64,000 nucleotides of DNA from Callorhinchus milii (taxonomy: Eukaryota), in assembly GCF_018977255.1 (NCBI RefSeq), contig NW_024704742.1:124870001-124934000 (forward strand). The letters are read 5' to 3'. Of this stretch, positions 1 through 64,000 are shown piece after piece (positions within the stretch are counted from its first letter, which is position 1; each line of letters opens with the position of its first letter). The translations under genes and the position numbers were made by a program. The notes below the pieces were generated by a model. That model had not been told where the DNA came from. It made no database searches and saw nothing but the letters and a program-made list of their open reading frames with translations.

Positions 1-284
1 TGGGCCAAATGACCTCTTTTCTCGCCCTGTGAGCCTATATAATTCTGTGTAAATGTCAGTTGCACATCACTCTCTTTATTGCTGTTTAAAATCAAATGTT
101 TATTATGTTTTGGATTTGCTGCCTGAGATAGGTTATGAAATCTCTGACATTATCTTTCTATCTCCCTCGAACATGCCTTCTGTAGGAACATAGAAACAAT
201 GCATACACAATGCTTTTAACAAGCATTATCCACAAGTAAAGTTTACAACAATTGCACAAAAATACTATATTAAAATAGTGTATT

Positions 285-468
285 CGAACATTGCTATTGG
301 ATTTTTAACAACCATCTGAACAGGCAGATGGGACCTAGTTTTAACAGTTTTAACTTTAAACTGAGTGTCAGTTTAGACTACGAGTTCAAAGTCCCAATGT
401 GGGGCATGAACCCGCAATCTTCTGCTTCAGATGTGAGAGTACTATCAACTGAGCACTGCTGACATCTA
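285..468 (-). mobile_element. Old DeuSINE-like (SacSINE1/AmnSINE-type) SINE fragment
   Basis: Reverse complement has a tRNA-like head (CTCAGTTGATAG...GGGTTCATGCCCCAC) and the motif CCATCTGCCTGTTCAGATGGTTGTTAAAAATCC shared with other copies in the window. Confidence 0.75.
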
Positions 469-481
469 TGTTTTACTGGAT

Positions 482-595
482 TATAATAATAATCCTTGCA
501 TTTAATAATAATCCTTATCACGTTTTCTACACGTCTCAAAGCACTTCACAGAATATACTGGAAAGTGAATAGACTGTATATTTTGTGGGCGAAAT
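482..595 (-). mobile_element. 3' half of SINE with (ATT)n tail
   Basis: Matches the 3' end of the full copies (e.g. 9787-10120). Confidence 0.8.
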
Positions 596-1584
596 AATAC
601 AGTAAGAAAAGAGATGGGGAGAGGAAAGAATCATAAATAGACATAGTTTAAATGATCATGTTTTTCACAAAATTATTCTGTGCAAAAAAAAGGAAATTGA
701 AAGTAATTCAGGTGACAAGATTTTGAGGTGAAGCACAGTTTATAGTTGTGAGGTTCCAAAGTAACCTTTTTTCTTGATAGGATCATGTTCTCATTCAGTT
801 AGTCCCCCAGAACCTCCATCAAATTGCATTGAAAATAATGAGGCTTCTTACAATTTCTGGTTGAAATCCCATTTAAGATGGTGGAAATCTCTGACATTTC
901 CAGTTAGACATCTCTATTTCTAGCTTGGAGTTAGGGCAAATATTTTAAATCTGTAAATATCTAAAGAAAGCTCTGTTTCCCCAAAAACCTTAAATATTCT
1001 AGAAAGGGAAGAACTGTTCTGAATATTAGTGCTATTAATATTTAATTTCTAAATACATACAAGTACTTAAAAACCTTTGGAATTTCTGTAAACATGAATA
1101 ACTGACATAATATTTTTGCTTTCACAGATATGGAGTCAGGAAGTATGAGGGACAAATGTAATAACAAATATTAATAACATTGGACGCATAGGCTTAAGCA
1201 GAAGAGATGCCTTTAAAGAGTAAAAGGCGATTATGTTAAAGCATAAATGGAGCATTAACATTTTTAAAATCCCCAACAGTCTAATCTAATCTAACCTTGG
1301 TCAATCCAATTTTTTAAAATGTAGGGTAAAGTTTAAAGCAGTCACTTGAATTATTTTTGTCAGCATCTGTTTTTCATGCATTTGTTCAACTTCTAAATAT
1401 CCACATAAAAAGCCAGTGGTTCCCATTTCAAATGGTCCTTCTTTCGCTCTTCACTGCAAAGTTCTGTTTTCCTTTGAAAAATACCTCCCCCTCCTCCCTT
1501 GAGTAAAACAAATGAAAATGTATCATTCGGGAAACTTTCTGGATTTTTACTAGCTTCCTATTACGTACAAAGAATGAATTACCA

Positions 1585-3146
1585 CCTGCTGCCTCCATCA
1601 TCCCTCCCCACCCAGCTGCTGGTCAGTCAAGTCCCCTTCCTCTCCCCCCTGCTGGCCGACACAGTCAACCGGTCTCTCTTCTCAGGCTGTGTTCCACTCC
1701 TCCTGAAAATCGCTGTCATCCCACCCTCCTCAAAAAACCCACCCTCAATCTCTCTATTCTCTCACATTACCATCCTATTTCCAACCTGCCCTTCCTTGCT
1801 GAAGTCCTGGAAAGCATTGTTGCAGGTCAACTGCGGTCACACGTCTCACTCTACTCCCTCCTTGAACATCTGCAGTCTGGTTTTTGCTCTACCCACAGCA
1901 CAGAGACAGCGCTTGTCAAAGTCACAAACAATGTCCTCTCTATCTGTGACCGGGGCTGCCTCTGCTTCCTCATTCTCCTGGATCTCTCTGCTGGGTTCGA
2001 CACAGTTGACCACCCCATCCTCCTCCACCACCTCTCCTTCCTCATCCACCTTAATGGACTTCACTCGCACGGTTCGAGTCTTACTTAACCAACCGCCTCT
2101 ACTTCATCTTGGCAAATGGTTTCTCCTCCCGTCCCCACTCAGTCACCTGTGGGATACCCCAAGGCTCCATCATTGGCCATCTTCTTTTCCTTATCTATAT
2201 GCTCCCTCTGGGCGATGTCATCTGCAGATACGGGGTAAACTTCCACACGTATGCGGATGACACACAAATCTACTTTGCCTCCTCCAGTACCAACTGCCGA
2301 TGTTCTATCCGCTTGTCTGGCAGACATCAAGCCCTGGATGAATGCAAACTTCCTGCAGCTGAATGTGGATAAGATGGAGACCATACTCCTTGGTCTCGTC
2401 AAAGTCTTCACTCCTGTGGATCTGAACTCCTGAACCTCCCTGGGCTCTCCTTCAGACTCACCAAACCAGGGCGCAATCCAGGCATCCGGTTTGACCCCTA
2501 ATTGTCCTTCCTCACCCGGTTGACCGCTTTCTTCCACCTCTACCACATTGCCCGCCTCTGACCATACCTTACCCCAAATGCAGCCGAAACCCTTGTGCAT
2601 GCGTTTGTGACCTCCCACTTGGATTACTCAAATACACTCCTCGCCGGTCTCCCCAGCTCCACTATTCAAAAGATCCAGCTCATTCAGAACTCTGCTGCCT
2701 GGATACTGACCCAGACGAAACCCTGTACCATCTCACCAGTTCTGGCCAGGCTCTACTGGCTCCCCACCACCGAACGGATCGACTTCAAGGTCTTCGCACT
2801 CATGTTCAAATCCATTCACTCCCTGGCACTTCCCTATCTCTCCGACCTCATCACTCCCCAATCCATCACCCGGCGCCTCCACTCAAATGGCACTGGCCTC
2901 CTGCTCATCCTTTACCATCTCCGCCCCACCATCGGAGTCACTACGACCTGAAACTCTAGAACACTCTCCCTCAATCCCTCTGCCTTGCCCACTCCTCTTC
3001 TTCAAGATCTGCCTGAAAACCTTCCTCTTCGACCGTGCTTGCGGCCACCTTCCCACCCCAGGCGCAGAGTCAGGCTCCGCCACTGTTAAGCGCTCTGAGA
3101 TGCTACCCTGCGTGGAAGGCACAATATAAGTGCAAGTTGTTGTTGT
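1585..3146 (+). mobile_element. L2 LINE (lineage B), 5'-truncated, frameshifted reverse transcriptase pseudogene
   Basis: Across frames: HPISNLPFL, QSGFCSTHSTETALVKV, LLDLSAGFDTVDH, GIPQGSI, YADD (2250-2261), HAFVTSHLDYSN, LQ/IQNSAA; 3' end CGCTCTGAGATGCTACCCTGCGTGG...GCAAG(TTG)n. Confidence 0.93.
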
Positions 3147-3254
3147 ACTACTGATTCATCGAAAGCTAATCAGATTCAGTAACAAATTGTATCATCCACA
3201 ATCTTTCCTCCCATACCTTGCCGTGCCTGGCCTAATCAGGTGTCCCATTTCTCT

Positions 3255-3615
3255 ATTATAATCCTTTCATGTTGGTAATATGTCTCTAAGCGTTTCGCAA
3301 GATTTATTTTAGCGACTGTGTATTTTTAGGCAAACATGTCAGCAAATTTGCAGACACCAATGTCTCACAGACATGAAACGATTGATCGATTTTTATCTGT
3401 GGATTGTTGTCCAAGACACCAGGAGAAACCCCCTTTCCTTTTCGAGCAGCATCATGGGATCTTTAACATCCACCTGAACAGGCAAATGGAACTTCGCTTC
3501 AATGAGGAGTATCAGCTTAGTCCGAGAGTTCAAAGTCCCCGAAGTGGGGTGGTGGGGGCGGCTTGAGCCCACAGCCTTCTGCCTCGGAGTACTGCCAGCT
3601 GAACCAGGCTGACAT
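3255..3615 (-). mobile_element. Old DeuSINE-like SINE
   Basis: Reverse complement contains TTCAGGTGGATGTTAAAGATCCCATG...CTCCTGGTGTCTTGGACAAC and a tRNA-like head ending near 3615. Confidence 0.8.
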
Positions 3616-4550
3616 CCAAATTCTACAGGATCACACAAAATAAAAAAGGAGGTATTGGAGAGGGGAAGGAAAGAAACACAAATAGATATGAACGTGTTTT
3701 TCATTAAATGATTTTGTGTCAAAAGATGGACATTGACAAGCTTTTCCTTTTGAAGCTGTGACTCATTGGCTTATATTCATAATATTTTTCAACCGATGAA
3801 TTGATTTGCAGACTTAGGACCACATGTTGGGCTCACTTTAAGACTCACAAAACAATATTTTGATTTGAAAATGGCTGGACTGCCGGGTTTAACAGTTTGT
3901 TAAGAAGATTTGTGCATAAGAGAGAAACCTGGAGCTTTATGTAAATTACGTGGTGTATTGTGGATGATGATAGATTGTACTTTCACTATCATTTAAGCAG
4001 ATTTTACAATGGATTTTAACCAAGATGCTATCAATATTTCTGTATTTTTAGTAACGGATAGTATACCACAGTGTAGTCTTATTCTCTAAGATATAAACCA
4101 CTTTTAATTTAGAAAGCAATATTGAAATTACATAAACAGTTTAATATTTTAAATGATTCCTTGCAATTTATAATACAGCATTGTCCCATAATGTTAAATA
4201 ATCCTTTTGAAAGTACCAAGCAATCCATCGTATACTGAAAATAATTGCTTTAAACCGCGGCATTTTGGAAATATTTAAATTAAAAAAATGTTTCTTTAAC
4301 AAAAAATACTTGCAGAGAGAAGCAGACCTGTCAAACGTGGGACAACATGAATGTTGCCATGGAGAACATTAGAGGTCTTCTTGACAGCCATATAATAATA
4401 ATAGTTTTTGTATTTGATATAGCCCCTTTCATATCAGGGGAATATCTCAAAGTGCTTCACAGAATTTATTGCAAAGAATTCCTTTGCTTTGCTTCATAGT
4501 AAAATCTTGGAAAGCTCTTTGATATGTTCCAACAATGTGACAAGATACAA

Positions 4551-4859
4551 TTCTTGTATTTGATATAGCACCTTACCACATCTTCGAGACGTCTCAAAGC
4601 GCTTCACTGAATATACCGTAAAGTGAATTGACTGTATATTTTGTGGGCAAAACACTGCAGTCAATTGCACACAGCATTGTCCCACGAACAGTTATGGATT
4701 GAGTGACCAAATGATCTTTTTTAAGGGATTATTAGCCCCAGAAAAGTCAATCGACTTTGAGGTGTGTGGTGTAACCGAAACTTGCCCAGCGTATTGCCCT
4801 GCCCGGGAATCAAACCCAGCTTGCAAGGCGAGTGCTCTAAACAATATGCTACAGGAACC
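4551..4859 (-). mobile_element. tRNA-Ala-like SINE, older diverged copy retaining part of the long middle segment
   Basis: Colinear with young copies; extra ~24 bp (rc CAAAGTCGATTGACTTTTCTGGGG) between CCACACACCT and TAATAATCC. Confidence 0.85.
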
Positions 4860-5154
4860 CATTATTAATTATGATTATGATGTTCTTGTTGTTATAGCAC
4901 CTTTCACATCCTCCCAATGTGAAAGGCACCGTACAAATTTAGTTTGTTATTGTTGTTGTTATGCACCAAATTCTCAGTCATTCCACTTGAGAATAATTAC
5001 TGTCAAGTTCTTTGAAATGTTTCATCATATTATTAGGCACAATATCGAATGCAACTTGTTCCATTCATAAACTGCATGCCACATTTATTCTGTGTCTCAA
5101 TGTGATAATGGATATAAGGATACATTTTTGCCTGAATAGAATAGAAATGGATAA

Positions 5155-5610
5155 CAACAACAACAACAACAAGATTCCATTTATAAAGCGCCTTTCACGT
5201 CAGGAGGACGTCCCAAGGCGCTGCACAGTTGGGTCATGACCCGAGCAGGGGGGAAATGGTCAGGGTGAGGGAAGGGAGGGAGGAAGGAGGGGGGAAATGG
5301 TCAGGGTGAGGGGAGGGAAGGGAGGGAGCGAGGAGGGGGAAGAGAGTCGAGAGGGGAGCTGAAGGCACGGTCAAAGAGAAAGGTTTTGAGACCGGCCTTG
5401 AAGGAGGAAAGGGAGGAAGCAAGGCGAAGGCACTGGGGGATGGAGTTCCAGAGCCTGGGGGCTGAGAGGCTGAAGGCCCGACCACCGATGGTAGGGCGGT
5501 TGGGGCGGGGGACGTGGAGCAGACCAGAGCCAGAGGAACGGAGGGTACGGGCAGGTAGGTAGGGGGATAGTAGGTTGGAGAGGTAGGAGGGAGCAAGGCC
5601 ATGAATGGAT
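5155..5610 (-). mobile_element. Young L2 (lineage A) 3' fragment with internal ~40-bp tandem duplication
   Basis: SIHGLAPSYL...GGRAFSLSAPRLWNSIP...SFKAGLKTFLF; (TTG)n tail; flanked by AATGGATAA at 5146-5154 and 5604-5612. Confidence 0.93.
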
Positions 5611-5615
5611 AAGAA

Positions 5616-5943
5616 CAGTAGTGTACTGGATTCCCCAAAAGGGCTCGGGAATTTACGGTAAAGTGGCGGCACCGGTTTTCAGGGAGCACTGATTTGAGGA
5701 CGGGGGGATAGTGAAACATTTTTTGGGTTTAAATAGGAGGGTGGGATCTGGATGTCGATCATTTGTCACTCATCAGGGAGGTTGGGCTCTGAGGGATGTT
5801 TGGACGGCCTGAGCTGGATCCATCACCTGGATGTCACACTCTGGGTTGGTAAGTATGGGAAGCCAATCACTGGGAGGCTCGGAAACCATTCATGGGGATA
5901 CTTGGGAAATTTCCCAATATCCCATAGAGCCAATCTGCCCCTG
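5616..5943. mobile_element. Non-autonomous DNA transposon (MITE), hAT-like termini
   Basis: Left end CAGTAGTGTACTGG, right end rc CAGGGGCAGATTGGC; flanks GATAAGAA/GGTGAGAA (6/8); related copies at 14968 and 30286. Confidence 0.65.
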
Positions 5944-7059
5944 GGTGAGAAAGGAATGTCAACTGGCGAGGTTACAATGGTAACAACAGACTGGAGTTCT
6001 ATAGACTGTACGTGACCTGTAGACACCTACTGTTGTTATTGGCTATTCTGTCAACATTGTTTGCCTAGACTTTTAGGTCTTAATGTTTGCCTTTGAACCT
6101 CTCTTGTGACAGTGTTTGCACTGGCTAATGTGCATTAAATGTGGCGTATTGAAAGCACGTAGTCCTTGTAAAGCTGACTTCCGCCTCACACTGAAGGCTG
6201 GTGCTGTTCCAGCGTAGATCTCGTTGCCCACTCACACACGATTTCCCTGCGTAGATCTCTCCCTGGGTGAAGAGGTAAATCAACAGCCGAACGATCCTGG
6301 ACACCAAAATGTTCAGGGTTTATGACACAGCCATCAGCAATCTTGAAGGAAGTGAAAAGACCCCATAAATCACTTTGATGTGTTATTTTTTCCTAAGAAA
6401 GCGTAATGCAAGCACTCTACAAGTGTAACCATCTGGTAGGAGCTCTGTTGAAACTGTTTATATAAGCCGTTTCTAGAGAGATAGGATGGCGTAACACCAG
6501 ATTTCCATATACTGAATAAATATTTGAGACCAAGGAACCAGCTGTTTTCAGGATGCCATTAAGGGACTAGAGTGCTAAAGCAGTAGATCGAAACAGCGAT
6601 CATCAGCTCAGTCAATGGTCTGGCATTCCCCAGTCAGCCTGCGGTCTCATAGCAGCAGTCTGGTTATTTTCTCCTTGTTTGACAGAATGGCAAACGGCGC
6701 ACAGATTGCACTAATCTTACGTTGATTCTTGTGAAGAGTTTTATTAATTCAACGTTCACAACAACAAATTAATGAACTAGTTTTGTTGTTTGTTGCCAGG
6801 CCCTCATGTGTGTTTAGCGTTGCCTATCATTCTGTTCATTATGGACTGAAGAGCACATTACTGGGTAACTAAGCTTCACTGGAATGGTGCTCAGTGTTAA
6901 TTCTTAGACCATATCCATAGGCTGTACTTGTTCTGAGTTTTATTTCTGACAAGTGCAGAGAATGTCTATCAAACATACTCGCCTTGCCTTTGTAAGTGAG
7001 AATGATTTTAAAATTGGAGAAATATGTAACTCCATTTGTTTCAGGTCATATGAGCACAT

Positions 7060-7475
7060 CATCTCTCAGCCCCATTGGATCCCTATCCCCCAGCTGTTCG
7101 AATTCAAGATCTTCGTCCCCACGTTCAAATCCCACCACAGACTCACCCTACCCAGTGCAATTGGCTGCCTTGTTTCCCCACAAAATACACAGTCAATTCA
7201 CATTACAGTATATTCTGTGAAGCGCTATGAGACGTCTCGAAGACGTGATAAGCACTATATCAAATGCAAGGATTATTATTATTATCTCCACGACCTCCAA
7301 AAAACGACTGACCTTACCAATCCATCTGTTCAAGTAATGGTGGGTGGCTAGCTTCATGTTCCTCTCCCAACCCATTCTACCCCCAGCTTTATGGAACTCC
7401 ATCCCGGAATCCCTCCCCACTTTTAAAGCCCACCTTAAAACCTCTTCGACACTTCAATCATCTCTCCCCCTCTGC
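7060..7475 (+). mobile_element. Degraded L2 pieces interrupted by a SINE 3' half (7155-7285)
   Basis: HWIPIPQLFEFKIFVPTFKS L2-like motif, TGGAACTCCATCCC motif, SINE tail with (ATT)n. Confidence 0.7.
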
Positions 7476-8676
7476 TCACCTTAGAGAAAATGTAAATTGC
7501 ATTGTATTGATGTCTAATGCCTCTGCTCAGTCTCAGTCTCAGTCACACGTTTTATAAGGACTGTTCTGAAGCTTTTTTCTGCTCTCTTATGCTCTTGGTC
7601 ACTTTCACTTCTGTCATCAGAACAGCAACCTGTAAGCCAATTCTCTAGGTTTTGTTTTTAAATAAAAACAATAATTTAAATATTTGACTATTTAAAAATG
7701 TACTTCCTTCTCTCTCTCTCCCCCTTCACAATATATCTACGCCTTGGTTAGCTTCCCCTCCCTCCAGCATAAAGTACAGAGTAATGACATGATTCAGCAT
7801 GACACTGAGGGAGAAACCAGAAAAATTGATAATTTAGTTGCAAAAATGGTTCAGTGCAAAGCACAAAGAACAATGCTTTTGACCTCCAGCACACAGAGAA
7901 TAATTTCACCACACCAGTTGCTTGATTCGCCCACAAACACACAGTCAATCCACTTTACAATATGTTCTGTGAAGAGCTTTGAGGCATTTCAACGACATGA
8001 TAAGGCGCTATATCAAATGCCAGATTATTATTAAGCAAATTGTTTAATGTTTTGAAAATGAATGGAATGGGAAAAAGATTTTTTAAATACATTTTCAGAA
8101 TTACCGTCTGATGAAGGGAGGACTGAAAGAAATATTTCCTCTATTCTTCAATGGGTGAACCTGAATTCAGGATTGTTCTGTGACTGAGTGATCGCTCAAG
8201 AGTAGCCATCACCGCAGCACTGTAAACATCATTTGGACAAGCAGTTTTTCTGCTCAACTTGTTTTGATGCTGATGAAGGTGGACGTTTTTCTGAAATGGA
8301 ATGGAATGATCTGAAGCGTTTTTTCAATCAGTGACACACTAAGGATTGTTGAAAATTGCTTTGGTAACATTTTCTGAAGATTTGATTCATGGCTGAAAAT
8401 GAATGGTGAACAATAAGAAGCAATAGGAGAAGGGAGAAAGATAGGGCTTTTCACACTGAAAGGATGTCTCAAAGCGCTTCATATGATTTACCACAATGTG
8501 CAGTAAAGTGTACTTTGAAGGTGTTATATACATAGAGAAGGGTGGTTCTCCCAGTGTATTAGCCAACAATCCCTGAAATAAAATTGGTCATTCATTTCAT
8601 GGCTGTTTGTGGGACATTGTTGTGTGCAAATTGGCTGCCACATTTGCCTACAAAGTCTTTACATTTGAAATTAAGC

Positions 8677-8968
8677 AACAACAACAACAACAACAAGATT
8701 CCATTTATTGAGCGCCTTTCACGTCAGGAGGATGTCCCAAGGCGCTGTACAGTTGGGTCAGGACCCGAGCAGGGGGGAAATGGTCAGGGTAAGGGGAGGG
8801 AAGGGAGGGAGCGAGGAGGGGGTAGAGCGTTGAGAGGGGAGCTGAAGGCACGGTCAAAGAGAAAGGTCTTGAGACCGGCCTTGAAGGAGGAAAGGGAGGA
8901 GGCAAGACGAAGGCACTGGGGGATAGAGTTCCAGAGCCTAGGGGCTGAGAGGCTGAAGGCCCGTCCAC
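8677..8968 (-). mobile_element. Young L2 (lineage A) 3' fragment inserted in an L2-B-type tail
   Basis: Near-identical to 5155-5483; flanks rejoin as TTAAGCACTCTGAGACGCTACCCT (compare 3086-3110). Confidence 0.9.
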
Positions 8969-9254
8969 TCTGAGACGCTACCCTATGTGGAGGGTGATAT
9001 ATAAGTGCAAGTTGTCGTTGTTATTGTTGAAATAATGCCTTTCATGTTAGGAGGCTTCTTAAAGGGCTTCACAGGATTCACATTTAAAGTTTTTTTCTGT
9101 AGGCAAATGTAAAAGTGATGCTGCACCTTAGAGATGGGTCACAGCATTTTTTGTGAGAGTGCATGTGGATCATTTATTTTTTTCACCTAAACATCTGCAT
9201 TCAGTGATTTTACTTATGAACCCTACTTCCTTTCTCAAAGTTAAAGTTCTTACA

Positions 9255-9520
9255 TTAGAATATATTAGAATATCCAGCACAGAAACAGGCCATTCGGCCC
9301 AACTGGTCTATGCCGGTGTTTATGCTCCACATGAGCCTCCTCCTGCCCTTCCTCAACTAAGCCTTCAAGCATAACCTTCTATTCCTTTCTCCTTCATGTA
9401 CCTATCTAGCTTTGCCTTTTATGCTATTTGCCTCAACAACGCCTTGTGGTACCATGTTCCTCATTCCCACTACTCTCTGTATGAAGAAATTTCTTCTAAC
9501 TTCCCTAGTTGATCTATTTG
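9255..9520 (-). mobile_element. CR1 LINE 3' end fragment
   Basis: RRNFFIQRVV...VVEANSI motif and CR1-type 3' UTR (GGGCCGAATGGCCTGTTTCTGTGCTG). Confidence 0.85.
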
Positions 9521-9786
9521 TGACTATTTTATTTTCAGAATGACCTCTCTTGTTTTTAGCAGCAACATATGTAGCACTGAATAACTGAATGCACTGAACT
9601 GGGCTTGAGGCTTTGGCCTCGGGACTAATCCATGATCGGTTACTCTTACTATTGTTAAGCCATAGCATCAAAGGACAAATCAAATGCTTGTGGGACATTG
9701 AAATTGTGTCCTATTCTGTTCTTACCCAATTCCCCTTTTTGCATTCCTGGTCTATATTGCTCCATTCTATACTCAGCAGTTAAAGC

Positions 9787-10089
9787 GGAGTCCTGTAGCT
9801 CAGTGGTTAGAGCACTCGCTTTGCAAGCAAGAGACCCGAGTTCAATTCCAGGCAGGGCGAAACCTTGGGCAAGTTTCCTTACTCCACACGCCTAATAATA
9901 ATCCCTCCAAAAAAACAAAAACAATAATAAATTGGTCATTTTCAATCTACGACTGTTTGTGGGACATTGCTGTGCGCAATTGGCTGCCGCGTTCGCCCAC
10001 AAATATACAGTCAATTCACTTTACAGTGTGTTCTGTGAAGCGCTTTGGGACGTCCTCCCGATGTGAAAAGCGCTATATCAAATGCAAGG

Positions 10090-10120
<31 letters not shown>
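9787..10120 (+). mobile_element. Young tRNA-Ala-like SINE, full length (CTCCC-loop tail)
   Basis: A box TAGCTCAGTGG, B box GAGTTCAATTCC, anticodon arm CTCGC-TTTGCAA-GCAAG, L2-like tail, (ATT)n; possible TSD TTAAAG. Confidence 0.95.
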
Positions 10121-10121
<1 letters not shown>

Positions 10122-10794
10122 AGTGAACCCATATTATAACAAAGCCCATTCTACTGTAATTGTACTGTAAGTCTACTGTAGGTGTTAGCGTGGCTCTGAT
10201 GGTGGCAGGGAGGTTAGGGTGGCACAAGCAAATGCAACAATAACAACTTGCATTTATATAGCTTTAGCAGAGTATTGGAGCTTGGGGCTTATATCTGGGT
10301 GGTATGCATCTTCCCCCAGAAGTTGCAAGCTTGTTTGCTGGATTTGTGATTGTACCTTCACAGGATATGACTCATTTTGAGCAAGATCAGCGGCAATACC
10401 TACTAACAGGATTATTGACCTCCACGTGATAAATTATTTTAGATTTTTTTTCAGGAGTATGGAAATTCCCTGTAGCGCAGGCAAGTTAGAAACTGTTTTA
10501 TATTTAAAGAAGCAGAAAGGTGCAGGTCATTCCATCTGCAGGGGTTAGGCAGGCCAGTGCTCTAGAGAACTAAAGATGTGTGGTCTTACTTTGCTTGGTC
10601 AAAGCTTGGTTTAAGTGCTTATTTGTGTCGCCTTAAAATGAAGTGTTTTTGCAATATTCTCAGTGTGAAACTTTCTGTAGCCAATCTCATCATTACTTTC
10701 ACACTTGGATTAAAATCAACTACTCAGTTTTAATGGCCATTACCTTCAGATAAGTGTGTTCAAGAAACCTTTATTCACTTGTTTGCAAACGTGA

Positions 10795-11075
10795 CACAAT
10801 TATATAAAGAAAACAATATCATCCTTGCATTTCATATAGCGCTTTTCACCTCAGGAAAACGACTCAAAGTGCTTCACAGGATACACTGTAAAGAGTTTTT
10901 AGCAGGTGAACGCTGTTGCCAAAACTCCCATCACTTTTTGAATAGAGTCATGGGATTTTAACGTGCATTGGAACACGCAGAAGGGACCTCAGTTTAACAT
11001 CTCAAACCCGAAGGACGGTACCTTCAACAATGAGGAGCACCTTCATGCACTGCATTGATGACTTAGCCTGGTCTA
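10795..11075 (-). mobile_element. Old DeuSINE-like SINE fragment
   Basis: CATGGGATTTTAACGTGCA...CTCAGTTTAACATCTC motif plus tail. Confidence 0.7.
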
Positions 11076-11270
11076 TGAATTCGGCCTGGTCTATGACGTC
11101 TAATTCAGGTATATAAAATGGAAGGATTATTATCAGAAACAGTACTGTTCACAGACATTCTCAAATCTACTACGTTTCTTTTATTGCTGAGACAGATCAT
11201 CATAGTTGTTTTGTCATCATCACTCCTGGATTAATATCACAAACCATAATTGTCCCCGTGATAGCTATCT

Positions 11271-11540
11271 GGAGTCCTGTAGCTCAGTGGTTAGAGCACT
11301 TGCCTCGCAAGCGAGAGACTTGGGTTCGATTCCCAACAGGGCAAAACCTTGGGCAAGTTTCCTTACTCCACACGCCTGATAATAATCCCTCAAGAAAAAA
11401 ATACAATAATAAATTGATCACTTCAATCCACGACTGCCGCGTTTCGCCCACAAATATACAGTCAATTCACTTTACAGTATATTCTGTGAAGCGCTTTGAG
11501 ACGTCTAGAAGATGTGAAAAGCGCTATATCAAATGCAAGG

Positions 11541-11586
<46 letters not shown>
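11271..11586 (+). mobile_element. Young tRNA-Ala-like SINE (TAGAA-loop tail), ~30-bp internal deletion, long (ATT)n
   Basis: Colinear with 9787 copy; deletion between two CTG; possible TSD TATCT. Confidence 0.93.
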
Positions 11587-11589
<3 letters not shown>

Positions 11590-11679
11590 CTCCAAGTTTC
11601 ACTGATGAGCTAGACAGGAAGTCTTACAGACATGTTCCCCCATCTTCATCTCCTCCCTCCTCCCCATCAAACAAGGATA

Positions 11680-11786
11680 CGTTTTGCCCACAAACTATAC
11701 AGTTAATTCACTTTACAATATATTCTGTGAAACGCATTGAGACATCCTGAAGATGTGATAAGGCGCTATATCAAATGCAAGGATTA
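11680..11786 (+). mobile_element. SINE 3' half whose (ATT)n tail is split by the Helitron-like element
   Basis: Ends ATCAAATGCAAGGATTA; TATTATTA resumes at 12484. Confidence 0.8.
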
Positions 11787-12483
11787 TCTATGCTAATGAA
11801 ATGATAATGTCTATTTGTGTGTCAGCCAAGATTTCAATAATGAATTGATGTAGAGACATGATTTATAGCTCAACTGAACGATCTTGCATTTAGGAGTGTT
11901 ATGGTCATATTGTTTTTCGGGGATCTTCTATCGTCCATGAGTTATGACCTAAAGAAGCTCATCACACATGCGTGGTGGTTTTGTGTTTTGTTCTGCAGTT
12001 GCCCCTGGTGGTCATGCCAACTCCCAGTGGCACTGTGACATTGTGTGTCACAGAGCACGTACGTATGCATACGCGTAGCACGCACTCAGATGAAGCCAAG
12101 CGGTGGGAACAAGATAAAGATGCCTAAGCAAACATCAAGCCTTTCAAGTACAAATAAAAATGCCAGACAAAAGAAAGAAAGCCGATTAAATGAAACTGAA
12201 GAACAAAGAACAACACGGCGGCATGGTCCTGCTGGATCACATAGTAAACCCCTTTGGTTGGCGTAGCTTTGGTAAGATCTTCTATCATTCATGAGCTATG
12301 ACCCTTTGATAGGATCTTCTATCTTTCATGAGCTATGACCCAAACAAGCTCATCACACATGTTTTGCTTAAGGTGTACACACAGTTTTTATGGATGTTAA
12401 ATGGTTTGTGAATGGTATCACTGAAATCTACATTCCATATTAGATCCTTTGGTTGCAAGCGTAACTGTAATCAGTACAGCTAG
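11787..12483 (+). mobile_element. Non-autonomous Helitron-like element
   Basis: Starts TCTATGCTAAT after A (11786), ends CAGCTAG before T (12484), no TSD; imperfect subterminal hairpin; internal ORF remnant MPKQTSSLSSTNKNARQKKESRLNETEEQRTTR. Confidence 0.72.
12120..12218 (+). pseudogene. Remnant of a Helitron Rep/Helicase N-terminus (STPR-like repeat)
   Basis: Basic MPK start followed by R-x-N-E-T-E-E-Q-R-x-x-R, resembling STPR repeats (ETxEQRxxRL) found at the N-terminus of some animal Helitron proteins; recognised from memory. Confidence 0.55.
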
Positions 12484-12494
12484 TATTATTATAT

Positions 12495-12660
12495 AAGGAT
12501 AAGATCAGGTTTGGCCCCTTGATGGTTGACTGCTCTGCTGATACTCACTGCCTCGGCTCACACCTCATGAGAAGTCATTTGGGTATGATACTCCAGAGTG
12601 CAGCCTGTGGAACCATACCCCAGCCTGAGTCTCTGCCTGCAGTAGAGGGGAGGGAGAGAG
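12495..12660 (+). mobile_element. Ancient SINE 3' fragment (resembles AmnSINE2/LmeSINE-class; name uncertain)
   Basis: ACTCACTG...GGCTCACAC...GTGGAACCATACCCCAGCCTGAGTC...GAGGGGAG matches a remembered ancient vertebrate SINE consensus. Confidence 0.45.
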
Positions 12661-13555
12661 AATTATAGGGGAACAACAAAAAGTGACCAAATCAATTAAA
12701 CTTACAATTTTTAAAATGTTATTGTACACTCAGCCTGTCATATAAAAGGAATAGAGGACAGGACGACAATGCAAAACAAGATTCATTACATTCATATGAT
12801 ACATTGTCGTAGCTGCTTTGCCTTATGGAGTCACTCCTGGACTAAGCTGGGAGCCATTTGTTGCCTTCACACACACAGCACAACACAAAGAGAAGATCCA
12901 CGGTTTGGAACTATAGGTAATTAAAGACTTCACTGTTTGACTAGACGTGAGGTTTTCAAAGCTTCAATTTTATGTAACATTGTTTTGTAAATAGCATTTA
13001 CTCAGAAAGTCCATTTTAAATGCTAAACTAAAATGCTATAAAACATTTTATGTGTATAACTTATATGTATATTACTAGGAAAAAATCACAAGGTTACTCA
13101 CTGAGCTATTTTTGCAGTAATTGGATTTATCGAATAAAGTGTTAGTTTGTTGGCAGTGGGCAGTGGTAAAGTGCAGTTTTCCGCTTGAATAAGCAGCCCT
13201 TTCATCCTTACAAGTGACAAAATAAAAATCTGCTGAAGAGTGAACATGCTGCTTCAACTGTGCCATCTCAGCCCCATGGGTCACTTTATTATAAAAATGT
13301 AAAAATTCAGTCAATTTTATTTAATCAGCTGAAAAGGAAAAGTGTTTCCAGGTCATTAATCAAGTCTTACTCCTCAGTGGGACTTGTCTGTGGAGGATTT
13401 GTCATCTGAATCATTAATAGAGATATAAATATGCTCATTCAAAACACACCAACAAGTGGAAGTGGCTCTTGCGTACCTGATGCACAAAGCACACAGTTTT
13501 TCTGCTTTGGCACCTGGATTTCATATTTGCTCACACTAACTGCAATCTGCCACAT

Positions 13556-13705
13556 CATAGATTCATAGAATTATACAGCACTGAAGTAGGCCAGTCGGCC
13601 CACCGTGTCTGTGCCGGTTCTTTGAAAAGAGCTACCCAAATCAATCCCACTCCACCGTGCTCTCCCCATAGCCCTGCAAACTTGTCCTCCCCAAATAATT
13701 ATCTA
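13556..13705 (-). mobile_element. CR1 3' UTR fragment
   Basis: Closely matches 38912-39062. Confidence 0.85.
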
Positions 13706-14464
13706 GGTTCATAGGTATCACTGACTCACATGTACTGCTTCTAGTCTGTTCCACCTGCTTGTTACCTTTTCACTGCACTAAAAACATGGTCACCGGCACT
13801 TTCTGTTCTTTTCTATCTGCACCAAAATGTAAGCTTTCTTGGTTTGAATTTGCATTATTCCTGGTGAAGCAGGATAGAATGCATGATTTGGGATGTATCA
13901 CCATGTTGTGCTTTCGGCTATTCGGCAGGACTTGGAAGAGCAGACGAGTCATTGAGGGCAGCGAATCATCCCACTTAGATCATGTTAACCCTGCAAGCCA
14001 AAACCCTAACTGGTAGAGTGGTCCTAACTGGACAAGCAATGGGAAAGCTTGCCAGACAGTGATATTGTGCCTTGGTTTAATTCATTCCGAACTCACTGTC
14101 TTAAGCCTGGTGTCATTTTCTAAAGTTGCAAATGTACTATAGAGCTGTTTTGTAACAACAACTTGCATTTATATAGTACCCCTCACACAGGATAGCGTGC
14201 CAGAGGGCTTCACATGTGTGTACACGTATGTTAAGCTCACAGAATCTCAGGACATGTCAGAACAAGCATTGACTTTACACCGCATCCCAGGATTGTGTAG
14301 GGCACTGTTTCACCCCCCTGAAATAAGATACTTAATACCTTGATACTTGAAACAAGATACAAGATTCTCTAATACTTGGTAAATTTACCAAGCCTCACAG
14401 GTGGGACACTTTCTTCTATCTTAATGTCACACTCTGCTGAACATAAGGAAACTCAAGGAATCAA

Positions 14465-14845
14465 AGTGCCAGCCTGACTCAGTAGGTAGCATTCTCACAT
14501 CTGAGTCTGAAGATTTTGGGTTCAAATGTCACTTCGGGACTTTGAGCTAACATCCACTGGGTGAGCACTACATTGTCAGAGGTGTTGCAAGCTATTAAAC
14601 TGAGGTCCTGTCTGTCTTTTAAGTTTGACATTAAAGATCCCATGGCAATATTCAAAAAGGGAAGGGAGTTTCTCCTGTCATCCTGTTCATTGATCCTCAG
14701 ACAAAATTGATCATTCACTTCATGGCTGTTTGTGGGACATTGCTGTGTGCCTACAAAATACACAGCCACTACATTTCACAATAAATCCTGTGAAGAGTTT
14801 TGATGTCATGATCAGACCCTATATAAAATTGAAGGATAATATATA
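14465..14845 (+). mobile_element. Old DeuSINE-like SINE
   Basis: tRNA-like head (GACTCAGTAGGTAGCA...GGGTTCAAAT), TTAAAGATCCCATGGCA, GGCTGTTTGTGGGACATTGCTGTG. Confidence 0.8.
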
Positions 14846-14967
14846 TTATATTATACATAATATGTATTGTTATTTATTAAGGTACTAGGTACAGGAAAGA
14901 AGAATTTTGTAGTTTGTTATCATATGATCTCAGCCACCCCTCCCCTTTCCCCCAAATTACTGATAAA

Positions 14968-15283
14968 CAGTGGTGGACTGGTTCCCCAAAAGGGCTCTGG
15001 ATTTTCAGGCAGAATTCATGGGGGGCACTGAGTTGTGTGGGGTGATGATGAGCGAGGAGGAGGGCATAAAACCCCCAGCTTGTTTAAAAACTTTGTCGGG
15101 ATTTTAAACAAGATGTGGGTGAATTGGCTATCATAGTGACACTCGTTAGGAAGGGCCCACTCTAAGCGATGATTTGTTGTTCCGAGCTGTCACTCACCCG
15201 GCTCGGGGGCGTTAAGTATTGGGAGTCAATCAATAGGATACTCGGGAAATAACCTGATTTCCCACACAGCCAGTTCAGGCCTG
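14968..15283. mobile_element. MITE, same family as 5616-5943
   Basis: CAGTGGTGGACTGGTTCCCCAAAAGGGCTC start; ends GCCAGTTCAGGCCTG. Confidence 0.65.
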
Positions 15284-15834
15284 ATAATAGGTATCAGCTT
15301 TGCTTATATGGTAATACTTTTACTGCTGATTCAGATGATTATAGGCTCAAACTCAAGCTCCACATTGGGATTTGAGCTCATAGCTTACCCTGGCAGTAAT
15401 GGGGAAGGATGTATTTTCAGATGTGCCACATTTCGGTTGAAACGTTAAACTGAGACTTAACCACCTGTTCTTTTGATAGATGTTAAATATCACCAACAAA
15501 ATACACAGCAATATATACATTAAATCTTGTGAAGCATTTCTGTGACCTGATATGAAAGACTCTATATCAAATTCAATGTTTTTTTTGAAAAACTCTCCTA
15601 ACACTATTTGAAAAAAGAAGTTTCTCTCGATGTCCTGGGCAACAATCCTTTACTTAAATTGGACATCCCCCTCATGGTTATTTGTTGGACTTTGCTGTGT
15701 GCCAAGTGTTAGCTGTATTTGAGTGCTTTGAATAATCATGATGAGGAAAAGTGTTACAAAAATGTAAGTTCTTTCCCTCTTAGCTTAAGAAATTTTAAAT
15801 AAAAAGCAAAACAAAAAGTTTCTTAGAAGTCAAT

Positions 15835-15870
15835 TTCTGTTAGGAAATAATATTCTGTTAGGAAATAATA
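15835..15870. repeat. 18-bp tandem duplication TTCTGTTAGGAAATAATA x2
   Basis: Read directly; degenerate third copy near 15880-15898. Confidence 0.9.
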
Positions 15871-15919
15871 GAAAGAAGATTTTTGTTGGGAAATAATAGC
15901 TCAGGATACAGTATATAGT

Positions 15920-16006
15920 TTGGGACATGACATGTGCATGCGAAGGCGAACTGGATGGACCTTGGTCTTCTTTTGCCTAGCAAATTCTTATGTTCTTATG
16001 TTCTTA
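15920..16006 (+). mobile_element. CR1-type extreme 3' end with (TTCTTATG)n tail
   Basis: CTGGATGGACCTTGGTCTT...TTCTTATGTTCTTATGTTCTTA. Confidence 0.6.
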
Positions 16007-16973
16007 AGTCTGCGATTCTCTCAGTCACTGACATGCCTGCAGGGTGCTGTACATAGAGTGCAGTCAATTCTGGCAGTGCAGAATGAGATCACTCTGTTTA
16101 TGATTAGTTAAAACCAGTGTCCAGCTCCTTTTATGCCAGGCCTACATAAATCACTGCCCTACAGACTGTCAAATGGCTGCAGGAAATATCTCGAAATGGA
16201 TGGCCACTATTTGGTAGAAATGTGAGACGGCAGAGTTAAAAGCATTTGTGAAAACACTTGTGACCTAATTTAAGGTGCAGAGGACTGAGTAACTGCACTT
16301 TACAGCAATTCAGTCTATTTTACCAAAAGTTAATGTTTGTCTTATGAGACAGAGTTTTACTTTATTTTTCCGCAGACTAATCCAACATTTTTCCACTGGT
16401 GCAATGTTTAAAAGGTGGAATTGTCCCACATTATTTGTTTTTACTTGGAATGAGAAATGCGGTTTAATTCTTTTAACAAATATTGTGTTCAGAAAATGTC
16501 AAAGTGGCATAAAAACATTGGCAGAAGTTTCTCCCAGGGAATTAGGTGCCACAGATACATTATTTGACAGGAGATAAATGACACCTAACTCCATTCTCCT
16601 TACACTTGACCTTTGAAAGGCTTTGGTTGCATTAAATCTACAACAATATTAACATCTATTGTTATTGCATCCACACCCAACTATGGCAGCCTTTAGCAGG
16701 TACCACCAAATCCAGAATGAATAAATGGTGATTTCTTTACAGAGGTGCCAACTTCAACAACAACAACAACTTGCATTTATGTACAATCCTTCACATAGGA
16801 TAACATCTTGGAACGCTTCATAAAGATGGAGTTGGATGCCGCGCAAGGGAGATGGAAGAGGTGGGGAGAGAATAGGTACTGTTGAAGTGGTAGGTTGTTA
16901 GGTGGGATTTAAAAACAGATATCCTTGACAGTAATTTCATAAAACATTTTGAAATTTTACAATGTAATACAGC

Positions 16974-17418
16974 TGTCATCCTGGCTTAGTTGGTAGCACT
17001 ATCACCTCTTGAGTTGGAAGGTTGTGGGTTCAAGCCCCACATCGGGATTTTGAGTTCATTGATTCTGCACAGTTCAAAAGTGGCTGGGAGTGTGCTCTAT
17101 TGTTGGAGTTGCTATCGTTCGGATCAGATTTTAAACCAATGTCAGCCTATTCAAGTGGACATTAAGGATCCCATGTCACTATTCGAAAAGAGAAGTGTGT
17201 TTCTCCCAGTGTCCTGACCAACAATCCCCCAGATAAAATTGGTCATTGGCTTCATGGCTGTTTGTGGGTATTGCTGTGCACAAAACAGCTGCCACATTTG
17301 CCTGCTGATCTGCCACATTTGCCTACTGATACACAGTCTTTACACTTTATAGCAATTCCTGTGAAGGTCTTTGAGACCTCTCGATGACGCTATATTAAAT
17401 GTAGAGATCACTATTATT
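16974..17418 (+). mobile_element. Old DeuSINE-like SINE, near full length, with 21-bp internal duplication
   Basis: Head TGGCTTAGTTGGTAGCA...GGGTTCAAGCCCCAC; AAGGATCCCATGTCACTATTCGAA; CTGCCACATTTGCCT(G/A)CTGAT x2. Confidence 0.85.
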
Positions 17419-17450
17419 CTAATGTGAAAGACCACTATAAAACACAAGTT

Positions 17451-17477
17451 TGTTCTTTCTTTCTTTCTTTCTTTTTT

Positions 17478-17522
<45 letters not shown>

Positions 17523-17572
17523 TGTCTTCTGTCTGTCTTCTTTCTTCTTTCTGTCTGTCTGTCTGTCTGTCT
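17451..17572. repeat. Compound microsatellite (TTTC)n/(TCTG)n
   Basis: Read directly. Confidence 0.95.
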
Positions 17573-17641
17573 TGCTTTTGTTCTTCTATGTGTGTGATGA
17601 GCAAACGTGGCTAATTGCTTCCCAGAAAAGCTATGGTACAG

Positions 17642-17850
17642 AGAACATAGGAACAGAAGTAGGCCATTCAGCCCATTGAGCCTGTTCCACCATTCTATTT
17701 GATCATGGCTGATCTGTACCTCAACTCCAATTACCTGCCTTTGTCCCGTATCCCTTGATACCCTTTACCTAAAAAAAATCTATCCACCTTGAAAATTTGA
17801 ATGGATCCAGCATCCACAGTATTTTTAGAGAGAGTTCCAGATTTCCACTC
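17642..17850 (-). mobile_element. CR1 3' UTR fragment
   Basis: AACATAGGAACAGAAGTAGGCCATTCAGCCC...ATCATGGCTGATCT, similar to 25183-25400. Confidence 0.8.
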
Positions 17851-18664
17851 TCTGTGCCTGACCAGAACATTGATAGAGGGAGGTTGCCTGGGATTGATGA
17901 CTCATTAATGCAAATTATTCAATAAATACATTCAAATAATATAATTTAGAATAATTATTTTATAAAGTACCCTGAGGAGGGATAAGAGTGCATTAAACTT
18001 GCATTAGAAAATAAATAAACAAGGCCAGCCAATCCTTTGAGATTGCAGCAAAATGAGCTGATACCTCAATTCTTTAACATGCCGAACAATTCCATAACAT
18101 TACTGAATTATTATTTAACCCTACTTGACCTTTCAAGAGCCTTCTAAGACTTGTTTGCATATTACAGTAGTGCTTATGGAAGATGTTCTCTGTGATCAGA
18201 ATATCAAACCCCTTGTCAGTACTGTATAGTCCTGCACATAGATCAAGCCAATCAATTCCATTAGAGCAAAGGTTGCACTGTGTTTCACTCAGTTTAAGCT
18301 GCTACACGCCCTTCCAGGTGAAACTTTGCATCATTTATACTGAGCGTTACACTAAGTCTTACCTCCTCAGAATGGCTGAATGTTTGACCATCGGTGGTCT
18401 TCTCATTGTGGACATTTTTCACTGCTCCTGTTAAGCAGGGTGGTCATGGGATGTCCTCATTTTGTGTAACATTTAGTATTACTTCACTAACATTCATGTG
18501 CTGTTTTTGCCATCAAAGGAAAACGAACAAAGATAGTGCCTCATTAAATATGTATTCTATGGCCTGCTTGTTGTCATAGGCATTGTCCAGTGTAGAATTG
18601 CTTCATGGAGTCACGATTGGTCTTAGTATCAATATCCTGTCTGCTCCGAGGTAGCCGATCTCAA

Positions 18665-19097
18665 GCCCGAAATTTCCCACTTAGGCTGGAGACAATTTTC
18701 TCTTAACATTTAAGTGCATACAGAATTGTGGAAAATTATTAAAATCAGCTTTACATTTAGAAGCCAGGTTCCTACAGTTCTTAAAAAGGTTCCAGTTTCC
18801 AAATTAAGGCTGAGTTGAAGATTTTTTTCCTCCTCAATACTGTACAATCTCAAATTTTTCAATGATATGATCTCACAAATTTTAAGATGAATTGGCCTCT
18901 TAAACGAGGTGGATTTTTTGGTGGGTCAGCCGGGAGTGTGACACATGCGGAAACCTATCACTATGTTTAAGAGTTTCCAAAGAAAACTGAGAATTCCATG
19001 CATCCCACCTACACATGGACATTTCAGAGACAGATTGTTGGAATGGAATGCACGCTCTCTACCTGGAGGGAAGCATGCTGTTTACCTAATCCCAGTA
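18665..19097. repeat. Unclassified dispersed repeat (longest copy)
   Basis: Segments align by eye to 24925-25105 (-), 44220-44290 (+), 57060-57178 (-) and 60825-60910 (+); left boundary uncertain. Confidence 0.65.
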
Positions 19098-19116
19098 AGT
19101 ATTAGTAAGTATTAGC

Positions 19117-19205
19117 TGTACAGCTGTACAGCGCCTTGGGACGTCCTCCCGACGTGAAAGGCGCTCTCTAAATGGAATCTTGTTGTTGTTGTTGTTGTTG
19201 TTGTT
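19117..19205 (+). mobile_element. Minimal L2-A insertion (3' stem-loop plus (TTG)n only)
   Basis: AGCGCCTTGGGACGTCCTCCCGACGTGAAAGGCGCT...; TSD GTATTAGC at 19109-19116 and 19206-19213. Confidence 0.88.
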
Positions 19206-21793
19206 GTATTAGCAGGCAGGGCAGAGATAGATTATTGCACACCAGTGACTTATAAACAGAAAATATTGAATTGTGAAGTGTCTGCATAACTTGGTGATGA
19301 CTTCACTGTTCAGGACTGAAGAAATCTCCAGCAGAGAGGTATTATCCACACTGTGCTCACTTGGCAGCCTCTGTGTTATATCTGAAAGGTTTGAAGCATT
19401 TTAGAAAATACAGCAGATTAAAGATCTCTGCAAACGCCTCAATTCTATACAATTCTCTTGTGGTGATCACAGCCATGTTGTGGGCAGTTTTGGAGCTTTA
19501 TACTGATTGACTGCTCTTTTGATGTTTAAATCAGACTCTTCTAGAGATCATTTCACATGCCATTAACATTCAGCATTAACGTTCCCACGTAAAAAATGTT
19601 AATTCGCATAACATCAAAATTATTAAATCTTTCAAATGCACCCGAATTTACTCTTATGTTCCTTCAGTTGAATTTCATGAGAATCTCATGAACATTGGGA
19701 TCTAAGATGTGACGTTCACAAACTGGAAATTCCTGTTCTAATTGTTTAATCCAGCATTTTACTTTCGCCTTTGCTAATCCTCAATTACTGTTTGAAATTA
19801 AGCTAACAAACCCGCTAAAAACGAAAAGGAAAATATTCACGATCCTGAAGGCCAACAAAGGCATCTTGATTGCTAACCTTTTGTCTAACTTTTCATTTGC
19901 CAATGTTCGATCTTCAATGAATTCTTTTAGTGAAGTAATTTCCAAATTCTGGATTTTCTGTCACAATCTGAAACTTGACGTTAGCACAGCGACTTCCAGT
20001 TGGTGAAGTCAATGTACATGAAGACAATGAAGACAATGACCCCAATATAATCCTTAAAACACAACAACAATTTGCATTTATACAGTTTGAATTCAGCTTT
20101 TTTATATGAAATGAGAGTTCAATACAGATTTTTTTTAATTGCTTTGTCAGAACACAATAGGTTTCTGCACAATTCATTTTGGTTTTAAAAAGAAATAAAC
20201 CTTTGTTATTATTCTCTTTGGTCACTCTTAGGAGAACATATTGCATCAGATTTAGAATAAAATAATGTAGGTGAACTTTGTAAGATGGATAATGTAAACT
20301 CTGAGAATATGTTTGACTATGGTCAATAAACAGGAATAGGTTTCTCTGGAGAAGAGGACATGATGGACTCAAATATCAATGAGGAAAAGGTGAAGGAGAT
20401 TATTTAGCTATTTTTTTAAAATAATAATTTTGTGACTGGTCAAATAGATCGCAATGACCTTTACCAGTCCTGAATGTCCTATAATGTGATCATAATAATT
20501 AACTCAAACATACACTGACCCTGACTGGTAGCACAGCAGTGTATTTTGCATGAAGCACAATGCTAAACACAGTATCAATTCAGTTTAGTTCAATGTAAGT
20601 TTGTTTTATCTTCCATGAAAGGAAAAACAATGCATCAGAAAAGAATTACACAGTCAATTCTGGGACCATGGTTATGTATTGCCAGTTGTGCGTTTCATAC
20701 TCTGCATTGCATATTACATTTTGCGATTCGTGTTCTGTGTATAGTTTACTGTTTATTTAATGCATTTCTGGTGCACTTACCAGTTTAAGATGGTGGCCAG
20801 CTGAGGCCAAAGAAGTTAATTGTCATTGGCAGGATCTAAATGAAAGAACTCAAGCAGAAAGTAGTTCACATTATTGGGCCAGCCAACTAAATATATTTTT
20901 TGATGGGTCAGTCATGTATTATTATCATATCTTCCCATTGTGTTCCCAACTTCCCATTAGTGTTCATTTTACCAGATCAGTTCCAATGCTAATGGCTTTG
21001 CTACCTGGAGACATTAATTGGTTGTGACATTAATGACGGTTGTTTTTCCTCTACGCACTTATTCAAGAAAAAATTTAGTCCATTTAACATGGAGATTGAT
21101 AAATCTTATTTAGCCCCTAAGTAATGGTTAAATGAAAGTAAATCCAGTCTCCATGACAATGCATTTTCCTTAATTCTGCCAGTTTTGTCGTTTACAGAAA
21201 AAAAAGCTAATTTGTAACTGTATGTTAGAAGCTAGTTAGATCTGAGGTAACTCTTGGGTACCCATCTATCATTCAATTCTGCTCGCTGATTATGCAAATG
21301 CATAGATAAATATGTGCATGACAAACTACAGTAAATAGCAAGCATGCTGGGAGTATGTCAATCCTTAACCTAAATCAAGGTTCTACCATTGCGAGCAGCA
21401 CTTTGTAGCTAATGAGGGATGTGGCAAACACTTTGTCTGAGAGACCACACTTGCTGAGGGGTGAAACAGGCAGAGCCAGGAGTTTTATTCCATTACAGTT
21501 TAATACTGAGGTACTCACCCACCAGCTCAGCTGGCATCACTTGTCCTGTTGAGCTGCGTGACTCAAAGTAGCCCGAGATATGTGACTTATGTATTGTTGA
21601 GCTTGTTTTATAGAAACAAGCAGTTTTTATGAGTGATGCTGTTTGTGTCAGGGATAGGGATAAGAACTGCCGCATGCCATTTTGCCACTATGAATGTATT
21701 TGCACATAATCCAATACAATGTATAATACAATTTAGATTTATGTAGCATCTTTCACATCAGGAGGCCAACTAAAAGTTCTTTAATAATATAGT

Positions 21794-22042
21794 GGAGTCC
21801 TGTAGCTCAGTGGTAAGAGTACTTCTTTGCAAGCGAGAGACCTGGGTTCGATTCCCAGCAGGGTGAAACCTTGGGCAGGTTTCCTTATTCCACACGCCTG
21901 ATAATAATCCTTCAAAAAAAAACAATAATAAATTGGTCATTTCAATCCATGACTGTTTGTGGGACACTGCTGTGTGCAATTGGCTGCGGCATTTCGTCCA
22001 CAAATATACAGTCAATTCACTTTACAGTCTATTCTGTGAAGC
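21794..22042 (+). mobile_element. Young tRNA-Ala-like SINE lacking its tail
   Basis: Colinear until CTGTGAAGC, then joins a minus-strand DeuSINE-like copy. Confidence 0.9.
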
Positions 22043-22350
22043 AGCTAATTTCCACACAGCGATGTCCCACAAACAGCTATGAATTGGGAGACCAATTTTA
22101 TGTGGTTGATATATTGTCCAGGACACTGGGAAAGACTTCCTTCTCTTTTCAAATAGTGCCATGGGATCTTTAACATCCACCTGAACAGGCAAATGAGACC
22201 TGGGTTTAAAGTCTCAATTGAAGGACAGCATCTCCGGGCAGCATGACTGGAGTGTCAGCTTAGACTGTGTGATTTAGGGTCCTGACATGGTGCTTGAACC
22301 CACAACCTTCTCACTCAGAAGTGAGAGAGCTACCACTGAAGCAAGCTGTC
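22043..22350 (-). mobile_element. Old DeuSINE-like SINE (its tail probably at ~21735-21790)
   Basis: GCCATGGGATCTTTAACATCCACCTGAACAGGCA and head CTTGAACCCACAACCTTCTCACTCAGA. Confidence 0.85.
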
Positions 22351-22533
22351 TGGCTGTCTCGAGCACCCGAGCCAAGGGGAAGGGGTGAGCAATGAAATAA
22401 TTCTGGATGCACTGCACTATCATGTTAAATATCCAACAAACAAATAAGCAAAGACAAACAAAAATAAGGTTAGTGTTTGAAGGGAAACAATATAAAAGGG
22501 TATGGAGAAATAGCAGGGAAAGGGAACACAATA

Positions 22534-23824
22534 CAATAACAGCAACAAAATTATATTTGCATAACACCATTTACATGGGGAGAATGTCCCAAGGCGCTGG
22601 ACAATCAGTGTTTCGGACCCGAACTGGGGGTCGGGATTGGGGAGAGTGGAGGGCAGAGGGGGAAGCAGGGTAATTGAAAGCACGGTCGAAGAGGAGAATC
22701 TTGAGATAGGTTTTGAAGGAGGCAAGGGAGGGGGAGAGACGGAGGGACTGTGGGATGGAGTTCCAGAGGATGGGGGCAGAGTGGCAGAAGGCCTGCCCAC
22801 TAGTGGTGGGGTGGACAAGACGGGAGACATGAAGCAGACCGGAGCCCGCTAAGTGGAGAGAGCGGGCAGGATGGTAGCGGTTTTGGAGATCGCAGAGATT
22901 GGGGGAGCAAGGTCATGGAGGGCTTTGAAGATGAGGATCAGGATCTTGAACTGTATCCTCTGTGTGATGGAAAGCCAGTGGAGTCGTGTGAGGATGGTGT
23001 TGTTAGAGTCACGTAGCCTGGTGCAGGAGAGGAGATGGGATCCAGAATTCTGGATGATCTGCAACCTATGGAGGGAGGAGTTGAGGAGGCTGACAAGCAG
23101 GGAATTTGAATAGTCATGCCTGGATGTTATGAATGCGTGTATGAAGGTTTCAGCAGCCTGCAGTGTGATACAGTGGTGGAGCTGGCCGATATTGCGGAAG
23201 TTGGGGAAGGCAGAGCAGGGTATGACACGGATGTGGGGTAGAAAGGATAGTGGAGGGTCAAACAAGACATCAAGGTTCCAGACTGGTGTATGCATCCATG
23301 AATGGTGATGCTGTCAGTGCCTGAGGTATGGAGGCGCTGATGGGAGCCAATCAGGAGGGCCTCAGTCTTATTGTCGTTCAACCAAAGAAAGTTAGCTTTC
23401 ATCCAGGACTTGATGTCTGACAGACATTCTGTCAGGACAGCAGTGTTCCTGGAGTCAAGGGTGGAGGTTGAGTTGGGTGTCATCCGCATACATGTGGAAA
23501 TTGACCACATTGTTTGTGGGTGATGTCACCAAGAGGGAGCATATAGATGTTGGAGGGGACCAAGGACAGAGCCCTGAGGAACGCCGCATGAGACTGTGTG
23601 GGGGATAGAGGAGAAAGTGTTTGTGGAGATGAAGTGGAGGCAGTGTGAGAGGTAATATCTGAACCATTCAAGGACAGAACCGTGAAAGTTGAGGTGAGAG
23701 GAGAGGCGGTGGATGAGGATAGCGTGGTCAATGGTGTCGAAGGCAGCAGAGAGATCAAGGAGGACGAGGTGGCAGAGGGAGCCCTGTCGCAGATGGACAA
23801 GATGTCATTTGTCATTTTGACCAA
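22534..23824 (-). mobile_element. L2 LINE, 5'-truncated RT pseudogene
   Basis: VKMTNDILSICD, NFHMYADDTQL, CLSDIKSWMKANFL, IHAFITSRHDYSNSLL, RLHWLSITQRIQFKIL. Confidence 0.93.
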
Positions 23825-23883
23825 TATATAGTTTTAGTGGAGGCGTTAACATTGGCAGAGTCTTGATGGGCTGAATATAACGA

Positions 23884-24085
23884 TAACAACAACTTGCACT
23901 TATATAGCGCCCTCCACACACCAGCGTAGCGTCTCAGAGAACTTAAGAGAGGCGGAGCATGACTCCGAGCCAGGTAAGGGAGGGAGGTGAGCATAAGCAC
24001 GGTCGAAAAGGAAGAATTTCAGGTGGGACTTGAAAAGGGAGAGAGAGGGGGTAAGGTGGAGAGTGTTCGGGGCATAGTAGTGGCT
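23884..24085 (-). mobile_element. L2 lineage B 3' end
   Basis: AACAACTTGCACTTATATAGCGCCCTCC...AGCGTCTCAGAG, similar to 39757 copy. Confidence 0.75.
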
Positions 24086-24675
24086 GAATGGCTTTTATCT
24101 GTGCTCAAAATCCTTTCATTCTACTTATTAAAATGAATGCTGTGTATTTCTTAAAATGTGTAATCTGAAGCTTGTGGTGAGAGCTGGGAAAGCTAAAGTT
24201 GCGGAAGACATGGATGAGAGTTTTGGCTGCATTACGGTGAGGTAAGTGACATTTTATCATCTTTTCAAGGATTAAGTGGGATCCACTTTCCAAAGTGATC
24301 TTCTCAGTGCTTGCTTGGGTTTAATACATGTGCTGATTGGTAACCGGAATTGATAATAATCCCTCCTGCCAGTGACTGTAAATGTATCACTTGGATTTCA
24401 GCCATTTTCAGAGTGCAGTCACCACAGTTAAAATACTGCATTTCTAGTTACCAAAAGGACTTGCTGTTATAGATGTTATTACTGATTCCCACTAAGAATT
24501 GCCACATAGCAGAGTCCAGTGTATAGTGTTGAAAACAAACTATGTAGGACTTTAAAAGAGAAGATAATTAACTGCAGAACAATGAATCCTGACTCTCATG
24601 TGTTGATGTGCCTTGTTGGAATTGCAGGGCTGTTGTTGGAGTAATCACTGGTGATAACTATCCTGTTCTCTCCAG

Positions 24676-24717
24676 AGTTCCACCGGAACAACAAAAGGAT
24701 GCTCAGTGCTTTCAACG
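24676..24717 (+). other. Candidate 42-nt internal exon
   Basis: Acceptor TCCTGTTCTCTCCAG|, donor ACG|GTAAGC; length divisible by 3; no stop in any frame; product not recognised. Confidence 0.3.
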
Positions 24718-24924
24718 GTAAGCTATGCGGTTTAGCTGGTCAGATTCCAGCAGTACCCCAACACACACTCTGAGGTCCCCAAGTCTTTGCCAATGCCAGC
24801 CTGTGACTTATACGCCCACAAAAATATACAGTCAATTCACTTCTGTGAAGTTGCTTTGAGATTATATGATGACACTTTATATCAAAGGCTTCATATCAAA
24901 AGGATTATTTATTTATTATTAATA

Positions 24925-25105
24925 CTGTCTGGAATTAGGTAACTAGGATGCGACCCTCCAGGGAGAGAGTCCGCATTCCATGCTAATGTATATCTCTGGA
25001 ATTTCCATGTATAGGTGGGATACATGGAACCTCCAAGAGGTTTGGATATGCTTGAGCAGGGCGATGGGTTTCTGCATGTGTCAGACACCCAGCTGATCCC
25101 AAAAT
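24925..25105 (-). repeat. Unclassified repeat, same family as 18665-19097
   Basis: rc ...TTCCATGTATCCCACCTATACATGGAAATTCCAGAGA...CTCTCTCCCTGGAGGG...TTACCTAATTCCAG. Confidence 0.75.
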
Positions 25106-25182
25106 AGACTAACTAAAGGATAAAAAGAGATAAATGGATAATTACAGCTGACAGTTTTCAATAAAACAGCACAATTTATAAC

Positions 25183-26075
25183 ATAACATGTAGGAGCAGG
25201 AGTAGACCATTCGGCCCTTTGAGCCTGCCCCGCCATTCAATCATGGCTGATCTTCTAATCTAACACCAGCTAATAACCTGACCCTGCCTTATCCCCATAT
25301 CCCTTAGTCCCTTTTGCAATAAGAAATATATCTATCTCAGTCTTGAATATGTTCAAGGACTGAGCATCAACAGCCCTTTGGGGTAGCGAGTTCCATACAT
25401 TCACCACCCTTTGAGTGAAGAAGTTCTTCCTCAACTCAGTGCGAAAGGGCTGTCTCTGATTTTAAGGTTGTGACCCCTGGTTTTAGTTTCTCCAACCAGG
25501 GGAAACAATCTCCCACTATATACTCTATCATGCCCTTTGATGATCTTATAGGTTTCTATAAGATCCCCTCTAATTCTTCTATATTCTAGAGAATATAGGC
25601 CCAAATTGGTCAGCCTATCCTCGTAACTCATCCCCTTCATCCCTGGTACTAACCTAGTAAATCTATGCTGCACCCCCTCCAAGGCAAGTATGTCCTTCCT
25701 TAAATGAGGAGACCAAAACTGGATGCAGTATTCCAGGTGTGGTCTGACCAGGGTCCTATACAGTTGCAGCAAGACTTCCCTACTCTTATACTCTAATCCT
25801 TTCATAATGAATGCTAACATACCGTTCGCCTTCCTAATTGCTGCTGCACCTGCAGACTAACTTTCTGTGATTAATGCACAAGGATACCCAAGTCCCTCTG
25901 GACGCTAACACATTCCAATCTCTCCCCTTCTAAAAAGTAACCCGCTTTACTGTTTTTGCTACCTAGGTGGATGACTTCACACTTCCCTACATTATACTTC
26001 ATCTGCCACCTACCTGCCCAATCACCTAACCTATCTATGTCTTGCTGCATTTTTTAATGTCATCCTCTGTGTTGA
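25183..26075 (-). mobile_element. CR1 LINE, 3' part of ORF2 plus 3' UTR
   Basis: GLEYKSREVLLQLYRTLVRPHLEYCIQFWSPHLRKDILALEGVQHRFTRL...RRIRGDLIETYKII...TRGHNLK. Confidence 0.95.
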
Positions 26076-26094
26076 CACTTCCTCCTCTTTTTGT

Positions 26095-26308
26095 TCCATG
26101 GGATTTTTAACTTCTACCTGAGCAAGCAGATGGATCCTTAGTTTAAAATCTCATCGGACAGATGGCATCTCCAACAATGCAACTCTCCCCCAGCACTGCA
26201 TTGTAGTGTCAGTCTATGTTACGTGAGTTTAAAGTTCCAGTATGGGGCTTGAAGTCACAACTTTCTGACTCAGAGCTAGGAGTGCTAACAACCGAGTCAG
26301 GCTGACAC
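26095..26308 (-). mobile_element. Old DeuSINE-like SINE, 5' part
   Basis: CCATGGGATTTTTAAC...CTGAGCAAGCAGATGG; head ending CAGGCTGACA. Confidence 0.8.
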
Positions 26309-27124
26309 AGTAAAATTATAGGTAGAAAATGGCGAATGTTATGCTGGTTGGGGGGGGGAGAAAAAATTTGCCGCTTCAGCGAGAATTCCATCATTGAATT
26401 TGCTGCGTAAATTCATCCAGTCTTTTCTTTTAACAAGATGCTGAAAAATTTGAGAAAGATAGGGCTAAGAACTCATTCAGAGTGAGATGCGAAAAATCAA
26501 AATGCATCCGAGGTCAGCAGCGAGGTTAGATGCATTGAGTGTGTAATGAGGGGGAGGCTGTGGAGCAGTCATCATCTTTATACTGACAGGAGAGCAGTTT
26601 ACTGACTTGGCATACTAACAAATGGAAAGGAAAAGTCTGGGGTGAGATGTAAATTCCTGCTTTGGTCCCTAATGAATACAATGTCTCCTGGATGCTGTTC
26701 AATGGGCTGTATAATAAGATTCCTCTTGGACTGAATGACAAAGTAGGCTAAGCTCCTGTTAGCTGGCTAGGTGGGTTGAAAAAAATAGATGATTGCTGAT
26801 TAATACGAAATGCTACACAGGAAAAAAAGACTTTTAAATGGACTTTGGCAATGCCTTCACATGGCATCTTTATTTTACTCGATTATGCATATGACACACA
26901 TTTGTCTGTGAGGCACATTTTGTGCTGTATGTTTTAAAGTGAATAATTTAATCAAAACATCCAAGTAAATCAATGGACCCATTAAATGAGACTGGTCGGC
27001 AAAATGTACAGTGGTACAGTTATTTTATGTTTTCCTTTGATTTCTTAAAATCACGTTTTTTGCAATTGAAATAATGTGATCTCTCTCCAAGTTGGGTGAT
27101 GTTTCTTCCATTGTTCCACATATT

Positions 27125-27470
27125 AGAGTCTTGTAGCTCAGAGGTTAGAGCACTTACCTCATGAGCGAGAGGACTTGGGTTTGATTCCCAACAGGGTAAA
27201 ATGTTGGGCAAGTTTCTTTACTCCACACACCTCTGTTTACCTAGCAGTAAATAGGAACCCAGTTCTTAGTCAAACGGTGGATTGTTTTTCCGGGGATAAT
27301 AATCCTTCAAAAAAAATAATTTGGTCACTCAATCCACGACTGTTTGTGGGATATTGCGGTGCGCAATTGGCTGCTGCGTTTTGCCCACAAAATACAGTTA
27401 ATTCAGTTTACAGTATATTTTGTCAAGCGCTTTGAGAAATCTAGAAGACGTAAAAAGCACTATATCAAAT
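27125..27470 (+). mobile_element. tRNA-Ala-like SINE, long variant with 62-bp middle segment
   Basis: Extra CTGTTTACCTAGCAGTAAATAGGAACC...TTTTCCGGG (27233-27294) absent from young copies. Confidence 0.9.
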
Positions 27471-27484
27471 TATATCTGTAAAAT

Positions 27485-27900
27485 AATAATAATAATCCTT
27501 ACATGTGATATAATGCCCTTCATATAAGGAGGACATTACAAAGTGCTTTGCAGGATATAATGTAAAGTATACTGTAGTGACATTGTATTTTGTGGGCATA
27601 TGTAATAGCCAATTTGCACACATCAATGTCTATCCCACGAACAACCATGCAATGAATGACCAATTTTATCTGGGGGATTTATTGATGGCCAGAACACTGG
27701 GAGAAACTCCCTTTCTTTTTTTGAACAATGCCATGGGATCTTTAATGTCCACCTGAGCAGGCAGAGGGGCCCATGGTTTAACATCTCATCCAAAGGACAG
27801 CACCTTCAACATTGCAGCACAACCCCAGTGCTGCATTGGAGTGTCAGCCTAGAATATGTGAATTCCAATTCCTTGATAAGGGGCTTAAACCCTCCACCTT
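27485..27900 (-). mobile_element. Old DeuSINE-like SINE
   Basis: Tail, GCCATGGGATCTTTAATGTCCACCTGAGCAGGCAG, GGTTTAACATCTCATCC. Confidence 0.85.
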
Positions 27901-28840
27901 CAGACATGGGGTTAACTTCCACATGTATGAGGATGACATCCATCTCTATCTCTCTGCCTCCACACTCGATTCCAGGACCACTGCTGTTCTGTTGTTTGTT
28001 GGACATCAAGTGCTGAGTGAAAGCTAACTTTCTACAGTTGAATACTGACAAGACAGAGGTTGTCCAGCTTGGCTCCCATCAACGCCTTCTGACCTCAGGC
28101 ATTAACAGCATCAATTCTATACAGATGTGCACTCCAACTCATAGAGTCAGTCCGGAACCTCTTGTTTTGTTTGGGTGTCCTTTTAACTCCGTGCACTGAC
28201 CTGTTAAATTTTCTCCCACTTCTGCAACATTACCCACTTCTGCCCCTGTCTCTCACCTCAGGCCACCAAAACTCTTACCCATGCTTTTATCACATTCAGG
28301 ATTGATTACACCAACTCTGTTTACTGGACTTCCCAACTCTTCCCTCCACAAGCTGCAGACGATCAATAACTCTGCAGCTTGTGTCCACTTTTGCAATAGG
28401 CTCCGTGAGCCTATCACCCTCATCTTTGTTTGGCTCCACTGACTCCTATACCCCAGAGGATCAAGTTCAATATCCTCATCCTTAAGTTAACTCACTTCAC
28501 GTTCTTGCTCCACCCTATCTCTGTGACTTCCTAAAACCCTACCAACCCACCCTCTATCTTCGCTCATAGGCCTGCTTCATGTCCCCTGCCCTGCCTGCCC
28601 CACCCTTGGTGGTCAAGTTTTCAGCTTTTCTGCTTCACTTTCTGGAACTCCATCTGGAGATTCCCTTCATCCATCTAAAGACCTTCCTCTTTGCTTGCAC
28701 CTTCAGTCATCTTCCCCTCTCCCCTGAGCCCCCTTGGCCCTTATCCTTCCAAAATCCAAACCCCAGCTGGGATGCAAATGTTTGACTGTCCAGCATCTTC
28801 CCAAGGTGAAAGGCACTATATAAATGCTATTTTGTTGTTG
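27901..28840 (+). mobile_element. L2 LINE, degraded, starting just upstream of YADD
   Basis: HGVNFHMYEDD, KANFLQLNTDKTE, (TTG)n tail. Confidence 0.88.
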
Positions 28841-29399
28841 CTCACTGAAAATTGTCTTAGTTCCTCTAGTCTCTCATTTACTCATTTACCCTTAAAGCAG
28901 TATTTGGTATGAGGATAATATTCTGAAAAGCACAACATTAACTATAGTTGATGTGCTTTTTTAATGCAACATTTAGTGTTAGGAATCTCTCCTCTATATT
29001 CAGTTTGTAACAAATAAATAACTTCACCAAACTTACACAGCAAACCTTACTGCCAACAATATCAAGGTTGCAGCTGCAGTGTAATCTGGGTTTATTGAGT
29101 GATTGGGAGTGCCTGAAGGCAAGTTACTCAGGCAAGAAAGAGACGAGTGTTACATGATGTGTTTGTACTGGTACGGTACACTATGCACTGAAGGCAAAGG
29201 ACCTGAAGGCATTTCCACTGGTCGGTAAACTTACAGATCCTGGCATCATGTTTCACAATGGGATTTTCCTAATTTCTCGGCTGAGAAAAGGCCCAATAAG
29301 TCTAACAAAAGGTCAGGAAACAGACCTTTTTGGGGGTTTGGGATCATGAGATATTTTTTGAACCCTTTAGCAATGCCCACAATTTCATTCTCATACTAA

Positions 29400-29712
29400 G
29401 GAGTACTGTAACTCAATGGTAAGAGCACTCGCCTTGCAAGCGAGAGAACTGAGTTTGATTCCTGGCAGGAAGAAACCTTGGGCACGTTTCCTTACTCCAC
29501 ACGCCTGATAATAATCGGTCAAGAAAAAAAACAATAATAAAATTGGTCACTTCAATCCACGACTGTTTGTGGGACACTGCTGTGCGCAATTGGCTGCCGT
29601 GTTTCGCCCATAAATATACAGTCAATTCACTTTACAATATAATCGGTGAAGCGCTTTGAGACATCTGGAAGACATGAAAAGCGCTATATCAACTGCAAAG
29701 ATTATTATCATT
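29400..29712 (+). mobile_element. Young tRNA-Ala-like SINE
   Basis: Colinear with 11271 copy. Confidence 0.92.
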
Positions 29713-30245
29713 AAGATTCCGAGATTCTGAGAGGATTCGATAAAACAGATGTTGTTTGGCTGTTTCCATTTATTGGTGAGCCTGAAACTACAGCACATAA
29801 CTAAAATAACTAGCAGTACTGTAGTAATTACAATAATAATAATACTAGCTCTAATTAGGGAGTTTAGGAGGAACTTTTTCATACAGAGGGTGTTGAGAAT
29901 GTGCAATTCATTGTCGGAAGCTGTGGATGAAGCAAATAGTATTGATGTATTTAAGGGTAAACCTAATCTATACATGAGGGAGAAGGAAATAAAGGATGTA
30001 GGAAAGGGGAATAGGAGAGGTGGGGTCTCAGGTGAAGTATAAGCACTAGCACAGAACAGTTGGGCTGAATGGCCTGCTTCCACACCATATCACTCTGTTA
30101 GCTTTCAAAAGAGAACTAGATAGATACCTAAAAAGGAGGATTATGGGGAATAGGCGGATAAATGAATTGATCTTGAAAAGAGCCAACGTAAACACAATGG
30201 GCTGAATGGCCTTCTACTGTGCTTTAAATTTATTTGGTTCTATGT
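29713..30245 (+). mobile_element. CR1 3' fragments (at least two 3' ends)
   Basis: REFRRNFFIQRVLRMCNSL...VDEANSIDVFKGK; two TGGGCTGAATGGCCT motifs. Confidence 0.8.
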
Positions 30246-30285
30246 AATGCTGCTCAAATGCTCCAATACGTGACCCCACAAGAAG

Positions 30286-30533
30286 CAGGGGTGGACTGGC
30301 TATATGTGAAATTAGGAAATTTCCCATGTACCTCCAAGAAAGGTTCCCGAAAACCCCTGTGATTGGCTCCCGATGCTTACCATCCTGTAGAGCCTAGTTT
30401 AGAAGTTCAATTTAAGCCTTGACAAAGTTTTTAAATGTCCGGAGGTGATATACCGAATTGGCGCCCCCGACAAAATGGCACCCCCATTTTACCTGATAAT
30501 CCCAAGCCCTTTCAGGGAGCCAGTCTGCCATTG
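30286..30533. mobile_element. MITE, same family as 5616-5943, opposite orientation
   Basis: CAGGGGTGGACTGGC...GCCAGTCTGCCATTG; internal GGAAATTTCCCA and GTGATTGGCTCCC match the rc of the 5616 copy. Confidence 0.65.
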
Positions 30534-33500
30534 GCGTAAAGAGTGCTATGTTGTTATGTAACTGGCAGTCGTGATTAACACAACATTATCTAGTTTGTGA
30601 ATACTTTATCTTAGACCTCAATAACTGTTAGGTACTGATTCTATCTTTCTCGGTTTACTAAATCAATAAAGTTGTCTTAGAGAACAGTTAACCAGATGTC
30701 AATACTCCTAGAACACACTATTCTTTCTTCACTTTCCTACTTCTCCCTAATTCCTTATTATAATTATTCTTCCTTCACTGGATAAACTGCGGAGAGAGAT
30801 ACGTTGTTGACGTTCACCAGATGCGTTTTTTTTTTCCCCAAAGCATTTTTGGGTGAATTTTGTACTCATCGAGATGAAGGATGTGCGTCCTGGGCAATGG
30901 TACTCTTCCCTGATTTGGGCTTCAAATGTCAGTGTTAAGCATTCTTAGATAAAATACTGCATGGCTTAAAAAAATTATTCCACCCCCCCACCTCCCTCCC
31001 GTCAATGTAAGAGAGCCTCAGAACTCTCTCAGTCCAACAATGTGAGATTTGCAGCTGTCCACATCAAACAACCTGTTACCTGTGAATGACCTTGCAAATG
31101 CCACATTAAGTATAAGCGTAGATAATAATAATATGATATGAACTGAAGATACAGTACACAGAACTGGTCAGTTCACAGAGACAGAAGCTCTGTTGACCTA
31201 TCTCGCTGCAGAAATCTAATGCCTTTTAAAAAAATAAATTGCCTCTCTTCTATTCTCCTCTTCTCTTGTATGCTCCTCCTCTTGTCTCTTTGCCTTTCCC
31301 CTTCTCTAGAGCATGTCTGATCCTCACTGAGGAGCATGGCCAATCTCCCCATCTTCACTATGGCATATGAAGCCTCATTTCATTGTAGATTATTCTTCCA
31401 TTGAAGGTCTAATTCCGCTGATCCTTGGTCAATGCAACATGAACCGACTCGGAAAGCTTTAATCTGTATTTCACTGGACTGCTAGTGCACTTAATCTGGA
31501 TCAGTGATTCAATCGCTTTTTAGTTCCATGCCTACAACCCCAGTTTTGATTAATCAATAAAGTAACATTTTATTTCACTGCAATGAAAAGAACATTGTCA
31601 ATATTTGCAAGGCATAACTGCATGGCCAACCACTTCAAAGGGAAGTCAGAAAATTAAACATTTTTGTTAAAAAACACATGAAGTAAAATAGTGATATTGG
31701 CTATTTTAGTCAGAAGCACCTCATAATTTACATGTAATTTCAAGAAAGAGTCACTGGTCTCTCACACACTCATGAAGTAAGCCCTAAAATATCCCTTGCA
31801 AATCACCAGGGATGCTCCAGTGTCTCACTTGTTTATGTTGTAGAACACTGCAATTCCTTTCATTTGCTCTCTGTCCCTCTCCTTGCTTTACCTCTCATCT
31901 TAATACGATAATGAGTTATAGCCTGCAGCATACCAGGCTATTACTATCACATTCATCCAGTTACATTATTGCAGTAAAATTGCTGTCCTTTTTTTAAAAA
32001 CATTTTACAAAAGTTCATATTTCTCAACATTAACATTAAATAACATTGTTGTTGTTATTGTTGTAGGCTTTTATCCATGTGAAATGTATTGCCAGTCATT
32101 CCAGTATTTAGATTGTAAGACCATTTTGTCTTAAAATTTTAGATCAAACTGTAGAAAATTGTTACATTTGGTCTAAATTTTTAAACATTATTTTATGAAC
32201 TGTGGAACGCCAACTTCCAAATTGAGGCTGTAATTACAAATTTTCCACAGTTTACGCAAACGTATATTTTAAGACAAAATGATCAACAAGCTGAATGAGT
32301 GTTTTAAGGTTTGTCGGGATGGGGAATTAAAGCAACTGATAATGTATCAGTCTATTTGTTTATATAGAGCAAAATTAACTGACACCGTAAAATTCCGTTA
32401 TAAAATATATCAAAATAGTTGAAAATTGGAATATTCAATGTGCGATAATCTCCTAATGTTGTTTCTGAATCACTTAAAAAAGTTTATTTTTGCTGCCAAT
32501 TTTTTCTCCTCCTAAATTTCTCCAACACTTCCTTAATTCTATACTTTCTTCTCACCATTAAAACCTGCCTTAAGATCTATCCTTTCATTTCATCCAATTC
32601 AGTAACTTAGGGTGCTGATGCCACACCATCTTGCATTTATATAACGACATTCACGTAGAATAACATCTTGGAGCATTTTACTGTAGTGGGGTTGGACACC
32701 GAGCAAGGGAGAAGAGGGAGGAGAAGGTGACCATAGGCCAAAAAGATTAAAGGCAGAGTTCCAGAGATTAGGGGTGTTGTCCAGTTGAAACCAAGCATTT
32801 GAAGATTTGAACCCTCCACCTTCTGTGTCTGTTTGGCTTAGTATTGTAGGTGCCTTTACTCACAAGACCATTTAGAGGAGTGAATGAAAGCTCCTGAATA
32901 TTGAACATGTGGGGTTAATCATCCCTGTAGGAATAAGAGTTTAGGAGTCATGTAGGAGTCAAATCATCCCTGGCTCAGATTTGAAATAACACACTTGAGT
33001 TAAGCCTTGCATCAATGAATGCTTTTATGTGTTCGACCAACTACTCACACAGCATAATGCAAAAGGCAGAACACTGCAGACTTCTGAGGTTTAGTTTCAT
33101 TAACAAAACTGCTGCGTAGTTTCCATGGAAACGTTTTTAATGTAAACTCTGGAGGTACTTGTACCACATCAGCACAGGCGTAAAGCTGGCACAAACCACT
33201 AGGTGGTAGGAGATATCTTTCCAACAACAAGTCCAAATTTCACACACTCAGCAGTTTCTAACAGATCCTTTGTATTGTCACAAAATGTTCCACTAACCCT
33301 ACAGTTGAATCAAAATAAACTACAGTAACATATGAACATACAAGGTTTGCACAACATCATATATATTGTTTAATTGAACACCAACCACAGAGCTCATGGA
33401 TAAGGATATTGCTTCTACCACAGTCCCAGCTCTACACCAGGTATTTGAATAGATTCATCGGGAGCAAACAGAGAGAAATTGTGGGCAAATACTGAATCTA

Positions 33501-33856
33501 TTTGCTGATAGAAATGTATTTCAGTTTGTGATTAGATTGATGGATACACACACATATACAATTAATGTAAAAAGGTATCTCGTCGATTTGTAAATATGCA
33601 AGATTGGAAATATACCACAATTATGCAGAAATTTAGTGATTTGCAAACCAGGTTTGTTGCATTACCTGCAATTTCTGGTTGACGAGAATCACGGTAAAAT
33701 CCACAGCCCATGAATCCCAAATTTCAAGTCAACAAGGTCTGAGGAACACTAGTGAGAAAAACGCTGCAAATTTTTTAACCTGGAAATTGCAAACTGGAAG
33801 TTGCAGATTTCACAATCCGTTTTGTGAATATCACAAATGAAGTCCCGATGTCCTTG

Positions 33857-34729
33857 ATTGGGGTCAATTTTCACATGTATGCAGATGGTACCCAACTCTA
33901 TCTCTCTGCCTCCACCCTTGACTTCAGGACCACTGCTGTCCTGACAGAATGTTTGTCAGACATCAAGTCCTGGATGAAAGCTAACTTTCTACAGTTGAAC
34001 GTCAACAAGACCGAGGCTCTCCTGATTGGCTCCCGTTAGTGCCTTCACATCTCAGGTGCTGACAGCATCACCATACAAGGATGCACACTACACCTTACTG
34101 AGCCAGCCTGGAACCTTGGCGTCTTGTTTGACCCTCAACTATCCTTTCTACCCCACATCTGTGTCATGTCCTACTCTGCCTTCCCCCACCTCTGCACCAT
34201 CACCCTGCTCCATCACCGTCTCACATCACAGACTTGAGAGCCTCATACACGCATTCGTAACATCCAGGTTTGACTCTGCAAACTCTCTGCTTGTGGCCTC
34301 CCCAACTCCTCCCTCCATAGGCTGCAGATCATCCAGAACTCTGTACCCTGTGTCATCTCCAGGCTCCGTGACCCTATCACCCCCATCCTCGCCTGATTCC
34401 ACTGGCTCCCCATCATGCAGAGGATACAGTTCAAGATCCTGGTCCTCACCTTTAAAGCCCTCCATGACTTTGCACCCCCCCTAAATCTGCCCCTTCCGTT
34501 CAGCGGGCTCCGCCCTCCTTCAAGACCCATCTCAAGACCCTCCTCTTCGATCATACCTTCGGTCACCCTCCTTCCCCAGCTCGGATCTGAAACACTGATT
34601 TGCCTGGCCTTGGGACATCCTCCCAACTTGAAAGGTGCTATACAAATGTAATTTTGTTGTTGTTATTATTAAGCGTTCCAGGACACTATCCCACTTGAAG
34701 GGCACTATATAAATGCAAGTTGTTGTTGT
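33857..34729 (+). mobile_element. L2 LINE fragment followed by a second, different L2 tail (34669-34729)
   Basis: GVNFHMYADGTQL, CLSDIKSWMKANFLQLN, QRIQFKILVL; two consecutive stem-loop/(TTG)n ends. Confidence 0.9.
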
Positions 34730-35445
34730 ATAGTGAGAGAACTGGCTTGGAGGAATTGCTGAGCCCAATAATGTGAGGAAAATAAATTCACACCAGTTTA
34801 TTACACAACAGTCATTAACACAAAGTGCTTCAAAATTTGAACATGGTAATTCAGCACAGTCATTCACTCTTAGGCTCAATCACTCATTCAGGTCAGTTTC
34901 TTGGAAGCTGGTAATATCAAACAAGATTTAACTCATTGTCCGGTTGAATTACTGTAGGCATTTCTTAGATTTTAAATGAATACATACGCACATTTTCTTC
35001 CCCAATTTTCTTTCTAGACAGAATAACGCTGTGGCTATGGCAACACTATTTTAGCCACATACACTAATTTTAGTAGAGAAAGATCCTTACATGCACTGAC
35101 ACAATACAGGTATTGAAAATTGGGGAAGAATATATATTTTTTTGCCTCAGTCATATACATGGACATGCATAAATGTGCGTATGTATTCATTTAAAATCTA
35201 AGAAATGCCTACAGTAATTCAACCGGACAATGAGTTAAATCTTGTTTGATATTACCAGCTTCCAAGAAACTGACCTGAATGAGTGATTGAGCCTAAGAGT
35301 GAATGACTGTGCTGAATTACCATGTTCAAATTTTGAAGCACTCTGTGTTAATGACTGTTGCATAATTAACTGGTATGAATTTATTTTCCTCACATTATTG
35401 GGCTCAGCAATTCCTCCAAGCCAGTTCCCTCACTATATAACAACA
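34721..35445. repeat. Long inverted repeat, 275-bp arms, 175-bp spacer
   Basis: 34721-34995 vs 35171-35445; 7 mismatches by manual comparison. Confidence 0.97.
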
Positions 35446-35687
35446 AAATGGACAAAATCAGGTAAATATACTTCAAATGTATGTTTACATATACATTTTC
35501 AAAATCAAACCTGGTGTGCTTATAGCCTCCTCAACTCCTCCCTCCATAGGCAAGACGTAAACCAATATCCTGTCTCCTCTTCAGGTAGATATTAAAGATG
35601 CCATGACTCTATTTTGATGGGGTAGGGGTTCCTCCTGGTGTCCTGGCCGATATTCCTCTCTATCAATGCTTTTTGCGGAATTCTGAT

Positions 35688-35989
35688 AAATAATAATATA
35701 ATCCTTGCATTTGATCATCTTCTAGACGTCTCAAAGCGCTTCACAAAATAGACTATAAAGTGAATTGACCGTATATTTGTGGGCGAAATGCGGCAGCCAA
35801 TTGTGCACAGCAGTGTCCCACAAACAGTCGTGGAATGAAAATGACCAATTTATTATTGTTTTGTTTTGGAGGGATTATTATTAGGCATGTGGAGTAAGGA
35901 AACTTGCCCAAGGTTTCGCCCTGCCTGGAATTGAACCTAGGTGTCTTGCTTGCAAGGTGAGTGCTCTAACCACTGAGCTACAGGACTCC
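35688..35989 (-). mobile_element. Young tRNA-Ala-like SINE
   Basis: rc colinear with other copies; small deletion in tail. Confidence 0.92.
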
Positions 35990-36044
35990 ACAATGGTGGA
36001 GATGAGCAGATTGTCACATTTTCCTATACAATAATAACAGTCAT

Positions 36045-36266
36045 GGAGTTGCAGAGCATAGTGGTTAGATCACTCGCCTCGCAAGCCAGAGGATTCGAGT
36101 TTGATTCCTGGGTGAGGCAAAATCTTAGGCAAGTTTCCTTACTCCACACGCCTCTATTTACCTAGCAGTAAATAGGAAGTTGGTTGTTAGTTTATTGGCA
36201 GATCGCTTTCTGGGGATGATAATTCCTCCAAAAAATTGGTCACTCAATCCATGATTGTTTGTGGGA
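36045..36266 (+). mobile_element. Long-variant SINE, 3'-truncated
   Basis: Contains CTATTTACCTAGCAGTAAATAGGAA segment (36154-36214). Confidence 0.85.
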
Positions 36267-36267
36267 T

Positions 36268-36592
36268 TTAATAATAATAATAATAATAATCCTTGCATTT
36301 GATATAGCGCTTTTCACGTCGGGAGGACGTCCCAAAGCGCTTCACAGAATAGACTGTAAAGTGAATTGACTGTATATTTGTGGGCGAACGCGGCAGCCAA
36401 TTGCGCACAGCAATGTCCCACAAACAGTCGTAGATTGAAAATGACCAATTTATTATTGTTTTGGGTTTTGGAGGGATTATTATTAGGCGTGTGGAGTAAG
36501 GAAACTTGCCCAAGGTTTCGCCCCTGCCTGGAATTGAACTCAGGTCTCTCACTTGCAAAGCGAGTGCTCTAACCACTGAGCTACAGGACTCC
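36268..36592 (-). mobile_element. Young tRNA-Ala-like SINE (CTCCC-loop tail)
   Basis: rc near-identical to 9787 and 48184 copies. Confidence 0.95.
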
Positions 36593-37847
36593 ACAAATTT
36601 GTCTGTAACTTAATTATTTATTATCAATACTACTACTTCAAAATATTTCGATCATGTGAACTTGTTTAAGAAGGTTTGATGTGATAAAATGATATATCAT
36701 ATAATAATCCTTGCATTTGATATAGCACCTTTCACATCAGGTGCACAGCTGAAATTGCTTCATAGGATTTTACTATAAAGTGTTGTGGCTGCAGATTTTG
36801 CAAGTGAACTCAATAGTTAATTTGCATACAACAATGTCCCACAAACAGCCTTGAAGCGAATGACCAATTTTATCAGGAGGGTTATTGGCCAGGATACCAG
36901 TAGAAGCTCTCTTCACTGTTGTTATTATTAGATTCAGTTATTATTAGTATCATTAATAAGTATTTATTGTTAGATTTTAGATTATAGAGTTCAGTTTATA
37001 CTTGGTTTCTATGCCAACAAAAGGCTTGATATTCGAAACATTTTACCCTTAAAAAACGGACAGAATTTGTTTTGAGGTCCCCAGGAGTTAAGTGTTGCTA
37101 CTATTATAAACGATACCTTTCTCATTACTGTTAAACAATTTCAGTGTCTTCAGAGCCACAGGCACTTGGTTGCTCCATTTGGTGATCGCAGGCTAACCGA
37201 GCGACCTTGAAATAAAACTTAAACCTAATCAAGTTGGGTGGATTGTTGCCAGTCTTTCCATTTTCATTATCACAGTGGGAAAACTGAATCTCCACCTGAG
37301 AAAAACACACGAAGCAGCTGGGTCAAAAGCACTGCTTGTGTTGCATGATCTGAATGCACTTCCTGGTTACTGAGCTGGCGAGGGCTACCTATATGAAACA
37401 CCCAGACTCTCCATCCTTGCTTTGCTAAGTGATGCAGCGAGCATTTAATTACAATAGGGTTCCAGCTGCACGTAATTAAAATTTCCGATCCAAATAACTG
37501 TGCCTTCGTGTGGAGAAAATACAGTGAGTGTGCTTAATGCTGTGTGATTATGACACATTATGCTACTGTCTTAAAACACACACACACAAATTATTTCATT
37601 TGCATTATGAAAACTTTTCTATTACTTCATTAGCATTCGTTCAACAAAAGCTGCACTGTGGCCTCCCCTATAGATTATAACTTGTTGAGTTTTATTTTGA
37701 CAGCGAAGATGAGCAGTGATTAACACAGAATCCATTGATATTTCTGCACAGATGCTTGGCACTGTGAAGCTAATGCTAGGGCTTCACCACATTAAAGCTG
37801 AGGGGTTTGTTTGGAAACATCCAGTCCCACGAATGGGCTGAGATGCC

Positions 37848-38130
37848 AACAACAGCAACAACAAATTACATTTGTATAGCGTCTTTCATGTCAGGAGGAC
37901 ATTCCAAACTGTTGGACAGGTACCCCGCACCCGAGCTGGAGGCTGGGATCAGGAGGGGTAGAGGTCAAGGAGGGTAGGGGTAGGAGGGTGAATGAAGTCG
38001 TGAATGAAGAGTAGGGTCTTGAGACAGGCATTGAAGGAGGTAAGGGAGGGAGCTATGCAAAGAGACTGTGGGATGGAGTTCCAAATAGTGAGAGCAGAGA
38101 GACTGAAAGTCTAACCACGGCTGATGATGC
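37848..38130 (-). mobile_element. L2 3' fragment
   Basis: (CAA)n tail, TTTCATGTCAGGAGGAC, GGGATGGAGTTCCA. Confidence 0.8.
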
Positions 38131-38911
38131 TGAACGTAGTAGAATGCATCAGCCGATGGGAACAACACATCACTCGCTTTTATAGCTCGATGTGGGAGAT
38201 TTCCTCCACTGTCAAGGAGACTCAATCACTGATCATTGAGCTGTGATCCACTGTCGTCCCTTCACCTAGACAAAACTTGCAATTGAAACAAGTGGTGGGT
38301 GACTTGACAGTTCCCAAACCACAGCTGTCACGCTAGCCTACCCATCGCATTTAAGTACCTACAACATCAAAGTGCCTTTAAAAACCAAAGGGTTATATAA
38401 TTTCCATAGCATAATCTGCAAAGCGTCTGCATAGCCAGTACCAACCTTTTGTGCCCTGACTTTCATTTTAACTTGTGCCAGTGCTGGAGATAACATAAAA
38501 CCAGGATCTTGCCAACTAGTCTAGCCATCTATGTCTATCATTGAGGATATAAATAGCAATTTTTTCATGACTAAACTATACTACCATTTCCCATTTTCAA
38601 CACATTTTAAAAAGATTGTTGTTAATGATTTACCCCACAATGGAAGCATCCAGGATATGTAAATATCCAGCGGAAAGATGCCTGGAGAATAATGGTAGTG
38701 TATATCAGGAATCTAAACCGAAGGGTCAGATGTAATAAATTATGAAAGCAACACTTTCTAATCATTGTCTGTGACATATAAGCACTTTGAGATATCCTCA
38801 TGATATGACAGTGCTCTGTAAGTGTAACTTGTATTGTACTGTACAATTCCCCCTTCCAACCAGAAACATAGGTCTTCGTGCATCAAATCAGGATCATTAT
38901 GAGCTATCTGT

Positions 38912-39388
38912 TCATAGAATCATAGAATTATACAGCACAAAAGGAGGTCATTTGGCCCATCGTGTCTGTGCCAGATCTTTGAAAAGAGCTATCCAATTCA
39001 ATCCCATTCCCCTGCTCTCTCCCCATAACCCTGCAAATTTGTCCTCCCCAAATAATTATCTACTTCTCTCTTAAAAGTTGCTATGGAATCGGCTTCCACC
39101 ACCCTTTCAAGCAATGCATTCCAGATCAAAACAACTTGCTGTGTAAAAAAATTTATCCTCACCTCCCCTCCGCTTCTTTCAACAACTATTTTAAATTGGT
39201 GTCCTCGGGTTACTGACCCACCCGCCAGTGGAAATAGTTTCTCCTTGTTCATCTTGTCGAATCCCTTCATAATTTTGAAAACTTCTGTTAAGTCTCCTCT
39301 TAACCTTCTCTGCTCCAAGGAGAATAATCTTAGCTTCTCATCCTTCCTAAAGTGTGGTGCCCAGAACTGAACACAGTACTCTAACTGA
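38912..39388 (-). mobile_element. CR1 3' ORF2 fragment plus 3' UTR, internally deleted
   Basis: EQRRLRGDLTEVFKIMKGFD...TRGHQFK...NFFTQQVVLIWNAL. Confidence 0.93.
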
Positions 39389-39756
39389 ACGCCCTCTTAT
39401 TATAGATTTTACAGTTAGATCTTGTAGGGTCTGTTCTTACACCGCTTGATATCCAAATAAGTTGTCTTTTTATTTAATATCTGAATTAAACCTGAACTCT
39501 GATAAATAATCACTGCATTGAAATAGGTCCACAATATGTTTCATTAAATACTCAAGGACCTTTTAATTTTAGGTGGTGCATGTATTGAGTTTGGATCGTT
39601 TCTGTGCTGGTGCCAGGTGTGATTTTGAATGCTCTATCAGGACATTTCCAGGCCATTGATCCACCATGACATTCACATTCCGAGGTGAAGGGCCACAAAA
39701 TCACTAATGCAAGCAGTGAGATTCAGTGGATTCCTGTGAAACTCTTTTAGAATGTA

Positions 39757-40210
39757 CAACAACAACAACTTGCACTTATATAGTGCCCTCCATGCAGGGT
39801 AGCATCTCAGAGCGCTTAACAGTGGCAGAGCCTGTCTCCGAACCGGTGGTGGGGAGGTGGCTGGAAATACGGTTGAAGAGGAAGGTTTTCAGGTGGGACT
39901 TGAAAAAGGGGAGAGAGGGTCAAGGCGGAGGGATTGAGGGAAAGTGTTCCAGAGTTTCGGGGCGTAGTGACTGAAAGCACGACCTCCGATGGTGGGGTGG
40001 AGGGTGCGAGGGATGAGCAGGAGGCCGGTACCAGTCGAGTGGAGGTGCTAGGTGAATTGGGGAGTGAGGAGGTTGGAGAGGTAGGGAGATGCCAGAGAGT
40101 GAAGGGATTTGAACACGAGTTTGAGGATCTTGAAGTCGATCTGTTCGGTGACGGGGAAGCAGTGAAGCCTGGCTGGAACTAGTGAGATGTGAGTACGGAG
40201 TTTGATCTGG
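39757..40210 (-). mobile_element. L2 lineage B 3' fragment
   Basis: EQIDFKILKLVFKSLHSLASPYLS; tail matches 3086-3146. Confidence 0.9.
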
Positions 40211-40514
40211 GTAAGTGTGCGTATTATAAAGTGATCTATAAGAGTATTACACCTAAAGAGCTGTGTGCAATTGTGTGAGCCGTGCGCACATGTTGATATG
40301 TAAGTGGCCTGCAGGTGATGCTGTTGGCATTGGAGAGCTCCCACTGAGTGACAAATGACATTGTAATTCCCAAACCCTGTAATGTGGAGGAGATATTCTG
40401 CACTCATGGGCCTGTTTTGTTCCAAGCTGACCAGTTGTACATGAGGGTGTTGTCCTCTGTGAAGTAAGTCATGTTCTAATCATTATCCGTCATGCAAATG
40501 ATAGTGATATATTT

Positions 40515-40625
40515 ATAAACAAAAACAGAAGTCGCCTGGGAACACTCAGCAGGTCAGGCAGCATCTACCGAGAAAGGAAAGTCAGTCAATGTTTCGGGTC
40601 CACGACCCTTTGTCAAAACTGGGGC
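40515..40625 (-). mobile_element. Penelope-like element terminal fragment with decayed hammerhead motif
   Basis: rc CAGTT-TTGACAA-A-GGGTC-GTG-GACCC-GAAACATT-GACTG...GATGCTGCCTGACCTGCTGAG, matching the remembered chondrichthyan Penelope terminal repeat. Confidence 0.7.
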
Positions 40626-40715
40626 ATGTTGGGAGGGAGAGGCTTTTAAGGACTAACAGAGAGGGGAGGGGCAGGGCAAGGAAGACAAAGGAGAAAATGG
40701 GGTAGAGGGCAGAGG

Positions 40716-41256
40716 ATGATATCCCGCTCTGCCTTCCCCCACCTCCGCAACATTGCCTGGCTCCGCCATTGTCTCACACTGCAGGCTGCCGAGACCCTCA
40801 TAAGTGCATTCATAACATCCAGGCTCGACTACCAAACTCCCTGCTTGTCGGCCTCCCCAACATCTCCCCCCATAGGCTGCAGATCATCCAGAACTCTGCA
40901 GCCCATGTCTTCTCCCGTACCAGGCTCTGGGACCCTCCGCTCGGTGGACACTGGCCTGCTTCAGGTCCCCTGCACTTCTTGCCCCACCATTGGTGGCTGG
41001 GTCTTCAGCCTTTTTGCTCCCACCCTTTGGAACTCCATCCCACAGTCCCTCCACCTCGTCCTCTCCCTTGACTTCTTCAAGACCTGTCTGAAGACCCTCC
41101 CCTTTGACCGTGCCTTTGATCACCTTCCTTCCCCACCTGCCCTCTGCCAACCCTGATCCTGACCCCCAGCTTGGGTCCGAAACACTGATTGTCCAGCGCT
41201 TTGGGATGTCCTCCCAATGCGCTATACAAATGGAATTATATTGTTGTTGCTGTTGT
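40716..41256 (+). mobile_element. L2 3' fragment with internal deletion
   Basis: HLRNIAWLRHCLTLQAAETLISAFITSRLDY...PTLWNSIP...FKTCLKT; tail. Confidence 0.9.
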
Positions 41257-41304
41257 ATTCATCTCAAATATGATAGTAAATTAATTTCCACAGGATTCAC
41301 AATA

Positions 41305-41712
41305 TCAACACCAAATTGCATTTGTATAGCAGCTTTCATTTTGGGAGGACCCTCCAAGGCCCTGGACAGTCAGGGATTTGGACCCGAGCTGGTTGGGATC
41401 AGGTGTGGTGGAGGTTAGAGAAGGTAGGAGGGTGACTGAAGGTACGGATATAGAGGATGGTCTTGAGATGTGCCTTGAAGGAGACAAGGGAGGGGTGAGG
41501 CAAAGGGAATCTATGATGGAGTTCCAAAGGGTGGGGGCAGATAGGGTGAAGGCTCGACTGCCGATGGTGGGGCAAGCAAGGTGGGGAAGTGAAGCAGGCT
41601 GGAGCCTGCTAAGTGGAGGGAGTGAACAGGCCTGTATGGCGTTAGCAGGTCACAGAGGTAGGAAGGAGCAAAGCCGTGGAAAGCCTTGAAGGCGAGGGCG
41701 AGGATTTTGATT
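41305..41712 (-). mobile_element. L2 3' fragment, tail-to-tail with previous copy
   Basis: rc similar to 40940-41250 and 34540-34660. Confidence 0.85.
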
Positions 41713-44047
41713 TATGATTAAATATCCTGTTGTTTTAATCAATATTCTTTCAATATCATGTATCTTCTCAATGCAACTTTTGATGGATATGCATTTACTT
41801 TCGACGTTTCTTAGACTCTATGTCAAGTTTTGTTGTCATCCTCTAGTACCGCCACTTTATGCAAAACCGGGGAAGTTAAAATGACTTTTGTCAACGGATA
41901 TAGGATGTCAAGCAGTTTATGAACAGCATGCTCTGCTTGTAGCACTGCTAATATTATGTTATATTTATTTTAATTGATATTTTATAGAGTTAGGGTTAGG
42001 GTTATTTAAGGGGTAGTCATCAAAGGAAATTTTGGGGTGGAGAGTGTGGTATGTGACATGATCGTTATTGTCTGTGACAATCCTCACATCACAATCTCAC
42101 ATTTATTTGAAACCTCATTGTTCTTTCCAAATATTCTTCCAAGGATCCTTTCCACCCACCGAGAAAAATGGAAAAAGCTTCTTTGTATTGGAAGATTGCC
42201 ACATGTTCAGTGAAATACTGTAACTAGTTTATGTGTGATGTGACTAGACTCTATCTGGCAGCAACGTGAGAGAGTTCAACAGGAACTTACAGATGTTCCA
42301 GCACTCAGTGCTCTGTTAAGTAAAATTCAGATTTCATTCAAAAGTTACTCTGAAAGAACAATCAGATTGCCCCAGACAGAGGATTGTTAACAAATGGTAA
42401 AATCTAACATTGCAAAAGTAAATGCAACACTTAAAATAGTGCTGCTTGAGTCCTTAGATCAGTGCTATTAAATTCAACCTGGCTTCTGTCCAACCTACTG
42501 ATCGTTGTTATACATCTTCCAGCATGTATCACTCCCTATGTAGATACCTGGAGATTGCATCGCCTTTTTCCAGTTTAAAATACACTGGAACATTTATTAT
42601 AGCCTTACTAGCCACATAAAAGAAAGACATGGAAAGTCAGACTGTAGTCAAGACAGTAGAAAATCTGTAATCCTGATGGTATCTTTAGGACAACTTCTGC
42701 TGAGCAGAACTGAGTGAGTATCATTTTTCCTCAACAGCGCCCGACAATAGATTTGCGGCTAAGGCTGACAAGGCCCTGGGGAGGTGGTGGTGCCCTCTAC
42801 CAACATATGGTCTGAGAAGGGTCTCGTACCAGTTACAAGAGACGCAAGTGGGATTCACATTCTCAACCTTTGCGGGTCTTAGTCTTAATCCCCAGGAACA
42901 GTAAAATATAGTATTGATCAAGTGTGGAATTCAGTATGTTATTCTATTGAAAATGTTTTTGACATGAAAGGTTTTCATTTGCATTGTCGAGAGAAAAAAA
43001 ACACACAACTTGCAACCCTATAATATTTTGTACATTATAATCCACAGACAAAAGAGATGTTGAGAGTGCACTTCACCGTCTGATTGCTGGCCTCTGTGTA
43101 ATGCAATACCTCATATTTACAACCATAATATATTCTTTTTCATGCTTTTGTTTCTTCTTCCTATTTCTACTCATTTCCTCTCACTATTACGTTTCAGCAC
43201 TGCTATAAAGTATAAGATATCCAGCACTGAGTCTCTGTAAATTGAAATGACTCACAATCCAAGATGTCCTTTAATATTATCAGCTGTAAATGTATCTGTC
43301 TTTCCAAATTTGCCACATTTTTCTATCTTTCTCGTTTAATTCTTTTTCTCCCCATTGACACACAGATAAAAATGACCATGTAATTTTTAGTCTCGCTGAC
43401 TAACTAAATGTGCCTGCAATAACTTGACTTTTGTGACAAGGATGAGGTGACAAACAGGCTGTAGGTTTCATTTGGAATTTACAGATAAATTCATCATCTA
43501 ACAATGACCTATAAAAGAAATGGATAGAAAAAGCAAAACTCACTTTTACCAGAGCTTTATTGTATACGATACTTTTTGGGGCCAAATAAAATTGGTCATT
43601 TGCTTCATGGTTATTTGTGGACCAGTGCTGTGTGCATTACTGAATGTCGTATTCGCCTACAAATACACAGTCACTGTGCTTCACACTAACAACTCTGTGA
43701 AGTACATTGAGACACCTTGACAATGTGATAAGGCATTGTATCAAATGCAGAAATTATTATTATTACCTCATTAACATGAGTTCCACATAAACAGATTGTG
43801 TTTTGACACTAGTGAGGCTGATTGTGAAAGGAAAAGAGCAATTTGAAATAAAAATAATACAAGTCAACATTTAAATTATAAGGAATGCGTTGCATTCCTA
43901 AACACCTTCTGCTCTTTATTTAAGGGATGCACTTAGACAAAGAAACAATGGAAACTAATAGTAAACTCTTTCAGCAATTGATGTAGGGCTAATATTGCTG
44001 GTATTCCTAGCACTGGGCTGATCGCTGTAAAAGTTAATTTAGTAATA

Positions 44048-44062
44048 CCAGCAGATGGCGGC
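44048..44062 (+). promoter_or_regulatory. CTCF-like motif
   Basis: CCAGCAGATGGCGGC fits the core consensus CCASYAGRKGGCR. Confidence 0.45.
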
Positions 44063-44417
44063 TCAACAGTTCAGTGATTTGCTCCACACAGGGTCCTTCA
44101 GCCACCATTTTGTTTTCACGCTGAGATGACGCTTCATTTATAATTATAAGTCTCTAAATCAGGTTCTAGTATTTTTTAATTTAATTTGGCTTTCCCATGG
44201 TTTCCCTGTCTATTTTTGTGTGCTCAGCCGGGTGTCTGATACATTCGGGGACCCATCACCATGCTTAAGAGTATTCAAAGCAGACAAATCTACTCAGCAA
44301 AAAAAAATAAGTTTTAGCAATAAGCTGAATGTTAGGAATATTACCATACTGAAAGGGTTTTATAAACCCAATTCATGTTGTTACTTTGTTTTTCCATGAA
44401 GCAGGCACCAGTTATAT

Positions 44418-44739
44418 GGAGTCCTGTAGCTCAGTGGTTAGAGCACTCGCTTTGCAAGCGAGAGACCTGAGTTCAATTCCAGGCAGGGCGAAACCTTGGG
44501 CAAGTTTCCTTACTCCACACACCTAATAATAATCCCTCCAAAGAGAAAAAACAATAATGAATTGGTCATTTTCAATCCACGACTGTTTGTGGGACATTGC
44601 TGTGCGCAATTGGCTGCCGCGTTCGCCCACAAATATACAGTCAATTCACTTTACAGTATATTCTGTGAAGCGCTTTGGGACGTGTAGAAGACGTGAAAAG
44701 CACTATATCAAATGCAAGGATTATTATTATTATTATTAT
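44418..44739 (+). mobile_element. Young tRNA-Ala-like SINE
   Basis: Full length; possible TSD TTATATG. Confidence 0.95.
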
Positions 44740-45044
44740 ATGAACCATGTATTTATTATTGGCATGAACTGGTTTCACCGACATCTAGATTGAAATTTTA
44801 ACAGCATGTAATCTGCAGCAATGTCATGTAATTAGTGTCTTCTTAGCAGGCTCACAGAGAACTGTTTAACTGAAATGCCTCCTCCCTGGCATTTTTAAAG
44901 CCATTCTCTGGGAACAAAAATGAAATTGATAATGACTGCATTCAGTTTTTGCTGTCAAATTTTATTTATTTGCCAGTTCTTCTTTCACTGAGATGCACTT
45001 CTAAAATAAAACAGTAAGTTAACTGTATGTCATGTATCATAACA

Positions 45045-45325
45045 GTAATGGTGCTTGCATTTGATATAGTGCTTTATATACCTTGTTTAAATGTCTCAAA
45101 GCACTTCATAGGAATGTACTGTAAAGTGTATTTACTCTGTATTTGCAGGGAAACCAGTTTGCCCAAAGCAATGTCCCATGAAGTGCATAATCAATTTTAT
45201 CTAGAGGAGTGTTGGCCAGGACATGGAAAAACTACCTTTTCTTTTCAAATAGTGCAATGGAATCTTTAATGTCCAGCTGAACAGGCAGACAGGGCCTTGG
45301 TTTAACATCTCATCTGAAGGACAGA
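45045..45325 (-). mobile_element. Old DeuSINE-like fragment
   Basis: Tail plus CTGAACAGGCAGACAGGGCCTTGGTTTAACATCTCATCTGAAGGACAG. Confidence 0.75.
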
Positions 45326-46059
45326 CATTGCATCCTCCTATCAACTGCCAGATATTTTCTCCTTTTCAGAGGTATGCTCAAAAGCTGCGCAGGAGTAGGA
45401 AATGGGATATCATTTTCCTCTATTCAATAATTTAAACAAACACATAATAATAGCTCCTCTTCCATTCAGAACCATATAAGGTGCATCAGTTCCTCTGCAC
45501 AAGTAAATGACCAAGGGAAAGCTGCAGCACTATGAGGCTGAATCTGTGCTTATTCCTTGCTCCCTAGTTCAATCATGAGTTGTTTTGACTAAGTGCTAGT
45601 ATGTGAAGATGTGGGTTTATCCTATTACATTACTTTGTTTGGTCTTTTCTAATTGTGCACTTACAAAAAAACTGCTTTTCATTGTGCAATTATACAGTGT
45701 CCTCCTTGTTGTGTACAGTGGTCTCTTTCATGTTCAGTCTAGGTATTCTTATCTGTGTATGAATGTTACGAACCTCAAAAGGAGAATCTCGTCATTGAAA
45801 TGCCTTTTAAAAATCGTTTTTTNCAGTGAATTATGAACTTTAAGATTTCTTTTTCTGTGCTATTTTGGTGGATTTAAAAATATATGACAATGTGTTTAAA
45901 TGGTGAATGGCATTGACTGGTTCACTGACCAACATAAGTGAACTCTAAACTTGGTTTAAATGTCAAATTGTGTAATGTTGTTGGGCTTGTGACTGTACCT
46001 TTATTAATGGCATAAAAAAGGGAGGGAGAGGGAATAAAGGTCACAAGATCATAAATTAT

Positions 46060-46185
46060 AATAATGATAATAATAATCCTTGCATTTGATATAGCACTTT
46101 TCATGTCTTCTAGATGTCTCAAAGCGCTTCACAGAATATACTGTAAAGTGAATTGACTGTATATTTGTGGGCGAAATGCGGCAGC
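46060..46185 (-). mobile_element. Young SINE 3' half
   Basis: rc matches the SINE 3' end. Confidence 0.88.
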
Positions 46186-46814
46186 GAAATTGCTTGGTGT
46201 GGATGAAGATGGCATTTCAGCACATCTGATCTCATCCTTCCATAACACCCACCCTACCACTCCCCCATCACTTTATTAAGCTGCCTTTTAGATGAGTCCA
46301 GTATCCTGGCCTCTACCACCTTTCCTGGCAACCTGTTCCAGTTGTTGAAAATCTTCTGAGTAAAGAGAGGATTAGGAAGGGTGGAGGCTCACGTGGATTT
46401 TAAATCAGAGACTGGTTGGGTCAAATGTCTTATTTCCATGCTGTACAGTTTATTTAATTCTGTGTAATGACTTCTGTTAATTCAACACTTTACTTCCTCA
46501 GGCTCTGAAACCCCTTCCAGACCCTTCACTGATCATGTATCAGCATTCAATGCTTAAATTAATTACAAAAAAATGCCAATAGTAATAAACAGAAGAAAAA
46601 ACATGATATTGATAACAATTGTTTGTAACTATGAGTTTTGTTAGAGCAGATGTGCTTCCAAGAGGCTATGACGCTCTTTCCACCTTATTTTCTTCCCTAA
46701 CAAACCCTCTGGAGAATTATACAACTGATCGCAAGCTGCTTTGTTCTATGTGACCAGCAATACTAGGTTTGGCAGGCTACTGGGAAGCACTCTAAAGGAC
46801 CATTTTAAATAACG

Positions 46815-47180
46815 ATACTTGCGTTTGTTACAACATCTTTCACATCAGGAGGGTGTCTCAAAAAGCATCACCGTTTTGTTTTACTGTAAAGTGTAGTGAC
46901 TGTGAATCTTGTGGGGGGATATAACACCCAATTTGTGCAGAGCAATGTCCCACAAACATAAAGTGAATGACCAATTTTATCTAGGGTAGGACACCGGGAG
47001 AAACCTTTACTTGTCTTTTCGAATAGCACCATGGGATCTTTAACATCCACCTGAGCAGGCAGATGGGATCATGATTTAACACTTGAGTGTCAGCCCAGAT
47101 TATGTGAGTTCAAAGTCCTAACGTGGGACTCAAAACCACAATCATTTGATCGAGTGCTACCAACTGAGCAAGACTGACAT
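46815..47180 (-). mobile_element. Old DeuSINE-like SINE
   Basis: GCACCATGGGATCTTTAACATCCACCTGAGCAGGCAGATGG, with head and tail. Confidence 0.82.
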
Positions 47181-48183
47181 CAGTTATCCTCTCTCTACAA
47201 GGAAGAAAGCCCCACTAGATACCTCTCTTTTGGCTGGGAGCTGGAGTACAACAGACTGGGGGAATCATGTCCTTGGTACTAATGCATTGGGAGAAAATGC
47301 ATTGTAGGAAAAGTCCTACATTGTTATCATATCATCAGCAGCTAATTGAATTTGAAAAAGGACAGATGGTGATGTAGTATATTGTCTTTAAGCCAAACTC
47401 AGGATACCAATTTCAGGGCTGCTATGATATGTGCCTCTGAATTACACCAATAAATAGAGCACATCACAATCTTTCAATACATTCAGATGCAAAATTGTAA
47501 AATTGTGCTCTGTTTGAAATGTCCGATTACAATAACCATTTGATCGGTGATCAATTTTGTGGCCAACCAAGCTTATTAGCTTATTAAGTATGAGCTTATT
47601 AAAGTTTGTTTACGTTATTTTAAACTGGCCACTAAGCTATGTTTCTATTCATTGAAGCCTCTCAATTAAAAACAAAATCCACAATTCCCCCATGTCATTT
47701 GGGATATTTCTGCTATTTCCTGGTGTCAGTTACAATGTTTTGGAATTCCTTACCTCAGATTATGACATTGCAGCTTTGAGAATGTATCATTTAAATGCCA
47801 GAGTGGAAGCTCTGGGAAAGATCAGCAAATAATGTGAAGAGGATATTTATTCTATTAGGTTTTTCCTTGATCATGGCTGAAGTGGTCAACCATTGTAGTC
47901 GATTCAATCATATAATTTGATGGTTATCCATAGAGAGAGGCAATGCTTACAGCCAACTCCAGTTAAAACACACCAGCATCAAAATCCAAGAACAAAATAA
48001 TGAAATTCCAATGCAACAAACCAATTCCCATTCACTCTTAGAAGAGTTAGAAGATTTCCAATGTACCACTCAAATGTGGGTCATCATGTTCAGATGGAAA
48101 AAGGAATGGTTTGCAACAGGATTTACTAATAGTGATTCACAATAACTAAGGGGGAAACCTACCAGTAAACAATTGTACATTGT

Positions 48184-48502
48184 GGAGTCTTGTAGCTCAG
48201 TGGTTAGAGCACTTGCTTTGCAAGTGAGAGACCTGAGTTCAATTCCAGGCAGAGGGCGAAACCTTGGGCAAGTTTCCTTACTCCACACGCCTAATAATAA
48301 TCCCTCCAAAACCAAAAACTATAATAAATTGGTAATTTTCAATCTACGACTGTTTGTGGGACATTGCTGTGCGCAATTGTCTGCCGCATTCGCCCACAAA
48401 TATACAGTTAATTCACTTTACAGTGTGTTCTGTGAAGCACTTTGGGATGTCCTCCCGACGTGAAAAGCGCTATATCAAATGCAAGGATTATTATTATTAT
48501 TA
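48184..48502 (+). mobile_element. Young tRNA-Ala-like SINE (CTCCC-loop tail)
   Basis: Full length, colinear. Confidence 0.95.
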
Positions 48503-48809
48503 CATCTCTCCGACTTGTGCGATCCCTATGATCTATATCAGGCTTTTGGGAACATGCATCCTATGAGTTGTGTGTGACATCCTACCAGTTACCAATGTCT
48601 TATGATAAATAATAAAAGTCCTTGCATTTGATTTGGTGCCGTTCACATCTCAAAGTGCTTCACAGGATATATGTGATATATAACATATTTTAAATAACAT
48701 ATTATAATATATATTACAATATACAATATATTTTATCAAAGTTGTATATGCTTCACTCCACTCTACCAGCCTCATTATTGTCAGTCGGGCTTTCAACTTA
48801 TCTGCTCCC

Positions 48810-49045
48810 ACTCTCTGGAACTGCAGTCAGAAATCTCTTTGACTTTTCCCTCCCTTACCTCTTTCAAGGTCTCAACATATTCAAGACCTACCTCTTTGAC
48901 CACTCCTTCGGTGACCTTTCCCCTCCCTAACCTCTTGGGCTCCCACCCCCAGATTAGGTGCCAAGCCGGGACTGTCCAGCTCCTTAGGACGTCTTCCTGA
49001 TGTGAAAAGCGCTATATAAATATAAATTTGTATTGTATTGTACAG
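48810..49045 (+). mobile_element. L2 3' fragment
   Basis: TTCAAGACCTACCTCTTTGACC...GGACGTCTTCCTGATGTGAAAAGCGCT, (TTGTA)n tail. Confidence 0.75.
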
Positions 49046-50479
49046 TACAGTGTCTTGACTGCAATTTTTGTAAGAAAACACGGCAGCCAATGGACGCAAA
49101 TAGCCATGAAGTGAACGCCAAGGGCCCTTTAACTTCACCTTGAACCACCAGAACTAGCAGAGATCTTCAGTTTAACATCTCATCTGAAAGGATGGAATAC
49201 TGTTCAACAGTTCATTTGTTCAAGGTAATTTGACCTAGGCTACTTGATGACCAGCGACAGGGTGGCACAATTTTTTGTTCTGGAAGTGCTCCATTTATCA
49301 GTGATCAATAATGTATTGATCATCGTGCTGATTAATAACCATCACCAGGGGTTATTAACCTCACTAATGAAGTAGAAAATGAAAAAATCAGTAAGTAAGA
49401 CATATGATGCTGAAATACAATGAATTGTACAGGTATCACTTATGCCTAGTTGATCTTACATGATTTTGTCTTCTTCCTCTAATGGATCGTGGTGACTTTT
49501 TAATGTAACTCTTACTCATTCTGAAAGCCTTTTTGTCGGATCACAGTTTTCCATCACATTCATTTTGCTGTATCTATAAGCTGCTGATTCAATCTCGCAA
49601 AAGTTGAGCTTTTTTTTTCAAATGCCAGTTGCATTTCAATAACTCAATGATAGAAACAACAGTAGGTTTCTTCAAACTTTCTTAGTTTTAACAAAATGGG
49701 ATCTGTTATTTGGTGCATTCTCACAGGATTCCTTAATAAGGATAATGAAAGCTTGCACGCCAATTGATTGGAACAGAGCCTGATCAGATCTACTGCTGGA
49801 GTAGATTTCCCGTAGGTCAGTAGGTCCTGGGTGATGTACTTCTAGACCTCCCTCAGATTCTTCATTTAAAAATCATGTTAGAAATCATTACATGTCAGTC
49901 TTTACAGCACAATGTATAAGTTTCCAAAGTGACGAAAATAAATACAACACAATTCATATTTATATAGCGCATTTCATAACGGGTGAATGCTTCAAAGCAT
50001 CATATTGTAGGCTTTAAACTGCATATTGTAAAATTATACTGTATACTGTAAAATTTGGAATATGAGTCACATGAGATGAACAATTAATTCCCTCACGTGC
50101 CAGCATTTTGCTAAAGTTACTGCATGTTTGTAGCAATACATATTTCGCTCATAATTACAGAAAAGAAAATGAGCTGCCTGTTCATTGAATTCTCCGTCAG
50201 TTTAAGTGGAAAATTTGTTTTTCCTCATCAGATGGTAGCTTTTGAAAGGATATGCGTACTAACGTTTTATCAATACAGACCAGATCATTTATACTTCTTT
50301 AAGGTGCATTATAGCGAGATTATTTTATATAGTTTTTTTCAATCATAATGTAATTAGGGCTGTGACAACCAAATTAATGTTATACTGTGCTTTAAAAGCA
50401 AGTGCATCGATTGTCTCCATTCAGTGATATGAAATGTCAGGTCATACTTACTCTTACTTTTAAAGAAATCTAGAATAAC

Positions 50480-50912
50480 AGGAGGTTGAGAGTGAGTTAC
50501 AGAAATAGCTTAATTGAAGGTAATCGTAAACTTCATAGAATGATTAGTTGTTTATGATTATTTGAAAATTATGAAAGGATTCGATAAGGTGAACACTAAT
50601 AGATTTCTACTTGTTGGTGTGCCCAAAACAAGGGGGCATAAATATAAGGTAGACAGTAACAGATTTAAAAGGGAGTTTAGGAGGAACTTCTTTATGCAGA
50701 GAATGTGGTAAGAATGTGGAACTCACTAACAGAAACTCTGGTTGTAGCAAAAAGCATCAACATTTGTAAGAGCAATCCTGATGCATAAATGAGAGAGAGG
50801 GAAATAAAGTGTTACAGGAGAGGGGACTAGGAGGGGTGGAATATAAATACTGGCACAGACTATTTAGGCCTAATTGCGTGTTTCCATGCTGTAACAGTTC
50901 ATTTAATTCTAT
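50480..50912 (+). mobile_element. Degraded CR1 3' fragment
   Basis: GGAGGTTGAGAG...GAAAGGATTCGAT...GGGGGCATAAAT...GGAGGAACTTCTT...GAATGTGGAACTC. Confidence 0.8.
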
Positions 50913-51472
50913 ATACATTGACTCACAGGTCTGAACAGACACACACACACATCCTCAAAGTACACCAAGCACGAGTTTTCCTGGACCCCTAAGTTGGTTT
51001 ACCTCTATTACACTCTCTGATGGAATTTGAATGGTAGAGGACAGGATCACATTGACAACTATTTTTGCTACTCTGAGAGATAATCTGCAAACTCTACTTG
51101 CGCAAAGATAACCTTGTTCCTGCTGAATGTTGAATAGACCTTCAGTGCTCTGAGCACAACACTGCAGCTCTTCTAGTAACCGTGCTCCTGGGGATGTTGG
51201 GGTGTGATGGATGTAAATAAGGTCTCCTTAGAGCTGAGCTGGCTCCCAGCCAATGGGCTTGGCAATGGAATGTCAACATGATATCAATCATCTGTGGCGG
51301 TCTCGGTTCCTGAACCAGGCAAGTCCTTGGTACTGCAGGGCATCACTAGCTAGCCAGCCTTCTTCATCAGCTCAGCTGGATTTGGAGTGTCAGGGCACAG
51401 GGATTGTTCCACTCAGCTCCTATTAACTCTGCAAGCCACAGATATCGTGGTCCTAGCTGGACAAGTAATGGG

Positions 51473-51789
51473 ATAATAATAATAATAATCCTTGCATTTG
51501 ATATAGCGTTTTTCACATCTTCTAGACGTCCCAAAGCGCTTCACAGAATATACTGTAAAGTGAATTGACTGTATATTTGTGGGCGAACGCGGCAGCCAAT
51601 TGCTCACAGCAGTGACCCACAAACAGTCGTAGATTGAAAATGACCAATTTATTATTGTTTTTTTTGAGGGATTATTATTAGGCTCTGTGTGGAGTAAGGA
51701 AACTTGCCCAAGGTTTCGCGCTGCCTGGAATTGAACTCAGGTCTCTCGCTTGCAAAGCGAGCGCTCTAACCACTGAGCTACAGGACTCC
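51473..51789 (-). mobile_element. Young tRNA-Ala-like SINE (TAGAA-loop tail)
   Basis: Full length rc. Confidence 0.95.
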
Positions 51790-53959
51790 ACTAGTGCTCT
51801 CCAGACAGTGCTCTCAAGGACAAGCTACATGGTTTTAGATTGTTAACTTCCAGTAGTACCCCAACGCAGACTCTGGTATAGATAGTACAACCCTATTGCT
51901 CATAGGATTACAGATTGATAAGCACAACATGTATACAAATGACTTTTCATCTTTATTTTGCAGCTGGCAAAGTCAATGAACACACAACCTTTTCACAATT
52001 TATCGTATGTTTACTTCTGAACAACCCAACACTATCACTGCCTGCCTTACCAGCACCTATTAAAGGTTGGCAAGTGACTCCACCAATAATACCATGCACA
52101 GAGCACTCAGCACTGAAAAGAGTGACTCAATTACCTGGACAAGAAACATCTGCTGCCTGAGAAAGGAAATTTGCCTCAGCCAAGGGGTCTTCAGAGATTG
52201 ATCTTGTCAATCCACAATACTATTGTGTAAATACATCCATGATAAAATGCTGGCAGGCAGTGAGAATGGTCTCACATTTCAACAGCCCACAGCTGCAGTG
52301 TAGAGAGGAAAAGGTGTCAAATGGGGAAAGATGCATTTTAGCATTTTAGCACATTTCAGCCACAAACCAAAAATGTCAGTGAATGTATAACACGGTTACA
52401 AAGATATCTCTTTTTTGGGTTTGGTAATGTTGCCTCTTGGGATAGGGGTGGTGTGGGGTAGGAATAGATCAAAATATTCCTTAATACAAATAAGGACATT
52501 GCTGATGAATTTCTACATGGTTTCTGTAGTTTAATAATTATACATGAAAAGAGTGTATAATGCAATGTTTCATAACAGATTCAATGTGATCACTTCACCC
52601 CATGGCTGTTTCTGTGACATTGCTGTACTCAAAATTGGCCGCTACATTTACCTACGATGTATACAGTCACTACTCTTGACAGTGTATCCTGTATTCACCC
52701 AACATGAAACAACGACAACTTGCATTTATATTGACGCAGGATAACGTTTGGAGCACTCAAAATTATCTTGTGAAAGAAACAACAGATGCAAGGATTGTTA
52801 TTTATTATTATAATTATTATCATAATAATAATAATTCTTGCATTTGATATAGCGCCTTATCACATCTTCTAGATGCCTCAAAGTGCTTAATCATCATCAT
52901 TATTATGTTATTGCAGTTAAATCAATCCATACAGGTGATAGGTCAGTTGGACCAATAACACTGCCACTTTACATATGAATGGATGTTATTTTTCTTAGTT
53001 AGTTTGAACTTCCTAAAATAGCTACTTTTTGCAGGAGGTTGATATTTTGTTCACCAGGTAATTTATCAAACTATTTCTGAATAATCTTATTCACAGTCCC
53101 AGTTACACCAATGATTTTAAGAATTATGCTTGTTTTATACTGACTGTCATTATTATTTTATTATTATTTCAAAAATCTGTTACAGAAAAAACTGCGGGAA
53201 CATCACTCTGAAGGTAGAAGCCAAGCTCCCTTGAATCGATGAGACATACTGCTGGGCTCTTTCTTAAGAAATCCTGCTAGAAATTGACTCACATTAGATC
53301 TCAAAGTATAGATCAGAGTGAGTGTCGTAGTTAGCCAAAAGACTCATCTTAGTCACCTCTGAGTTCCATTGTCTCTCATCCCAAAAGTAGCAGAAAACAT
53401 TTTCGTTCTGGTCACAGTTAAAGGCACTATTGATTTGAGTCATAAAAAATTGCTATGGGAGAATGTGCAATGCCATTTTCTTTTTTTTCTGCATTTAGTT
53501 TCAAAGCTGTCATTGCCAAACTGATACAGGAATTAAATAATCCTTCAATTACTGTGTGAAGCCATCAGGAGACCACATTGGGTTAACTCTTATGAGACTG
53601 AAAGTCTGCACCCCAGCCTGGCTAATGTACTGAGCTCTGCTGCTGACACGTGACATGGTGTCTGGTACCACCACACAATGTGAAGTTAGAAAAAAATGTT
53701 CTTCTCATCAGTACGGCATTTACTCTATCTTAATGAACAGTCAAACTGTCCAGATATAATGGGAAACAAGTACATGCATTGCAAGATAAAAGATATACCT
53801 AGTACGTAAGCTCATTACAAGATAAAAGGCATTTATATTACGAAAGTTAAATGAATAAGAGAAATAAAGCAAAAAGGCCATTGGGAAACTGAAGAGGAGT
53901 AAGTATAATATTGTGCTGAATTGCATTACAATTTTCCATACGTTCAAATCAATCTGATC

Positions 53960-54357
53960 TTTTTAAACATATTATTTGACAGGAATTACTATGAAGTGTA
54001 CTGACTGTATTTTGAAAGCGGCAGCCAGTTTGCGCACAGCAAAGTCCCACAAACAGTATGTGACCAATATTAAACCTGATAATTGTTGGCCAGGGCACTG
54101 AAAGAAATTCCCTTCTCTTTTCAAGTAGTACCATGGGATCTTTAACATGCACCTGAACAGGCAGGCAGGACATTGAGTTCCTTGGTTTAACATTTCATCC
54201 AAAGCACAGCACCTCCAACAATGAAATATACTCCCATCACTGCATTGGAGTATCAACCTAGACTAGACAATGTGAGTTTAATGTCCTGATATGGGGCTTG
54301 AACCCACAACCTTTTGACTCTGAGGCAAGAATGCTACCAACTGAGGGAGTTTGACAC
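53960..54357 (-). mobile_element. Old DeuSINE-like SINE
   Basis: CCATGGGATCTTTAACATGCACCTGAACAGGCAG; head GGGGCTTGAACCCACAACC. Confidence 0.85.
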
Positions 54358-55209
54358 CTGAATGCTGTGCATCATTGAACATGAGTGTGTTAACACTGTT
54401 GTAATCTAATATTTCACTGCCTGTGTGTTAGGCTCCATGCGAGATAAAAGGTTTATAATTCCTCCTCATGAGAACATTTTATTTGTGTGTCTTTAAAAAA
54501 AAGACTGATCATCATGGATTTCTCTGCACTGCTCTGCCTTTTGTCAGAATTCCTTTCCAAGTGTCACTTGCTTCGAAAGGTTCCTTTTCAGTACAGTAAG
54601 AGCGAAACATGCTTTGCTAGTCCAGGACAGAAGTGGTATGTGTTATGGCAGGTACAATGAGAAATGTTCCCCTGTGTCAGATAAAATAATGAGTGATGGT
54701 GATCACTATAAACAGTTGGACAATGTTTGACTGCATAGCTGGTGGTCCCAGTTTGCGACAGCCTATACATGTGTTTTATTTCTTACCACCTTTCAAAGTG
54801 AATCTGAAAGCATTTCTGTGTTTTGAAATGTGTAAAAGTTTATGAGGAATTTTTAAAAAATAAAATTCATGTCGCTATGCTGGATGCAACTCCATTGACT
54901 GACTATGCCTGTCATGTAGCTATGTCATATCACATTGGACTGAAACATAAGGGGTTCATATATGGTTTCCTTGCTGACATTAGCAGATATGTAACTGTGC
55001 TGATCCATGTCTTAAATACAGGACTTGGTACTAACAAATAATTATGTGCTACTCATTCCTCCTCTAAATCCACAGGTAAAATCTAGTGCAAAAAAAGTCC
55101 AATTGAGCTTGTTTAATGCTTTATCAAAGTTGTTACGTAAATACGGGTCAATAAATTGCAGATACCACGTGGAAGGCTCCAAAGCAATAATGTGGTGTTT
55201 AAACTGAAT

Positions 55210-55590
55210 TTACATAGAATTATATGGACCGTACAGCACAGAAACAGGCATTTTGCTCAATCTGGATGTACCAGTGTTTACTCCACATAAGTCTCCACCC
55301 GTCCTGAATCCCATCTCCCATGCATATCTTCTATTCCCTTCTCTCTCATGTAATTATTGAGTTTCTTCTTAAATGTATTGAGGCTTTCTGTTTGTATGTC
55401 CTGAAATTGCTATTTTCACCCCTATACCTATGTCCTCTGCTCCTGGCAGTGAGTTTCACATTCTGACCACTCTTCTGTGTAAAGAAGTTCCTTCTAAACT
55501 CTCTTTCAGATCTGGCTGCTCACGATCTTATATTTATGCCCACTTGTTATGGACTTGTCAACAAGTGGAAAAAGGCTATTTGTATCAACC
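55210..55590 (-). mobile_element. Degraded CR1 3' fragment
   Basis: ACAGCACAGAAACAGGC...CACATTCTGACCACTCTTCTGTGTAAAGAAGTT. Confidence 0.75.
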
Positions 55591-55619
55591 TTACATCATT
55601 TTATGGTGCTCCAGCATAA

Positions 55620-56175
55620 AGCATTACACTCAGCAAAACATTTAGAGAACCAGCAAGGTCTAAATATAATCTCATCTCCTTTGTAACCAAGTATACACAA
55701 TTCATGTTGGTGTGGTTGAGTCAAAGCTCTTTTGACCACAGAGGCAAAGCAGGGAAATTATTGGCCAGACAGTTAAATCATGCAAAAGCAATGGCACCAG
55801 TGCTGGCAATTAGGAATAAGAAGGGGAACAGCAGACTGACCCCCATTAAGATAAATGAAGAATGCCAGTGGTTTAAAAGACTTCTTTATCAATTCAAATC
55901 TTCTGCCAGAACTCCTGAGTTTCAAATGTTTGAAGAAACCAACATTAGACACAACTTCTACACAATACATGGGATCATTCTATAGATCCTGCAGAGGTAG
56001 AATGACCAATAAGAACCATGCGAGGAAGGGGAAATATTTACAGTATGTCTCTGCAGGAGAATTGTATAAGAGATTTTTGCCCAAATTAAGCTCAGTATTA
56101 CTGAAAGTGTTTGTATAGATGCAGGATACTAAAATCTCTGGTAAACTTAATGTGACCTTTATTTTGATATCAATA
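55620..56175 (+). pseudogene. Ancient L1-clade LINE ORF2 remnant (linker between endonuclease and RT)
   Basis: KYNL...FDHRGKAGKLLARQL...AIRNKKGN...PIKINEE and, in another frame, ELYKRFLPKLSSVLLKVF, resembling fish L1 motifs YEHGEKAGKLLAWQL and EFYKKF..LSPLL. Confidence 0.7.
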
Positions 56176-56189
56176 TTACAAAGCCCTCA

Positions 56190-56594
56190 TTCTTACCTTC
56201 AAGGCCCTACACAGTCTTGCTCCCCCCTACCGCTCCGACCTCATAAGCCCATATCAGCCTGTCCTTTCCCTCTGCTCGGTGGACATCGGCCTGCTTCAGA
56301 TGCTCTGCACTTCCCGCCTCACCATTGGCGGTTGGGCCTTCAGCCTTTATGCCCCCATCCTCTGGAACTCCATCCCACATTCCCTTCACCTCACTCCCTC
56401 ACTTACCTCCTTCAAAGCACTTCTCAAAATCCTCCTTTTCGACTGAGACTTCGACCATCCTCCTACCCTTCCTGCCCTCCACTCTCCCCGATCCTGACGC
56501 CCAGCTTGGATCCAAACCCATGACTGTCCAGCACCTTGGGATGTCCTCCTGATGTGAAAGGTGCTCTACAAATGTAATTTTGTATTGTATTGTT
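56190..56594 (+). mobile_element. L2 3' fragment
   Basis: TTCAAGGCCCTACAC...ACCATTGGCGGTTGGGCCTTCAGC...TGGAACTCCATCCC, tail. Confidence 0.88.
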
Positions 56595-56730
56595 TATCCT
56601 AAAATTGCGCTTTCCTACCTTAAACCTATGTCCTCTTGTGCTACTGTCTCGCTGGATCTGAAAGTATTGTTCTGCACTTACATTCTCAATCCCATTTAAA
56701 ATGATAACCACCTCTTCAAGCTCCTGAAAC
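56595..56730 (-). mobile_element. CR1-like fragment
   Basis: ILNGIENV...STRGHRFKV. Confidence 0.6.
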
Positions 56731-57059
56731 ACATTTTTTCAGCGCTGTTGAAGTGGGGAGAAGAAATGAAACTTTACTTCATCACTGTTAATGTTCAGCA
56801 ACTAGCAGTGTAAAAATAACTATTTCTACATGTCTCTATGTATTACTAGATTTGCCAGCAGATACTGTGGGACAGGGATATGTACGGTGCTATACAGCTG
56901 TGTAATTCTATTACCTCCCACCAGAATTGGGTGATCTTGGAAAAAAATAGGCAGATCCCTCTGGGCAAAGCATTTCAATTTGAATGTAAAATGATAAAGG
57001 GTGACGGGGGTGGTGGGGAGAAGAACAATGCAGCTTGCTCATTCTGACATATTTCCCTT

Positions 57060-57178
57060 CAATATCTCTCAATGCTGGAACTTGTTTATATTCAACCTTA
57101 ATTTGGAATCAGGTTTCGTTTTAAGAACTATGGAAAACTAGATTCCAAATTAAGATGGAATTTAAGAATTTTCCATTA
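57060..57178 (-). repeat. Unclassified repeat fragment with 14-bp perfect hairpin
   Basis: CTTAATTTGGAATC (57097-57110) / GATTCCAAATTAAG (57141-57154); rc aligns to 18728-18820. Confidence 0.65.
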
Positions 57179-58596
57179 TTCAGTAGCGACCTGATGGCCT
57201 GGAAGTCGTCTTTTTTTTTAGTGTGGGAACCTTGCTTTCCACGTACCGATGTCTGGGCGTACGTGCAGTAAAATCAGCAATCATGGCCTCGTTATAACGT
57301 GGGTTGTGAAGGTTAGACAGCGCCATTTAGTGTCCCGGAGAAATGAGCGTCAAGCCACATCAAGAATTGATAATGGAGTCAGAGTATGGTAGTTAGGAAC
57401 ACATCATATGTTGAAATTCATAAGAAATAATATTCAAGCTGCCATGCCACAGCACAGGCTGATAGGGAACTAATGTGAAACTTGCTGTATTACTGTAATC
57501 TTTAAAGGTCAGCTAGCTTATTTCACTGTATTAGCTGCTGTGCTACAATCCCATGGGACTCCATCCATTAGCTTGGCAGTTCAGAGATGCAAACAATTTA
57601 GGTCTTTATTGCTCGAATGGAGCTTGTTGGACGAATTAAAATTCTACTGAAGTTACCTGATGTGGAAACTCAGCATTAATTCTAATATTTGCTTTGCTAC
57701 AGGAGAAGATTACAGTCACTCTTTTTGTTTTAATGGTAACCTTTGCCATGTGATACAGGGACTTGTTTTTAAGTTTCAACTGTTTTAGTGGCTGTTTTGT
57801 TTTAATTGAGGAAATCTAGATAAAGAGTCAAAAGGTAAAGCACAGAACAATTACTACTTGACTTTGATAATGCCATTCTCATAGAAAAATGTCTCAAACC
57901 ACTTCACAGAGACGGAGTGGGAGTCCGAATTAGGTGGGAGACACAGAGTGGAGGAGGGGACGTCCTCCCGACGTGAAAGGCGCTCTATAAATGCAATCTT
58001 GTTGTTGTTGAGGGGGGGAGTGGGGGGGGGAATTTGTGTGGAGGTGGCCATAAGTAGTGCCAAAGCGCAAAGTTTTGAAAGGGAATGAAGGAGATGGAGG
58101 AAAAGAGTTCCAGAGAATAGGGGCAGAATGGCTATAAGTTCACTCCTGATGGGGAAGGAGGGTGCTGGTGGGGGGGCATGAAGCAAAACTGCGATTGTGG
58201 AGCTATCATCTTTCCCCTCCCAATCCCCCTCGGCTCCCATTCCCAGTGCTATTAAACGCCTTGGGACATCTTACCACCATGAAAGGTGAGAGGATATAAA
58301 TTTACATTTACAAATGTAAATTTGTATCATGTTGTATTGTAATGTGATCGCAGGCAGACCAAGTTAATTCCTGTGAAGAGCTCTGAGACGTCATCCTGAT
58401 GTGAAATGTGCTATATTAAGGATTATTTTTATATTTTGTAAATAGTGAATCAGATGAAAATGTAACATGAGTCAAACCTTTCTGCTCCTATGCCCATAGT
58501 AAGTCATCCTGTGTGCCACACAGAGTTTTACTGTCCTTTCCTAACACTGAAAAAATCCTAGTGCTAGCTTGTTCTCTGGTGCTAACTATTTTAGCA

Positions 58597-58909
58597 GGAG
58601 TCCTGTAGCTCAGTGGTTAGAGCACTTGCTTTACAAGTGAGAGACCTGAGTTCAATTCCAGGCAGGGCGAAACCTTGGGCAAGTTTCCTTACTCCACACG
58701 CCTAATAATAATCCCTCAAAAAAACAATAATAAATTGGTAATTTTCAATCCATAACTGTTTGTGGGACACTGCTGTGCGCAATTGGCTGCCGCGTTCGCC
58801 CACAAATATACAGTCAATTCACTTTACAGTATATTCTGTGAAGCGCTTTGGGACGTCTAGAAGACGTGAAAGGCACTATATCAAATGCAAGGATTATAAT
58901 TATTATTAT
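58597..58909 (+). mobile_element. Young tRNA-Ala-like SINE (TAGAA-loop tail)
   Basis: Full length. Confidence 0.95.
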
Positions 58910-61062
58910 TTAACCCCAATTCCCTTTTCCCCCCTTGTTATAACAATTCTTGCAATTGATCTCGTGTCTGAAATGTGCAAACGTCTCAAAGGTAATTACT
59001 GTCAAGTGGTGTTACTGTGTATTTGACTTGCACCCTTTCAATTTGTTCCTCTTGCACACATTTATTTTCAGCACATATTTTCATAGGCTGCTGGAAAAAT
59101 AAAATAGTTCATTGTTACTTTTTGCTTTGTAATATTTTCCATTCATAACACTTGTAATATTGATGGACATTTTCACATCTCCCCTACCCTCTGGCTTTCG
59201 CCCACGTTGCTTGCTATTGTTCCAGATGATGAAGGAATATTGACACTGGTATTTACTTGAAAAATATGCAAGCATATTTTTACTGGGGAACAGTCTGGGA
59301 TTGAACATCTAGACTGCAAATCCCTACCTGTCACATTAATGTATTTAAGAAGAAACTTAATGCACAAAAGGGAGAAGGAAACATACCAACAATGGAACAA
59401 GAGGGCATAGGTTTGGAGTTGTAAAGGGCAATTTTAAGACAGACACCATGGGATTTTTTTCTTCATTCAGAGGGTAATTAACAACTGGAACAGGTTGTCT
59501 GAAGGCTGATTGAGACAATATACTCATTTAAAAAGCAGCTTAATGCTGTGATAGTATAAGAGAAGGATGAGTGTTCTGAAAGGTAAGATAGACCATAGGG
59601 CCTTCTTCAACCAAACCAATCTTGTGATCGTTTGAAACTGTGATTAGTAGAGGAGATTAGAAAGGTCGAAGTTTATAAACACCGGCACCGACACCAGATC
59701 TTTAATGGCCACCTAAACAGTCAGGCATTAAGCTCAGTAAACTCAAGTCCCCTGGTGTAAATTGAAGGCATTTTCTCCCAGTGTTCCGGCTGACAATCCT
59801 CCAAATAAAAAAATATTCATTCACTTCATGGCTGTTTGTGGGGCATTTCTCTGTGCAAATTGGCTGCCACCCACAAAATACATATTCATTCTGTTTTACA
59901 GAGATGATCCATTCTTAATGTATAAAAAAGACAGGTAGACAAACAGGAAAAAAGATAATGCAGATTTATAACAGGATTTATTTATATTGCTGAATAGGGA
60001 AGGAACTAAGATATCCGGTACATTTACATATAATAGCCAGCAGTGTTAGTTTACTTCAAAATACCCTTGATATTGACTGTTAATAATAAATTGAAAGTGT
60101 AAACTAATCTTAAGTAAACTTCCCCTTATCATTTATGTACTTCAGGATTCCAGTTTATTGGAAACTCAAATAATTGGGAAATAATATGAAACAATTTTTA
60201 TTTATTTTTATTTTTATGATGCCAATTAAAGTAAAAGCTGTCAGCATGCAACTTAAACCATCTCAACTACATCTTAAAACAAGCAACTGACACTTTGGGC
60301 TTGGTCTTAACTTTTATAACAACAGCTTGCTTTTTTTATATAGCAATGGTGCAAGTTACATTTAATCAGTTTCTTTAAGGCAAGCAGACGGTATTGTATT
60401 TCTTTTAAAGCCTGGAAATGGTTCATTTTGCAAGTTTCTGACTTATGCATAATTAAAGAAAAATTACAGATGAATCCTAACTAGTTCACTGGATATTCCA
60501 GATCTGTTCTACTTAAATCAGCTTTTCTAAAACCCTGCAGATGAAAATGTCCTGCCTACAAATTTTGTATTTGCACCGCAGCCTAATCAATTGTTCAATC
60601 AACAATCCAATCCAAACAATAGAATAGATCTGACCTGGCTGTGCTGTACAAATCTAGGATGTATAATTAGGCAACATTTTATGTCTGCATTGAAAATTCT
60701 ATTAAATGGAAATGAATGAAATATGCTGTTTTTTTGGTGAGTGGAAACCCCTCATCAACAGCAGTAACAACAATTGCATTTATATAGCTTCTGTTATCCA
60801 GGGAAGCATCTTGGAGCTGTGTGCTCCATCACTATGTTTAAGAGTATCCAAACTAGATGGAGAGTTCCACATATGTATGTCACCTGCACAAGGAAACTTC
60901 CCTTTGTGCATTCTCTCACCATGGGGCTGGACCTATTCTGAATTTGGTAATATCTTTGACTGTGCTTTCAGTCATCATCCCTTTTCCCACCCGTTGTTTC
61001 CTACCTCTAGCTTGGATGTGAAGCCAGTACTGTTAAGCGCCTTGTGAAATCCTCCTGACCTG

Positions 61063-61384
61063 AATAATAATAATAATAATAATCCTTGCATTTGATATAG
61101 CGCCTTTCACGTCGGGAGGACGTCCCAAAGTGCTTCACAGAACACACTGTAAAGTGAATTGACTGTATATTTGTGGGCGAACGCGGCAGCCAATTGCGCA
61201 CAGCAATGTCCCACAAACAGTCGTAGATTGAAAATGACCGATTTAATTATTGTTTTTGGTTTTTGGAGGGATTATTATTAGGCGTGGAGTAAGGAAACTT
61301 GCCCAAGGTTTCGCCCTGCCTGGAATTGAACTCAGGTCTCTCACTTGCAAAGTGAGTGCTCTAACCACTGAGCTACAGGACTCC
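61063..61384 (-). mobile_element. Young tRNA-Ala-like SINE inserted in an L2-type tail hairpin
   Basis: Flanks TTAAGCGCCTTGTGAAATCCTCCTGACCTGAA and AAGGGCGCTATACAA rejoin as an L2 3' end. Confidence 0.93.
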
Positions 61385-61420
61385 AAGGGCGCTATACAAC
61401 TTTGTTTTGTATTGTATGTA

Positions 61421-61641
61421 CAATATGAATTCAGTAATCTCTACTTTCTGTATTCTGTAATAGCAATAATATGAATTCAATAATAATAGTATAAATTCTG
61501 TAATAAAAACATGCATTCTGTAATAGCAATAATACATGAATTCAACAATATTAATATGTATTCATTATATATCTACATTACAAATTCGGTAATGGTAATA
61601 TTAAGAATTTGGTGATATAAGTAATATGAATTCAGTAATAC
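61421..61641. repeat. Degenerate AT-rich minisatellite (core AATATGAATTCAGTAAT)
   Basis: Repeated ATGAATTCA / ATTCTGTAAT units at irregular ~20-30 bp spacing. Confidence 0.65.
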
Positions 61642-61707
61642 CTACATTATCAAGTGGATGAGTTCCTATCGGAGCCTCTTGTCAAAAATGACTGCAGTAA
61701 ATCAATT

Positions 61708-62195
61708 ACAGCACACTAAGCTGACAGCAAAGGATATTCAATTGCTTATATGCATATGCAACTAATCACAGAAGTGTTAATTTTCTATGACAATTAGGTT
61801 TCAAATGGCATCCTGATAAGAGATAAATCCAGTAGTGAAACGCCCAGCTAAATTTTTACTGATGGAAATTAATAAAACAGAAGTGTCCATTGAGGAACTC
61901 TGCAAATGTGAATATTTTTAAACATTGTAATTTCTAAAAGAATGCACTCTTCTGGAGCTCATCTACAGTAAGTGCTTGATATTATTCAAACATGCCTATA
62001 GCATTGGTAGTCCCAAAACTAGACACTTGGAATAGTCTTCCCACTGGTATTGTAGCTGAGCATTTCACTACTGGATTTGTCTCTTATCAGGACTACATTT
62101 GAAACCTACTTGCCATAGAAAATTAACACTTCTGTGATTAGTTGCATATGCATATAAGCAATTGAATATCCTTTGCTGTCAGCTTAGTGTCCTGT
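61708..62195. repeat. Long inverted repeat, 143-bp arms, 202-bp spacer
   Basis: 61708-61850 vs 62053-62195; 9 mismatches by manual comparison. Confidence 0.95.
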
Positions 62196-62770
62196 GGTTA
62201 GAACAAAAAACCAAATACCCTGTACACTCAATCTTTAATTCCATGCTACTGTATCCTTGTAAGTGGATTATTGCTTTTTGATCACAGTATGTGTAAAATA
62301 ACAATAATTCTACTGTTTGTGTGATTTGAAGAGGTTTTCAATTGAAAAGCGTACTTTCAGTTCCATTAGTCATTTGAGTGGCAGCACATCCCAGGAAGCT
62401 CTTGTATTCAGACAGATCATGTTTGCATAAGGAATATCCACAGTTTAATAGCTGCTTATGATGTTCATCGTGGTCAGCAAAATAATATTGGTGAAAACAT
62501 TTAAAACGTAATTATTTATAGATTTTATTCTGCTTAATGTTTGTACAAACTGTTAGTTTGTTTTAGAAATACATTGTTCTGCCTGAACCTCAAACTCCTG
62601 AAAGAACAAAGTGGATAAATACTTGAGGAAAATAATGTTAAAGGTTTTGGGGAAAAGAACAGTGGAAGAGTATGAAGAGTACATGGTCTAAAAGTAGATA
62701 GTTCCAGTGGGGAAACTTGTATCAAGATAGACACAATGGTCCAAATGGCCTTCTTTTTCTCTTTGACCAA

Positions 62771-62942
62771 GCCTTCAGCTCCCCTCTCGACTCTCTACCC
62801 CCTCCTCGCTCCCTCCCTTCCCTCCCCTCACCCTGACCATTTCCCCCTTGCTCGGGTCCTGACCCAACTGTACAGCGCCTTGGCACGTCCTCCTGACGTG
62901 AAAGGCGCTCTATAAATGGAATCTTGTTGTTGTTGTTGTTGT
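62771..62942 (+). mobile_element. Young L2-A 3' end
   Basis: Matches rc of 8677-8850; (TTG)n tail. Confidence 0.92.
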
Positions 62943-62961
62943 GTGCTATAAACCTATATGT

Positions 62962-63274
62962 GGAGTCCTGTAGCTCAGTGGTTAGAGCACTCGCCTTGCA
63001 AGCGAGACACCTGGGTTCAATTCCAGGCAGGGCGAAACCTTGGGCAAGTTTCTTACTCCATACGCCTAATAATAATCACTCCAAAAACAAAAACAATAAT
63101 AAATTGGTCATTTCAATCCACGACTGTTTGTGGGACACTGCTGTACGCAATTGGCTGCTGGGTTTCGCCCACAAATATACGGTCAATTCACTTTACAGTC
63201 TATTCTGTGAAGCGCTTTGAGACGTCGAGAAGACGTGAAAAGCGCTATATCAAATGCAAGGATTATTATTATTA
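62962..63274 (+). mobile_element. Young tRNA-Ala-like SINE
   Basis: Full length. Confidence 0.95.
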
Positions 63275-64000
63275 AAAGAGATTAACAATGTAAAAAACAT
63301 TGTTAAAGTCAGCATTGGTTAATTTCAATGAAGATTTGGTTATGCATCAATTTCTAAGCTTTAATGTTTAGCATTTCTCATGAAATCTTGTGCTAATTTA
63401 TTAATAATGCTTTCTGGATTTCCAAGTAGTTCACATCAAGCTACACTCTACCTAGATTGTCTATAGGTTACAGCTTTTCTATTTCATCTGTTGTGATCGT
63501 GCAAACTTTTCTCTACAAGTTTTTAAAGAACTTAAAGAACAAAAACATCTTCCAAGCTAAGACTAAATTCAATAATTTGCCAAATTTTGGGCGCTCTAAA
63601 ACGTAGCCGAATGCAAAAGGCTGAATGTGGAACCGGGCAGATTTTCTCCCCACTAGGTGTCAGTGTTACTCTGACTTGGAGGAAACATAATATCTACCAT
63701 ACATTGTTGGTTGATATTTCTCAATGATACTCCAGGCTTTACTCCAGGAAAATTGCAATACCTATAACATTTTGCCTACGAAATACACATTCACTACAAT
63801 TTATATTAAATTGCGCTGAGAGACATCTCCCTGATGAGAAAATATAATATGAAATTCAAGGATTATTATTAATGTAAGAACAGTACGCTTTGTTTTCAGA
63901 TTTATCAAATACAACTGAAAGTCTAGAATGATACAGAGAAATGTCCTCCAAACAGCTCACTCCATGGCTGTTTGTGAGACATTGTTGCGTGAAAACTGGC

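Follow-up and report, generated by a model that had tools for sequence, protein, structure and literature searches.

The insert at positions 11787-12483 (+) of the window, by which we mean the whole 64,000-nt stretch of Callorhinchus milii DNA analysed, is 697 nt long with 41% GC and occurs once within it. It begins with TC at 11787-11788 and ends with CTAG at 12480-12483 (+), and at this one site it is flanked by an A on the 5' side and a T on the 3' side. The host sequence is a 5'-truncated, 107-nt 3' tail of a tRNA-headed SINE (11680-11786, +), 74-90% identical to the other tails of the window and broken after its first ATT unit; the ATT tail resumes at 12484-12495 (+). These coordinates and letters agree with a sequence-only reading of the locus, which had described a compact Helitron-like element inserted into a SINE tail. 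A SINE tail is indeed interrupted, but the host is the 107-nt 3' fragment, and the whole SINE lies at 11273-11587 instead. That the insertion postdates the SINE holds for the tail copy at 11680-11786, and the nesting shows only that the Helitron copy arrived after this fragment.

Repeats found within the window cover 36% of it. Eleven tRNA-like heads mark the SINE family, which is ~320 nt long with an ATT tail and occupies 11 sites across 9789-63034; ARAGORN assigned eight of the 11 heads to tRNA-Ala and the rest to Cys, Met and Val. The copy at 11273-11587 is ~60 nt shorter mid-element than most others, and a second type of SINE tail in the window ends with TTG repeats. The tRNA head of the SINE neighbouring the insert was the only Rfam match above threshold. 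Pfam was scanned with 144 frames, 142 from outside the in-window repeats and two from LINEs; this yielded no host gene, and only RVT_1 at 1519-2085. LINE fragments comprise an RVT_1 frame at 1516-2088 (+) and CR1-like frames at 25434-25856 (-) and 38998-39396 (-). The CR1-like frame at 25434-25856 has 926 homologues, and the closest named ones among the best 120 listed come from Callorhinchus milii, at 84% identity across 65% of the query, and from Chiloscyllium punctatum, at 69%. The long inverted repeat at 34720-35446 has two 276-nt arms, 97% complementary and 175 nt apart; because the arms start inside a SINE-like copy, in its TTG tail, it could have arisen by foldback duplication and need not be a MITE. 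Another inverted repeat, at 61708-62195, is MITE-like, with 143-nt arms that are 94% complementary and 202 nt apart. The single N of the window is at 45823.

The ends of the insert matched the earlier description of Helitron-type termini, with TC and CTAG placed at A|T and no terminal inverted repeat among the 22 inverted pairs found in the insert. One of these 22 similar pairs, 11829-11841 with 12417-12429 (8-13 nt), starts 42 nt inside the insert. No direct repeat of 3-12 nt flanks the insert, but the proposed lack of a target-site duplication (TSD) is uncertain, as TA directly adjoins both ends. Removal of one TA leaves a perfect ATT tail, as begun by 12 of the 14 other tails in the window. 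After GGATTA, those 12 continue with TT, and the empty-site variant expected without a TSD was found in one of 14 (at 35708). The insertion site therefore fits three readings, namely A|T without duplication, a TA duplication, or T|T with the start at 11788, which are inseparable because there is a single insertion site. CTRR precedes T(ATT)2 at two of 85 such sites in the window. Besides the end of the insert, this is 29848 (-), where a second CTAG has an ATT run behind it but no recognisable hairpin or element upstream; it served as a chance control. Several SINE tails of the window also run into ATC by chance. By themselves, TC and CTAG termini are weak evidence for an element, and it is the multi-copy depth with its sharp 3' edge that lifts the insert above chance.

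This depth was obtained by mapping the contigs of four of 23 listed public sequencing runs at 80% likeness: X14 (organism A, the same species), X3 (organism B), X9 (organism C) and X10 (organism D). Part of the insert is contained in 17 of the 23 listed runs and over half of it in four, all from organism A and a single study. In X14, the left junction lies in a single-copy contig spanning 11762-12111 (one difference, depth 5.7) and the right junction in a single-copy contig spanning 12438-12790 (no differences, depth 8.3). Both junctions are thus single-copy in X14, which rules out an assembly artefact and places the SINE fragment outside the mobile unit. Summed depth inside the element ranged from 174 to 30,101 in X14 (21 to 3,627 times the single-copy flank) and from 6 to 992 times the flank in X3; since such sums are not copy numbers, we take them to mean that the ends number between hundreds and a few thousand. 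The host SINE tail reached ~80,000 times single copy in the mapped runs. Every 40-nt bin of the insert was multi-copy in all four runs mapped, in line with the multi-copy family that had been predicted. In the right flank, 12591-12670 is a low-copy repeat, with 2-4 times the flank depth in X14 and X3 and a depth of 125-195 in X10. An X10 joint from 11779 to 12485 (depth 81.7) was considered as an empty orthologous site and set aside; many SINE tails could match its short ATT-rich side at 80% likeness.

The X14 depth profile rose to a 5' peak at 11831-11870, fell to a trough in the middle, rose again over the coding remnant and was highest at 12431-12470, and the profiles of X9 and X10 had the same shape. 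The 5' terminal module, a putative LTS that starts with TC (11787-11870, +), reached ~900 times the flank at its peak in X14, and depth was down to ~65 times the flank by 11911. At the 3' end, depth fell from 30,101 (12431-12470) through 756 (12471-12510) to 14 (12511-12550). The insert thus belongs to an interspersed family, the copies of which have common ends and a variable interior, the common ends being seen at 40-nt resolution and the exact terminal bases being read in the copy at 11787-12483 only.

The interior bears several marks of rearrangement. X14 depth dropped from 277 at 12220-12223 to 120 at 12224 and 13.5 at 12225-12227, so that the internal deletion junction (12222-12230, +) directly behind codon 34 of the coding remnant is almost unique to this copy. 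The proposal that the element is internally deleted was supported at this point, where depth is near single-copy just behind the STPR-like codons. Other deletion forms were present in the runs, a joint from 12219 to 12394 in all four and one from 11868 to 12312 in X10. A 50-nt direct repeat has its first copy at 11921-11970 (+), 90% identical to 12312-12361, and one X10 contig jumps from 11971 to 12361. The second repeat copy is overlapped by a 37-nt tandem duplication (12267-12340, +), the units of which are 92% identical. Behind the deletion junction lies a degenerate copy of the 3' end (12236-12275, +), which aligns to 12432-12473 with 25 identical columns, has no CTAG and holds a GCGNAGC mini-hairpin core at 12261-12267. 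It may represent a former, bypassed end, as in the read-through model (PMC4778049, in part), or else a local duplication. Upstream of the ATG, the CpG-richer stretch reported at 12055-12105 (+), a putative promoter, was confirmed by count, with six CpG in 51 nt vs 0.71 per 50 nt across the window. GCGNAGC occurs at eight sites of the 64-kb window, two of them inside the insert: the core just mentioned and 12073-12079, within the CpG-richer stretch.

Many animal RepHel proteins open with STPR repeats. The ATG at 12120 opens the peptide given in the sequence-only reading, in a frame of 48 codons, of which the first 34 (12120-12221, +) appear to be the remnant of a RepHel-type ORF start, with an STPR-like repeat start at codons 25-34 (12192-12221). 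The conserved STPR sites are Glu1, Thr/Ser2, Gln5, Arg6, Arg9 and Leu10 (PMC4856987, in part). Codons 25-34, read from the TC...CTAG strand, carry five of these six (Glu1, Thr2, Gln5, Arg6 and Arg9). Residue 34 becomes a Leu, and the six are complete, with the majority allele at 12220 (269 of 277 depth, 15 contigs in X14). The suggested likeness to STPR was supported. Five sites were reached by 29 of 5000 shuffled inserts and by none of 89 other tiles of the window, for a six-site motif that was picked after STPR had been named in the sequence-only reading. The silkworm FMBP-1 STPR (PF21107; PMC4856987, in part) has Glu1, Thr2, Gln5, Arg6 and Arg9 in common with this copy and Leu10 with most other copies; FMBP-1 binds DNA with three or four whole repeats, whereas only the first 10 of the 23 residues of one repeat are found here, with no tandem 23-residue repeats.

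Searches with the peptide added little to these conserved sites. It had no match above the cut-off in Pfam, none by phmmer over 1.84 billion representative proteins, none among 85 candidates in a 5.8-billion protein set, none in the PDB and none among 121 stretches in viral contigs; with only ten informative residues, empty protein searches are likely. In the ESM Atlas, a cluster with 12% PF21107 was in the top three (score 0.86-0.87, 148-150 shared features), which we take as a lead only. An RBR match on a 75-aa frame (Pfam E 0.042) fell below the cut-off. One metagenome match (L001, one of 599 stretches among the matches listed) was judged to be chance, as its surroundings are a GC-rich bacterial ABC-permease region whose frames contain no Helitron gene. 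The copy at 11787-12483 has neither Rep nor helicase sequence. We infer that the peptide is a fossil that gives no functional protein.

Two overlapping hairpins were found at the 3' end. The subterminal one (12453-12470, +) is imperfect, 18 nt long and 13 nt from the end, a canonical spacing. It is decayed at 12464 in this copy, where its folding energy is 0.0 kcal/mol; the majority allele at that position, found in 103 contigs in X14 (4442 of 4895 depth), brings the energy to -0.7 kcal/mol. The hairpin proposed from the sequence is thus in place, ending 9 nt before CTAG, but does not fold alone. With the majority allele, 12459-12465 becomes a GCGNAGC mini-hairpin, for which a Tm of about 70 C is given for N = T (PMC13037366, in part). 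The second stem, of 8 bp with a 5-nt loop (12462-12482, +), reaches into the terminal CTAG. It is perfect with the majority allele (12462-12469 with 12475-12482), when it folds at -6.9 kcal/mol (z -2.7, 6 of 300 shuffles); the 3' end of this copy is no more stable than its shuffled versions (z -1.1 to -1.2). Because one allele repairs both hairpins, it cannot tell which of them matters. Compared with the canonical 16-20-nt palindrome ~11 nt from the 3' end, this copy has an 18-nt imperfect hairpin 13 nt from its end that is unfolded, with a stronger stem overlapping the end. The overlapping hairpins offer a small, testable idea on Helitron 3'-end termination signals.

At 23 or more sites of the element, most other copies differ from the copy at 11787-12483, which amounts to at least 3.3% private change; these majority differences were taken from the best-supported 40 of 437 rows, and the majority alleles at the 23 sites are as a rule identical across the four organisms. 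The six longest pieces of other copies in X14 were 12-20% different, in a sample biased to divergent copies. CpG decay accounts for none of the 23 listed majority differences and is therefore unusable for dating. X3 has the orthologous right flank, with 35 differences in 279 nt, and the host SINE was at very high depth in all four organisms mapped. This is the pattern of an old family passed down within a single group of organisms.

Horizontal acquisition, which the sequence-only reading had put forward as a possibility, was not borne out for this family. All four organisms mapped also carry the host SINE and one the orthologous flank, and none of the four is a distant holder of the element, the index being one that finds only near-identical DNA. 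A 29-nt pattern of the 3' end had no match in metagenome, viral or prokaryote contigs. Since all these searches pick up near-identical DNA only, they could have missed an old transfer. Runs with small shares of the insert (for example the fish gut metagenome X13, at 0.04) were not accepted as evidence of host range. We consider it unlikely that the insert represents an uncatalogued family acquired by the chimaera lineage through horizontal transfer from an invertebrate, with a two-state 3' terminator, in which a GNA-loop mini-hairpin alternates with an 8-bp stem that hides CTAG, together with a bypassed end at 12236-12275.

Taken together, these observations indicate that the insert is very probably an old, internally deleted, non-autonomous copy of a canonical Helitron (HLE1). 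TC and CTAG stand at A|T with no terminal or subterminal inverted repeat (TIR or subTIR); depth is multi-copy, with peaks at both ends, the higher at 3' and followed by a sharp drop; other deletion forms occur in the runs; and the majority alleles at 12464 and 12220 restore the hairpin and complete the STPR sites. The STPR motif lies on the TC...CTAG strand, and HELIANO detected STPRs in hardly any Helitron-like elements other than HLE1 (PMC11417382, in part), the same source recording HLE1 in Callorhinchus milii, skates and rays. Against this assignment, the best-folding 3' stem extends into CTAG, a non-canonical geometry; TA at both flanks permits a reading with a 2-bp TSD and a cleaner empty site; and the peptide searches were empty, the Atlas cluster was only 12% PF21107, and Rep and helicase are missing from the copy.

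Some of these same features would suit a non-autonomous Helentron (HLE2, HINE-like) inserted at T|T, starting at 11788 and ending in a terminal stem-loop. With such a start, the ATT tail of the empty site is perfect; the majority allele gives a perfect 8-bp stem at the very 3' end, and the 8-13-nt inverted pair is present. The subTIRs of HINEs, however, are 12-15 bp long and 2-4 nt from the 5' end (PMC4067079), where the best matches here are 8/12 and 9/15; the inverted pair begins far inside and is not singular among its 22 like; and the CTAG end and STPR point to HLE1, so that we regard an HLE2 origin as very unlikely. A cut-and-paste or other DNA transposon, non-autonomous and with unusual or decayed terminal repeats, would account for the TA at both ends by duplication, one TA being dispensable for the usual tail, and common ends with variable middles suit any non-autonomous DNA transposon. 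TA is frequent in an ATT tail, though, no inverted pair is terminal, and the hairpin, CTAG and STPR-like codons would be left unexplained, which makes this origin very unlikely as well. We attach an equally low probability to boundaries that are partly coincidental, the insert being a fragment or mosaic of an older repeat beside which a SINE tail inserted, with an unrelated ATT run downstream. The second CTRR-T(ATT)2 site of the window and the chance ATC in other SINE tails speak for coincidence, as does the masking of the 5' depth edge by the SINE; yet multi-copy depth starts in the first bin past the SINE tail and stops in the CTAG bin, with single-copy sequence outside.

If the copy is a canonical Helitron, its origin may be pictured on the Helraiser model (PMC4778049, in part). 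A RepHel transposase supplied in trans would have nicked at the 5' TC; one strand would have been peeled off, with a pause at the 3' hairpin and a cut at CTAG. The copy would then have been inserted at an A|T step, in this case within the AT-rich SINE-fragment tail. What it retains of the parent would be the 5' region plus the 34 initial codons of the transposase ORF, with the start of one STPR DNA-binding repeat. Neutral decay and vertical inheritance within related fishes, probably chimaeras, would have followed.

An autonomous parent may already be catalogued. Supplementary Table S1 of PMC11417382 (in part) lists the Repbase HLE1 element Helitron-1_CM from Callorhinchus milii and two from Amblyraja radiata, and its Table S10 gives HLE1 in four of eight chondrichthyan genomes, with up to 11,154 insertions. 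Helitron-1_CM, known to us by its table rows alone, is of the same class and probably the same host group, and is a natural candidate for the parent; it has Rep and helicase, neither of which is in the copy at 11787-12483. As HLE1 Helitrons are already recorded in a chimaera, skates and rays (PMC11417382, in part), any special novelty was not supported, and the element is a new or already catalogued member of the well-known HLE1 kind. Our literature searches found no paper on this element.

Among better-described relatives, Helraiser and HelibatN1-N3 of bats (PMC4778049, in part) share with this copy TC/CTAG ends, an A|T target, a subterminal hairpin and non-autonomous derivatives moved in trans. 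Compared by description, Helraiser has a 19-bp palindrome 11 nt from its end, whereas the hairpin here is imperfect with a GNA-loop core and is joined by a second stem over CTAG. HeligloriaB (PMC2997563, in part) and Heli1Xen1 (PMC12001565, in part) are likewise short non-autonomous HLE1 copies in vertebrates, and these papers establish horizontal transfer of Helitrons. Both elements exceed 80% identity across distant taxa, in contrast to the present element, for which the runs and contigs searched gave no distant holder, and the RTS pattern quoted for Heli1Xen1 (PMC12001565, in part) differs from the hairpin here. Sharks have no occurrence in the main text of either paper.

The copy changes neither the known Helitron mechanism nor the known host range. 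Nested copies of this kind can order SINE and Helitron activity or act as presence/absence markers among related species. Since the elephant shark has been reported with very few DNA transposons (PMC6817897, PMC4350176), a Helitron family whose ends number in the hundreds to a few thousand deserves a place in repeat libraries.
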